Origin: Alphaproteobacteria bacterium
Lineage (GTDB): Bacteria > Pseudomonadota > Alphaproteobacteria > Rs-D84
Reading direction: 5' to 3'
DNA length: 64,000 nt
NCBI GenBank assembly: GCA_017463185.1
Contig: JAFTPS010000013.1
Span: 3,826-67,825 of the forward strand
The notes below the pieces were generated by a model. That model was given only the letters and a program-made list of their open reading frames with translations. It was not told where the DNA came from and did no database searches. Shown here in pieces: positions 1 through 64,000 of this stretch. Every line of letters begins with the position of its first letter. Position 1 is the stretch's first letter. A program made the translations under genes and the position numbers.

Positions 1-1385
1 GACGCACAACCGCAGAATATAATAAAAATGTTGGTGCGTATAACAGTCAACAAGGGAATATATTGATAAAAACTGCCCCACAGGGTGTAAATGTAAATAA
101 TAATAATCCGGGTGTTGATGGTCAACGTGGACACTATGCACGGTGGGATGCGACAACGGCAACTTGTTACATTCGTGTTGCGGCTTATAACAAAGATAAG
201 CATATTACCAACAGTTGGTTGTTCGGCGCGCTGGGGGATGATAAGCCGGCCGAGGTATGGAAAGCTGCGGGTGATACGTTCAGCTGTAATAAAGATTTGT
301 TTGGATTTTCCCTGATGAATGATACCAGCACAGTTGCCGTTGTTGGGGTTGGTGGTGGAACACTGGTTGGTGCGGGGGTTGGTGCTATTGCAGGACATGG
401 AAAGCGTGATTTTGATTGTACGCGTGAAAGTCATTTGAAAGAACTGACCGAACAATTGCGCGCCACGGGCAAGATTGGAACATTGAACCAATATTTGGAT
501 ATATCCGACCGCGTGTCCACAACCGGCGGCCAGATTACGGTGTCCCAGTGCGAAGCGATTTTGGATTTGTATAACACATATGATGAATATGCGGTTGCGG
601 TTGAAGCGTGCCAGGATGTAGAGGTTTATAGGGAAGAAGTGTCTTTGGAAATCAGCTTGGGTTGTGAAAATTATACAAATATAGACGAAGACTGTTTTGC
701 AGAACACGAAGTGTCAAAAGCCTGTGTCGGACACAACTTTAAATCGGCGCAAGAATGTCTGGATTTCCTGGCAAAAGAATTTATGGCCGGTGCAGGTGTG
801 TCGGGCGAATGCACGTTTAAGCCGTTTAATCTGGATAAATTAGAGGGTACTGGAATTTATTGCAGTGCCAGTGCCAGTACCGGTTGCCGTTTGCCAGGCG
901 AGATTCGCAAAGAACTGACCCCGTTGGATGGAATCTTTGAAAGCCTGACTATATTAAAAGGTGAAAAATCCAATATGGCAAAAAGTATTGGAATTGGCGC
1001 CGCGGTTGGTGCGGGAACGGGTGGCTTGGCCACGGCGATAACCGCGTTTGTTGAACGCAATAATATCAACTGTCGCGTTGGTGATGGTTTGGAACAGGTT
1101 GGTTTTGGTAAATCACATTCAATCGGTTCATTAAAAGATTTCTATGTAAAATGGAACTTGCGTCTGCCGGATACGGTGGCACCAACGGCGACGATTACCG
1201 ATTGTGCATCGTGGAAAAATACATGTGCGACATTTACTGATTTGGGGCAGTGTACCGCCGCGCAATTTAACTATAAACCAGTTGATGCGCCAACGGTCAC
1301 ATTGGTTCGTTCCGCTTGTGCGGTTTCGGGCAGTGCCTGTGTTGAAAATTATCCTGTTGCTAAGTCGTATGGCGCGTGTGAATAA
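1..1385 (+). CDS. Cysteine-rich, glycine-zipper-containing secreted or membrane protein. It is 5'-partial: the frame is open from base 3 to the window edge, so the TTG at 63 in the ORF track is an artefact.
   Basis: In-frame translation of bases 3-62 has no stop. Many paired Cys separated by helical E/K/A-rich segments. Two Gly-rich hydrophobic stretches (AVVGVGGGTLVGAGVGAIAG and IGIGAAVGAGTGGLATAITAF). Resembles the Cys-rich proteins at 36167-38978. Confidence 0.5.
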   Translation, partial: RTTAEYNKNVGAYNSQQGNILIKTAPQGVNVNNNNPGVDGQRGHYARWDATTATCYIRVAAYNKDKHITNSWLFGALGDDKPAEVWKAAGDTFSCNKDLFGFSLMNDTSTVAVVGVGGGTLVGAGVGAIAGHGKRDFDCTRESHLKELTEQLRATGKIGTLNQYLDISDRVSTTGGQITVSQCEAILDLYNTYDEYAVAVEACQDVEVYREEVSLEISLGCENYTNIDEDCFAEHEVSKACVGHNFKSAQECLDFLAKEFMAGAGVSGECTFKPFNLDKLEGTGIYCSASASTGCRLPGEIRKELTPLDGIFESLTILKGEKSNMAKSIGIGAAVGAGTGGLATAITAFVERNNINCRVGDGLEQVGFGKSHSIGSLKDFYVKWNLRLPDTVAPTATITDCASWKNTCATFTDLGQCTAAQFNYKPVDAPTVTLVRSACAVSGSACVENYPVAKSYGACE

Positions 1386-1387
1386 AA

Positions 1388-1410
1388 AATCCCCGAAAGG
1401 GGATTTTTTT
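1388..1410. terminator. Bidirectional rho-independent terminator (ATCCCCGAAAGGGGAT hairpin with flanking A and T runs) between convergent genes.
   Basis: Perfect 6-bp GC stem with T-run on the + strand and A-run on the other side. Confidence 0.6.
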
Positions 1411-1462
1411 GTGATAAGTATCTTGGATAAATTTTTTGCTAATTTTTGTTTTCTTGCGCTAA

Positions 1463-2038
1463 TTAAAATAAGCTTATTAAACCAATTCCTAAAATTGCTG
1501 CAATAATTGCACCAATGGTCAATGGCCAAAAGTATTTTTTTACAATTGCGTTTGCGCGTTCTTGGAAAAAATATAACAGTGCGGCGATAATCGCAAAGCG
1601 ACCTGTGCGGAATATTGCAGATACAGCTAAAAATAACCACAGTGGATAACCGATAAAGCCTAACCATATTGCCAGCAGTTTGTATGGAATTGGGGTGACC
1701 GCGGTCAGGACGATTATCATTATGCCGTATTTGCTGAACATTGGTTTGATTGTAGATTCTATCAATTCTGGGTTAGAGAATGTTTCAATCAGCCAGATTC
1801 CGACCGAATCGTACAGCCACATACCAATCATATATGCAATCGCACCACCGACAATGGACCCCAGGGCCGCCGCAATGGTGATTGGAATGGCGCGTTTCTT
1901 GTTCGCAATAATGGGTGGGGTCATAAATACTTCTGGTGGGATAAAAAGGAATATAGATTCGCATATGGTTAAAAAGAAAACCAACCACGAATATCCGCGT
2001 GATTCTGATTTTTGTAAAATAAATTCTGAAAATTTCAT
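1463..2038 (-). CDS. YqaA/DedA-family (SNARE-associated-like) inner membrane protein.
   Basis: 191 aa, multi-TM. The N-terminal pattern FLFIPPEVFM...AALGSIVGGAIAYMIG resembles E. coli YqaA. Confidence 0.45.
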   Translation of the reverse strand: MKFSEFILQKSESRGYSWLVFFLTICESIFLFIPPEVFMTPPIIANKKRAIPITIAAALGSIVGGAIAYMIGMWLYDSVGIWLIETFSNPELIESTIKPMFSKYGIMIIVLTAVTPIPYKLLAIWLGFIGYPLWLFLAVSAIFRTGRFAIIAALLYFFQERANAIVKKYFWPLTIGAIIAAILGIGLISLF

Positions 2039-2132
2039 TCCCTAATCCCTTTGCTTGAACAAAAATTTACTTGATTGTAATTTAATATTTACTAATTTAC
2101 AATAATAATAAAGCAAGACAGAGGCAAAAATA

Positions 2133-2495
2133 ATGGCAAAACGTCAATTTAATTCCAATCGTGGGGAACGTGTTGCGGCCAAGGTGCAAACCCTGGTGGC
2201 CGAGATTCTGCGTGATAATTATGGAGATGACCCGGTTTGTGCGGGTGTGTCGCTGGTGGGGGCGGTGGCGCACGGCGGATTACAATTTGTGCGTTTGTTT
2301 TATTATACGCGCAACACAGATATTGCAACGGTGCAGGCACGTTTGGACGAAATTACGCGCAGTGTGCGCTTTGAATTGGCGGCGCGTATGGACCAGAAAT
2401 ATGTCCCAGATATTAAATTTGCATATGATGATACGCTGGAACGTGCGGCACGTATTGACCAATTGCTGAATAATTTGGATGTGGGTAATGATTAG
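2133..2495 (+). CDS. rbfA: Ribosome-binding factor A.
   Basis: 120 aa. Has the RbfA pattern RVAAKVQTLVAEIL ... VSLVGAV ... YYT ... ARLDEITRSVRFELAARM ... PDIKFAYDDTLERAARIDQLL. Confidence 0.8.
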   Translation: MAKRQFNSNRGERVAAKVQTLVAEILRDNYGDDPVCAGVSLVGAVAHGGLQFVRLFYYTRNTDIATVQARLDEITRSVRFELAARMDQKYVPDIKFAYDDTLERAARIDQLLNNLDVGND

Positions 2496-2901
2496 ACGGG
2501 TATTTAAGTTAGAGCGTGGATTGCTCTGGGATTGTTATTATATTGTGAATACTTTTATGGACGCTGGGTCCGGCGGGGAATGGGTGACATTAAAATATTT
2601 GGTGGATTCTGGGCAATCTGTTATGTTTGTTGATGAACGGGCAAATGGATTTGTAAATGGCTTTTTAATTGGAAATGTAAAATCAGACTGTGCTACGGTT
2701 GATAATTTATTTGTGGATAAAAAGGCGCACAGGGGCGGTATTGGGTCCGCTTTGCTGAAAGCTTATGAGGATTATTGTATTGGTGTTGGGGCGCGGCAAA
2801 TAAAACTAAAATCGCGACCAACCAAGCAGGCGTTGGAATTTTATCAAAAGCACGGATATGTTAAATTAAACTGGGAATACCAAATGCAGAAAAGTTTATA
2901 A
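2479..2901 (+). CDS. GNAT family N-acetyltransferase.
   Basis: Acetyl-CoA binding motif HRGGIGSALL...A followed by the terminal Q..ALEFYQKHGY typical of GNATs. Overlaps rbfA by 17 nt. Confidence 0.65.
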   Translation: MWVMIRRVFKLERGLLWDCYYIVNTFMDAGSGGEWVTLKYLVDSGQSVMFVDERANGFVNGFLIGNVKSDCATVDNLFVDKKAHRGGIGSALLKAYEDYCIGVGARQIKLKSRPTKQALEFYQKHGYVKLNWEYQMQKSL

Positions 2902-2957
2902 AATTTCACCTTGCGAATGCATGAATACTGGTATATCATTGCCGCATAAGGAAACTG

Positions 2958-2999
2958 AGTGGTTAGTGTAAGTGGTTAGTGGCTAGTGGTGGAATACAT
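2958..2999 (+). repeat. GTGGTTAGTG-family dispersed repeat, copy A. Forms the left inverted arm flanking the four-helix-bundle gene.
   Basis: AGTGGTTAGTGTAAGTGGTTAGTGGCTAGTGGTGGAATACAT. 38/42 identical to the copy at 9768-9809. The reverse complement recurs at 3338-3370. Confidence 0.7.
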
Positions 3000-3363
3000 G
3001 AAATCAGTCAAGGATTTAAAAGTTTATCAATGTGGATTTAAATTGACGATTGATGTATATAGGGTTACGGCTTGCTTTCCACCGAATGAACAATTTGGGT
3101 TAGTTTCACAGATGCGTAGGGCCGCTGTGTCTGTATGTTCTAATTTAGCAGAAGGGGCGGCGCGTGGAACAACGAAAGAGTATTTGCATTTTGTGTATGT
3201 AGCAAAAGGCTCGGCTGCGGAACTGGAAGCACAAATAGATTTAGCGACTGCATTAGGGTTTGTTGAAAAGGCCAAAGCAGGACAAATACATAAAGATATA
3301 ACGGAAGTTTTAAGAATGTTATCAGGATTGATTCATTCACTAACCACTAACACTAACCACTAA
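2995..3363 (+). CDS. Four-helix-bundle protein (23S rRNA intervening-sequence-protein family).
   Basis: About 122 aa. Signature [74 protein letters not shown]. The ATG at 2995 is preferred over the GTG at 2986. Confidence 0.7.
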
Positions 3364-3370
3364 CAACTGG
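3338..3370 (-). repeat. GTGGTTAGTG-family repeat in inverted orientation. It forms the right arm and overlaps the last codons and stop of the four-helix-bundle gene.
   Basis: CACTAACCACTAACACTAACCACTAACAACTGG is the reverse complement of the TAGTGG-type repeat at 2958-2999. Confidence 0.65.
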
Positions 3371-3377
3371 TAATAAC

Positions 3378-5171
3378 ATGAAGCAATCTAATATCCGGAA
3401 TTTTTCAATTGTTGCACATATTGACCATGGCAAGTCCACTTTGTCGGACCGTTTAATTGAATTTACGGGCGGTCTGCAATCGCGCGAGATGAAGGCCCAA
3501 GTCTTGGATTCTATGGATATTGAACGTGAACGCGGTATCACGATTAAAGCGCAGACGGTGCGCCTGAATTACAAGGCAAAAAATGGCGAGGTTTATCAAC
3601 TGAATCTGATGGATACGCCGGGGCACGTAGACTTTTCGTATGAGGTGTCACGGTCGTTGGCCGCGTGCGAGGGGGCTTTGGTGTTGGTTGATGCAACCCA
3701 GGGGGTGCAGGCACAGACGTTGGCGAATGCGTATCTGGCGTTGGATAATGATTTGGAAATGTTACCTGTGTTGAACAAGATTGACTTGCCGTCCAGTGAT
3801 GTTGCCGCCACACGTGAACAGATTGCTGATGTTATCGGTCTGGATGCGAACGAGGCGTTAGCCGTATCGGGCAAAACCGGTGATGGTGTACCAGAATTAT
3901 TGGAAGAGATTGTAAATAAATTGCCCGCGCCGCATGGTGATGAAAATGCACCGACACGTGCGCTGTTGGTGGATTCGTGGTATGATTCATATCTGGGGGT
4001 TGTTATTCTGGTACGTGTGGTTGACGGTAATTTATCGCGCGGTCAGAAAATTAAATTTATGGCAACCGGGGCAGAATATGTTGTTGATAAAATTGGCTAT
4101 TTTACACCCAAAATGGTAAATGTTGATGCGTTACATACCGGGGAAATAGGTTTTATTATCACGGGAATGAAAACAATTCACGATTGCAAGGTTGGCGATA
4201 CAATCTGCGATTCGCGGGCGGAAAATATGAAAATGTTGCCCGGTTTTAAGCCGTCTGTGCCGGTGGTGTTTTCGTCATTCTTTCCGGTAGAGGCGGATGA
4301 TTATCCAACGTTCCGTGAAAGTGCGGAAAAGTTAGCTTTGAATGATGCTTCGTTTATGTTTACTGTTGAAAAATCATCTGCGTTGGGGTTTGGTTTGCGA
4401 TGTGGATTTTTGGGATTGTTGCACATGGAAATTATCAGTGAAAGATTGGCGCGTGAATTTAATCTGAATCTGATAAATACCGTGCCCAGCGTGCTGTACA
4501 AGATTCATTTGCGCGATGGCAGTGTCATAGATTTGGAAAATCCCGCTGATATGCCGGACCCAACACGAATCGCATCTATTGAAGAACCGTGGGTGCGTGC
4601 AACGATTATGATGCCCGATAAATATATGGGCGGAATTATGTCGCTGTGCTCGGAACGACGCGGAATCCAGGAAAATATTTCATATGTTGGTAATCGTGCG
4701 GTATTGGTATATCAGTTGCCGTTGGCGGAAATTGTGTTTGATTTTTATGACAGAGTAAAGTCTATTTCGTCAGGCTATGCGTCGTTTGATTATGTTGTAT
4801 TCGGATATCAACCATCCGATTTAGTAAAGGTTTCTATTCTGGTGAACGAGGAAAATGTTGAGCCTTTGTCATTTATGTGTCATCGGTCTTTTGCGGAAAA
4901 GCGTGGGCGTCAGATTGTTGAAAAATTAAAAGATTTAATTCCGCGTCATCAATTCAAAATTCCGTTGCAGGCAGCTATTGGTGGCAAGATTATTGCAAGA
5001 GAGACTATTGCTGCATATCGCAAAGATGTGACGGCAAAATGTTATGGGGGGGATATAACCCGTAAACGTAAATTGTTGGAAAAACAGAAAGAGGGTAAAA
5101 AGCGTATGCGTACCTTTGGTAATGTGGAAATTCCGCAATCGGCGTTTATCAATGCATTAAAGGTATCTTAA
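3378..5171 (+). CDS. lepA: Elongation factor 4 (LepA).
   Basis: 597 aa. N-terminal [22 protein letters not shown]-binding domain, DTPGHVDF and NKIDL motifs, and the LepA-specific C-terminal region. Confidence 0.95.
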
Positions 5172-5182
5172 AAGGATTTATT

Positions 5183-5593
5183 ATGAAATGGTTTGATTAT
5201 TTGAAAAAAACACCTGTGGTACAAATTGTTGCAGATTGGCAGGAATACAGAAAATTAAAACAAGAAACTAATGCAGCACGGGATGATGCGGATTCTGCAT
5301 ATTTGTCTTTGAGACGATTTTATCCCATTGAAGCAAATATAAACAGTGGTAATGCGTGTGTAAAATGCAAACGAATTATTGATGACTTTGATGTTCTGAA
5401 TCAATCGCCGTGCAATTATTTTGTTGTATATTGTCCACATTTTGCGCCTCGGGACCAGGAAAAGAAATGTTCAAATAATTTGTGTGTGGGGTATCGGGCT
5501 AACAATCGTTATTATGATGCCAGGGTTCGGTATGATGCGTTAAAGGCAAAGTCTGATGCGTTTTGGAATAAAAAATTTGCAAATGTAAAATAA
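5183..5593 (+). CDS. Hypothetical protein with a Cys cluster (CVKCKRI...C..YCPHF...C..NLC), possibly a zinc ribbon.
   Basis: 136-aa ORF with plausible coding content. No recognisable family. Confidence 0.35.
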   Translation: MKWFDYLKKTPVVQIVADWQEYRKLKQETNAARDDADSAYLSLRRFYPIEANINSGNACVKCKRIIDDFDVLNQSPCNYFVVYCPHFAPRDQEKKCSNNLCVGYRANNRYYDARVRYDALKAKSDAFWNKKFANVK

Positions 5594-5612
5594 AAATACA
5601 AAGGGGGCCGAA

Positions 5613-6620
5613 ATGGCGCACCAGTTTTATTTTAATCCGTATATCTTGGATAACTTGCCTGCGCCAAGTTCGGGGTTTGATGTTGTTCAGGATATGTCTG
5701 AGCCGCGGTTGCGTATGTATATTACCAGTCGTGGGGTTAAAACTTTCTTTGTGCGCAAACGTGTTCATGGCAAAGATAAGCGCATTTTAATTGGCAACTA
5801 TCCTGATATGGATATAGAGGATGCGCGCAGTGCGGTTCCCACACTGTTGCAGGATGCGATGAAAAAGCCACCCGTGCGTCGTAAAAAAATTACATTTAAA
5901 AAATTTCTGGATTTATATTTAACGAATCGGGTTCGCCGGGGCGAGGATTCTCATACCAAACTGGTGCGGGCAATCAATCGTCATTTGTCTGATTTGTTTG
6001 AAAAAAATATTTGTGAAATATCAGCAACTGATATTCAAAATGTGATTTCACAAATTGGTGGGCCAGCCATTGCAGCGCGTATGCAGGAATTATTGCAGAG
6101 TATTTTTAACTATGCGATAGAAACTGGGTATGTGAAAAAAAATCCAACCGCCAATATTCAAAAGGTTCCACAAAATCGCCGTGTGCGTCCATTAAATCGT
6201 GCGGGCTTGCATCGCTTGATTGCAGCCATAGACCAATATCCAGACCAGACATTGCGGGCGGCATTCTTTATGTTGATTTATGGTTTTGTGCCGCGCTCAA
6301 AAGTTTTTTCTATGGCGTGGGAAGATTTAGATTTTAATCACGATATGTGGTTGGGGCGACCTTTGTCGGACCGTGCCATTGTTTTGTTGCAGGATTTACC
6401 CCAGGATGGACATTGGGTTTTCCCGGGACGGGGCGGTATGCATTTGATGGACCCGCGTACAGCCTGGCGACGCGTTGCGGTGGCGGCTGGGATTCCGGGA
6501 TTGACAATGGATGATGTGTATAAATTCCTGATGCGTCAGTTGGTTTGGGCGTCCGACCGCGAGGATTTTCGTGCAAATATAAATTCATTGTTGGATGATA
6601 TATTTTCCCAAAACATATAA
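5613..6620 (+). CDS. P4-type tyrosine integrase homologue, probably degenerate or inactive.
   Basis: The N-terminal integrase SAM-like and core-binding regions are recognisable (FVRKRVHGKDKRILIG ... FKKFLDLYL ... LIYGFVPRSKVFSMAWEDLDFNHDMW). The expected HxLR box and terminal catalytic Tyr are not evident (LTMDDVYKFLMRQL, ends ...DDIFSQNI). Confidence 0.55.
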   Translation: MAHQFYFNPYILDNLPAPSSGFDVVQDMSEPRLRMYITSRGVKTFFVRKRVHGKDKRILIGNYPDMDIEDARSAVPTLLQDAMKKPPVRRKKITFKKFLDLYLTNRVRRGEDSHTKLVRAINRHLSDLFEKNICEISATDIQNVISQIGGPAIAARMQELLQSIFNYAIETGYVKKNPTANIQKVPQNRRVRPLNRAGLHRLIAAIDQYPDQTLRAAFFMLIYGFVPRSKVFSMAWEDLDFNHDMWLGRPLSDRAIVLLQDLPQDGHWVFPGRGGMHLMDPRTAWRRVAVAAGIPGLTMDDVYKFLMRQLVWASDREDFRANINSLLDDIFSQNI

Positions 6621-6752
6621 TTTACGCTTTGTCAAGCGTTTGTTATCGTTTGTTATAATTCCTTGACACGGTACCTATAAAATGATAGTTTATTAGATAA
6701 TGACGGTCATGGTATGGACCAGAAAGTTTAACATAAACAAAGGAAAAGAAAT

Positions 6753-6986
6753 ATGACAACTTTTGAAAAAGTAAAAAAAATCGTAGCTGAAAAACTGGGT
6801 GTGCCAGAAGAAAAAGTTACAGAAGAAGCAACATTCGTAAATGATTTGGGTGCTGATTCTTTGGATGTTGTTGAATTTGTTATGGAAGTTGAAAAAGAAT
6901 TTGACATCACAATCCCAGACGATGCAGCTGCGAAACTGGAAAAAGTTGGTGATGCAGTTAAATATATTGAAGAACACAAAAAATAA
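6753..6986 (+). CDS. acpP: Acyl carrier protein.
   Basis: 77 aa with the phosphopantetheine site [10 protein letters not shown]. Confidence 0.95.
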
Positions 6987-7016
6987 TATTTGTTTCAGTA
7001 TATAAAAAACTTTATC

Positions 7017-7048
7017 CGTCGGTGCAATTGTGCCGGCGGATTTTTTTA
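7017..7048 (+). terminator. Hairpin plus T-run between acpP and fabF (partial terminator or attenuator).
   Basis: CCGTCGGTGCAATTGTGCCGGCGG followed by ATTTTTTT. Confidence 0.5.
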
Positions 7049-7117
7049 CTGCAATTTAATTATAAAAAGTTTATTATATGCCCGTATGTTAGTTAAAATA
7101 CATAAGGAAAGAATATA

Positions 7118-8368
7118 ATGAAAAGAGTTGTTATTACCGGAATGGGTATTGTTTCCCCCGTGGGGACCGGAATTGAATATGCATGGAAAAATATTTTGGC
7201 GGGTAAATCAGGGGTTCGCAAAATAGATACTTTTGATGTGTCTGACCTGGCGTCGCAAATCGCTGGTATTCCACAGCAGGGGACAGACGAAGGGATGTAT
7301 AATCCAGATGCAGTGGTTGATGCGCGTGAACAGCGCAAGTTAGATAAATATGCAGTCTATGGTATGGTTGCGGCAGATGAAGCAATCAAAGATGCGGGAT
7401 TGGATAAATATGATGGCGATATGACACGCGTTGGGGTGTCTATTGGCAGTGGTATTGGTGGTTTTAATACAATTTATGATAACTGTATTGAATTGCATAC
7501 TGGTGGTCCGCGTCGCGTTAGTCCGTTCTTTATTCCAAAGGGCATTATCAATATGGCGGCGGGCAATATTTCAATAAAGTATGGTTTAAGGGGGCCAAAT
7601 ATTTCTGTGGTGACGGCGTGTGCGACCGGTGCGCATTCTATTGGCGAAGCCGCACGTATGATTAAATATGGTGACGCAGATATTATGGTATGTGGTGGCA
7701 CCGAAGGTGCGGTCAGTCGTATTGCATTGGCGGGATTTTCCGCGATGAAAGCATTAAGTACGCGTAATGATGAACCTGAAAAGGCTTCACGTCCGTGGGA
7801 CAAAAATCGTGACGGTTTTATTATGGCCGAAGGTGCCGGTGTATTGGTTCTGGAAGAATATGAACATGCGGTTGCGCGTGGCGCAAAAATCTATGCCGAA
7901 GTTGCAGGGTACGGTATGTCCGGGGATGCGTATCACATTACTGCGCCCGCCCCAAATGGCGAGGGTGGCGCACGTGCAATGGCGGCCGCATTAAAGGATG
8001 CTGGCTTAAATCCGTCAGATGTTGATTATATAAATGCGCACGGCACATCAACGGGACTGGGTGATGTTGGTGAATTGGCCGCGGTTCAGGGATTGTTTGG
8101 TGATGTGCCGGTTTCTATGTCGTCAACAAAATCTATGACAGGGCATTTGTTGGGGGCGGCCGGTGCGGTAGAGGCTATTTTCTGTGCGCTGGCAATTCGT
8201 GATGGTATTGTTCCGCCGACAATCAACCTGGACGAACCAGAAGATGTCGTTGGCAACTTTGACCTGGTGCCGCATGTTGCAAAATCACGCAAGGTTGATG
8301 TTGCGTTGAGTAACAGTTTTGGCTTTGGTGGAACAAATGCATCTATTGTGTTGAAAAAATTAAAATAA
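7118..8368 (+). CDS. fabF: 3-oxoacyl-ACP synthase II.
   Basis: 416 aa, KAS II throughout. Active-site Cys in VTACATGAHSIG, the HGTSTxxGD motif, and NSFGFGGTNASIV. Confidence 0.95.
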   Translation: MKRVVITGMGIVSPVGTGIEYAWKNILAGKSGVRKIDTFDVSDLASQIAGIPQQGTDEGMYNPDAVVDAREQRKLDKYAVYGMVAADEAIKDAGLDKYDGDMTRVGVSIGSGIGGFNTIYDNCIELHTGGPRRVSPFFIPKGIINMAAGNISIKYGLRGPNISVVTACATGAHSIGEAARMIKYGDADIMVCGGTEGAVSRIALAGFSAMKALSTRNDEPEKASRPWDKNRDGFIMAEGAGVLVLEEYEHAVARGAKIYAEVAGYGMSGDAYHITAPAPNGEGGARAMAAALKDAGLNPSDVDYINAHGTSTGLGDVGELAAVQGLFGDVPVSMSSTKSMTGHLLGAAGAVEAIFCALAIRDGIVPPTINLDEPEDVVGNFDLVPHVAKSRKVDVALSNSFGFGGTNASIVLKKLK

Positions 8369-8390
8369 GAATAATCGTTTTTTAATTTTT

Positions 8391-8417
8391 TATCCCCCAG
8401 AAATTTTGGGGGATTTT
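8391..8417. terminator. Bidirectional terminator (ATCCCCCAGAAATTTTGGGGGAT) between convergent fabF and the 8420-8875 gene.
   Basis: 7-bp GC stem with flanking T-runs. Confidence 0.6.
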
Positions 8418-8419
8418 TA

Positions 8420-8875
8420 TTATTTCTGATTTTCTTTCAGTCTGTAAATTATATTGAATAATTGTGCGGAATTGTCGGTCGTTTGAATTTTGCCAGTAAT
8501 ACGTTTTTCTGCCATATCTAGTGTCTTAAAGAATTTAGGTGAACGCACGCGTGTAATAAAGCGTTTCAAATCGCATTGTGTTTTATCCAATGCGCTGCCG
8601 ACTTCGTGTTTTGTTCTTTCGTCCAATAAACTGTGTTGCGGATTTAGTGATGTGCCGCGTTGCAGGCTAATATGACCCTTATATTTCATTTTTGGATATG
8701 TTCCAATTTTATATGGTGCTTTACAGGTTGCGCTGATAATCAGGCAATATGGGTAATCGGCCAGACCGCGTTTTGTAAATGTGTAAAGAATATCGTCGTT
8801 GCTGATATATGCGTCGGCTTGTGTGTCTTTGTCCATGATAAATGCGATTGCGATATCATAAATTTCGTTTTTCAT
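8420..8875 (-). CDS. Hypothetical protein (151 aa).
   Basis: Intact ORF with a terminator at its 3' end. No recognisable family. Confidence 0.3.
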   Translation of the reverse strand: MKNEIYDIAIAFIMDKDTQADAYISNDDILYTFTKRGLADYPYCLIISATCKAPYKIGTYPKMKYKGHISLQRGTSLNPQHSLLDERTKHEVGSALDKTQCDLKRFITRVRSPKFFKTLDMAEKRITGKIQTTDNSAQLFNIIYRLKENQK

Positions 8876-8960
8876 TTTTTAACCTCTTATTTGTTATTCC
8901 TGTGATAGGTATAGCACAAAAAACATTGTTTGTCAATAGGTAGGTTTTATAATTTATTTT

Positions 8961-9250
8961 TCCTTGTTTTTATGGGGCGGGTTTGGTAGAATTTTCTGTG
9001 AAACCATCAGGGATTGTGGTTTCGGGGCCTTAGAAAGCCTACTTTGCGCCGACACGGTGTTTGTGTCGTTCCCTACGCATAGTATGGGGCGCATTGTGCG
9101 CCATTTATTATGCACTAATCACCCGGACCTTTGTGTCGGGGTGCCGCCGGTGTATGCAACAGGGCGCATGCGCCCAAAGACCGGCGGGAACATGCAAAGT
9201 GTTTTTCTAACACCCCGACCGTCAATTCCATTGGCGGTTTTGTTTTTTAT
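8961..9250 (+). other. GC-rich, hairpin-dense non-coding segment. Candidate structured RNA or long 5' leader upstream of the pilin-like gene.
   Basis: Local GC is far above the surroundings. Several perfect or near-perfect hairpins: GAAACCA/TGGTTTC, CGACAC/GTGTCG, GGCGCATTGTGCGCC, GGGCGCATGCGCCC, and CCGCCGGT...ACCGGCGG enclosing about 30 nt. The 101-aa ORF over it looks non-coding. Confidence 0.3.
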
Positions 9251-9265
9251 ACAAAGGGGTGAAAT

Positions 9266-9628
9266 ATGAAATGTCAAAAAATGCTTGTGGGACTGGCGTT
9301 ATCATTGGTTGTGATACCGGCGTTTGCCGCGGCGAATATTGATGGACTATGTGGACTGATTGCCGAAATGCAGGGAATTTTCAAAATTCTGCGGACATTG
9401 GCATTCGCGGGGGCGGGATTTATTCTGGCCAAATATGCGTGGGAAGCAATCAGTACTGGTAAATTAAATGGTGAAGCAGAACTTATCAAAGGGGTACAGA
9501 AAACAGGTATTCCAATGCTGGTGGGGCTAATTTTGCTGTTTATGATTGGCACTATATTACAGGTGCTAAGTTCTGCTTCTGGGGCCAGTGTGTTGGGGTG
9601 CAGTGACGAGTTGTTTCAAGGATGGTAA
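9266..9628 (+). CDS. VirB2/TrbC-like type IV secretion pilin candidate.
   Basis: 120 aa. Signal peptide ending AFAAA, then two hydrophobic helices separated by a short polar loop. Size and topology are typical of VirB2 and TrbC pilins. No other T4SS genes in the window. Confidence 0.45.
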   Translation: MKCQKMLVGLALSLVVIPAFAAANIDGLCGLIAEMQGIFKILRTLAFAGAGFILAKYAWEAISTGKLNGEAELIKGVQKTGIPMLVGLILLFMIGTILQVLSSASGASVLGCSDELFQGW

Positions 9629-9643
9629 ATAAAGGGGGGTAAA

Positions 9644-9739
9644 ATGAGAATTACATATGAACATAAAAAGTGTATAGTTTATTATGTTGCCGTCGTTGCA
9701 ATATTGCTGTGCGGCGTTATGATTGGAATAGGGTATTAA
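9644..9739 (+). CDS. 31-aa single-pass membrane peptide immediately downstream of the pilin-like gene.
   Basis: MRITYEHKKCIVYYVAVVAILLCGVMIGIGY. Preceded by GGGG (9-12 nt upstream) and followed directly by the terminator. Confidence 0.3.
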   Translation: MRITYEHKKCIVYYVAVVAILLCGVMIGIGY

Positions 9740-9741
9740 AA

Positions 9742-9766
9742 ATCCCGCCATTGGCGGGATTTTTTT
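9742..9766 (+). terminator. Rho-independent terminator (ATCCCGCCATTGGCGGGAT plus T7).
   Basis: Member of the stereotyped AAAATCCCNCC...GGNGGGATTTTT family. Confidence 0.65.
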
Positions 9767-9767
9767 C

Positions 9768-9809
9768 AGTGGTTAGTGTAAGTGGTTAGTGAATAGTGGC
9801 GGAATACAT
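9768..9809 (+). repeat. GTGGTTAGTG-family dispersed repeat, copy B (gene-less copy).
   Basis: AGTGGTTAGTGTAAGTGGTTAGTGAATAGTGGCGGAATACAT. 38/42 identical to 2958-2999, including the GGAATACAT tail. Confidence 0.7.
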
Positions 9810-9834
9810 AAAAAGTTATTAGTGTTTTGTTATT

Positions 9835-9892
9835 ATAATGTGTGATACGACCATCAACACTGGCATAAAATTAAAATCGCCACAGGGGCGAT
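9835..9892 (+). repeat. 58-bp direct repeat, copy 1.
   Basis: TATAATGTGTGATACGACCATCAACACTGGCATAAAATTAAAATCGCCACAGGGGCGAT. Repeated at 9992-10049 with 1-2 mismatches. Confidence 0.75.
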
Positions 9893-9991
9893 AAAAATGT
9901 GTCGTGCCTGGGCTGTAATTCCCACCACTTTGTGGCGGGCCCCTTTCACTTCGCGTGCAAGCACGCCTCGTTCCGAACCACACATTATTGC

Positions 9992-10049
9992 ATAATGTAT
10001 GATACGACCATCAACACTGGCATAAAATTAAAATCGCCACAGGGGCGAT
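9992..10049 (+). repeat. 58-bp direct repeat, copy 2, abutting the 3' end of tRNA-Pro.
   Basis: Near-identical to 9835-9892. Ends 10 nt from the tRNA-Pro CCA end. Confidence 0.75.
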
Positions 10050-10059
10050 TTGAATTTTA

Positions 10060-10136
<77 letters not shown>

Positions 10137-10266
10137 TTAAACAATGCGGACCTGATTATGCAATTAAAATTTATAAAAATCAATCTTTTTTGTTGAATTT
10201 TTCCCTTGTATTTTTGCCTTTATCGCACCATATTTATCTTTGCATACAACAAAAAAAGGAATAAAT

Positions 10267-11946
10267 ATGTTTGCATTACGTTTTTTACAAAAAAATAAAT
10301 TTGATAATTATGATGATTATCGTAAAAACGCAACGCCAACTGTTCCTGATAACTTTAACTTTGCGTATGATGTTATTGACGTTATGGCAGACGAGACGCC
10401 AGACAAAGTTGCATTGTTATGGGTCAACGACAGTGGTGAAAAGAAATCAATCACATTTAAGGCTTTGTCACGAATGTCAAATGCTGTGGCGAATTTTTTA
10501 AGTGCGCGTGGTTTGAAAAAGGGTGACACGGTTTTATTATTTTTGCGTCGTCGGTGGGAATATTGGGTTTTGATGATGGCGATGCATAAATTGGGGGTAA
10601 TTCCAATTCCGTCAACCAATCAATTAAAGGCCGAGGATATTGAATATCGTATTGATACCGCGGGTGCACGTGCAATTATTGCGTTTGATGATGGTATGGT
10701 TGTCGGAGAAATCAAATCTGCCATTGGGGACCGTGATGTCCAGCTGATTGACTGTGCCGAGATTTCAGACGCAGCCGAAAATGGAAATCCGAAATTGGAA
10801 CGCGTGCCGAATGAAACATTGGATACTATGGTGATTTATTTCACCAGTGGCACAACCGATTTACCAAAAATGGTGGCGCATAATTTTGCATATCCATTGG
10901 GACATATCAATACGGCTGTGTTCTGGCAAAGATTGACGGATGATGATATTCACTTTACATTGTCTGAGTCAGGTTGGGCAAAATGTTCGTGGGGTAAAAT
11001 GTATGGCCAGTGGTTGGCAGGTGCGACTGTGTTTGTGTTTGATTTCAGTCGTGTGTTTACTGCGCACGATTTGTTGACCGCAATTGCAGAAAATCGTGTG
11101 ACGTCGTTCTGTGCGCCGCCGACCGCGTATAAAATGATTATTCATGCGGATATGAGTAAATATGACCTGTCGTCGTTAAAGAAAGCCGATATTGCGGGTG
11201 AAGCCCTGAATCCAGAAGTTTATGAACGTTTCCTGGAAAAGACCGGTATCAAGATGCGCGAAGGTTTTGGTCAGACAGAAACCTGTGTAATGTTGTTTAA
11301 CAATGAATGGATTGAACCAAAACCAGGGTCTATGGGTATGCCTGCGGCCGGTTGGGATGTTCAATTATTGGATGAACGTGGTCGTCCGGTTGCTGATGGT
11401 ACGGTGGGTGAAATCTGTGTTTGCCTGAAAGATTCACGTCCGATCGGATTGTTCCAGGGGTATCACAAAAATGAAAAACTGACCGCGGCGGCATATCGCG
11501 ATGGTTATTATCATACGGGTGATGTCGCATACCGTGATGCGGATGGGTATTTCTGGTTCGTGGGGCGCAATGATGATTTGATTAAAAGTTGTGGATATCG
11601 TATCAGTCCGTTTGAGGTGGAAAGTGTTCTGTTGGAACATCCCGCCGTCCGCGAGGTTGCCGTCACCGGTGTTCCCGACGCGGCCCGTGGTCAGGCGGTT
11701 AAAGCAACCATTGTTTTGAATAAATATTTTCAGCCGACTGATGTTGTAATGCGTCAATTACAGGACCATGTAAAATCCCGCACGGCGCATTATAAATGTC
11801 CGCGTGTGATAGAATTTGTGGACAGCCTGCCGATGACTATCAGTGGGAAAATTCGTCGTGCGTTGATTCGCACCCTGGACAGTGCCAAGGAAACAATCGT
11901 TGACCCAGTTAAAAATACGATTGGCCTGGGCAAGAAAGAGGAATAA
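10267..11946 (+). CDS. AMP-dependent acyl-CoA synthetase/ligase (medium-chain type).
   Basis: AMP-binding motifs YFTSGTTDLPKMV, GEICV, YHTGDVAYRDADGYFWFVGRNDDLIK and the terminal SGKIRR. AAGGA ribosome-binding site 8 nt upstream of the 10267 ATG. Confidence 0.85.
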   Translation: MFALRFLQKNKFDNYDDYRKNATPTVPDNFNFAYDVIDVMADETPDKVALLWVNDSGEKKSITFKALSRMSNAVANFLSARGLKKGDTVLLFLRRRWEYWVLMMAMHKLGVIPIPSTNQLKAEDIEYRIDTAGARAIIAFDDGMVVGEIKSAIGDRDVQLIDCAEISDAAENGNPKLERVPNETLDTMVIYFTSGTTDLPKMVAHNFAYPLGHINTAVFWQRLTDDDIHFTLSESGWAKCSWGKMYGQWLAGATVFVFDFSRVFTAHDLLTAIAENRVTSFCAPPTAYKMIIHADMSKYDLSSLKKADIAGEALNPEVYERFLEKTGIKMREGFGQTETCVMLFNNEWIEPKPGSMGMPAAGWDVQLLDERGRPVADGTVGEICVCLKDSRPIGLFQGYHKNEKLTAAAYRDGYYHTGDVAYRDADGYFWFVGRNDDLIKSCGYRISPFEVESVLLEHPAVREVAVTGVPDAARGQAVKATIVLNKYFQPTDVVMRQLQDHVKSRTAHYKCPRVIEFVDSLPMTISGKIRRALIRTLDSAKETIVDPVKNTIGLGKKEE

Positions 11947-11947
11947 A

Positions 11948-11969
11948 ATCCCCCATTTGGGGGATTTTT
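11948..11969 (+). terminator. Rho-independent terminator (ATCCCCCATTTGGGGGAT plus T-run).
   Basis: Same stereotyped family. Confidence 0.6.
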
Positions 11970-12105
11970 ACTAGTGAATGCTGAACAGTGAAAATGGAAT
12001 TTATAAAATATCGTCATATCAGCGCGGGCCTCTATCCACTAACGACTCGCCACTAATTTTATTTGTGGTTGCAATTTGGCTTTGTTTTGTAATAATCCAT
12101 ACACT

Positions 12106-13125
12106 ATGGCACGCAAGAGAGAGATTTTTCCAATTCGCGTTTTAATTCAGATGATAGTTATTCCGGTGCTGATTATAGTGATTGCGCTGGGGTATATGTT
12201 TTGTGTTCAATCAACGGTTAAAAACGATTCTGTGTACAGTATTTCCCGTGGTGATACCGTGTCGGGGACGGCGACGCAATTAGTGCGGCGTGGGTTGGTC
12301 GATTCGGAACAGGTTTTCAAAATGTCAGTGCGCCTGAATGGTGGTCAGATTCAAAGTGGTGAATATGATATACCTGCCGGGGCCAGTAGTTGGCACATTG
12401 CGCGTATGTTTGCACAGGGCGATGTTGCCGCCACAACGGTCGTTATACCAGAGGGCTTGACCATAATCCAAATTAAAAATTTATTGTTAAATGCGCCTGG
12501 GTTGTCTGGTGGGGTTGAATGCGCGGCGGACAATATGGCATTGGTGTGTGGTCTGCGCGATGGTGATATTTTCCCGGATACTTATCGTGTGGCAAAGGGG
12601 ACTGCGCGTTTGGCGGTGCTGGAACTGGCGCGTAAAAAAATGGTTTCTGTTAAAGAAGCGTGGGGAAAAACGAATCGCAGATTGCCAAAACCACTGCGGG
12701 ATTGGAATGATGTTATAACATTGGCGTCTATTGTTCAGAAAGAAACACCCCAGGCGCGTGAAATGCCAATTGTTGCCAGTGTTTATTTGAACCGCTTGAA
12801 TAAAGGGATGCGTTTGCAAGCCGACCCGACCGTTGTTTATGCTTTGACGGGCGGTCTGGGGGATATGCAGGGGGCACCACTGTTGCGGGGGCATCTTAAA
12901 ATTGAAAGTCCTTATAATACATATAGAAATGCTGGTTTGCCACCAGCACCAATTGCTAATGTGGGCCAGAATGCGATTCGTGCTGTGTTAAATCCTGCAG
13001 ATACAAATTATTTGTTTTTTGTTGCCGACGGGCAGGGTGGGCATAAGTTCGCACGCGACTATGAAACGCATATGAAAAATCATAATGACTGGCGTGTAAT
13101 AAAAAAAATAAAAAATAAAAATTGA
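12106..13125 (+). CDS. mltG: Endolytic murein transglycosylase MltG (YceG-like).
   Basis: N-terminal TM anchor, then the YceG-like domain with ...YLNRL... and AGLPPAPIANVG signature. The ATG at 12106 is preferred over the TTG at 12076. Confidence 0.75.
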   Translation: MARKREIFPIRVLIQMIVIPVLIIVIALGYMFCVQSTVKNDSVYSISRGDTVSGTATQLVRRGLVDSEQVFKMSVRLNGGQIQSGEYDIPAGASSWHIARMFAQGDVAATTVVIPEGLTIIQIKNLLLNAPGLSGGVECAADNMALVCGLRDGDIFPDTYRVAKGTARLAVLELARKKMVSVKEAWGKTNRRLPKPLRDWNDVITLASIVQKETPQAREMPIVASVYLNRLNKGMRLQADPTVVYALTGGLGDMQGAPLLRGHLKIESPYNTYRNAGLPPAPIANVGQNAIRAVLNPADTNYLFFVADGQGGHKFARDYETHMKNHNDWRVIKKIKNKN

Positions 13126-13382
13126 AAAACCGTCACTTGATTAAAAATAATAATTATTAAAAAGTATAACGAATTATAACAAATCTAAAAAATACCCAGG
13201 AAATCTGGGCGTTTGAAAATATTATGGGATTAAAATCCGATTCGCGTACGCGTGGGATAGTATCATATTTTTTTGGGTTTTGCAAAAATCTTTGGTGTTG
13301 CGGGCGGGATTTTGGTCCTGGTAAAATTGTAATAACTAGACCAAAAGCATCTAGTGGTTTAATCTTAACGAAAGGAAAGAAT

Positions 13383-14168
13383 ATGAAAAAATTAGCTTTA
13401 ACATCTTTATTGGCTGTATTTGCGGTATCTGGTGCACACGCGGCAAACATTATTGATGGTAATCCATTATACCGCCCAGGTGAAGGTCGTTTTTACAGCA
13501 ATTTTGCGGTAGAATCGCATTCAGAGGCAATTGAAGATTGGGGCATTACCGAAGAATTTGGCTATGGTATTACAAATGATTTGGCTGTATTTATGAAGAC
13601 AGGGGTGTCAGAAGCAGAAGGCTTTGATGCAATGTCTTGGGATGAATTTACAGTTGGATTAAATTATCGTGCGATTGATATGGGCAACTGGAAAGCTGAT
13701 GTGTATGGCGTGTACAGTTTGGACCCTGTATGGGGCGACCATGTTCCATTCTTGGACAAAGATATGACGGAATATACATGGACGTTAGGTATTCGTGGTG
13801 GTTATGTCGGTGAAGGTTGGACATTGGCCGGACATGTAGACTTTGACTATCTGAACAGCGAATCGTTCAACTGGGGTGACGATGGTATGCATAAATTGAG
13901 TGTCGGTGTTGATGGTCAGTTGGTGCTGTGTCCAAAATGGAACCTGATTGCAGGGGTTGAATATACCGGTGTTCTGGATGATGAAACACCAGCAGGTATT
14001 GAAATCAAAGACGCTGGTAAATGGACCGGTAAATTTGGCGCCAACTATAACCTGGACGAAACAAAATACATTGGTGCATATGTCATGGGTGAAATGGAAC
14101 ATTCTACCGGTGATTGGGAATGGGTTGATGGATTTGGGTTTGGTGTCAACTTTGGCATTGAATTCTAA
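13383..14168 (+). CDS. Outer-membrane beta-barrel protein (porin or Omp-like).
   Basis: Signal peptide MKKLALTSLLAVFAVSGAHA. Alternating amphipathic beta-strand pattern rich in Y/W/G. C-terminal ...GFGFGVNFGIEF ends in Phe as in OMPs. The upstream part of the ORF-track frame (13224-13382) is rejected. Confidence 0.6.
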   Translation: MKKLALTSLLAVFAVSGAHAANIIDGNPLYRPGEGRFYSNFAVESHSEAIEDWGITEEFGYGITNDLAVFMKTGVSEAEGFDAMSWDEFTVGLNYRAIDMGNWKADVYGVYSLDPVWGDHVPFLDKDMTEYTWTLGIRGGYVGEGWTLAGHVDFDYLNSESFNWGDDGMHKLSVGVDGQLVLCPKWNLIAGVEYTGVLDDETPAGIEIKDAGKWTGKFGANYNLDETKYIGAYVMGEMEHSTGDWEWVDGFGFGVNFGIEF

Positions 14169-14200
14169 AAATAAAATCTAATGGCGTGTCTGCGTCAAAG

Positions 14201-14246
14201 AACCGCAACCTTATGTGTATATTGTACACTGTGGTTGCGGTTTTTG
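14201..14246 (+). terminator. Rho-independent terminator (AACCGCAACC...GGTTGCGGTT plus T5) after the OMP gene.
   Basis: 9-bp stem, 22-nt loop, T-run. Confidence 0.55.
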
Positions 14247-14339
14247 TTTGCTGCTTTCTTTTGAATTTTTTACTAGTGCCGGATGCCGTGTACACCGACC
14301 GCTCTAAATTATTTTTATTTATTTTCCCAAGGCAGCGGT

Positions 14340-14972
14340 TTAATTTGTATAATAGCAATTGTTGCTGAATTCATATGTGCCGCTGGTATCTTGTATGGAT
14401 TGTGCGGATGGTATATAGCAGGAAGTTATTGAAGTCGCGCCACCAGATGCGGTTGTGCCATATACATCGCCGGATGATGGACAACGTGCACAAGTATTGC
14501 CGTTTTTATAATAGCCTTGGTTGCAACTAAATGTTGTGCCGCCATCACAGGTTGCGTTACTGGGGCAAATTGTGCAGCCTGTGGATGAAGATGTGGGGCT
14601 GCCATAATATCCGGTTTCGCAGGTGTAATCCTGTATTGTGTATGTGGTGCATTCGGCTGGTGTGTTGTAATCCTCTTTTTCTGGGCAGGTCGTAAATTCA
14701 ATTACGCGCCAGTTTGATGTTATAACATGTGAAGAATAATTAGTTGTTGTGGATGTTGGAACACCGCGATAGGGTAGCCATTCTTCACATTCCATCATAC
14801 ATGGGTCGTCCATTGTATACCAACCGCCTGAATCATTGATTGGTTGGCAGGCGCTGACGTCTACATAAGCGCACGGATTTATTGGGTAAAGGTTGGAATA
14901 TTGAGCGTATATGTTTTTTGTTGTAATACAGGCAATGCAAATATACGCACTTGTGATAATTTTTTTGTTCAT
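14340..14972 (-). CDS. Cysteine-rich secreted protein with C-x2-G-Y-Y repeat modules.
   Basis: Signal peptide MNKKIITSAYICIACITTKNIYA. About 26 Cys. Repeats CETGYYGSPTSSSTGCTIC and CNQGYYKNGNTCARC use the same module as the 1098-aa protein at 32840-36136. Confidence 0.55.
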   Translation of the reverse strand: MNKKIITSAYICIACITTKNIYAQYSNLYPINPCAYVDVSACQPINDSGGWYTMDDPCMMECEEWLPYRGVPTSTTTNYSSHVITSNWRVIEFTTCPEKEDYNTPAECTTYTIQDYTCETGYYGSPTSSSTGCTICPSNATCDGGTTFSCNQGYYKNGNTCARCPSSGDVYGTTASGGATSITSCYIPSAQSIQDTSGTYEFSNNCYYTN

Positions 14973-15028
14973 TTGTTCTATCTCCTGTGTTTTTTGATTA
15001 AAAGCAAAAAACCGTCAATTTTTTTGAC

Positions 15029-15107
15029 GGTCAGGAGGTTAGTAACAATCCATAGAATTGCGTGCTTATTTATGTATATCGCAACCCTCCTGACCGATGG
15101 TCAGGAG
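15029..15107. promoter_or_regulatory. Palindromic operator-like motif upstream of the Cys-rich gene: half-site GGTCAGGAGG at 15029-15038, full palindrome CCTCCTGACC-GAT-GGTCAGGAG at 15087-15107.
   Basis: Perfect 9-bp inverted repeat with a 3-bp spacer. The same palindrome recurs at 44481-44502 upstream of another secreted-protein operon. Confidence 0.5.
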
Positions 15108-15373
15108 ATTTTTTCGTCACAGACAATAAAAAAAGACGCGTTTTTGCGCCATTTTAAGTCTTGTTTGTTGACGCTATGGCAGAGGTTACTACGCCTCATC
15201 GTCAGAATACCTGACGACGTTTCTATTCTATCAAATCAAGTTTTTTTATGCAATATTGAATTTAACAAGGGATGTTGTACGGATTAAAAATTTGTCATTG
15301 TTGTGAGTAGGGTAAAATCCTAATTTTTCGCGCTTTTCAAGCGGAAATCTTATATTTTTTTCCTAGTTTTTTC

Positions 15374-15402
15374 TTGACAATGCGGGGGGCTGAGTTTATA
15401 GT
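15374..15402 (+). promoter_or_regulatory. Sigma70-type promoter of the str operon (TTGACA-17-TATAGT).
   Basis: Consensus -35 at 15374-15379, 17-nt spacer, -10 at 15397-15402, about 150 nt upstream of rpsL. Confidence 0.6.
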
Positions 15403-15554
15403 ATGTTCGCTTTCCGTGTAAATAAGGAAGGTATAAAATACAGAAACCGCTTTGATTTTACAGATTTATAATCCGGCGTTAAGTCGTTGAAATAAGTCTG
15501 ATAGGCGGGGTTTGTGCAGACTAAAAAACGAGTAGAAAAACAAAGAGATTTTGA

Positions 15555-15926
15555 ATGCCAACAGTAAATCAACTGATTCGGAAACCTCGTAAAAAAGTCG
15601 TAGTGAAAAGCACTGCGCCTGATATGATGGAAAACCCACAGAAACGTGGGGTTTGCACTCGTGTTTATACGACGACTCCGAAAAAACCTAACTCGGCGCA
15701 GCGTAAGGTTGCCCGTGTAAAACTGGCAAACGGCCGCGAAGTAACTGCTTATATTCCTGGCGAAGGTCATAACCTGCAGGAACACAGCGTTGTTATGATT
15801 CGTGGTGGTCGTGTAAAGGACTTGCCTGGTGTTAAATATCACATTATCCGCGGTGTTTTGGATACCAAGGGTGTGGATGCACGTAAACAGGGTCGTTCTT
15901 TGTATGGTGCCAAAACCAAGAAATAA
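15555..15926 (+). CDS. rpsL: 30S ribosomal protein S12.
   Basis: [14 protein letters not shown] ... [11 protein letters not shown] ... [30 protein letters not shown]. Confidence 0.97.
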
Positions 15927-16000
15927 TAAAAAATAACCACACGTATGTAATGTACGTGAGTAATTCGCACATGCGGATGAAGTGAAAAAGGAAAATAAAT

Positions 16001-16477
16001 ATGTCAAGACGTAAAGCTGCAACTAAACGTGAAATCTTGCCAGATTCCAAATATAATAATCTGGTTGTTGCAAAGTGTATAAATGTTGTTATGTGGGACG
16101 GCAAAAAAGAAGTTGCCGAAAACATCGTATATGGCGCATTGGATAAATTAAAAACATTGGCCAAAGATGGTAAAAGTGAATTGGATATGTTCCTGGAAGC
16201 GGTTGATGCTTTGAAACCATCAGTAGAGGTCAAAGGTCGTCGTGTAGGTGGTGCAACATATCAGGTCCCGGTTGAGGTAAGACCGGCGCGTCAGCAAACA
16301 ATGGCCCTGCGTTGGTTGGTTATGTTTGCGCGTAAACGTGGTGAACGCAGCATGGAAGACAGACTGTTTGGCGAATTGCGTGATGCCTTGAATGGTCAGG
16401 GGGGCGCATTTAAAAAGAAAATTGACACACATAAAATGGCAGAAGCGAACAAGGCGTTTGCTCACTTCCGCTGGTAA
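16001..16477 (+). CDS. rpsG: 30S ribosomal protein S7.
   Basis: [18 protein letters not shown] ... ending KAFAHFRW. Confidence 0.97.
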
Positions 16478-16504
16478 TAAAAACAAAGGCAAAGGAAAGA
16501 TACA

Positions 16505-18586
16505 ATGTCAGTCGGAAAAACCGCACCTTTACATATGTACCGCAATATCGGCATTATGGCCCATATTGACGCGGGTAAAACAACAACTTCTGAACGTATC
16601 TTGTTCTATACGGGTAAAACATACAAAATTGGTGAAGTGCACGATGGTGGTGCAACGATGGACTGGATGGCCCAGGAACAGGAGCGCGGTATTACAATTA
16701 CATCTGCAGCAACAACTTGCTTTTGGCGTGACCATCGTATCAATTTGATTGATACCCCGGGGCACGTGGACTTTACAATGGAAGTGGAACGTTCTTTGCG
16801 CGTTCTGGATGGTGCAGTTGCGGTTTTTGAATCTGTGTCCGGTGTTCAGCCACAAACAGAAACAGTATGGCGTCAGGCCGACCGTTATGCGGTTCCGCGT
16901 ATTTGCTTTGTAAATAAAATGGACCGTATTGGTGGTAATTTCTTCCGCTGTGTGGATATGATTCGTGAACGCTTGGGGGCAAATCCATTGGTTCTGAATT
17001 TCCCAATCGGTGCAGAATCTGATTTCCGTGGCGTCGTTGATGTTATTGAAATGAAGGGTATTGTCTGGGAAGATGATATGGGTAAAGAACCACATATTAT
17101 TGAAATTCCTGATGATTTGAAAGAAAAAGCCCAGGAACTGCACGACAAATTGATTGAAGAAGTCGTGACATTGGACGATGAAATTATGGAAGCATATATG
17201 GAAGGGAATGTTCCAGATACAGCGACCATTAAAAAATTGATTCGCAAAGGTACAATTGGCCAGAACTTTAACCCGATTTTGTGCGGTACCGCGTTTAAGA
17301 ACAAGGGCGTTCAGCCATTGTTGGATGCGATTGTAGATTACTTGCCAAGTCCATTGGATATTCCTGCTATTAAAGGTACAAAAATGGACGGTGAAACGGC
17401 CGATGAACGCAAGCCGGACGCCAAGGAACCATTTAGTGCATTGGCATTTAAGGTTGCAAACGATCCATTTGTTGGAAACTTGATGTTTATCCGTATTTAT
17501 TCTGGTAAATTGGTATCGGGTTCGTACATTTATAATTCCAACCGTGATAAACGTGAACGTGTTGGTCGTATGCTGTTGATGCATTCCAATAACCGCGAAG
17601 AAATCAAAGAAGCATCGGCTGGTGATATTATCACATTGGTTGGTATGAAAGAAACAATCACAGGGGATACACTGTGTGATGAATCTAGTCCAATCTTGCT
17701 GGAATCAATCCACGTACCAGAGCCGGTTATGAGCATCGCAGTTGAACCCAAGACCAAGGCGGACATTGAAAAAATGTCTTTGGGGTTGCAAGCGTTGGCC
17801 AAAGAAGACCCGTCGTTCCGTGTATCGGTTGACGAAGAATCTGGTCAGACGATTTTGTCGGGTGTTGGTGAATTGCACTTGGAAATTTTGGTTGACCGCC
17901 TGTTGCGTGAATTTAAAGTTGATGTGAACGTTGGTGAACCACGTATTGCATATCGCGAAGCTTTCCGCAAGCCGGTCACAGAAGAATATACACACAAAAA
18001 ACAGTCTGGTGGTTCTGGTCAGTATGCCCAGGTTAAAATTGAATTTGAACCATTGGAACCGGGCCAGGGCTATGAATTTGAAAACAAGATTGTTGGTGGT
18101 GCTGTTCCAAAAGAATACATCCCAGGTGTTGAAAAAGGTTTGAAGATAGCGCAACAGACAGGTGTTCTGATTGGCTATCCAACAGTGGATTTCAAGGCTA
18201 CATTGGTGGACGGTAAGTATCATGAAGTTGACTCTAATGTATTATGCTTTGAAATTGCGGCGCGTGCTTGCTTCCGCGAAGCGATGAAGAAAGCATCACC
18301 GAAATTGCTGGAACCGATTATGAAACTTTCGGTCAACACACCGGAAGAATACGTCGGTGACATCATTGGGGACTTGAACAGTCGTCGTGGTCAGATCAAT
18401 GGTATTGAAACACAATTCGGTAACCAATTGATTTCTGCGTATGTACCATTGGCAAATCTGTTTGGGTACGTAAAAACATTGCGTTCTTTGTCGCAGGGGC
18501 GTGCAAATCCGTATATGGAATTGTCACACTATGACGAAGTCCCGACAAACGTTGCTGACGAAGTAATCAAGAAGCTGACGAAATAA
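16505..18586 (+). CDS. fusA: Elongation factor G.
   Basis: 693 aa. [33 protein letters not shown], and all five EF-G domains recognisable. Confidence 0.97.
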
Positions 18587-18632
18587 ATAACAAGAGTTTT
18601 AAACTAACAAAAACAAGCCTAAGGAGAAAACT

Positions 18633-19820
18633 ATGGCAAAAGAAAAGTATGTAAGAAGCAAACCGCACGTCAATATTGGTACGATTGGTCACGTTGACCA
18701 CGGTAAAACAACATTGACTGCTGCTATTGTTCACTACTATGGTGTTGGTGCTGATGCTGCAAAGGGCGTTGACCAGATTGACAATGCACCAGAAGAAAAA
18801 CAGCGTGGTATTACAATCAACACTGCCCACGTTGAATACGAAACAGAAACACGCCACTATGCGCACGTTGACTGCCCAGGGCACGCGGACTATGTTAAAA
18901 ACATGATTACCGGTGCGGCACAGATGGACGGTGCTATCTTGGTTGTTGCGGCGACTGATGGTCCAATGCCTCAGACACGTGAACATATCCTGTTGGCACG
19001 CCAGGTTGGTATTCCAAAAATCGTTGTTTTTTTGAACAAATGTGATTTGGCAAATGACGCTGAATTGTTGGAATTGGTTGAGATGGAAATCCGTGAATTG
19101 TTGTCTGCAAATGACTTTGACGGTGATAATGCTCCAATTATCCGTGGTTCAGCTGTTTCTGCTGTTGAAGGCAAAAACGACGGTTTGGGTAAAGAATCCA
19201 TTGATGCTTTGTTGAAAGCATGTGATGAATACATCCCAATGCCAGAACGTCCAGTTGACAAACCATTCTTGATGCCAATTGAAGACGTGTTCTCTATCAC
19301 AGGTCGTGGTACAGTGGTCACAGGTCGTGTAGAATCTGGTGTTATCAAAGTTGGTGACGAATGTGAAATCGTTGGTCTGCGTCCAACACAGAAAACAACA
19401 GTTACTGGCGTTGAAATGTTCCGCAAATTGCTGGATCAGGGTGAAGCCGGTGATAACGTAGGTTTGTTGTTGCGTGGTACCAAGAAAGAAGATGTAGAAC
19501 GTGGTCAGATTATCTGCAAACCAGGTTCCATCACACCACACACAGACTTTGAAGCTGAAGTTTATATCTTGACGAAAGAAGAAGGTGGCCGTCATACAGC
19601 ATTCTTCTCTAACTATCGTCCACAGTTCTTCTTCAGCACAACAGACGTAACTGGTACAATTACTTTGCCAGCAGACAAAGAAATGGTTCTGCCTGGTGAC
19701 AACGTTCGTATCACAGTGCAGTTGATTGCACCTATTGCTATGGACGAAGGTCGTCGCTTTGCTATCCGTGAAGGCGGACGCACAGTTGGTGCAGGTGTTG
19801 TATCAAAAATCATTAAATAA
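18633..19820 (+). CDS. tuf: Elongation factor Tu.
   Basis: 395 aa. [27 protein letters not shown]. Confidence 0.98.
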
Positions 19821-19896
19821 TTAAACAGTCGTGGGCGGTGTAACTGAATTAAAAGTGTCAGTGATTACCGCCCAGACAACTATAAGGAAACGAATA

Positions 19897-20208
19897 ATGG
19901 TACCTGCATCTAAAATTCGCATCAAGTTGACGGCATTTGACCACAGAGTCTTGATGGAATCGGTAGAAGAAATCGTTAAAACAGCCAAGCGCACCGGCGC
20001 AGATGTCGTTGGGCCAGTTCGCTTGCCGACACTGATTCAAAAATTTACGGTAAACCGTTCACCACACGTTGATAAAAAATCACGCGAACAATTTGAAATC
20101 CGCAATCATAAAGCGGTCGTAGATATTGTGAACCCAACCCCTCAGACAGTAGATGCCTTGATGAAGTTGGATTTGGCGTCCGGTGTAGATGTAAAAATTA
20201 AATTATAA
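19897..20208 (+). CDS. rpsJ: 30S ribosomal protein S10.
   Basis: [23 protein letters not shown]... Internal ATG chosen over the ORF-track start at 19831. Confidence 0.93.
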
Positions 20209-20287
20209 AAAAATAATAAACTGTTAGTGTTGGTGGGGAAGTATTCTGAGCCCCGCTAACCTCTGACATAAACAAAGGCATAAAAAA

Positions 20288-21013
20288 ATGAAACGTAGCG
20301 GATTAATTACAACAAAAATAGGTATGACGCGTTTGTATGATGATGGCGGCGTCGCACATCCAGTCACAGTTTTGGCGGTTGGTGATTGCGCGGTCATTGG
20401 AAATCGTACGCAGGAAAAAAATGGATATGTTGCGAACATCTTGGGTTTGCGCGAAGCCAAGGCAAAACATGTTGCAAAGCCACAATTGGTTGCAGCGGAA
20501 AAGGCAGGTGTAAAACCGTATCGCAAGGTAGTAGAGTTCCGTGTATCTGACGATTGCATTATCCCAGTGGGGACTGCGTTGTCGGCGTCTCATTTTGTTG
20601 TCGGTCAGTTCGTTGATGTCCAAGCGACAAGCAAAGGTAAAGGCTTCCAGGGTGCTATGAAACGTCATAACTTTGGCGGTAAGGAAGCAACACACGGTGT
20701 TTTGAAAGCACATCGCTCTATTGGTGGTACTGGTATGCGTGAATGGCCGGGCCGCGTATTAAAGGGCAAAAAAATGGCGGGGCAGATGGGTAATGAAACC
20801 GTCACCGTCCAGAATTTGAAAGTATTTGGCACAGACGAAGCAGAAAACTTGATTTTCGTAGAAGGCGCAGTTCCGGGTTCTAACGGTACTTTCGTCTTGG
20901 TCACAGACGCAATCAAGAAAGAACACAAAGATTTGCCTGTTCCGACAAAATCTGTATCCACAGACCCTGTTGAAACAGAAACAGCAACCGAAACAGAAGC
21001 TGTGGCGGAATAA
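20288..21013 (+). CDS. rplC: 50S ribosomal protein L3.
   Basis: MKRSGLITTKIGMTRLY ... FVDVQATSKGKGFQGAMKRHNFGG. Confidence 0.95.
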   Translation: MKRSGLITTKIGMTRLYDDGGVAHPVTVLAVGDCAVIGNRTQEKNGYVANILGLREAKAKHVAKPQLVAAEKAGVKPYRKVVEFRVSDDCIIPVGTALSASHFVVGQFVDVQATSKGKGFQGAMKRHNFGGKEATHGVLKAHRSIGGTGMREWPGRVLKGKKMAGQMGNETVTVQNLKVFGTDEAENLIFVEGAVPGSNGTFVLVTDAIKKEHKDLPVPTKSVSTDPVETETATETEAVAE

Positions 21014-21049
21014 TATAACAACAGCGACAGCAAGAGTGAGGTAATTAAA

Positions 21050-21670
21050 ATGCAATTAGATATTATAAATTTTGATGGCAAAGCAGTCGGCAAAGCAGAA
21101 TTGTCCGATGCTGTCTTTGGTTTAGAACCACGTGCTGATATTTTACACCGTGTTGTGACATGGCAACGTGCAAAACAACGTGCCGGTACACATGCTGTTA
21201 AAACTGTTTCTGATGTAGAAGGCAGCGGTAAAAAAGCCTTTAAGCAAAAGAAAACAGGTAATGCACGTCAGGGTGAAAAGTACAATGTTCATATGCGTGG
21301 TGGTGGTGTAGTTCACGGACCAGTTGTTCGCGATCACAGCATTGACCTGCCTAAGAAAGTACGTAGCCTGGGTCTGAAAATGGCTTTGTCTTCTAAGGTA
21401 AAAGATGGCAGCCTGATTATTATTGATTCTGAAAAATTGGCGGCGGCGAAAACAGGTGCATTTGCAAAACAGTTGAAAAAATTGGATATTGTATCTGCTT
21501 TGTTCGTTGGTGCAACAGAATTGGATGAAAACTTCAAGAAATCCGCGGCAAATATCGCAAATATTGATGCTTTGCCAACAATCGGTTTGAATGTACTGGA
21601 TATCTTGAAGCATGAAAAATTGGTTTTGACAGCCGATGCAGTCAAAGCGGTAGAAGCAAGATTGGCGTAA
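21050..21670 (+). CDS. rplD: 50S ribosomal protein L4.
   Basis: Position and sequence: KKAFKQKKTGNARQG..., 206 aa. Confidence 0.93.
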   Translation: MQLDIINFDGKAVGKAELSDAVFGLEPRADILHRVVTWQRAKQRAGTHAVKTVSDVEGSGKKAFKQKKTGNARQGEKYNVHMRGGGVVHGPVVRDHSIDLPKKVRSLGLKMALSSKVKDGSLIIIDSEKLAAAKTGAFAKQLKKLDIVSALFVGATELDENFKKSAANIANIDALPTIGLNVLDILKHEKLVLTADAVKAVEARLA

Positions 21671-21695
21671 TCAATCAAGAATTGAGGTAAGCAAA

Positions 21696-22028
21696 ATGGC
21701 AGAAAAGAAAGTAAGTGCAGAGAAAAAAATCGTTGCGACCGCTGGTATTTATGATATACTGCGTCGTCCGATTATCTCGGAAAAGGCAGCAAAACTGTCT
21801 GAAAGCAATGGTGTGGCTTTTGAAGTTGCAGCAAATGCAACCAAAGAAGATGTTGCCCGTGCGGTAGAGGCAATTTACAATGTAAAACCAACCAAGGTGA
21901 ACATTGTTGTTGTTAAAGGGAAAGTTAAAACTTTCCGTGGTCGTGGTACAGGCACACAGCGCACTGTTAAAAAAGCGTATGTATCTTTGCCGGCAGATGC
22001 AAAACTGGATTTGTCCGCAAATATATAG
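21696..22028 (+). CDS. rplW: 50S ribosomal protein L23.
   Basis: YDILRRPIISEKAAKL ... VVVKGKVKTFRGR. Confidence 0.92.
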   Translation: MAEKKVSAEKKIVATAGIYDILRRPIISEKAAKLSESNGVAFEVAANATKEDVARAVEAIYNVKPTKVNIVVVKGKVKTFRGRGTGTQRTVKKAYVSLPADAKLDLSANI

Positions 22029-22104
22029 TATAATAAACGGCCTTGGCAGAGAACCCAGAATATTTGGATGCTAGTGTCAAGGCATAAACAAAGGTAAGAA
22101 AAAA

Positions 22105-22938
22105 ATGGCATTAAAGCATTATAAGCCAACAACACCAGGTACACGTGGTTTGACACAGGTTGACCGCAGTGAATTGCACCGTGGTGCGCCGGAAAAGGCA
22201 CTGACAGTTGGTTTGAAGTCCAAAGGTGGACGTAATAATTTTGGTCACGTAACCGTTATGCATCAAGGTGGTGGTCATAAACGTAAATATCGTTTGATTG
22301 ACTTTAAACGCAAAAAGATGGATGTCCCTGCGACAGTTGTGCGTTTGGAATATGACCCAAACCGTACTGCTTTTATCGCATTGATTGAATATACAGACGG
22401 TGAACGTGCGTATATCCTGGCACCGCGTGATTTGAAAGCTGGTGATGTTGTTATTGCGGCTGCACACGCTGATATTAAACCAGGTAATGCTATGCCATTA
22501 AAAAATATGCCAATCGGTACAATCGTACATAACGTTGAATTGAAACCTGGTGCTGGTGGTCAGTTGGCTCGCAGTGCAGGGTGCTATGCTCAGTTGATGG
22601 GTAAAGATGGTGTTTATGCACAGATTAAAATGAACAGTGGTGAGTTGCGTAAAGTTCATTCCGAATGTTTGGCAACAGTTGGCAGCGTTTCCAATCCGGA
22701 CCAACGCAATGTCAACTTGGGTAAAGCTGGTCGCGCACGTTGGTTGGGCATTCGTCCGTCCGTACGCGGTATGGCTATGAACCCTGTTGACCATCCGATG
22801 GGTGGTGGTAATGGTCATTCTAAGGGCCACGAACCGGTATCACGTACAGGTATTCCAGCCAAGGGATATCGTACCCGTAGCAATAAACGTACTGCTAAGA
22901 TGATTATTCGCAGCAGACATTTGGCGAAAAAGAAATAA
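22105..22938 (+). CDS. rplB: 50S ribosomal protein L2.
   Basis: [15 protein letters not shown] ... GGGHKRKYR ... [16 protein letters not shown]. Confidence 0.97.
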
Positions 22939-22960
22939 TAAGAAATAAACGGAGTAAATG

Positions 22961-23245
22961 ATGTCTCGTTCAGTATGGAAAGGTCCTTATGTTCATCCGT
23001 CTGTTTTGAAGAAAACAGCAACGGCTATTGAAAAAGATGACCGTAAACCAATTAAAACTTGGTCTCGTGGCAGCACAATTGTGCCACCAATGGTTGGATT
23101 GACGTTTGAAGTGCACAATGGTAATAAATTTATCCCTGTGTCTATCGTAGAAGATATGATTGGTCACAAGTTGGGTGAATTTGCGCCAACTCGTACTTTC
23201 AAGGGTCACGCAGCGAATAAAAAAGCCGCAGCAGGCAAAAAATAA
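22961..23245 (+). CDS. rpsS: 30S ribosomal protein S19.
   Basis: [18 protein letters not shown] ... [13 protein letters not shown] ... [16 protein letters not shown]. The second ATG is preferred for SD spacing. Confidence 0.93.
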
Positions 23246-23259
23246 TAAGGTAAGCAGTT

Positions 23260-23664
23260 ATGACAGCAAGATATGGAATTAAAGAAAACCAGGTTCGTGC
23301 ATTCAATAAAATGATTCGCGTTAGCCATCAGAAGTTGAATCTGGTTTGCGATTTGGTTCGCGGTTTACCAGTTGAACGCGCGGTTGATGTCTTGAAATTT
23401 TCCAAGAAACGCGTTGCTGGGGAAGTGTTGAAGACTTTGTTGTCTGCGGTTGCAAACGCAGAACACAACAAAAACCTGCCGGTTGATACTTTGTATGTCA
23501 AAGAAATTTGGTGTGGCAAAGCGTTGACGATGAAACGCATTATGGCGGGACCACGTGGCAGTGCACGTCCGATTTTGAAACCATTCTCAAACTTGACAAT
23601 TGTTTTGGAATCTGGGGTTGCTCCTTCTAAGAAGAAAGCCGCAAAAAAGGAAACAACAAAATAA
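23260..23664 (+). CDS. rplV: 50S ribosomal protein L22.
   Basis: Sequence and position. Confidence 0.93.
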   Translation: MTARYGIKENQVRAFNKMIRVSHQKLNLVCDLVRGLPVERAVDVLKFSKKRVAGEVLKTLLSAVANAEHNKNLPVDTLYVKEIWCGKALTMKRIMAGPRGSARPILKPFSNLTIVLESGVAPSKKKAAKKETTK

Positions 23665-23755
23665 GGTAAGATGTGTGGGGCGGTATGGAATGAAATTTCC
23701 TGAATAAAGTCATCAGACTTCAAGAACGCCCCCATTAAATTTAAGGAAAAAGAAA

Positions 23756-24457
23756 ATGGGACAGAAAGTATCACCTATTTCATTGCGTGAGTTTATCAAC
23801 AAGATTACAGATTCACGTTGGATTGCAGGTAAAAAAGACTATGCGGCATTGTTGGCAGAAGACGTTAAAATCCGCAAGTTTATTGAAAAGAAATTAAAGA
23901 AAGCCGGCTTGGCCAAGGTTGTTATTGAACGCTTTGCCAAAAAGGTTGTCGTGACTATTCATACCAGCAGACCTGGTATGATTATTGGTAAGAACGGTGC
24001 TGATATTGAAGCTTTGCGTAACGATATCAAGAAACTGGTGAAAAATGACCAGGTTGTCGTAAATATTTACGAAGTTCGCCGTCCGGACCTGAATGCACAG
24101 TTGGTTGCGCAGAATATTGCGCAGCAGATTGAAGGTCGTGTTTCTTTCAAACGCGCTATGAAAAAAGCTGTGCAAAATGCTCAGAAAGCTGGTGCCCAGG
24201 GTATCAAAGTTATGTGCAGTGGCCGTTTAAACGGTGCTGAAATTGCGCGTAGCGAACAAATCCGTGAAGGTCGTATTCCATTGCATACTTTGCGTGCGGA
24301 TATTGATTATGCTTCTATCCAGGCAAAGACAACATACGGTGTTATCGGTGTTAAAGTTTGGATTTATACTGGTGATGTTGTAAACAAGGATAAGTTGGCC
24401 TCTGAAATGGCGCGCCCGACCGAATATGCCGGCAGCAGCGAAAGAAAACACAAATAA
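23756..24457 (+). CDS. rpsC: 30S ribosomal protein S3.
   Basis: [11 protein letters not shown] ... KH-domain region. Confidence 0.96.
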
Positions 24458-24494
24458 TAATTGTAGAAATTATTAGAAATAAAAGGTTTGTATT

Positions 24495-24908
24495 ATGTTA
24501 ATGCCAAAGAAAACAAAATTTCGCAAACAACACAAAGGCCGTATTCACGGCGTTGCGAAAGGTGGCAGCGAATTGGCGTTCGGTTCTTTTGGATTGAAGG
24601 CTATGTCACCAGAACGTGTTACTGCGCGTCAGATTGAGGCGGCACGTCGTGCAATCACTCGTCATATGCGCCGTATGGGTAAACTGTGGATTCGTGTATT
24701 CCCGGATGTTCCCGTCACCAAGAAACCAGCCGAAGTTCGTATGGGTAAAGGTAAAGGTGCGGTTGAATACTGGATTTGCCGTGTAAAGCCAGGTCGCATC
24801 ATGTTTGAACTGGATGGTGTAAAACCAGAAGTTGCATATGAAGCATTTGCGTTGGCGGCGGCAAAACTGCCGGTGAAAACCAAAGTTGTTGAACGCAAAA
24901 TAAACTAA
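24495..24908 (+). CDS. rplP: 50S ribosomal protein L16.
   Basis: [19 protein letters not shown]... Confidence 0.95.
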
Positions 24909-24962
24909 TGGAATTGCGCACCCGGGGAATAACCCCGGGGCAGGGCAAAAAAGGTAGTTAAA

Positions 24963-25154
24963 ATGGCTGAAAAGAAAGTTGAAAACGAATTGACGATGGA
25001 AGCACTGGAAAGTAAATTGGCTGATTTGAAAAAAGAACAAATGAACCAACGCTTTCAGCACGCTGCTGGTCAGATGCCAAAAACACACGTTATGCGTCAG
25101 ACCCGTCGTGAAATTGCACGCGTAAAAACAAAATTGAACGCTGCAAAAAAATAA
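24963..25154 (+). CDS. rpmC: 50S ribosomal protein L29.
   Basis: 63 aa. LRQTRREIARVKT. Confidence 0.9.
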   Translation: MAEKKVENELTMEALESKLADLKKEQMNQRFQHAAGQMPKTHVMRQTRREIARVKTKLNAAKK

Positions 25155-25314
25155 AAAAATTGCTGATTTTTGTTGAGATTTCTAAAATTTTAGATATTAT
25201 AGGCAGGGTCAGAAAAGTAAAAACAAGGATTTAGTCCGTGGGTTTTGTGCCGTAAAATATGAAATTTGGTGCTAAAATCCGCGGGTTAGATAAACAGTAT
25301 AAGGGACAATAGTT

Positions 25315-25584
25315 ATGCCAAGACGTATACTGCAAGGAACGGTTATCAGTACAGCAAACGATAAAACTGTCGTTGTAGAGGTGGAACGTCGTTTCCGTCA
25401 TCCGCTGTATGGTAAGTTCGTAAAGCACAATAAAAAATACAAGGCGCACGATGAAAACAATGAATATAAAATTGGTGAAATCGTAGCGATTGAAGAACAT
25501 CGTCCAATCTCTAAGACAAAATCTTGGGTTGTAAAGGGGCGCGTTGGTGTTTCCAAAGACGATGCAGTTGAAGTAGTTGACTAA
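25315..25584 (+). CDS. rpsQ: 30S ribosomal protein S17.
   Basis: [40 protein letters not shown]. Confidence 0.94.
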
Positions 25585-25691
25585 TAATCAACGGGTTCTT
25601 TGAGGTCGGTTCGGGAAAGTATAAGGCGACAGTCGGAACCCATAACAAAGCGGTGGGGGATTGCTCCGTGCGCAGGTAAAGGATTAAAGTT

Positions 25692-26066
25692 ATGATTCAA
25701 AATGAAACAGTTATGACGGTTGCAGACAACAGTGGTGCGCGTAAAGCAATGTGCATCAAGGTGTTGGGCGGTTCTCATCGTCGTTATGCAACAGTTGGCG
25801 ACAAAATTGTCGTTGCCATTAAAGAGGCCATTCCACGTGGTAAAGTTCAAAAAGGTACTGTACAGCGTGCTATTATCGTTCGTACAAAGTTCCCTGTCAA
25901 ACGTCCTGATGGTTCCATCATTCGTTTTGACGACAATGCGGTTGTTTTAATCAATAAAAACAATTTTGAACCAATTGGAACCCGTATCTTTGGGCCGATT
26001 GCCCGTGAAGTTCGTCGTAAATACGATGTGCAGAAAATCGTGTCTTTGGCACCGGAAGTAATCTAA
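25692..26066 (+). CDS. rplN: 50S ribosomal protein L14.
   Basis: [28 protein letters not shown]... Confidence 0.96.
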
Positions 26067-26086
26067 TAACAGATGGAAGGCATAAA

Positions 26087-26389
26087 ATGAAAATTAAAAA
26101 AGGCGACGAAGTCGTAGTTATTTCGGGAAAATACAAAGGCGTTAAAGGCAAAGTTCTGGAAGCGCGCCCGTCTGAATCACGTGTTGTTGTTGAAGGTGTC
26201 AACCGTCGTAAATGGCACATCAAACCCACACAGGAACAGCCTGGTCATATCATTGACCGCGAAGCACCGGTTCATGTATCCAATGTTGCATTGGTTGACC
26301 CAAAAACCAAAAAGGCAACACGCGTTGGTTATAAAGTAGAAGCCGGTAAAAAGGTTCGCGTTGCAAAGAAATCTGGTGCTGAGATATAA
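26087..26389 (+). CDS. rplX: 50S ribosomal protein L24.
   Basis: [24 protein letters not shown]... Confidence 0.94.
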
Positions 26390-26440
26390 GTAAAAAATTG
26401 TTGCCCGCTGTTACGGGGACACAACAAAAGGAATAAAGAA

Positions 26441-26986
26441 ATGCAAAGCAGATTGCGTGAAATTTATGAAAAAGAAATTGTGCCTGAATTGAAAAAAGAA
26501 TTCGGATACACAAATGAGTTGGCGGTTCCAAAACTGACCAAGATTGTTTTGAATATGGGGGTTGGCGAAGCTGTTTCTGATAAAAAGAAATTGGATTCCG
26601 CAGCGGCTGATTTGACCGCGATTGCAGCCCAGAAATCAGTTATCACACGTGCGAAAAAATCCATCGCGACATATCGTCTGCGCGAAGGTCAACCTATTGG
26701 TACCAAGGTGACACTGCGTGGAAAACGTATGTATGATTTCTTGGATAAACTGATTACAGTTGCTTTGCCACGTGTAAAAGACTTCCGTGGTCTGTCAAAA
26801 TCTAAATTTGATGGTCGTGGCAATTATGCGTTCGGTATCAAAGAACATCTGATTTTCCCGGAAATTTCCGTTGATAAAATTGATGCTATTCGCGGTATGG
26901 ATATCGTTATCGCGACAACAGCAAAAACAGATGACGAAGCACGTGCATTGCTGACCAAAATCGGCTTGCCATTGGTTTTGAAATAA
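26441..26986 (+). CDS. rplE: 50S ribosomal protein L5.
   Basis: Sequence and position. Confidence 0.95.
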
Positions 26987-27004
26987 TAAAAAAGGTTAAA
27001 AAAG

Positions 27005-27307
27005 ATGGCGAAATTAGCTTTAATCAACAAACAAAAAAGACGTGAAAAACTGGTCGCACAATATGCCAAAAAGCGTGAAGCGATTAAAGAAAAAATGTCT
27101 GTCAATGCAACACCAGATGAACGTATGGATGCAATGAAGAAATTGGCAAAATTGCCACGTAATGCAAACCCAACACGTCTGCGTAATCGTTGCAGCGTGA
27201 CCGGCCGTTCTCGTGGGTATTCCCGCTTGTTCGGTCTGTGTCGTCAGCAGGTTCGTACAATGGCAAGTGAAGGTAAATTGCCAGGTGTACGTAAATCTAG
27301 CTGGTAA
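27005..27307 (+). CDS. rpsN: 30S ribosomal protein S14 (long, non-zinc type).
   Basis: 100 aa. ...[43 protein letters not shown]. Confidence 0.94.
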
Positions 27308-27384
27308 AATAAAACAATCCAACTGTGGACAATGCAGTTGTGGAAACAGTGCAGGGCGTTGCCCTGTAACGTAAGGAGTAAAAG

Positions 27385-27783
27385 ATGTCATTATCACACC
27401 CAATCGGCGATATGGTTACCCGCATCCGTAATGGTCAAAATGCAGGTAAAGAAACAATCGTCGTTCCAAACAGCAAATTGCGTCAGGCAGTTTTGTCTGT
27501 GTTAAAAGATGAAGGTTTCATCACAGATTTCCGCATTGAACAAATTGACGAACATCGTTCTAATTTGGTCGTTGAATTAAAGTATGTCGGCGGAAACGGT
27601 GCAATCCAGGAAATTTCCGTAGTATCCAAACCGGGGCGCCGCGTATATTCTGGCAGTGCAAAAATGCCAAAGGTATTGAATGGCTTGGGTATTGCGATTG
27701 TCTCTACACCAAATGGGGTTATGACTGACCACAAGGCGCGTCTGATGAATGTCGGCGGTGAAGTATTGTGCAAGGTTATCTAA
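27385..27783 (+). CDS. rpsH: 30S ribosomal protein S8.
   Basis: MSLSHPIGDMVTRIRNGQNAGKE... Confidence 0.95.
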   Translation: MSLSHPIGDMVTRIRNGQNAGKETIVVPNSKLRQAVLSVLKDEGFITDFRIEQIDEHRSNLVVELKYVGGNGAIQEISVVSKPGRRVYSGSAKMPKVLNGLGIAIVSTPNGVMTDHKARLMNVGGEVLCKVI

Positions 27784-27802
27784 TTAAAGTGAGGATTTAG
27801 TT

Positions 27803-28354
27803 ATGTCTCGTGCAGGAAAATATCCAATTAAATTGAAAGACGGCGTATCGGTCGCAATTGTGGACAATGCGTTGGTCGTCAAAGGCCCAAAGGGTGAATT
27901 GAATTTGCCACTGAATACAAAAAACGCTGGCTTGGTTGATATAGCGATTGAGGCTGACCAAGTTGTTATCACACCAAAAGATGCCGAGGATAAGGCTTCT
28001 CGTGCAATGTGGGGAACAATGGCGCGTAATGTTCGCAGTGCAGTGGAAGGCGTTTCAAATGGTTTTGAAAAACCTATGTATATGAAGGGTGTTGGTTACA
28101 AAGCATCGGTGAAGGGTAATCAGTTAGTTTTGGTTGCTGGCTATTCTCATGATGTTGTTATGGACATCCCAGCGGGTTTAACCGTTGTTATGGGTGATGC
28201 GCCAACAGAATTTACTGTCAAGGGTATGGACAAGTGTTTGGTTGGTCAGTTTGCGGACAAAATTCATAAGGTACGCAAGGCAGATCCGTACAAGGGTAAG
28301 GGCATCTTCTATAAGGGCGAAAAGATCCGTCGCAAAGAAGGTAAAAAGAAATAA
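27803..28354 (+). CDS. rplF: 50S ribosomal protein L6.
   Basis: MSRAGKYPIKLKDGVSVAI... Confidence 0.95.
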   Translation: MSRAGKYPIKLKDGVSVAIVDNALVVKGPKGELNLPLNTKNAGLVDIAIEADQVVITPKDAEDKASRAMWGTMARNVRSAVEGVSNGFEKPMYMKGVGYKASVKGNQLVLVAGYSHDVVMDIPAGLTVVMGDAPTEFTVKGMDKCLVGQFADKIHKVRKADPYKGKGIFYKGEKIRRKEGKKK

Positions 28355-28408
28355 TTGTTAAACTTTGATTCCCGCTGTTACGGGAATCGGAAAAAAGGGA
28401 AAAAGAAA

Positions 28409-28765
28409 ATGTTGAAACATTTGAACTCGGAAGAAAGACGCACGTTAGCAAATCGTGGTGCGTTGAAAAGAAAAAATCCTGGCAAGATTCGTTTGTCAGT
28501 TTTCCGTTCTGGCCGTCATATTGAAATCCAGGCCATTGATGACACCAAAGGTCACACAATCTGTGCTGCATCTTCTAAGGAAAAGGGATTTGCTGGTAAA
28601 GGTTGGAATGTTGCCGGTGCTGAGCTGGTTGGCAAGGCGTTTGCTGAACGTGTAGTTGCGGCAAATGTTGCTGACAATTGTTATTTTGATCGTGGTGGTT
28701 ATCGTTATCACGGTCGTGTAAAGGCACTGTGCGAAGCAATCCGCGCTGGTGGCGTTAGAATATAA
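28409..28765 (+). CDS. rplR: 50S ribosomal protein L18.
   Basis: [23 protein letters not shown]... Internal ATG chosen; the ORF-track frame starts at 28355. Confidence 0.9.
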
Positions 28766-28788
28766 TTTGAATAAGACGGAGTATTATA

Positions 28789-29343
28789 ATGGCACGTTTT
28801 GATGATAAAAAATTGCAGACGGATAATTTGGTAGATAAGTTGGTTTCTATCAACCGTGTATCTAAGACTGTAAAGGGCGGTCGCAATATGTCTTTTTCGG
28901 CCTTGGTTGTGGTCGGTGACAAAGCAGGTCGCGTTGGTTTTGGTAAAGGTAAAGCATTGGAAGTTCAGTCCGCTGTACAGAAAGCGACAAAAGCTGCCAA
29001 GGCTAAAATGATTCGTGTTCCTTTGAAAGAAGGTCGCACATTGCATCACGATATTGCATCTAAATATGGTGCAAGCAAGTTGGTTGTACGCAGTGCTGTT
29101 CCTGGTACTGGTATAATTGCTGGTGGTGCGTTGCGTGCGGTATTTGAATGCTTGGGCGTCCAGGACGTTGTTGTAAAGTCCCAGGGGTCAAATAATCCAA
29201 ACAATATGATTCGTGCAGCTTTCTTGGCGTTTAATAAAATGAATTCGCCAAAAACAGTGGCGGCGCGTCGTGGTAAAACTGTGGCTGAAATCATTGCTGG
29301 TCGTGATGGCAAGAAAGTAGAAGTTGCCGAAGAAGCAAAATAA
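28789..29343 (+). CDS. rpsE: 30S ribosomal protein S5.
   Basis: ...[43 protein letters not shown]... Confidence 0.96.
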
Positions 29344-29372
29344 TCTGGGTAAAGATAATAGGAGTTTTAATT

Positions 29373-29552
29373 ATGGCTAAAATAGTTGTAAAACAGGTTA
29401 AAAGTACTATCGGTCGCCCAGAAGCACAGGTCAAAATAGTGAAAGCTTTGGGCCTGGGGCGTATCGGTAAAACCAAGGAAATTACAGATTCTGAATCTGT
29501 TCGTGGTATGGTTGCCAAAGTTTCTCATTTGGTTGAAATCGTTGAAAAATAA
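29373..29552 (+). CDS. rpmD: 50S ribosomal protein L30.
   Basis: 59-aa ORF, below the ORF-track size cut-off. MAKIVVKQVKSTIGRPEAQVKIVKALGLGRIGKTKEI... Confidence 0.88.
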   Translation: MAKIVVKQVKSTIGRPEAQVKIVKALGLGRIGKTKEITDSESVRGMVAKVSHLVEIVEK

Positions 29553-29629
29553 AAATTAAACCGAGTATGTAAACAACACTTGTTTATATGCGACAAAGAA
29601 CTACATAGGTAGTTATAGGAGTAAAAGAA

Positions 29630-30088
29630 ATGAAATTAAATGCATTGATGGATAATTTTGGTGCCCGTAAGGATGTTAAACGCGTTGGTCGCGGTATGGC
29701 GTCTGGTTATGGCAAGACAGCAGGTCGTGGTCACAAAGGTCAGAAATCGCGCAGCGGTTCCCGCAAGCAGGCGACTTTCCAGGGTGGTCAGATGCCGATT
29801 TTGCGTCGTTTCCCAAAATTTGGTTTTAACAATCCGTTTGCTAAGGAATATGTAACTATCAATCTGGGCGATATTGAAAAATTTATTGCGTCTGGCAAGA
29901 TTGATGCAAGCAAAGATATTACTGTTGATTCTTTGTTGGCTGCAAAAGTTATCAATCGTAAAATGGATGGTTTGAAAGTTTTGGCTAAGGGCGAAATCAA
30001 AAACGCTGTAAATGTTGTTGCGGACAAGTGGTCCAAAGCAGCAGAAGCCGCGATTGTAAAAGCCGGTGGCACAATTAAAAATAACTAA
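29630..30088 (+). CDS. rplO: 50S ribosomal protein L15.
   Basis: MKLNALMDNFGARKDVKRVGRGMASGYGKTAGRGHKGQKSRSG... Confidence 0.95.
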   Translation: MKLNALMDNFGARKDVKRVGRGMASGYGKTAGRGHKGQKSRSGSRKQATFQGGQMPILRRFPKFGFNNPFAKEYVTINLGDIEKFIASGKIDASKDITVDSLLAAKVINRKMDGLKVLAKGEIKNAVNVVADKWSKAAEAAIVKAGGTIKNN

Positions 30089-30129
30089 TTGTTTTATATT
30101 TGCACCTGGGGGAACCTGGGTGCAAGTCA

Positions 30130-31467
30130 ATGGTTAAAATTCATAACGCAATGAAATTCTTAAAAAACTTTTTCGGTAACCTTAGTGATTTGCAGAAGCG
30201 TATTCTGTTTACGTTGGGGGCACTTATCGTTTATCGTATTGGTTCGTTTATTCCGTTGCCTGGTGTAAATGCATCCGCTGTTTTGCATTTATTCAGTGGC
30301 GATAATGGAATGATGGGAATGTTTGATATGTTCAGTGGTGGCTCTCTGTCACGTATGTCTGTTTTGGCATTGAACATTTTCCCGTATATTTCCGCTTCTA
30401 TTGTTTTGCAGTTGTTGACAGCAACCAGCAAATCTTTAAGCGAATTACGTAAAGAAGGTGAATCTGGTCGTATCAAAATAAACCAGTATACACGTTATTT
30501 GGCGGTGTTTTTGGCGGTTGTACAGGGATGGGCCGTTATTCGTGGGCTTGAAGCGATGGCCCCTGTCAATGGTGTTTCTGCGGTTGTAAATCCGGGTTTT
30601 GCGTTTGAATTATCCGCTATTATTGCATTGGTTGGCGGTACAGTATTTGTTATGTGGCTGGCCGAGCAGATTACCGCACGTGGTATCGGACAGGGTGCAT
30701 CTTTGCTTATCTTTGCGGGGATTATTGCCGAAGTGCCGGGTGGACTGGCCAAGGTTTTCTCGCTGGGGTCGGTTGGACAGATTTCACCGGCTATGATTGC
30801 ATTGATTGTTGTGTTTGTGGTTGGCATTGTAGCGTTGATTGCGTTCTTTGAACAGGCTCAGCGTCGTATCCAGATTTTATATCCACGTCAGGTTATGGCA
30901 AATGGTGTTATGAATACTAATGCATCGTATTTGCCAATTAAAATCAATATGTCTGGCGTTATGGGACCGGTGTTTGCTTCGTCTATTATGATGTTGCCCG
31001 CATTTGTTCAGCGTTTTGTGCAAAGTGAAAATCTGTGGGTTCAGAATGTTATGGCATTCTTTACCTATGGTACGTGGTCATATATTATTACATTTACGGT
31101 ATTGATTGCGTTCTTTGCATATTTTCAGACGGCGGTTATTTTTAATTCTGAGGAAACCAGTAATAATTTGAAAAATGCTGGTGGTTATATCCCGGGGGTT
31201 CGTCCGGGCGAACAAACAATTCATTATCTGGATAATGTTGTTTCCCGTACGACGGCGATTGGTGTGGCGTATCTGATAGTTGTGTGTGTGTTGCCTATTA
31301 TTTTGAATACCCACGCGGGGATGCCTTTGGCAATTGGAGGAACCAGCGTTTTGATTGTGGCGGGCGTTGTGCTGGATACAATGAATCAGGTTCAGTCATA
31401 TTTGGTGGCAAAACAATATAGTGGCGTTATCCAAAAGGCACAAAAGAAAGGTCGTTTCCGTGGCTAG
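30130..31467 (+). CDS. secY: Preprotein translocase subunit SecY. Start codon is uncertain (30130 or 30151).
   Basis: ...LQKRILFTLGALIVYRIGSFIPLPGV... 10 TM segments. The ORF track extends the frame to 30100. Confidence 0.95.
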   Translation: MVKIHNAMKFLKNFFGNLSDLQKRILFTLGALIVYRIGSFIPLPGVNASAVLHLFSGDNGMMGMFDMFSGGSLSRMSVLALNIFPYISASIVLQLLTATSKSLSELRKEGESGRIKINQYTRYLAVFLAVVQGWAVIRGLEAMAPVNGVSAVVNPGFAFELSAIIALVGGTVFVMWLAEQITARGIGQGASLLIFAGIIAEVPGGLAKVFSLGSVGQISPAMIALIVVFVVGIVALIAFFEQAQRRIQILYPRQVMANGVMNTNASYLPIKINMSGVMGPVFASSIMMLPAFVQRFVQSENLWVQNVMAFFTYGTWSYIITFTVLIAFFAYFQTAVIFNSEETSNNLKNAGGYIPGVRPGEQTIHYLDNVVSRTTAIGVAYLIVVCVLPIILNTHAGMPLAIGGTSVLIVAGVVLDTMNQVQSYLVAKQYSGVIQKAQKKGRFRG

Positions 31468-31623
31468 GTCCGTGGGACGATAAACAAAGATTTGACTTTT
31501 GTCGTGTTTTGTATAAAATTATGCGGCAAAATAAAAATAGCCCACGATAAAAAAATCTTGGGTTTGGGTATCGGGGTGCGGGTGGACTCGCGCTTCGCAG
31601 TTAAATAAAAAGGAAAATAAAAA

Positions 31624-32001
31624 ATGGCACGTATAGCAGGTGTTAACATTCCGACAGAAAAGCGCATTGAAATTGCGTTGCAATACATTCACGGTATTGG
31701 GCCAGCAAAAGCGGCACAAATTTGTGAAGCGTTGAAATTAAAAGACGGTTTGCGCGCAAAAGATTTGACGGACGCGGATGTTATCAAAATTTCTAATTAC
31801 ATAGAAGAAAACTTTAAAGTAGAAGGTGATGTTCGTCGTGAAGTTACAATGAACATTAAACGTCTGCAGGATTTGAAAACCTATCGCGGTATTCGTCATC
31901 GTAACCGTTTGCCGGTTCGTGGTCAGCGTACACAGACAAATGCTCGTACCCGCAAGGGCAAGCGCGTGGTAGTCGCTGGTTCCGCAACCAAGGGGAAATA
32001 A
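31624..32001 (+). CDS. rpsM: 30S ribosomal protein S13.
   Basis: [26 protein letters not shown]... Confidence 0.96.
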
Positions 32002-32162
32002 ATTTAATCTAATGTCATATCTGCTTGTTGGTGGCTCGCTCGTGTAGCATTTGTACACTTCGCTCGCCAACAACGGCGCATCTATAACATTATCTTAAAT
32101 TTAATAATAAGGTAGAGATTAACACCATAGTTAATTGAAGACATCTAGAAAGGTAAAATAAA

Positions 32163-32546
32163 ATGGCAGTTACAAAAGCTAAAAAGAAAGTTGTAAAAAA
32201 AGTATCGCACGGCATTGCACACGTTGTTGCGACTAATAACAATACACGTATTACAATCACAGACCAGTCTGGTGCCGTGTTGACCTGGGCCACCGCTGGG
32301 GCAAATAATTTTAAGGGCGCGAAAAAGTCCACACCATATGCCGCAACAATCGTTGCAGATGCAGTTGGTAAAAAAGTCGCCGAAATGGGTATGAAAACAG
32401 TTGATGTTTTGATGCGTGGTATTGGTCAGGGTCGTGAATCTGCTGTACGTGGATTGGCAAACGCCGGTCTGATTGTGCAGTCCATTACCGATACAACGCG
32501 TATTCCGCACAATGGGTGCCGCCCAAAGAAAGTGCGTCGCGTGTAA
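32163..32546 (+). CDS. rpsK: 30S ribosomal protein S11.
   Basis: ...GIAHVVATNNNTRITITDQSGAVLTWATAG... ending PHNGCRPKKVRRV. Confidence 0.96.
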   Translation: MAVTKAKKKVVKKVSHGIAHVVATNNNTRITITDQSGAVLTWATAGANNFKGAKKSTPYAATIVADAVGKKVAEMGMKTVDVLMRGIGQGRESAVRGLANAGLIVQSITDTTRIPHNGCRPKKVRRV

Positions 32547-32551
32547 TAAAA

Positions 32552-32578
32552 ATCCCGCCAACGGCGGGATTTTTTTTA
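32552..32578 (+). terminator. Rho-independent terminator directly after rpsK (ATCCCGCCAACGGCGGGAT plus T8).
   Basis: Strong GC hairpin plus T-run. It ends the ribosomal operon where rpoA would normally follow. Confidence 0.7.
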
Positions 32579-32667
32579 TCGTCATTCGTTATTAGTATAT
32601 TCTTTTTTGTCATTGCGAGCGAACGCGCCTGCCATACGAAGCCTTGGCGTAGTGTGGTGGCAAACCA

Positions 32668-32706
32668 GTAAATTAGTGTAAGTTGTTAGTGGATAGTGTT
32701 GAAATT
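32668..32706 (+). repeat. GTGGTTAGTG-family repeat, degenerate copy C.
   Basis: AGTAAATTAGTGTAAGTTGTTAGTGGATAGTGTTGAAAT aligns with copies at 2958 and 9768. Confidence 0.5.
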
Positions 32707-32811
32707 CCGGGGTGGGGGGGGGAAAAGATAGAAATACCAATCCCCCACCCAGGTTTTACTAATTCACTGTCGTTCATAAGTAAAACCGTCCCGCCCCACA
32801 AGGGGGCAGGG

Positions 32812-32838
32812 AAAATCCCGCCATTGGCGGGATTTTTG
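32812..32838. terminator. Bidirectional terminator (ATCCCGCCATTGGCGGGAT). Serves the minus-strand Cys-rich operon ending at 32840.
   Basis: Same stereotyped hairpin. A second hairpin CCCGCCCCACAAGGGGGCAGGG lies just upstream at 32789-32810. Confidence 0.6.
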
Positions 32839-32839
32839 A

Positions 32840-35800
32840 TTATTTACATTTCCCGGCAACGACCTGGACATTTACACGGCGACAGCTTTCGTCGTTTGGT
32901 TGCGGATAGGTTGCCTTTGGACATTCGGTCTCGCCCGCGCCACTGGTTTGTATATTGGCGGCAGGGATGGTGTTATTCTTGATCAATACATTTTTGACTG
33001 CATTGGCACGGGCCAGGGACAGACGGGGGTTGTTCCAGGTGCTGTCCTCTTTGAATTGTGTACGGTCGGTATGTCCCGTGATTTTAACACAATAGTCGTT
33101 ATTCTTTAACAAATCGCTTTGTTCCGACAATTTGTTATTAAAGTCATCTAAGAATGCTTCGGCTTTGTTGTTGCTTATCTTTGCGCTGCCACTGGCAAAA
33201 GTCGTGTCGGCCTTGATATTAATTTCAGCAATAACATCGTCTTTGGTAAGTATAGTGGCGATTTCTTCACACGTGCCGTTGTTATCCAAATCCTGATATC
33301 CGGTTTTGCAGACGCATTTATTATCTTTGATTTCTTTGTTTTCAGCGGTACTGCAAACACATTGTGCATTATCTTCAGTAAAGCCGTTGTTATAATCACA
33401 GTCGCAAATATTTTGACTGTCCGCCACCGCATATTGCGCACAGGTACAATCGGCACTGGTTGGATTTTTGACCAGGCCCGTATAGTTGCATTCTTGGGCT
33501 TTTTCAATGCATTGGCCATTGGACTTTACGCGTGGAGGCGTGCATTCACAGGCATCTTTATTTATGTTTACCGTGTATCCATTGGTACAATCCACACAAC
33601 CCTGTTCCATATTGAAATATGCATTTTCGTTTGTGCAAGTACAGTTTGGTGCGGTGCCAGACCCCGTTGTACCAGTAAACTCAGAACACTTTTTCACGGG
33701 CAGGCTGCGCTGTTCCTGTTCAACCTGTTGGAAAATTTGTTTCAATGGTTCGTATTTTGCCAGAATTTCATCTGTTTTATCTTGTTTGTTTTTTCCGGAA
33801 TTGATGGCCAGGTTTCCCGCCAAAGACGCAACCGCGCCTGTACCCGCAATGATTAAACCGGTCTTTTTCTTGTCCGCGGTGTCGGCCTTTTGTTGTGCCC
33901 AAGCCACCGCGTCCGCCGATGTTTCATCCGACAGTGCGCGTGCCAATGATGTGTATGCACCACCCGTTTTTCCGGTCGCGATATCGTCATAAAGACCGGT
34001 TTGTGTTTTGTCAAATACTACCTCGGATTCAATGCCGGGGCGCATATCCAGTGCCGTTTTGCGAATTTTCAAATCGGATGCCAATTGTAGATATTCGGCG
34101 TATAATGGTGTCAGTTCATTGCCACCCGGTAATTCAACCGCCATTTCACCGCCAACAATGTTTTTCCCCCCACCATAGTTGCAATGCATTGTGGCCAGGT
34201 ATGCTTTCATATCTTGTTCGGCATCTTCGTCGGCGGATTGTTCGGCGGACGCGGACATAGTCTGCATCAAACCAATACCGGTTGCGCCCATTCCAACCGC
34301 ACCCAATAATTTATTTTCGGTGGATTGTTCCTTGTCCTTCATTTTTTGGGCGTTTTCACGTAATTCGGCAATTTGTTTTTCCGAATCTTCTTTGGATAAT
34401 TTAGCCTTAGGATTCTCGGTGCATGATTTTTTATCATCGCTGACGCTGTACCCGCTTTTGCATTCATCAATTATGCAGACTTCTGAATTGGATGCGGTGT
34501 CAAATTCACGATGTGCCTTTTTGGCGTTTTCCGGTTTGTCAGCGCAGTCGCCCCCAATAGAAATACATGCGCCTTTTGATACCTCAAAACCACTGGCACA
34601 GGCGGTGGCATAACATTTACCTTTCTTTAATTCACCGGCGGTGGCGTTTTCAATTGCCTTTACCTGGGATTCAGAGCAGGGACCTTCGCTGACCTCGCAC
34701 TTGGTGCCGTTATTATCAGGCAAGTATCCGTCATTACACTTTTTAATTACGCAGGTCAGTTTATTATTGACCATTTCGTATTTAGCCGTTTTGACATTTG
34801 GGTCATCGTGGGTGCATGTTTCGCCCGATAACTTTTCACATTTGTTTGTGGTTTCGTTTAATTTATAATTATCGGCACATTTGGTAATTTTGCAATATGT
34901 TTTGCCGTTATCACCGCAGGCCTTGGTTGCGGCAACTGCATTCTTGGGCAGTTTGGGTTTTGTGTTGCTTGTGCAGGCTGTGTCGGTAATTGTCACACAT
35001 TTGCCAGATTTAACTTCGTAGCCGCATTTACATTCGGTTGCGATACATTGTTCTTTTTCATCAATCCCGGTTTCCACCGCATTTGGATGCTGCTTTTGTT
35101 GGTCTGCGGTACAGGATTTTAATTTTTCAATACATGCATCGCCATTTTCGTCTGGTTTCCAGCCTTCTTTACATTCCAGTACACGACAGGCCTCGTATTG
35201 GCCATTGCAATAGCGTTGGGTTTTTGTTGCGTGTTCTGGAACACTGATGCATTTTGTTCCCTTGTTGCATATACCATTTTTTAGGTCGTATCCACATTCG
35301 CATGCACTGGCAACACATTTTGTTTGTTCGCCAACCATTTGCCAGGTGGCAGCGGTTGCGTTGCTTGGTTTTTGATTACTGGTTATACAGTTCCGACCAA
35401 TATTGCTGGCTGTGATATTGACTTCATTAAGTGTTATGACAGTTGGTTTTAATTTAATTGATAATTTTGTGCTGGGGGATACAGTTGTAGTTTCATAACC
35501 CATATAGGATATTGTTATTTGCTGGTCCGCGGGGAAGTTATCCATTTTGAAAAAGCCGTTTACATCGGTGGTAGTGCCTATCTCCGTTGTTTTTTCCGGA
35601 ATAACGTGTGCACCGATAACTGGTTCACTGTTTTCGTCCAAGATAGTACCCGAAATAGTCATTGTTTCGGCAGATGTCGCCGTGTTGGCCGCATTTATAG
35701 TTGCAGAATTATTTTGACCAAATATTTGTTTGCACGCTTGGTCAATCCACTGTGTTTTTTCAGCTTCTGATACGTCTAATATTAACGTGTGGATATCATT

Positions 35801-36136
35801 ATTCTTTGCATCACATGCAATTTGCCCGTATGCGGTGGCAAAATCATTCCGTCGTTGTTCTGTAATCAGTACATCCATCGCACAGGGGGCGCAATTTTCG
35901 GGCAAATCACCAACACTACATGTATATGATTCATAGTTACATGTAAATTTATGTTGTTCTGTAAACGGTTTATTAAATTCTGCACGCAGTGGTGTTTTGC
36001 AAGAATCAGGCAGTTTGCTGTACTTAAAGGCGAGAAATCCATCTGTCTGTCTATTTTTTACACATTCGTCTGTATACGCCATTGCGGGCAGGGTAGTAAT
36101 ACCGAATATTGAAAAGAAAACTAATAATTTTTTCAT
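32840..36136 (-). CDS. Giant cysteine-rich surface protein (1098 aa). Order of parts: signal peptide, carboxypeptidase-regulatory-like beta-sandwich, C-x2-G-Y/F-x6-C repeat array, coiled coil, glycine zipper, C-terminal OmpA peptidoglycan-binding domain.
   Basis: Signal peptide MKKLLVFFSIFGITTLPAMA. TISGTILDENSEPVIGAHV...VNGFFKMDNF (CarbopepD_reg-like). At least 9 modules such as CECGYDLKNGICNKG, CKCGYEVKSGKCV, CASGFEVSKGACIS, CTNGYTVNINKDAC, CKTGYQDLDNNGTC. C-terminus ITGHTDRTQ...NPRLSLARANAVKNVL (OmpA-like). Confidence 0.65.
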   Translation of the reverse strand: MKKLLVFFSIFGITTLPAMAYTDECVKNRQTDGFLAFKYSKLPDSCKTPLRAEFNKPFTEQHKFTCNYESYTCSVGDLPENCAPCAMDVLITEQRRNDFATAYGQIACDAKNNDIHTLILDVSEAEKTQWIDQACKQIFGQNNSATINAANTATSAETMTISGTILDENSEPVIGAHVIPEKTTEIGTTTDVNGFFKMDNFPADQQITISYMGYETTTVSPSTKLSIKLKPTVITLNEVNITASNIGRNCITSNQKPSNATAATWQMVGEQTKCVASACECGYDLKNGICNKGTKCISVPEHATKTQRYCNGQYEACRVLECKEGWKPDENGDACIEKLKSCTADQQKQHPNAVETGIDEKEQCIATECKCGYEVKSGKCVTITDTACTSNTKPKLPKNAVAATKACGDNGKTYCKITKCADNYKLNETTNKCEKLSGETCTHDDPNVKTAKYEMVNNKLTCVIKKCNDGYLPDNNGTKCEVSEGPCSESQVKAIENATAGELKKGKCYATACASGFEVSKGACISIGGDCADKPENAKKAHREFDTASNSEVCIIDECKSGYSVSDDKKSCTENPKAKLSKEDSEKQIAELRENAQKMKDKEQSTENKLLGAVGMGATGIGLMQTMSASAEQSADEDAEQDMKAYLATMHCNYGGGKNIVGGEMAVELPGGNELTPLYAEYLQLASDLKIRKTALDMRPGIESEVVFDKTQTGLYDDIATGKTGGAYTSLARALSDETSADAVAWAQQKADTADKKKTGLIIAGTGAVASLAGNLAINSGKNKQDKTDEILAKYEPLKQIFQQVEQEQRSLPVKKCSEFTGTTGSGTAPNCTCTNENAYFNMEQGCVDCTNGYTVNINKDACECTPPRVKSNGQCIEKAQECNYTGLVKNPTSADCTCAQYAVADSQNICDCDYNNGFTEDNAQCVCSTAENKEIKDNKCVCKTGYQDLDNNGTCEEIATILTKDDVIAEINIKADTTFASGSAKISNNKAEAFLDDFNNKLSEQSDLLKNNDYCVKITGHTDRTQFKEDSTWNNPRLSLARANAVKNVLIKNNTIPAANIQTSGAGETECPKATYPQPNDESCRRVNVQVVAGKCK

Positions 36137-36166
36137 TTGTGTACCAACTGTTGTTATGTTGTTATT

Positions 36167-38065
36167 TTATCGTGTCCCCAGTGTGCGTGACCCCAGGTTG
36201 AAACTTGTGCCACCTGTTCCACCCAAACCAGACGATGGTTTTAATGTCGTGTTTAGCTTCAAGGTGCATTTACCATCTTTGTATTCTTGTGTTTGTGGGT
36301 CGCATTCACATAACATTGTTTTATTATTCCATTTACCGCCATTTGTACAGTCACAGGTATAAACATTCCATATCCCCTTAGCAAGTTCACAAGCAGTCTT
36401 TTGGGAACTGATATCTGCTGGTTTTTCACCATCGGCATATTCTTTACAGGTTTGTGTCCAATCGTCCCAACGGGCATTATCACCGCATTGTGGGTCTTTG
36501 CAAATGCCGTCTTCCCATTTGCCTTTGGCTTTTTTGCAATTTTTCTGGGCGGTTTTATCATCGGGACGGTCGGATGAATCATTGTCTGTACCCCCCCCTG
36601 AATCCTTTGATTTTACGCATTTATTTTTTGTGTTATCCCATGTTTTGTTGTTGTCACATTGTGCGCCAGTACATGTGTTAGTGGCAGAATCCCATGTTCC
36701 CTTTGCTTTTTCGCAACGCTTTTGGGCCTTGTCTGGTTTGTTATCGTCTTCGTCGTCATCGTCGGCGTTTTGGTCACTATCGTTGCCACTTGCGTCGGAT
36801 GCGCCGTCGCCATAGTTTTCATCATATTCTTTTTCGGCTTTTTTCAGGGCCTTTTCAGCCTTTTGACGGTCCAGTGCGCGGTCTATTGCGCCCGATGTTA
36901 TCGCGCCCACGCCCATACCAACACCGGAACCCAACATTGCCGATGATGCCGCCGTCTGGGACCGGGTCAGACGATATGCGTTTTCTTTGAATGTTGTTAC
37001 ATCTATGCCAAACCAATTTTGGGTGCAATCAAATGTTGAACCGGCGTATGCTTTCTTGGATGCAAACAGTGTGTTATCATCGCCAGCATAGAAATTCACA
37101 GTGTATACGCAATCCAGTGTACGTTCATCAAACGTTGCCCCCAGGCGTTGGCAGACCGATGCCATTTTATCGCGCAATTCATACAGGCGTTTTTCATCGG
37201 CTGCGACCTGTTTTTCCGCATCCAGGCGCAGTGTGCCAAACACATTCATTGTACGTGCGGCCAGGCCACTGTCTTGTTCGCGACAATCGTTGGCAATTTT
37301 TTTACATTTTTCAATTGCTGCATCGCCCGCCTTTTTCCCCAGGCATTTTGAAAATGTTGTACCACATTCGGTGACGATACAATCGTTATAATTATTTCCA
37401 CAATCAACAATTGCGTTATATGCGGAAATTTTTGCATTCATATCGCGGTCAGCCTTGATTTCCGCTGCAAAAATCGCGTATTCGTGCCCAGTACAGGTTA
37501 AATCACGACGGCACGCATCCATTTTTGTGCCCCACATAGTATCGGTATCGCCCGCGCATTTTGAAAAATCGTTTCCACATTTTGATTTCATACATGCACG
37601 CAACCCGGAATCACAGGAATTTGCGCCAGCGGCCACGGTTGATTTTTTTGCCGCGTCTGTTATGGATTGGGCATCCAATGCTGCACGCTGATTTCGTACC
37701 ATTTCGGCCAGGGAACTGGCCCCACCGTCCGTTCCCGATGATGTTGTTTTATCCAGAACGGTATCAAATTGGTCGGTTTTATCCTCTATTATAACTTCTT
37801 CGGCAACTTCTGTTTCCTCAACCTCTGGTTCGGTGGTGGTTGTCGTTGTTGTGGATGCAGATGTGTTATTGTTTGCCTTGTTCGTGGTGGTCATTGTTGG
37901 CATACGCGATGCGGCGGATGTATTGCCACGCGATACGGCAACGCGCCCACGCTGGGCCACAGCGGCATCAGATGTGCCGATACAAATCGTCCACACCAGG
38001 CCACAAATGGCAATGCGGGCGCAACTAAATAAAACTTTGTTAAAAAATGTTTCTGGTCTGGTCAT
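36167..38065 (-). CDS. Cysteine-rich acidic secreted protein (632 aa). Has a poly-Thr/acidic linker, helical Cys-pair modules, and C-terminal KAKG-x-W...C repeats.
   Basis: N-terminal hydrophobic anchor or signal. TTTTTTTEPEVEETEVAEEV. Repeats CEKAKGTWDSATNTCTGAQCDNNKTWDNTKNKC, CKKAKGKWEDGICKDPQCGDNARWDDWTQTC, CELAKGIWNVYTCDCTNGGKWNNKTMLCEC. Confidence 0.55.
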   Translation of the reverse strand: MTRPETFFNKVLFSCARIAICGLVWTICIGTSDAAVAQRGRVAVSRGNTSAASRMPTMTTTNKANNNTSASTTTTTTTEPEVEETEVAEEVIIEDKTDQFDTVLDKTTSSGTDGGASSLAEMVRNQRAALDAQSITDAAKKSTVAAGANSCDSGLRACMKSKCGNDFSKCAGDTDTMWGTKMDACRRDLTCTGHEYAIFAAEIKADRDMNAKISAYNAIVDCGNNYNDCIVTECGTTFSKCLGKKAGDAAIEKCKKIANDCREQDSGLAARTMNVFGTLRLDAEKQVAADEKRLYELRDKMASVCQRLGATFDERTLDCVYTVNFYAGDDNTLFASKKAYAGSTFDCTQNWFGIDVTTFKENAYRLTRSQTAASSAMLGSGVGMGVGAITSGAIDRALDRQKAEKALKKAEKEYDENYGDGASDASGNDSDQNADDDDEDDNKPDKAQKRCEKAKGTWDSATNTCTGAQCDNNKTWDNTKNKCVKSKDSGGGTDNDSSDRPDDKTAQKNCKKAKGKWEDGICKDPQCGDNARWDDWTQTCKEYADGEKPADISSQKTACELAKGIWNVYTCDCTNGGKWNNKTMLCECDPQTQEYKDGKCTLKLNTTLKPSSGLGGTGGTSFNLGSRTLGTR

Positions 38066-38087
38066 AGTGGTTCATATGCCTTTTGTA

Positions 38088-38978
38088 TTATTTAATTGTT
38101 CCGCAGGCAACTTCATAGAATTTGCACAGCAGTATTGCCATTGATTTTTCAGCCTCAAACCCGGGGGCGCATTTGTTTATCATATTGCTTTCGCATACGG
38201 TTTCAACGCATGCGTCGCGCGTGCCATTGTCCGCACAGCCCGATTTGATGTCGGCCAATTTCTTGTCACGGGCGGATTTGTATGACGCTGCCAGGTTGGT
38301 GATGTTAGCCTCTGCATTCTTTATTGCGTTATCGCGGTCGGTTGATAATTTTGTACGAATATCCGCCAGGTACGCATCGCACCCCGTGGCGGCAACACTG
38401 CATTCAGCAAAGAATTTATCAAAATCCGCGTTTTCACCGCACGCACGATAATCGCCGGTACATTTATTATCCTTTATCAGGCAAGATTTAACCTCTGACT
38501 GACAGGCGGATTGGGTTTTTGCCTTTTTCGCGGCCTTGGCCAAATTGGCCATTTCTGCCGATATCCCGGCGGCCTTGCATGATTGTTCAATCAAACTGTC
38601 GTATGTTTCGGATACATCGTCTGCGGTACAACCTGTGACCTTTTTAATACATTGTGCGGTTGCCCACGCATAGCGTTCGCCTGGGTCATCGGGTGCCTTT
38701 TTTAAATCCTTGGCTGAAATGTTATATTTCGCAGACGAGCCAACGGATACACTGCGCATACCGTTATCGGTTGGCGGTGTGCCCGCGCCGGATGTGCCGC
38801 AATACTGGCACCGGGCGGCCGGATTTGTTGATACGTTTATCGCACACGCAGAATCCAGGCATCGTGTCAAATTTGCGCGTGAACATGTCGCTGCCGCCTG
38901 GGCCGTAGCCACGCAAAGCGTCAACAGCAAAGCCATAAAGGCGGTTTTGCAATCAAAATGTAGTTTTGTGTTTTTCAT
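38088..38978 (-). CDS. Cysteine-rich secreted protein (296 aa), paralogous in style to 36167-38065 and to the partial gene at 1-1385.
   Basis: Signal peptide ...LLLTLCVATAQAAA. About 22 Cys arranged as pairs separated by Ala/Lys-rich helical segments. Confidence 0.55.
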   Translation of the reverse strand: MKNTKLHFDCKTAFMALLLTLCVATAQAAATCSRANLTRCLDSACAINVSTNPAARCQYCGTSGAGTPPTDNGMRSVSVGSSAKYNISAKDLKKAPDDPGERYAWATAQCIKKVTGCTADDVSETYDSLIEQSCKAAGISAEMANLAKAAKKAKTQSACQSEVKSCLIKDNKCTGDYRACGENADFDKFFAECSVAATGCDAYLADIRTKLSTDRDNAIKNAEANITNLAASYKSARDKKLADIKSGCADNGTRDACVETVCESNMINKCAPGFEAEKSMAILLCKFYEVACGTIK

Positions 38979-39060
38979 ATTCTCTCTTGTGCCTGATTAT
39001 ATCAAAAAAGCAAATGCAGCGCAAAGGAAAAACAGAACAACAAAAATTTTTATCAAATGA

Positions 39061-39089
39061 TTGACAAATGACAAAAGTTTGTCTATATT
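39061..39089 (+). promoter_or_regulatory. Sigma70-like promoter (TTGACA-17-TATATT) in the divergent intergenic region, driving the plus-strand genes at 39123 and 39959.
   Basis: Consensus -35, 17-nt spacer, near-consensus -10. Confidence 0.5.
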
Positions 39090-39122
39090 AAAGACATAAA
39101 ACCAATAAAAAGGATTATAAAA

Positions 39123-39839
39123 ATGGCAACACGTAGTAAAAAATGGTGGATTATTCATTGCGGTGCTGGGGTTGTGGCGGCTGTTTTGTTGGCTGTCAGC
39201 ATAACACAGTGCAGTGGTAAAAAATCCGAACGTCACGAGAAAGAAAAAGCGCAGACAGAAGTTGCAGGTGCGGCTGAAAAATTAAATAAAGCGGCGGCAA
39301 GAATTGACAGTTTGTTAAATGTCAATCGTGGCTTGGGTCAAGATAATCGTGCCAAGGCGGATACAATTCGTATGCAACGTGATTCTATTGCGACATTGAA
39401 TGATTCAATTGTTGTGCTGAATGATTCCTTGGGGGTTGTGAACGGCCAGTTGACTGATTGTCGCAATGGCCAAAGAAAGCCGACCAAGCCGACTAAACCA
39501 ACAAAGCCATGCAAACCATGTCGCCCGGCTAAACCAACAAAGCCGGTTGTGGTAAAGCCTGACACACTTGTTGTTGTGGTCGGTCCCGATTCTGTTGCAC
39601 GTGGTGGCAATGTGCGTGTGGAAATGGACAATTCCCGCAATAATGGCAATGTTGTGATTGCGCCAACAAATGTCAATCAAACAGAAGTTGTTTTGCGCGA
39701 CGGCAGTGTAAATAATGGCAATATTGTTGTTGGCAACAATAACAATGTTGTTGTGAATAATATTGCTGATACTTTGCGTGCGTACCAGTCATCTTGTGCC
39801 AAGATAAAGGTGACAAAACGCATTGTTCGCGTCAAATAA
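39123..39839 (+). CDS. Membrane-anchored coiled-coil protein with a K-P-T repeat linker.
   Basis: N-terminal TM (WWIIHCGAGVVAAVLLAVSI). Coiled-coil segment. KPTKPTKPTKPCKPCRPAKPTKPVVVKPDT. Asn/Val-rich tail. Confidence 0.5.
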   Translation: MATRSKKWWIIHCGAGVVAAVLLAVSITQCSGKKSERHEKEKAQTEVAGAAEKLNKAAARIDSLLNVNRGLGQDNRAKADTIRMQRDSIATLNDSIVVLNDSLGVVNGQLTDCRNGQRKPTKPTKPTKPCKPCRPAKPTKPVVVKPDTLVVVVGPDSVARGGNVRVEMDNSRNNGNVVIAPTNVNQTEVVLRDGSVNNGNIVVGNNNNVVVNNIADTLRAYQSSCAKIKVTKRIVRVK

Positions 39840-39958
39840 TTTATTCATTGTTTGTCCTTTGTTTCGGTCCGCAGTTTTGCGGACTTTTTTTTATGCGTTT
39901 TTTATCTGGACAGATAACGGGGGCTGTGATAACATTTATTTGTATAGAGAGAATATAT

Positions 39959-64000: not shown

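Follow-up and report, generated by a model that had tools for sequence, protein, structure and literature searches.

Intervening sequences (IVSs) of 23S rRNA are inserted at helix 25 or 45, and IVSs carrying an ORF of the PF05635 family are reported for Leptospira as well as for Coxiella. [quoted passage not shown] Two to three tandem GACAGAT heptamers precede the S23p ATG, their copy number varies among strains, and the RNase III cleavage site is where the first repeat begins; the ORF has been reported to be decaying and untranslated (PMC4990558). Tandem arrays of about two to six 7-nt units are also scattered through the intergenic DNA of distant phyla, where the C/A strand lies just 5' of start codons and inverted pairs are always convergent, a term used for the GGGAATC/GGGGAYT arrays of Xanthomonas (PMC4692102); the papers that describe these arrays link them to no protein family (PMC4679880, PMC4692102). 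A further point of comparison is the REP/RAYT (REPIN) system, in which one gene copy with inverted short repeats coexists with many gene-less copies.

The locus analyzed here lies in a 64,000-nt stretch of DNA from an Alphaproteobacteria bacterium (the window; coordinates in Table 1). An earlier sequence-only reading had proposed that a gene for a PF05635-like four-helix-bundle protein is bracketed there by a repeat and its reverse complement, and that the residues SLTTNTNH are encoded by the repeat itself. Both proposals hold. The gene is the sole ORF between the two arms, the whole cassette occupies 411 nt (2958-3368), and the 3' arm encodes the last eight residues of the protein, S-L-T-T-N-T-N-H, together with its stop codon. 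Both arms have a period of 7 in TRF (AGTGGTT x 4.9 at 2958-2990, CACTAAC x 4.6 in the 3' arm). They are complementary at 71% over 38 nt and at 96% in a 24-nt core (2958-2981 with 3338-3361), and their pairing is present in the predicted RNA fold (z = -3.3), with a duplex energy of -44.9 kcal/mol versus -24.9 +/- 4.1 in shuffles. Allowing at most one mismatch, GTGGTTAGTG occurs 12 times in the 64-kb window versus 3.7 times expected, a count reached by none of 100 shuffles.

Table 1. Features of the cassette locus and of the gene-less repeat copies, in window coordinates
Feature	Position	Strand	Basis
GNAT acetyltransferase gene, 5' neighbor of the cassette	2479-2901		
Promoter-like site (TTGCGA, 17 nt, TATCAT), directly 5' of the 5' array	2911-2939	+	consensus scan
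5' arm, G/T-rich array of about five AGTGGTT-type heptamers, AGTGGTTAGTGTAAGTGGTTAGTGGCTAGTGGTGGAAT	2958-2995	+	TRF, self-complementarity, conservation
Four-helix-bundle protein gene (PF05635/TIGR02436), 121 aa	2998-3363	+	family models, PDB 2gsc
3' arm, C/A-rich array, CACTAAC x 4.6, reverse complement of the 5' arm	3331-3368	+	TRF, fold
lepA, host gene with the cassette in its leader	3378-5171	+	same arrangement in all orthologous contigs
Gene-less 5'-arm copy with remnant of ribosome-binding site and start codon (ATG to ATA)	9768-9809	+	39/42 identity, TRF
Degenerate C/A-type array CTATCCACTAACGACTCGCCACTAA, 5' of a + strand ORF starting at 12076/12107	12032-12056	+	
Degenerate G/T-type array	32673-32705	+	29/33 match to 5' arm

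The surroundings of the cassette suggest a place in the leader of lepA. Only 10 nt separate the 3' arm from the ATG of lepA, and 14 nt separate that ATG from the stop codon of the small gene; the Shine-Dalgarno sequence of lepA is weak or absent. The promoter-like site matches the consensus at 9 of 12 positions, and from its position the 5' array would begin about 15-20 nt into the presumed transcript. Within 3 kb, the neighbors are a VTT-domain gene, rbfA, the GNAT gene, lepA, a small ORF, and an integrase-like ORF. An intrinsic terminator or attenuator was considered and rejected, as no U-tract follows the 3' arm and a scan placed no terminator between the gene and lepA. The G-quadruplex reading that has been proposed for GGGAATC arrays is likewise unlikely, as the unit here has only GG runs.

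The protein itself is a clear member of its family. It matches PF05635 (23S_rRNA_IVP; E = 2.7e-35, 121.2 bits versus a cutoff of 33.8) and TIGR02436 ("four helix bundle protein"; 112.6 bits versus a cutoff of 24), and its residues 9-115 match PDB 2gsc, Xcc0516 of Xanthomonas campestris (E = 1.7e-21). The motif RxxxSxxxNxxE, described in PMC3936711, is represented by R41, S45, N49, and E52, which are invariant or nearly so in the family alignment. Both crystal forms of the family contain five chains, and Xcc0516 is an assembly of five four-helix bundles according to a reference cited in PMC3936711; the protein here is probably pentameric. The likeness to Xcc0516 includes the conserved motif common to both proteins and a GGGAATC x 4 array that overlaps the start of XCC0516 in a supplementary table of PMC4692102, an overlap on which that paper does not comment. 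The two differ in that the XCC0516 array has another heptamer unit and no inverted partner in that table. The Avd proteins have a homologous four-helix bundle, and the window protein gives weak matches to both Avd models, but its scores are far below the cutoffs (24.3 versus 80 for NF033474, 17.2 versus 40 for PF22296), and neither a reverse transcriptase nor template/variable repeats occur within 3 kb of the cassette or in its relatives. PADLOC defence models gave no match. A scan of viral contigs by protein alignment found no relatives, with a sensitivity limited by the use of only two peptide patterns. A possible link to the HEPN RNase superfamily was considered and dropped, as the HEPN survey paper does not mention the four-helix-bundle family.

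Apart from where it lies, the cassette agrees with the 23S IVS in every structural respect, and the link drawn to rRNA IVSs in the sequence-only reading was an apt one, given that in the Coxiella IVS heptamers stand 5' of the ORF and RNase III cleaves at that place (PMC4990558). Both objects measure about 410-430 nt, carry a PF05635 ORF in the loop of a terminal stem of about 24-28 bp, and have heptamers 5' of the start codon. The two also differ. The window cassette lies between protein genes in an mRNA leader rather than in helix 25 or 45 of 23S rRNA; its ORF is under purifying selection, whereas the Coxiella ORF is reported to be decaying and untranslated; its 3' arm overlaps the end of the ORF and abuts the start codon of the next gene; and further copies of its repeat stand at other places in the genome without a gene. 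An Rfam search of the window found no rRNA. Because the cassette does not lie inside 23S rRNA, we class it as an IVS-type cassette of an mRNA leader and not as an rRNA IVS. That it is such an IVS-type RNA cassette, placed in an mRNA leader instead of 23S rRNA, is the explanation we favor, with moderate confidence.

Comparison with orthologous loci indicates how long the cassette has been at this site. In metagenome contigs, orthologues of the small gene at 81, 68, 63, and 61% protein identity occupy the same place, 3' of rbfA and 5' of lepA, and both arrays are present in every one of these contigs. The gene order there is VTT-domain gene, rbfA, four-helix-bundle gene, lepA, small ORFs, and integrase-like gene, so that the GNAT gene is the only neighbor peculiar to the window. 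Relative to the nearest orthologue, the small gene has a dN/dS of about 0.10 at a dS of 1.07 (lepA has a dN/dS of 0.02), and the non-coding 5' arm is identical at 34 of 35 positions to that of L001, where synonymous sites differ at pS = 0.57. Such a low dN/dS, and such arm identity despite a dS of about 1.07, mean that the protein and the arms are both under selection. Despite saturation of synonymous sites, the -35/-10 block and the TTGCCGCA that follows it are likewise kept at seven of the eight orthologous loci. In L224, which is the most distant orthologue, the two arms have changed jointly, to GTTGTAGG upstream and CCTACAAC downstream. Array length is less constant: L011 and L012 encode an identical protein, and their 5' arrays differ by exactly four units (28 nt), which shows array copy number to be labile, as has been reported for Coxiella strains. 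No direct repeat flanks the arms as a target-site duplication in the window or its orthologues. Judged from these comparisons, the cassette at the lepA site is old and vertically inherited and is no recent insertion.

The same design recurs around most of the gene's relatives, in many bacterial lineages. A scan of metagenome contigs by protein alignment gave 80 loci at 42-68% identity, 70 of them with enough flanking sequence for an inverted-repeat test that compares the upstream 150 nt with the region around the stop codon. A score of at least 14 was reached by 80% of these 70 related genes versus 1.9% of 264 other ORFs at the same loci, and the cassette bounded by inverted repeats that had been proposed for the window is thus a property of most of the gene's relatives. 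The repeat unit varies by lineage (GAGTGAC, AAGTTAC, GTGGTTA, TAGTGAT, CGTGAAA, GCGTAAC, GGGGCGA, and others), but at every locus the downstream arm is complementary, in reverse, to the upstream one. Among arrays with a clear period, 52 have one of 7 and 9 have one of 8; coding controls never show such periodicity. Across 75 loci, arms pair better with their own partner than with arms of different loci (-69 versus -50 kcal/mol, p = 9e-16). A test of RNA pairing versus DNA symmetry in the arm mismatches gave 106 G.U versus 86 A.C (p = 0.17), no significant excess on the side of RNA pairing.

These cassettes also share a position. The gene 3' of the cassette is co-oriented in 48 of 58 cases, and its first in-frame ATG falls between -10 and +30 nt from the end of the 3' arm in 27 of 37 (median 13 nt). 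Among metagenome loci, cassettes lie between dxs and rnhA in L219, between ffh and ftsJ in L221, and between rpoB and rpoC in L223, where the arrays have a 6-nt unit, GTGACA, and the 5' arm is duplicated. Among cultured bacteria, Paludibacter propionicigenes WB4 has a cassette, with the gene Palpr_2982, between frdA/sdhA and frdB/sdhB, and Pirellulimonas nuda has one at 2.212-2.216 Mb of CP036291, in the spacer between a glycosyltransferase gene and an ABC-transporter gene. None of the related cassette loci carries a 23S rRNA signature.

The simplest account of the arms would be coincidence, that is, that slippage-prone simple repeats arose independently on either side of a gene to which they bear no relation. 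In its favor, array copy number changes fast, as in the 28-nt difference between L011 and L012, and (GTGGTTA)n arrays occur widely, for the most part with no four-helix-bundle gene beside them (see below). Yet the excess of flanking inverted repeats over neighboring ORFs, the retention of arms at the same site in relatives, the joint change of both arms in L224, and the fixed polarity of array pairs (34:0 among the matches listed, described below) all run against this account, which we regard as extremely improbable.

How, then, might an IVS-type cassette act in an mRNA leader? A transcript starting at the conserved promoter would carry, in order, a G/U-rich array of about five heptamers, the translated small gene, the C/A-rich array, and lepA. 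The arrays would pair in the RNA as a stem of about 24-38 bp with the small gene in its loop, and this stem would adjoin the initiation region of lepA and cover its ribosome-loading site. By analogy with the 23S IVSs of Coxiella and Leptospira, RNase III most likely cuts the stem, whose length suits that enzyme, and so splits the transcript into cassette RNA and lepA message. Instead of cleavage, or alongside it, ribosomes that end the small ORF may melt the stem, given a stop codon within the 3' arm, and could then re-initiate on lepA. Our reading is that the cassette probably undergoes RNase III cleavage and is probably coupled in translation to lepA. Coupling of this kind would explain the persistence of the cassette, since without translation of the small ORF the stem would close over the start of an important gene. 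The overlap also speaks against the model in one respect: a cut in the stem would remove the stop codon of the small gene, so that simple "excision" would inactivate its message rather than free it.

The IVS-type explanation has to be weighed against mobility at the DNA level, in which the arrays would be terminal inverted repeats, the protein a mobility or accessory factor, pairs without an ORF and solo arrays non-autonomous derivatives resembling MITEs or REPINs, and the lepA copy an old, fixed insertion. The window itself contains three gene-less arrays that bear on this. The copy at 9768-9809 (AGTGGTT x 4.7 in TRF; fold z = -2.3) follows directly on a hairpin at 9741-9761, and its likeness to the 5' arm continues through the ribosome-binding region and the start codon (ACATG to ACATA); a weak partner arm may exist near 9843-9865. 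The array at 12032-12056 has the other orientation relative to the 5' arm (21/25 match), and 3' of that at 32673-32705 (fold z = -1.9) come a poly-G/poly-C hairpin and then a short stretch of ACTAATTCACT. We take all three to belong to the same repeat family as the cassette arms, as either decayed cassettes or ORF-less relatives. These copies had been recognized in the sequence-only reading, and they are real, with some corrections: identity at 9768-9809 is 39/42, not 38/42, and the bounds of the two degenerate copies are refined to those in Table 1. The reading had also placed each copy after a terminator. This is so for the three gene-less copies, each of which has a terminator-type hairpin 5-95 nt ahead of it, but not for the cassette itself, which follows the promoter-like site. 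Three of the hairpins share, almost without change, the sequence AATCCCGCC-NNN-GGCGGGATT.

Comparison with relatives shows that cassettes and arrays have been gained or lost over time. The loci L219 and L221 share a neighborhood of dxs, rnhA, ftsJ, and ffh, with host proteins 46-73% identical, and have their cassettes, which encode proteins 68% identical, in different spacers, the alternative spacer being empty in each. The relative L229 lacks the window copy at 9768 at its syntenic site and in turn has a hairpin-plus-array copy where the window has a terminator only; the dispersed gene-less copies of the two (9768, 12032, and 32673 in the window) occupy non-syntenic positions. All of this is compatible with mobility, as are the GTGGTTA units that flank such genes alike in Ruminococcus, Leeuwenhoekiella, and Thiohalocapsa, the 34 of 120 listed arrays with an inverse partner at a distance of 0-600 nt, most of which enclose no ORF, and conditional frequencies that resemble those of RAYT/REP systems, the frequency of arrays given the gene being about 0.8 here and that of the gene given arrays about 0.025 among the matches listed.

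Several observations nevertheless argue against a DNA-level element. No transposase, recombinase, or reverse transcriptase stands beside any cassette examined, the protein has no known catalytic fold, and no target-site duplication is visible in the window, its orthologues, or the L219/L221 pair. No clean boundary emerged from the filled and empty sites compared (window 1380-1440 versus L229 8757-8822, and L219 versus L221), which are too diverged to define one. Differing spacers in related genomes could equally reflect differential loss. The element at the lepA site has been stable beyond synonymous saturation, and the strand bias of solo arrays (24:6 among the matches listed) together with 3' arms that abut start codons points to a constraint at the RNA level. 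The parallel with REP/RAYT, which extends to the same frequency asymmetry, is also inexact, in that a four-helix bundle takes the place of an HUH tyrosine transposase and tandem heptamers that of single imperfect palindromes. A dispersed intergenic family was correctly seen in the sequence-only reading, which called it REP-like, but it is one of tandem heptamer arrays, the type known as bacterial heptamer SSRs, and not of REP palindromes. The mobile origin also suggested there finds support only in the turnover at other sites (L219/L221, window/L229) and not at lepA, where the cassette is old and vertical, and the target-site duplications it proposed to look for are not visible. We therefore consider a DNA-level mobile element unlikely as the explanation of the lepA cassette.

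Many heptamer arrays lie outside such cassettes. When genomes, one for each species, were scanned for GTGGTTAGTG..GTGGTTAGTG, at least 120 stretches matched, and those listed span Chloroflexota, Acidobacteriota, Cyanobacteria, Bacteroidota, Firmicutes, Planctomycetota, Proteobacteria, and others. Among the 120 matches listed, 117 (GTGGTTA)n arrays stand without a four-helix-bundle gene. The three that flank such an ORF are in Ruminococcus, Leeuwenhoekiella (where the ORF is truncated), and Thiohalocapsa, each with an inverse array on the other side of the gene, and a search with a broader HMM for hidden four-helix-bundle ORFs beside the 120 listed arrays gave the same three. Among the same 120, an inverse partner lies 0-600 nt downstream of the G/T-rich array in 34 cases and upstream in none, and most of the listed inverted pairs enclose no ORF. 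This G/T-first order is unchanged by reverse complementation and is thus a property of the pair, not of the choice of strand, and it agrees with the convergent pairs of GGGAATC arrays in Xanthomonas (PMC4692102); the same symmetry led us to discard the G/T-rich 5' arm as a sign that the orientation of the gene is tied to that of the arms. Solo arrays between co-oriented genes, among the matches listed, have the C/A-type strand on the transcript in a ratio of 24:6, and TAACTGA arrays next to start codons show the same C/A-strand arrangement (PMC4679880). The array family, then, behaves in large part as the generic repeat that the sequence-only reading had offered as the alternative to its own proposal, whereas the inverted pair around the gene, which that alternative would make a coincidence, is clearly non-random. 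The IVS-type model accounts for neither the G/T-arm-first rule (34:0) nor the excess of gene-less arrays (117/120 among the matches listed).

A regulatory role of the protein, in cis or in trans, would take these solo arrays into account. Here, each subunit of the pentamer would bind one heptamer of an array, in the form of either RNA or single-stranded DNA, and the protein would thereby control how well its own message, that of the downstream gene, and those of all genes with solo arrays are translated or how stable they are. An array of about 4.6-4.9 units agrees with the five chains in both crystal forms of the family; the RxxxSxxxNxxE surface motif is strongly conserved; solo arrays adjoin start codons on the sense strand (also in PMC4679880); the GGGAATC x 4 array overlaps the XCC0516 start (PMC4692102); and diversity-generating retroelements depend on the homologous Avd as an essential accessory protein (PMC10053308). 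However, array units vary widely by lineage while the protein motif is constant, which argues against sequence-specific recognition by the motif, and three to five units would equally suit the stem of at least 22 bp that RNase III needs. Such regulation seems to us quite unlikely, somewhat more so than mobility.

A broader possibility is that PF05635 genes and the short-period (mostly 7-nt) intergenic arrays are two halves of one system. The gene cassette would be its autonomous form, the commoner ORF-less pairs and solo arrays would be its dependants or products, and the pentameric protein would recognize the arrays or help to generate them. We put this forward tentatively, as a speculation with less than even prospects. 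If true, it would explain the G-rich-arm-first rule on both strands, it would make classical rRNA IVSs a minority, resident in rRNA, within a class of RNA-level cassettes that spans phyla, and it would mean that such cassettes colonize the start-codon-proximal leaders of housekeeping genes.

Returning to the IVS-type cassette and its relatives, we find the family-wide pattern more interesting than the window feature itself. Apart from the Coxiella IVS, the searchable literature yielded no paper in which heptamer arrays are linked to this protein family. The heptamers of Coxiella, heptamer arrays linked to no protein, and PF05635 genes "associated" with cas loci are each described there, and no paper found in it joins them. 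Two puzzles, both decades old, are touched by this: the nature of the 23S IVSs that bear an ORF, and the over-representation of heptamer repeats in bacterial intergenic DNA. The same object appears in both, a conserved four-helix-bundle gene enclosed by inverted heptamer arrays, seen at the present locus and in more than 70 relatives, and it stands directly before the start codons of essential genes (lepA, rpoC, frdB/sdhB, and ftsJ). Both puzzles become testable in cultured bacteria, one of which offers a solved protein structure.

The pattern also counsels caution in reading gene neighborhoods. Eighteen PF05635 genes have been found inside cas operons, for instance 5 nt before cmr2 (PMC3936711), and these genes fit the same cassette picture. 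PF05635 genes should not be taken as functional partners of their host operons, and their "association" with cas is a case in point.

A terminator-type hairpin, AATCCCGCC-NNN-GGCGGGATT, is present in three near-identical copies in the window, against none expected. The solo array of AGTGGTT-like 7-nt repeats (the G/T type) at 9768-9809 begins a few bases 3' of the first copy, and the degenerate array at 32673-32705 lies about 100 nt downstream of the second. Another hairpin-plus-array unit occurs in the relative L229 (8757-8822), and one was also found in an unrelated alphaproteobacterial MAG, L093. Given this recurrence, the hairpin may itself be part of the dispersed array unit. The surroundings of the degenerate array (region 32590-32760) also include a segment, GTCATTGCGAGCGAACGCG..., just 5' of it and a long poly-G/poly-C hairpin (~32712-32752) immediately 3' of it.

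Coordinates of features in the window and of the compound cassette
Feature	Location	Remarks
Terminator-type hairpin, three copies	window 9741-9761, 32551-32571, 32814-32834	
GNAT acetyltransferase gene	window 2479-2901	confined to the window's lineage
Small ORFs, 1-3 in number	window 5183-5593	between lepA and the integrase-like ORF
Integrase-like ORF	window 5613-6620	Arm-DNA-binding domain and phage-integrase central domain
tRNA-Pro	window 10060-10136	minus strand
Compound cassette	L223 370-1060	between rpoB and rpoC

The compound cassette at the metagenome locus L223 opens with a 6-nt array of the GTGACA type. The four-helix-bundle gene comes next, and after it a second, exact copy of the array, including the ribosome-binding site and ATG, which heads a 50-codon ORF; the inverse array then lies directly 5' of rpoC. 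Inverted array pairs that enclose no ORF, in the genome loci L121 and L138, carry an additional inner inverted motif, TTCGCATGCGGA / TCCGCATGCGAA, beside each array, an arrangement that points to a boundary module being conserved in certain lineages.

Around the cassette upstream of lepA, gene order is largely shared. In all relatives, the promoter and cassette lie directly 3' of rbfA, with no GNAT gene between them. The succession of lepA and the integrase-like ORF is kept in every orthologous contig; a domain search of this ORF did not match the catalytic domain. The small ORFs that separate the two are highly diverged paralogues of one family in which cysteines are invariant; how many copies are present varies among relatives.

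The region at tRNA-Pro (window 8375-10136) looks like a small variable islet. The stretch at 8375-9974, beside the tRNA gene, has no counterpart in L229 (region 15073-15369), where its place is taken by a duplication of the tRNA-Pro 3' end, forming an att-like direct repeat. The solo array at 9768 falls within this putative islet. An Alpha operon ribosome-binding-site element at window 31568-31656, which has no bearing on the cassette, matches its Rfam model exactly at the gathering score (38 bits).

Follow-up and report, generated by a model that had tools for sequence, protein, structure and literature searches.

What is a perfect inverted repeat doing upstream of two unlinked sets of genes for secreted proteins in an alphaproteobacterium of the Rs-D84 lineage? 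In the window, i.e. the whole 64,000-nt stretch of contig JAFTPS010000013.1 that was analysed, the palindrome CTCCTGACC-N3-GGTCAGGAG lies at 15087-15107 and 44481-44501, and a third CCTCCTGACC is found about 50 nt from each palindrome, at 15029-15038 on the minus strand and at 44553-44562 on the plus strand. A preliminary description of this DNA had pointed out the 9-bp repeat with its 3-bp spacer, the additional half-sites and the position ahead of genes for secreted proteins, and these three observations were borne out: the palindromes are exact matches, the half-sites are real, and both sites precede signal-peptide genes, 14972..14340 (-) in one case and 44604..44807 with 44829..46622 (+) in the other. 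The two exact matches, where none is expected, are still the only ones in the window when 3 mismatches are permitted, and the palindrome is absent from all 100 dinucleotide-preserving shuffles of the window. With one mismatch permitted, CCTCCTGACC has 9 matches in the window against 0.97 expected. Homology between the two palindrome sites extends beyond 110 nt, with 81% column identity, and both are oriented alike relative to their own genes. We consider it probable, judging from sequence and predicted folding, that the palindrome is the R1:R2 hairpin of a cis-acting leader RNA of about 250 nt, which would act as an attenuator-type switch controlling a terminator (T2) and masking the Shine-Dalgarno (SD) sequence.

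The leader lies 5' of the gene, and its elements follow one another in the order promoter, H1, H2, H3 (enclosing T1), R1:R2, P2, P3, R3 overlapping T2, and SD. R1 and R3 are anti-SD-like (CUCCUGACC), while R2 and the SD itself, R4 (CAGGAG), which partly copies R2, are SD-like; the leader thus holds four segments of alternating polarity. A covariance model (CM) finds five copies in the window (Table 1), namely the two at the palindromes and three further diverged ones at 9116-9259 (+), 48338-48473 (-) and 48725-48851 (+). Copy A scores 119.5 bits at 14990-15112, its upstream (U) part aligns with 46 other leaders, the 5' arm of its T2 shares the last 4 nt of R3, and the gene behind it (14972..14340) encodes a 210-aa Cys-rich secreted protein. 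Copy B scores 112.1 bits at 44476-44603, has a promoter that matches 11 of 12 positions and includes the TG, and is followed by genes for a 67-aa secreted peptide (44604..44807) and then a 597-aa repeat protein. The H2 consensus of the family is GGGGUGU.A..ACCYC, with a closing pair that varies among G-C, G-U and A-U. In copy C, a T2-like hairpin has no U-run behind it, and in copy E an unrelated hairpin stands in place of the P2 loop. The ORF behind copy E (9266..9628) encodes 120 aa with a signal-peptide or membrane segment; an impression of likeness to VirB2/TrbC was unsupported, with no match in Pfam or NCBIfam.

Table 1. Leader copies in the window and the positions of their elements.
Feature	Coordinates	Strand	Description
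Copy A, complete leader	14973..15253	-	from promoter -35 to base before ATG of 14972..14340
Copy A promoter	15225..15253	-	TTGCAT 15253-15248, 17-nt spacer, TG-n-TAGAAT, -10 at 15230-15225
Copy A H1	15198..15218	-	hairpin at transcript 5' end, GUCGUCAG-GUAUU-CUGACGAU
Copy A H2	15182..15197	-	GAGGCGUAGUAACCUC
Copy A H3	15114..15174	-	5' strand 15174-15161; 3' strand about 15127-15114 (..UUGUCUGUGACG)
Copy A T1, terminator-like, within H3	15150-15128 including U-run	-	terminator scan flags 15150-15135
Copy A P1, the reported palindrome	15087..15107	-	3-nt loop between R1 and R2
Copy A R1	15107-15099	-	CUCCUGACC
Copy A R2	15095-15086	-	GGUCAGGAG(G)
Copy A P2 and P3	15045..15085	-	between R2 and R3; P2 folded per sequence
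Copy A R3	15029..15038	-	CCUCCUGACC; would pair with R2 (putative antiterminator) or SD
Copy A T2, predicted intrinsic terminator	15005..15032	-	GACCGUCAA..UUGACGGU and U-run; from scan and RNAalifold
Copy A SD (R4)	14982..14987	-	CAGGAG; copy of R2 core, complementary to R3 and R1
Copy B, complete leader	44330..44603	+	promoter -35 to base before ATG of 44604..44807
Copy B U part	44365..44472	+	H1 44365-44386, H2 44387-44402
Copy B H3/T1		+	H3 5' strand 44411-44420, T1 44430-44459, H3 3' strand about 44462-44472
Copy B P1, palindrome	44481..44502	+	R1 44481-44489, R2 44493-44502
Copy B P2, P3	44503..44546	+	P2 44503-44528, P3 44529-44546
Copy B R3, T2	44553..44586	+	R3 44553-44562, T2 44559-44586
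Copy B SD	44592-44596	+	GGGGG
Copy C, diverged leader	48650..48848	+	CM 44.4 bits; then ORF 48849..49118
Copy C R1, R2, R3, SD	48730-48738, 48742-48750, 48802-48810, 48839-48844	+	CCUCUAACC, GGUUGGAGG, CCUCCAACC, GGAGAG
Copy D, diverged leader	48338..48560	-	CM 30.4 bits; no convincing gene downstream
Copy D R1, R2, R3, T2	48469-48462, 48457-48450, 48386-48378, 48381-48354	-	R1 GUCCCGAC, R2 GGUCGGGA, R3 CUCCCGACC
Copy E, most diverged leader	8985..9265	+	CM 26.3 bits
Copy E R1, R2, R3, T2	9121-9129, 9135-9143, 9211-9220, 9217-9248	+	R1 ACCCGGACC, R2 GUCGGGGUG, R3 CACCCCGACC
Copy E P2, P3, SD	9144-9188, 9189-9204, 9256-9261	+	P2 long, GC-rich; SD GGGGUG

The arms of the palindrome vary in a way that keeps them paired. 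Mapping the site comparatively, as the preliminary description had proposed, revealed that the half-site sequences differ among copies while their complementarity is kept. The R2 segments fall into the classes GGUCAGGAGG, GG(G)UUGGAG(G/U), GGUUGGGGG, GGUCGGGA and GUCGGGGUG, each accompanied by a matching R1 and a matching R3, i.e. R1 and R3 change along with R2, and therefore both R1:R2 and R2:R3 remain paired. Even the extension of the helix is tracked, as in GGGUUGGAGG with CCUCCAACCC. The predicted duplex energies of cognate segments exceed those of non-cognate ones for R1:R2 (-13.9 vs -9.9 kcal/mol), for R2:R3 (-19.3 vs -13.7 kcal/mol) and for the strands of H3 (-10.8 vs -7.7 kcal/mol). 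Compensatory changes occur in 9/9 pairs of P1, 5/5 of P3 and 5/7 of T2, and in the R2:R3 helix, to which the alignment was not fitted, 96.5% pairing is accompanied by 3 compensatory pairs and 15 U·G pairs; slid controls are 30-60% paired. No permutation did as well for the cognate R1:R2 and R2:R3 energies (0/100000), for the H3 strands (0/20000) or for P2, which occurs as more than 20 different complementary stems (0/20000), and none of 500 shuffles reached the observed pairing values, all of these being figures that are not probabilities because the sequences share kinship. P2 was analysed per sequence since MAFFT misaligned its stems. Further upstream, compensatory changes are numerous in H1, a helix of 9 bp compared across 47 leaders, T1 covaries as well, and H1, H2 and T1 together have compensatory changes in 12/17 pairs; in all, eight helices of the leader carry such changes. 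P2, P3 and the R2:R3 helix make up a conserved three-way junction, and conservation includes the A-rich linker on the 5' side of R1. Because only exact palindromes were accepted in the genome scan, and most of R2 and the P2 loop was kept constant in the metagenome scan, part of the invariance seen in the main class is a product of the search design; the covariation support comes from the diverged copies found by the CM and from R1 and R3 variants.

Among the unpaired elements, conservation is highest in a large AU-rich hairpin loop, for which diverged copies have a replacement. In copy E an unrelated hairpin takes the place of the P2 loop, and P2 can therefore not serve as a ligand pocket throughout the family. 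Kissing between the P2 loop and the 3' strand of H3 was considered and dropped, as it would involve no more than 5-6 A-U pairs and is indistinguishable from chance, and a candidate antiterminator for T1 (GCGUC with the T1 5' arm) is not kept in two of the leaders, L011 and L097.

The strand on which this pairing takes place can be read from the mismatches that are tolerated. On the gene strand, G·U outnumbers A·C by 113:5 in P1, P3 and T2 taken together and by 25:7 and 145:7 in the other helix sets, about 280:19 over the tested sets in total, and this excess indicates a sense-strand RNA. A promoter-like site (at least 9/12 positions) stands just upstream of H1 in 39/47 leaders, and none of the 47 has one between T1 and R1, at the same threshold. 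The palindrome itself lies some 115-125 nt downstream of the predicted promoter -10; mapping it relative to promoters, another step that had been proposed, thus returned a site far downstream of one and 0/47 leaders with a promoter-like site just upstream. The upstream part (H1, H2 and H3 enclosing T1) would then belong to the same transcript as the palindrome. An internal promoter, by which this part would become an sRNA gene of its own, was rejected, given that 0/47 reach at least 9/12 there and that H3 pairs across T1.

The two pairing schemes of R2 would be mutually exclusive, and this is where a switch may reside. In the putative OFF state, R1:R2 pairing would leave R3 free, T2 could form with the last 4 nt of R3 in its 5' arm, and R3 would mask the SD in any RNA that reads through. 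In the ON state, R2 would pair with R3, closing the three-way junction with P2 and P3, T2 would lose 4 bp, and transcription would proceed into the gene. Predicted energies are nearly balanced between these states. As long as the nascent RNA extends no further than R3, 43/50 leaders favour the 2:3 state, by 1.9 kcal/mol, and once T2 is complete, 48/50 favour P1 with T2, by 3.6 kcal/mol. The GACC at the start of the T2 stem is taken up by R2:R3, as it would be by an antiterminator, R1:R2 competes for R2 with states within 2-4 kcal/mol, as an anti-antiterminator would, and a predicted T2 lies between promoter and start codon in the main class, being absent in copy C and some diverged copies. We infer that T2 terminates, that OFF is the default and that an effector tips the balance; candidates for it are a protein, an RNA, and a small molecule or second messenger, any of which might either stabilise the P2-P3 junction or capture R1.

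The SD would also be masked by pairing. CAGGAG occurs in 26/30 leader genes with AGGAG, compared with 1/19 background genes (p = 1e-8), and in minimum-energy folds of full-length leaders the SD pairs with R3 in 17/20 and with R1 in 3/20, with a predicted worth of the masking of -7.7 kcal/mol. Both of the low-energy states predicted for the full-length leader have the SD masked, and therefore ON needs more than the 2:3 helix. Since the U-run behind T2 or T1 is missing in copy C and some diverged members, termination cannot be the universal read-out. A leader peptide was also sought and discarded: candidate ORFs over R1 are in differing frames or absent, the GAUGA after T1 is often GACGA, and conservation does not extend to the AUG at the boundary of H1 and H2, which is part of a covarying stem.

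In the window and 57 related loci, drawn from gut Alphaproteobacteria MAGs and metagenomes, the CM gives 72 matches of at least 30 bits. The hosts are gut Alphaproteobacteria MAGs, Candidatus Enterousia and relatives, and the unit is kept across at least 14 species-level genomes. A co-oriented ORF starts no more than 75 nt downstream in 64/73 copies, while several leaders have no downstream gene, some stand in tandem, and one (L045:415-518) is a deletion variant. Of the co-oriented ORFs, 58/64 are signal-peptide-like; the proteins are Cys-rich, fall into 25 clusters and have no family in Pfam or NCBIfam for any regulated protein, and the regulated genes offer no metabolic clue. In two genomes, a gene for an XRE-family regulator is preceded by the leader. 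The earlier idea of a regulon therefore holds insofar as a shared control element does stand before unlinked genes for secreted proteins (58/64 ORFs, 25 clusters); the mechanisms that had been proposed for it find no support. Rfam 15 at gathering threshold, run on the window and 14 related loci, returned just tRNAs and Alpha_RBS located elsewhere, and permissive Rfam scans of both complete leaders (A and B) gave nothing consistent between the two. Full-text literature searches with the R2 and R3 sequences led to unrelated eukaryotic papers only, and those on attenuators, Alphaproteobacteria and secreted proteins to nothing relevant; the leader matches no Rfam family or paper that we found.

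The palindrome is not a dimeric transcription-factor operator, as had been suggested, because its arms co-vary for pairing, its changes are of the G·U type on the gene strand and the promoter is distant, with none adjoining. A perfect inverted repeat with arms of 9 bp and a spacer of 3 bp, common to unlinked genes of similar type, would suit an operator with the half-sites as auxiliary operators, and an XRE-family regulator is itself behind the leader in two genomes, but operators conserve sequence and not pairing, whereas these half-sites vary and stay complementary, third copy included. Moreover, the tolerated changes are strand-asymmetric, some 115-125 nt separate the site from the promoter upstream of it, and the third copy shares nucleotides with the stem of a terminator; we regard an operator as very improbable. 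Equally improbable is the other mechanism proposed at the outset, a palindromic repeat of small size, mobile or REP-like (MITE/REP), whose nearness to these genes would be chance. Five copies in 64 kb, orphan or tandem leaders without a gene and the deletion variant could be read in this way, and so could the identical 21-mer, CTCCTGACC-N3-GGTCAGGAG, within a dispersed GC-rich hairpin repeat of Thermoflexales/Anaerolineae. That repeat, however, has just the 9-mer core in common with the leader; it has a stem of about 20 bp (CCCCCTCCCCTCTCCTGACC...), comes from genomes of 62-70% GC, occurs many times per genome and often at contig ends, has no third copy, P2, P3 or gene association, and is unrelated to the leader. 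The fixed position and orientation in 5' leaders also contradict a mobile element: the alphaproteobacterial copies have their own promoter, a 5' leader position and the orientation of the gene (64/73 with an ORF start no more than 75 nt away), and the unit, with its compensatory changes in eight helices, is kept in no fewer than 14 species-level genomes. A random intragenic spread of the REP type, which had been named as the observation, together with a lack of promoter association, that would refute the earlier idea, was not seen, as the window copies are all in leaders or intergenic and no alphaproteobacterial copy was found within a gene.

A leader that is structured but does not switch deserves more attention, although we think it unlikely. 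Here, R1:R2 and R3:SD would be independent fixed helices serving mRNA stability, the damping of a strong promoter or insulation, and the complementarity of R2 and R3 would be a by-product of duplicate helices. The ground state of the full-length leader, {1:2, T2, 3:4}, in which the SD is never predicted free, agrees with this, as does T1, which appears hard-wired with no alternative pairing found. Independent helices would nevertheless have no reason to co-change, and R3 tracks R2 over five or more classes; 2:3 exceeds 1:2 systematically in length and stability (-19.3 vs -13.9 kcal/mol), the two states lie within 2-4 kcal/mol in 50 leaders, and the overlap of T2 and R3 is exactly the 4 nt that 2:3 would remove. 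Still less credible than an operator or a mobile repeat is the palindrome as terminator of an antisense transcript or antisense sRNA: the scan does flag it with an opposite-strand T-run at both window sites, and there is the conserved A-rich linker before R1, but sense-strand G·U is far above A·C in P1 and all other helices, no antisense promoter was found, and the co-variation of R3 and SD would be left unexplained. We give the least credence of all to a tiny inverton, in which R2 and R3 would be the inverted repeats and a promoter-like TTGCGA-N17-CACAAT would be flipped. Inverted repeats of 10 bp around an AT-rich segment of about 50 bp, placed ahead of genes for surface or secreted proteins of gut bacteria, would fit, but the segment has the same orientation in all 20 aligned modules of an orientation-agnostic genome scan and in all CM matches, and the -35-like hexamer varies from copy to copy, since it is in fact the P2 stem, which covaries. 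A 50-bp segment is also very short for recombinase synapsis. Integron attC sites, retrons and DGRs were set aside, each leader having its own promoter, with no RT or integrase nearby and no R-box; T-box-like pairing of tRNA ACCA with the 3' arm of T2 (UGGU) was set aside as well, T2 being GACCGUC/GACGGU in copies A and B.

The attenuator-type switch that we favour has relatives in part. Like the trp, his and pyrBI attenuators, the leader has alternating segments 1:2, 2:3 and 3:4, with 2:3 as putative antiterminator and 1:2 as putative anti-antiterminator, and an intrinsic terminator (here the predicted T2) just upstream of the regulated gene; unlike them, it has no conserved leader peptide over segment 1, its segment 4 is the SD of the gene, and its terminator is separate and nested between segments 3 and 4. 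With terminator riboswitches, above all second-messenger classes such as c-di-GMP-I, which regulate surface and secreted proteins, it has in common a structured 5' leader, a junction-closing helix that competes with a terminator and many functionally diverse extracellular proteins as putative targets, but it matches no Rfam family at gathering or permissive thresholds and its most conserved loop is replaced in diverged copies. Default termination, here inferred, and an antiterminator over the 5' arm of the terminator recall the BglG/LicT RAT, ANTAR, PyrR and TRAP leaders, whose RAT, hexaloop pairs and GAG/UAG repeats were not seen in the leader by eye. As in ROSE/fourU thermometers and translational riboswitches, an anti-SD-like segment pairs with the SD, and the extra C of CAGGAG extends the pairing; here, however, the masking sits in a four-segment toggle with a terminator, and a temperature signal is not indicated. 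A CCUCC-type anti-SD in Alphaproteobacteria is also known from the cuckoo/CcsR sRNAs (CCUCCUCCC loops), but those act in trans and carry the motif in hairpin loops, whereas the leader acts in cis and has it in stems; the lone CcsR1 match of the permissive Rfam scan was weak and inside a coding region.

For annotation, the lesson is that a perfect palindrome upstream of genes may be an RNA hairpin that lies far downstream of the promoter. The leader is a putative RNA switch ready for mutagenesis; under the scheme above, a change of R1 from CUCCUGACC to CUGGAGACC would give read-through of T2. As an unusually well-covarying orphan family, it joins the candidates for new effector-sensing RNAs. 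The gut bacteria of Candidatus Enterousia and its order, Rs-D84, are uncultured, and most biosynthetic pathways are missing from their genomes of about 0.75-1.0 Mb (PMC12306168); they presumably depend on other organisms. By extrapolation, were five copies per 64 kb typical, one RNA device would stand before a large share of their secreted, Cys-rich and family-less proteins, and the covariance model would offer a sequence handle by which a putative interaction proteome could be listed from metagenomes. It is conceivable, and we put it forward tentatively, that the leader represents a new class of effector-sensing switch, be it a riboswitch for a small molecule or second messenger or the target of a dedicated RNA-binding regulator, which by its four-segment toggle of SD and anti-SD mimics would put dozens of orphan Cys-rich secreted proteins under one signal and might be the main device for control of the extracellular proteome in Rs-D84 (Candidatus Enterousia).

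The preliminary description had reported a perfect inverted repeat, CTCCTGACC-N3-GGTCAGGAG, upstream of two secreted-protein loci, and we confirm that observation: the two sites are the sole matches in 64 kb with up to 3 mismatches tolerated, and shuffles gave 0. The additional half-site that it listed, CCTCCTGACC, is likewise real, lying ~50 nt from each palindrome (this third-copy motif, with one mismatch permitted, gave 9 matches vs 0.97 expected), and signal-peptide genes do lie downstream of both sites. The reverse complement of site A and site B have 81% column identity across about 170 nt, an alignment that spans a terminator-like hairpin, the ribosome-binding site and the start codon, and thus the two sites are copies of one oriented unit, the leader.

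A scan of one genome per species for the exact palindrome returned two populations of loci. In the high-GC MAGs of Thermoflexales/Anaerolineae, the 21-mer is inside a GC-rich dispersed hairpin repeat with a ~20-bp stem, CCCCCTCCCCT-CTCCTGACC-N3-GGTCAGGAG-AGGGGAGGGGG (high-GC loci of L001-L116, e.g. L091:802), bordered by more GCCGCC..GGCGGC hairpins and present in many copies per genome, frequently at the ends of contigs. This repeat resembles a REP/MITE-like family and has no relation to the leader. The other population consists of ~20 low-GC loci from gut Alphaproteobacteria MAGs (Candidatus Enterousia, gut bins of sheep, goat and others, and a small number of contigs from Muribaculaceae/Prevotella bins); in all of them the third copy lies 48-61 nt downstream, and after it come a terminator, a ribosome-binding site and a signal-peptide ORF. 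A covariance model (CM) trained on 20 modules recovered additional copies without the perfect palindrome, a metagenome scan anchored on segment R2 and the loop of hairpin P2 added 38 loci, and all sources combined gave 72 CM matches of at least 30 bits; a filter-free CM scan found five genuine copies (A to E) in the window. The invariance of the main class is partly by design, since only exact palindromes could be retrieved by the genome scan and the metagenome scan left little of R2 and the P2 loop free to vary.

On the gene strand, 5' to 3', the leader comprises a promoter; hairpin H1 at the transcript 5' end, variable in stem and loop (loop ~GGUGUUCC); H2 (GGGGUGU.A..ACCYC); H3, a pairing of GCGUCGGAAUA with UAUUCnGAYG that in the main class contains T1 (GC-rich hairpin plus U-run); an A-rich linker; R1, a 3-nt loop and R2, which together are the palindrome (hairpin P1); P2, with a variable stem and a loop ~GAAUAUAUUGAAUAA; P3 (ACAAU..AUUGU); R3; the terminator-like hairpin T2, whose 5' arm GACCACC starts with the final 4 nt of R3; and the Shine-Dalgarno sequence (SD, R4), then ATG. 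A strong extended -10 promoter precedes copies A and B, followed by a ~95-nt stretch with a terminator-like hairpin at its end. Of 47 leaders, 39 have a promoter-like site directly upstream of H1 and none has one between T1 and R1; together with the pairing of H3 across T1, this implies that the palindrome, about 115-125 nt into the transcript, is reached by read-through transcription.

Positions of leader copies and other features, with pairing segments and promoters
Feature	Position	Strand	R1	R2	R3	Promoter
Copy E, CM match	9116-9259	+	ACCCGGAC	GUCGGGGUG	CACCCCGAC	
Copy A, CM match	14990-15112	-				TTGCAT-17-TAGAAT
Copy A, half-site	15029-15038	-				
Copy A, palindrome	15087-15107					
Alpha_RBS match	31568-31656	+				
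1297-aa protein	39794-43687	+				
Copy B, CM match	44476-44603	+				TTGAAA-17-TATAAT (11/12 positions matched)
Copy B, palindrome	44481-44501					
Copy B, half-site	44553-44562	+				
597-aa protein	44829-46622	+				
Choloylglycine hydrolase	46646-47725	-				
tRNA gene	47871-47941	-				
48-aa ORF	48107-48253	+				
Copy D, CM match	48338-48473	-	UCCCGAC	GGUCGGGA	CUCCCGACC	
Copy C, CM match	48725-48851	+	CCUCUAACC	GGUUGGAGG	CCUCCAACC	
Deletion variant	L045:415-518	-				
Tandem leader	L079:1938-2062		UCCAACCC	GGGUUGGAGG	CCUCCAACCC	
Leader before XRE gene	L079:1699-1825	-		GGUUGGGGG	CCCCAACC	
Leader before XRE gene	L128:4098-4221	-		GGUUGGAGU	ACUCCAACC	
Orphan/tandem leader	L128:4345-4465					
Orphan/tandem leader	L144:310-427					

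The helices are maintained by compensatory change. In H1, H2 and T1 such changes occur in 12/17 predicted pairs (47 leaders), and in P1, P3 and T2 in 9/9, 5/5 and 5/7 pairs, the latter three values being reached in 0/500 shuffles, with slid controls just 30-60% paired. The strands of H3 pair better with their cognates (-10.8 vs -7.7 kcal/mol for non-cognates), and P2 has more than 20 distinct complementary outer stems in 41 distinct sequences, each with 0/20000 permutations as good, although the sequences are related and none of the shuffle or permutation counts given here is therefore a probability. Where R2 is altered in diverged copies, R1 and R3 are both altered to match, a triple covariation, and in a duplex test on segments picked by hand from the raw sequence, cognate R1:R2 and R2:R3 pairs were better than non-cognate ones (0/100000 permutations as good). 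In a CM alignment that is biased to P1, P3 and T2 and not to R2:R3, pairing within the R2:R3 helix reaches 96.5%; three positions of this helix carry compensatory changes, and U·G wobbles number 15. As both helices share one strand and both are maintained, the comparisons point to RNA conformations that exclude each other. G·U exceeds A·C in each of the helix sets (113:5, 25:7 and 145:7), and so the functional molecule is the gene-strand RNA; antisense RNA and duplex DNA are ruled out by the same asymmetry.

By its sequence, the SD forms a fourth segment. AGGAG is the SD of 30/64 leader-controlled genes (47%), 26 of these 30 being CAGGAG, vs 19 (6%) of 336 further long ORFs in the window and related loci, of which 17 have AAGGAG and one CAGGAG (Fisher p = 1e-8 for the CAGGAG enrichment). 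With its additional C the SD copies R2 (UCAGGAG), and the complementarity that it gains is to R3/R1 (CUCCUG), not to 16S rRNA; in diverged copies the SD tracks its own R3 (GGGGUG with CACCCC in copy E; GGGGG in L079:1699, with the R3 tabulated). Predicted full-length folds pair the SD with R3 in 17/20 leaders and with R1 in 3/20, leaving it free in 0/20, and masking is worth a predicted -7.7 kcal/mol. Strong SDs in the window and related loci are concentrated in genes that mask them.

The mechanism that we propose for the leader is attenuation by four segments; its helices, strand, position and energetics are demonstrated here, and termination, the default state and an effector are inferred. 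With the switch OFF, R1:R2 and T2 would form, and any read-through RNA would have its SD masked by R3; in the ON state R2:R3 would close a P2-P3 three-way junction and strip T2 of 4 of its ~7 bp, such that transcription could go on. By predicted energies, nascent RNA ending at R3 prefers the R2:R3 junction in 43/50 distinct leaders, by 1.9 kcal/mol, and once the T2 3' arm is present, R1:R2 with T2 is preferred in 48/50, by 3.6 kcal/mol. Given this narrow balance, and that the local R1:R2 hairpin is transcribed first, we infer a default that would be OFF and that a modest input could reverse. Because freed R1 can still capture the SD (the state with R2:R3 and R1:R4 is predicted just 3.4 kcal/mol above that with R1:R2, T2 and R3:R4), full activation probably requires an effector that would stabilise the junction or hold R1. 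The AU-rich P2 loop, otherwise conserved, is replaced in copy E, so a ligand pocket in P2 is unlikely to be universal; we lean weakly towards a protein or RNA partner, or recognition of the junction instead. The regulated genes offered no metabolic clue to the effector.

A co-oriented ORF starts within 75 nt downstream of 64/73 copies, the remaining nine being mostly at contig ends or followed by another leader. These 64 ORFs (median 191 aa, median cysteine 7.2%) fall into 25 BLAST clusters, and 58 are signal-peptide-like by a simple hydrophobicity heuristic; no Pfam/NCBIfam family was recognised for the window's regulated proteins. In two different genomes a diverged leader lies ahead of a gene for an XRE-family HTH protein in place of a secreted one; the two ~120-aa proteins are homologous, and such a regulator may be under the same leader control. 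The orphan or tandem leaders, copy D among them, are complete or nearly so, and what comes next is a further promoter and leader or non-coding DNA, not a gene (L079 has three consecutive leaders, at 1938, 1699 and 1051); they may be gene-loss remnants or stand-alone RNAs. The L045 variant lacks R2, P2 and P3, and its H1 and H2 run directly into an R-segment (UCUCCAACC) with T2; R1 and R3 are direct repeats, and their recombination would yield exactly this deletion.

Several other features of the window deserve mention. The 597-aa protein after copy B is mostly about a dozen tandem ~24-aa repeats (IPxxLFxGIxGAP) and matched no Pfam/NCBIfam family; the 1297-aa protein encoded nearby matches ankyrin weakly at its N-terminus, short of the Pfam threshold, and its long C-terminal portion gives the impression, only that, of an outer-membrane or autotransporter domain. 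In keeping with a gut habitat, the window encodes a member of the choloylglycine (bile-salt) hydrolase family (Pfam CBAH, E = 2.4e-64) that carries a signal peptide. After the tRNA gene comes an ORF of 48 aa (MTEKLLTPNQLAENLGIKPFTLLQYRMNGKGPKYIKLGHLV...) that resembles a truncated AlpA/excisionase-type HTH, and the two together suggest an integration site or island remnant adjoining the divergent copies C and D. Alpha_RBS, the alpha-operon ribosome-binding-site leader, is a family built from gammaproteobacteria, and its Rfam match in this apparent alphaproteobacterium scored 38.0 bits, exactly at the gathering threshold.

No Rfam family matched the leader, and a literature search for its sequences found no paper with them in a bacterial context. 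Its logic (1:2, 2:3, 3:4) is that of classical attenuators and riboswitch expression platforms; unlike these, it has no conserved leader peptide, its segment 4 is the SD, a terminator is nested between segments 3 and 4, and a second, apparently hard-wired terminator, T1, lies inside H3. We file it as an undescribed cis-regulatory leader RNA family, one that differs from those systems also in being used at the scale of a regulon in a ~1-Mb genome.
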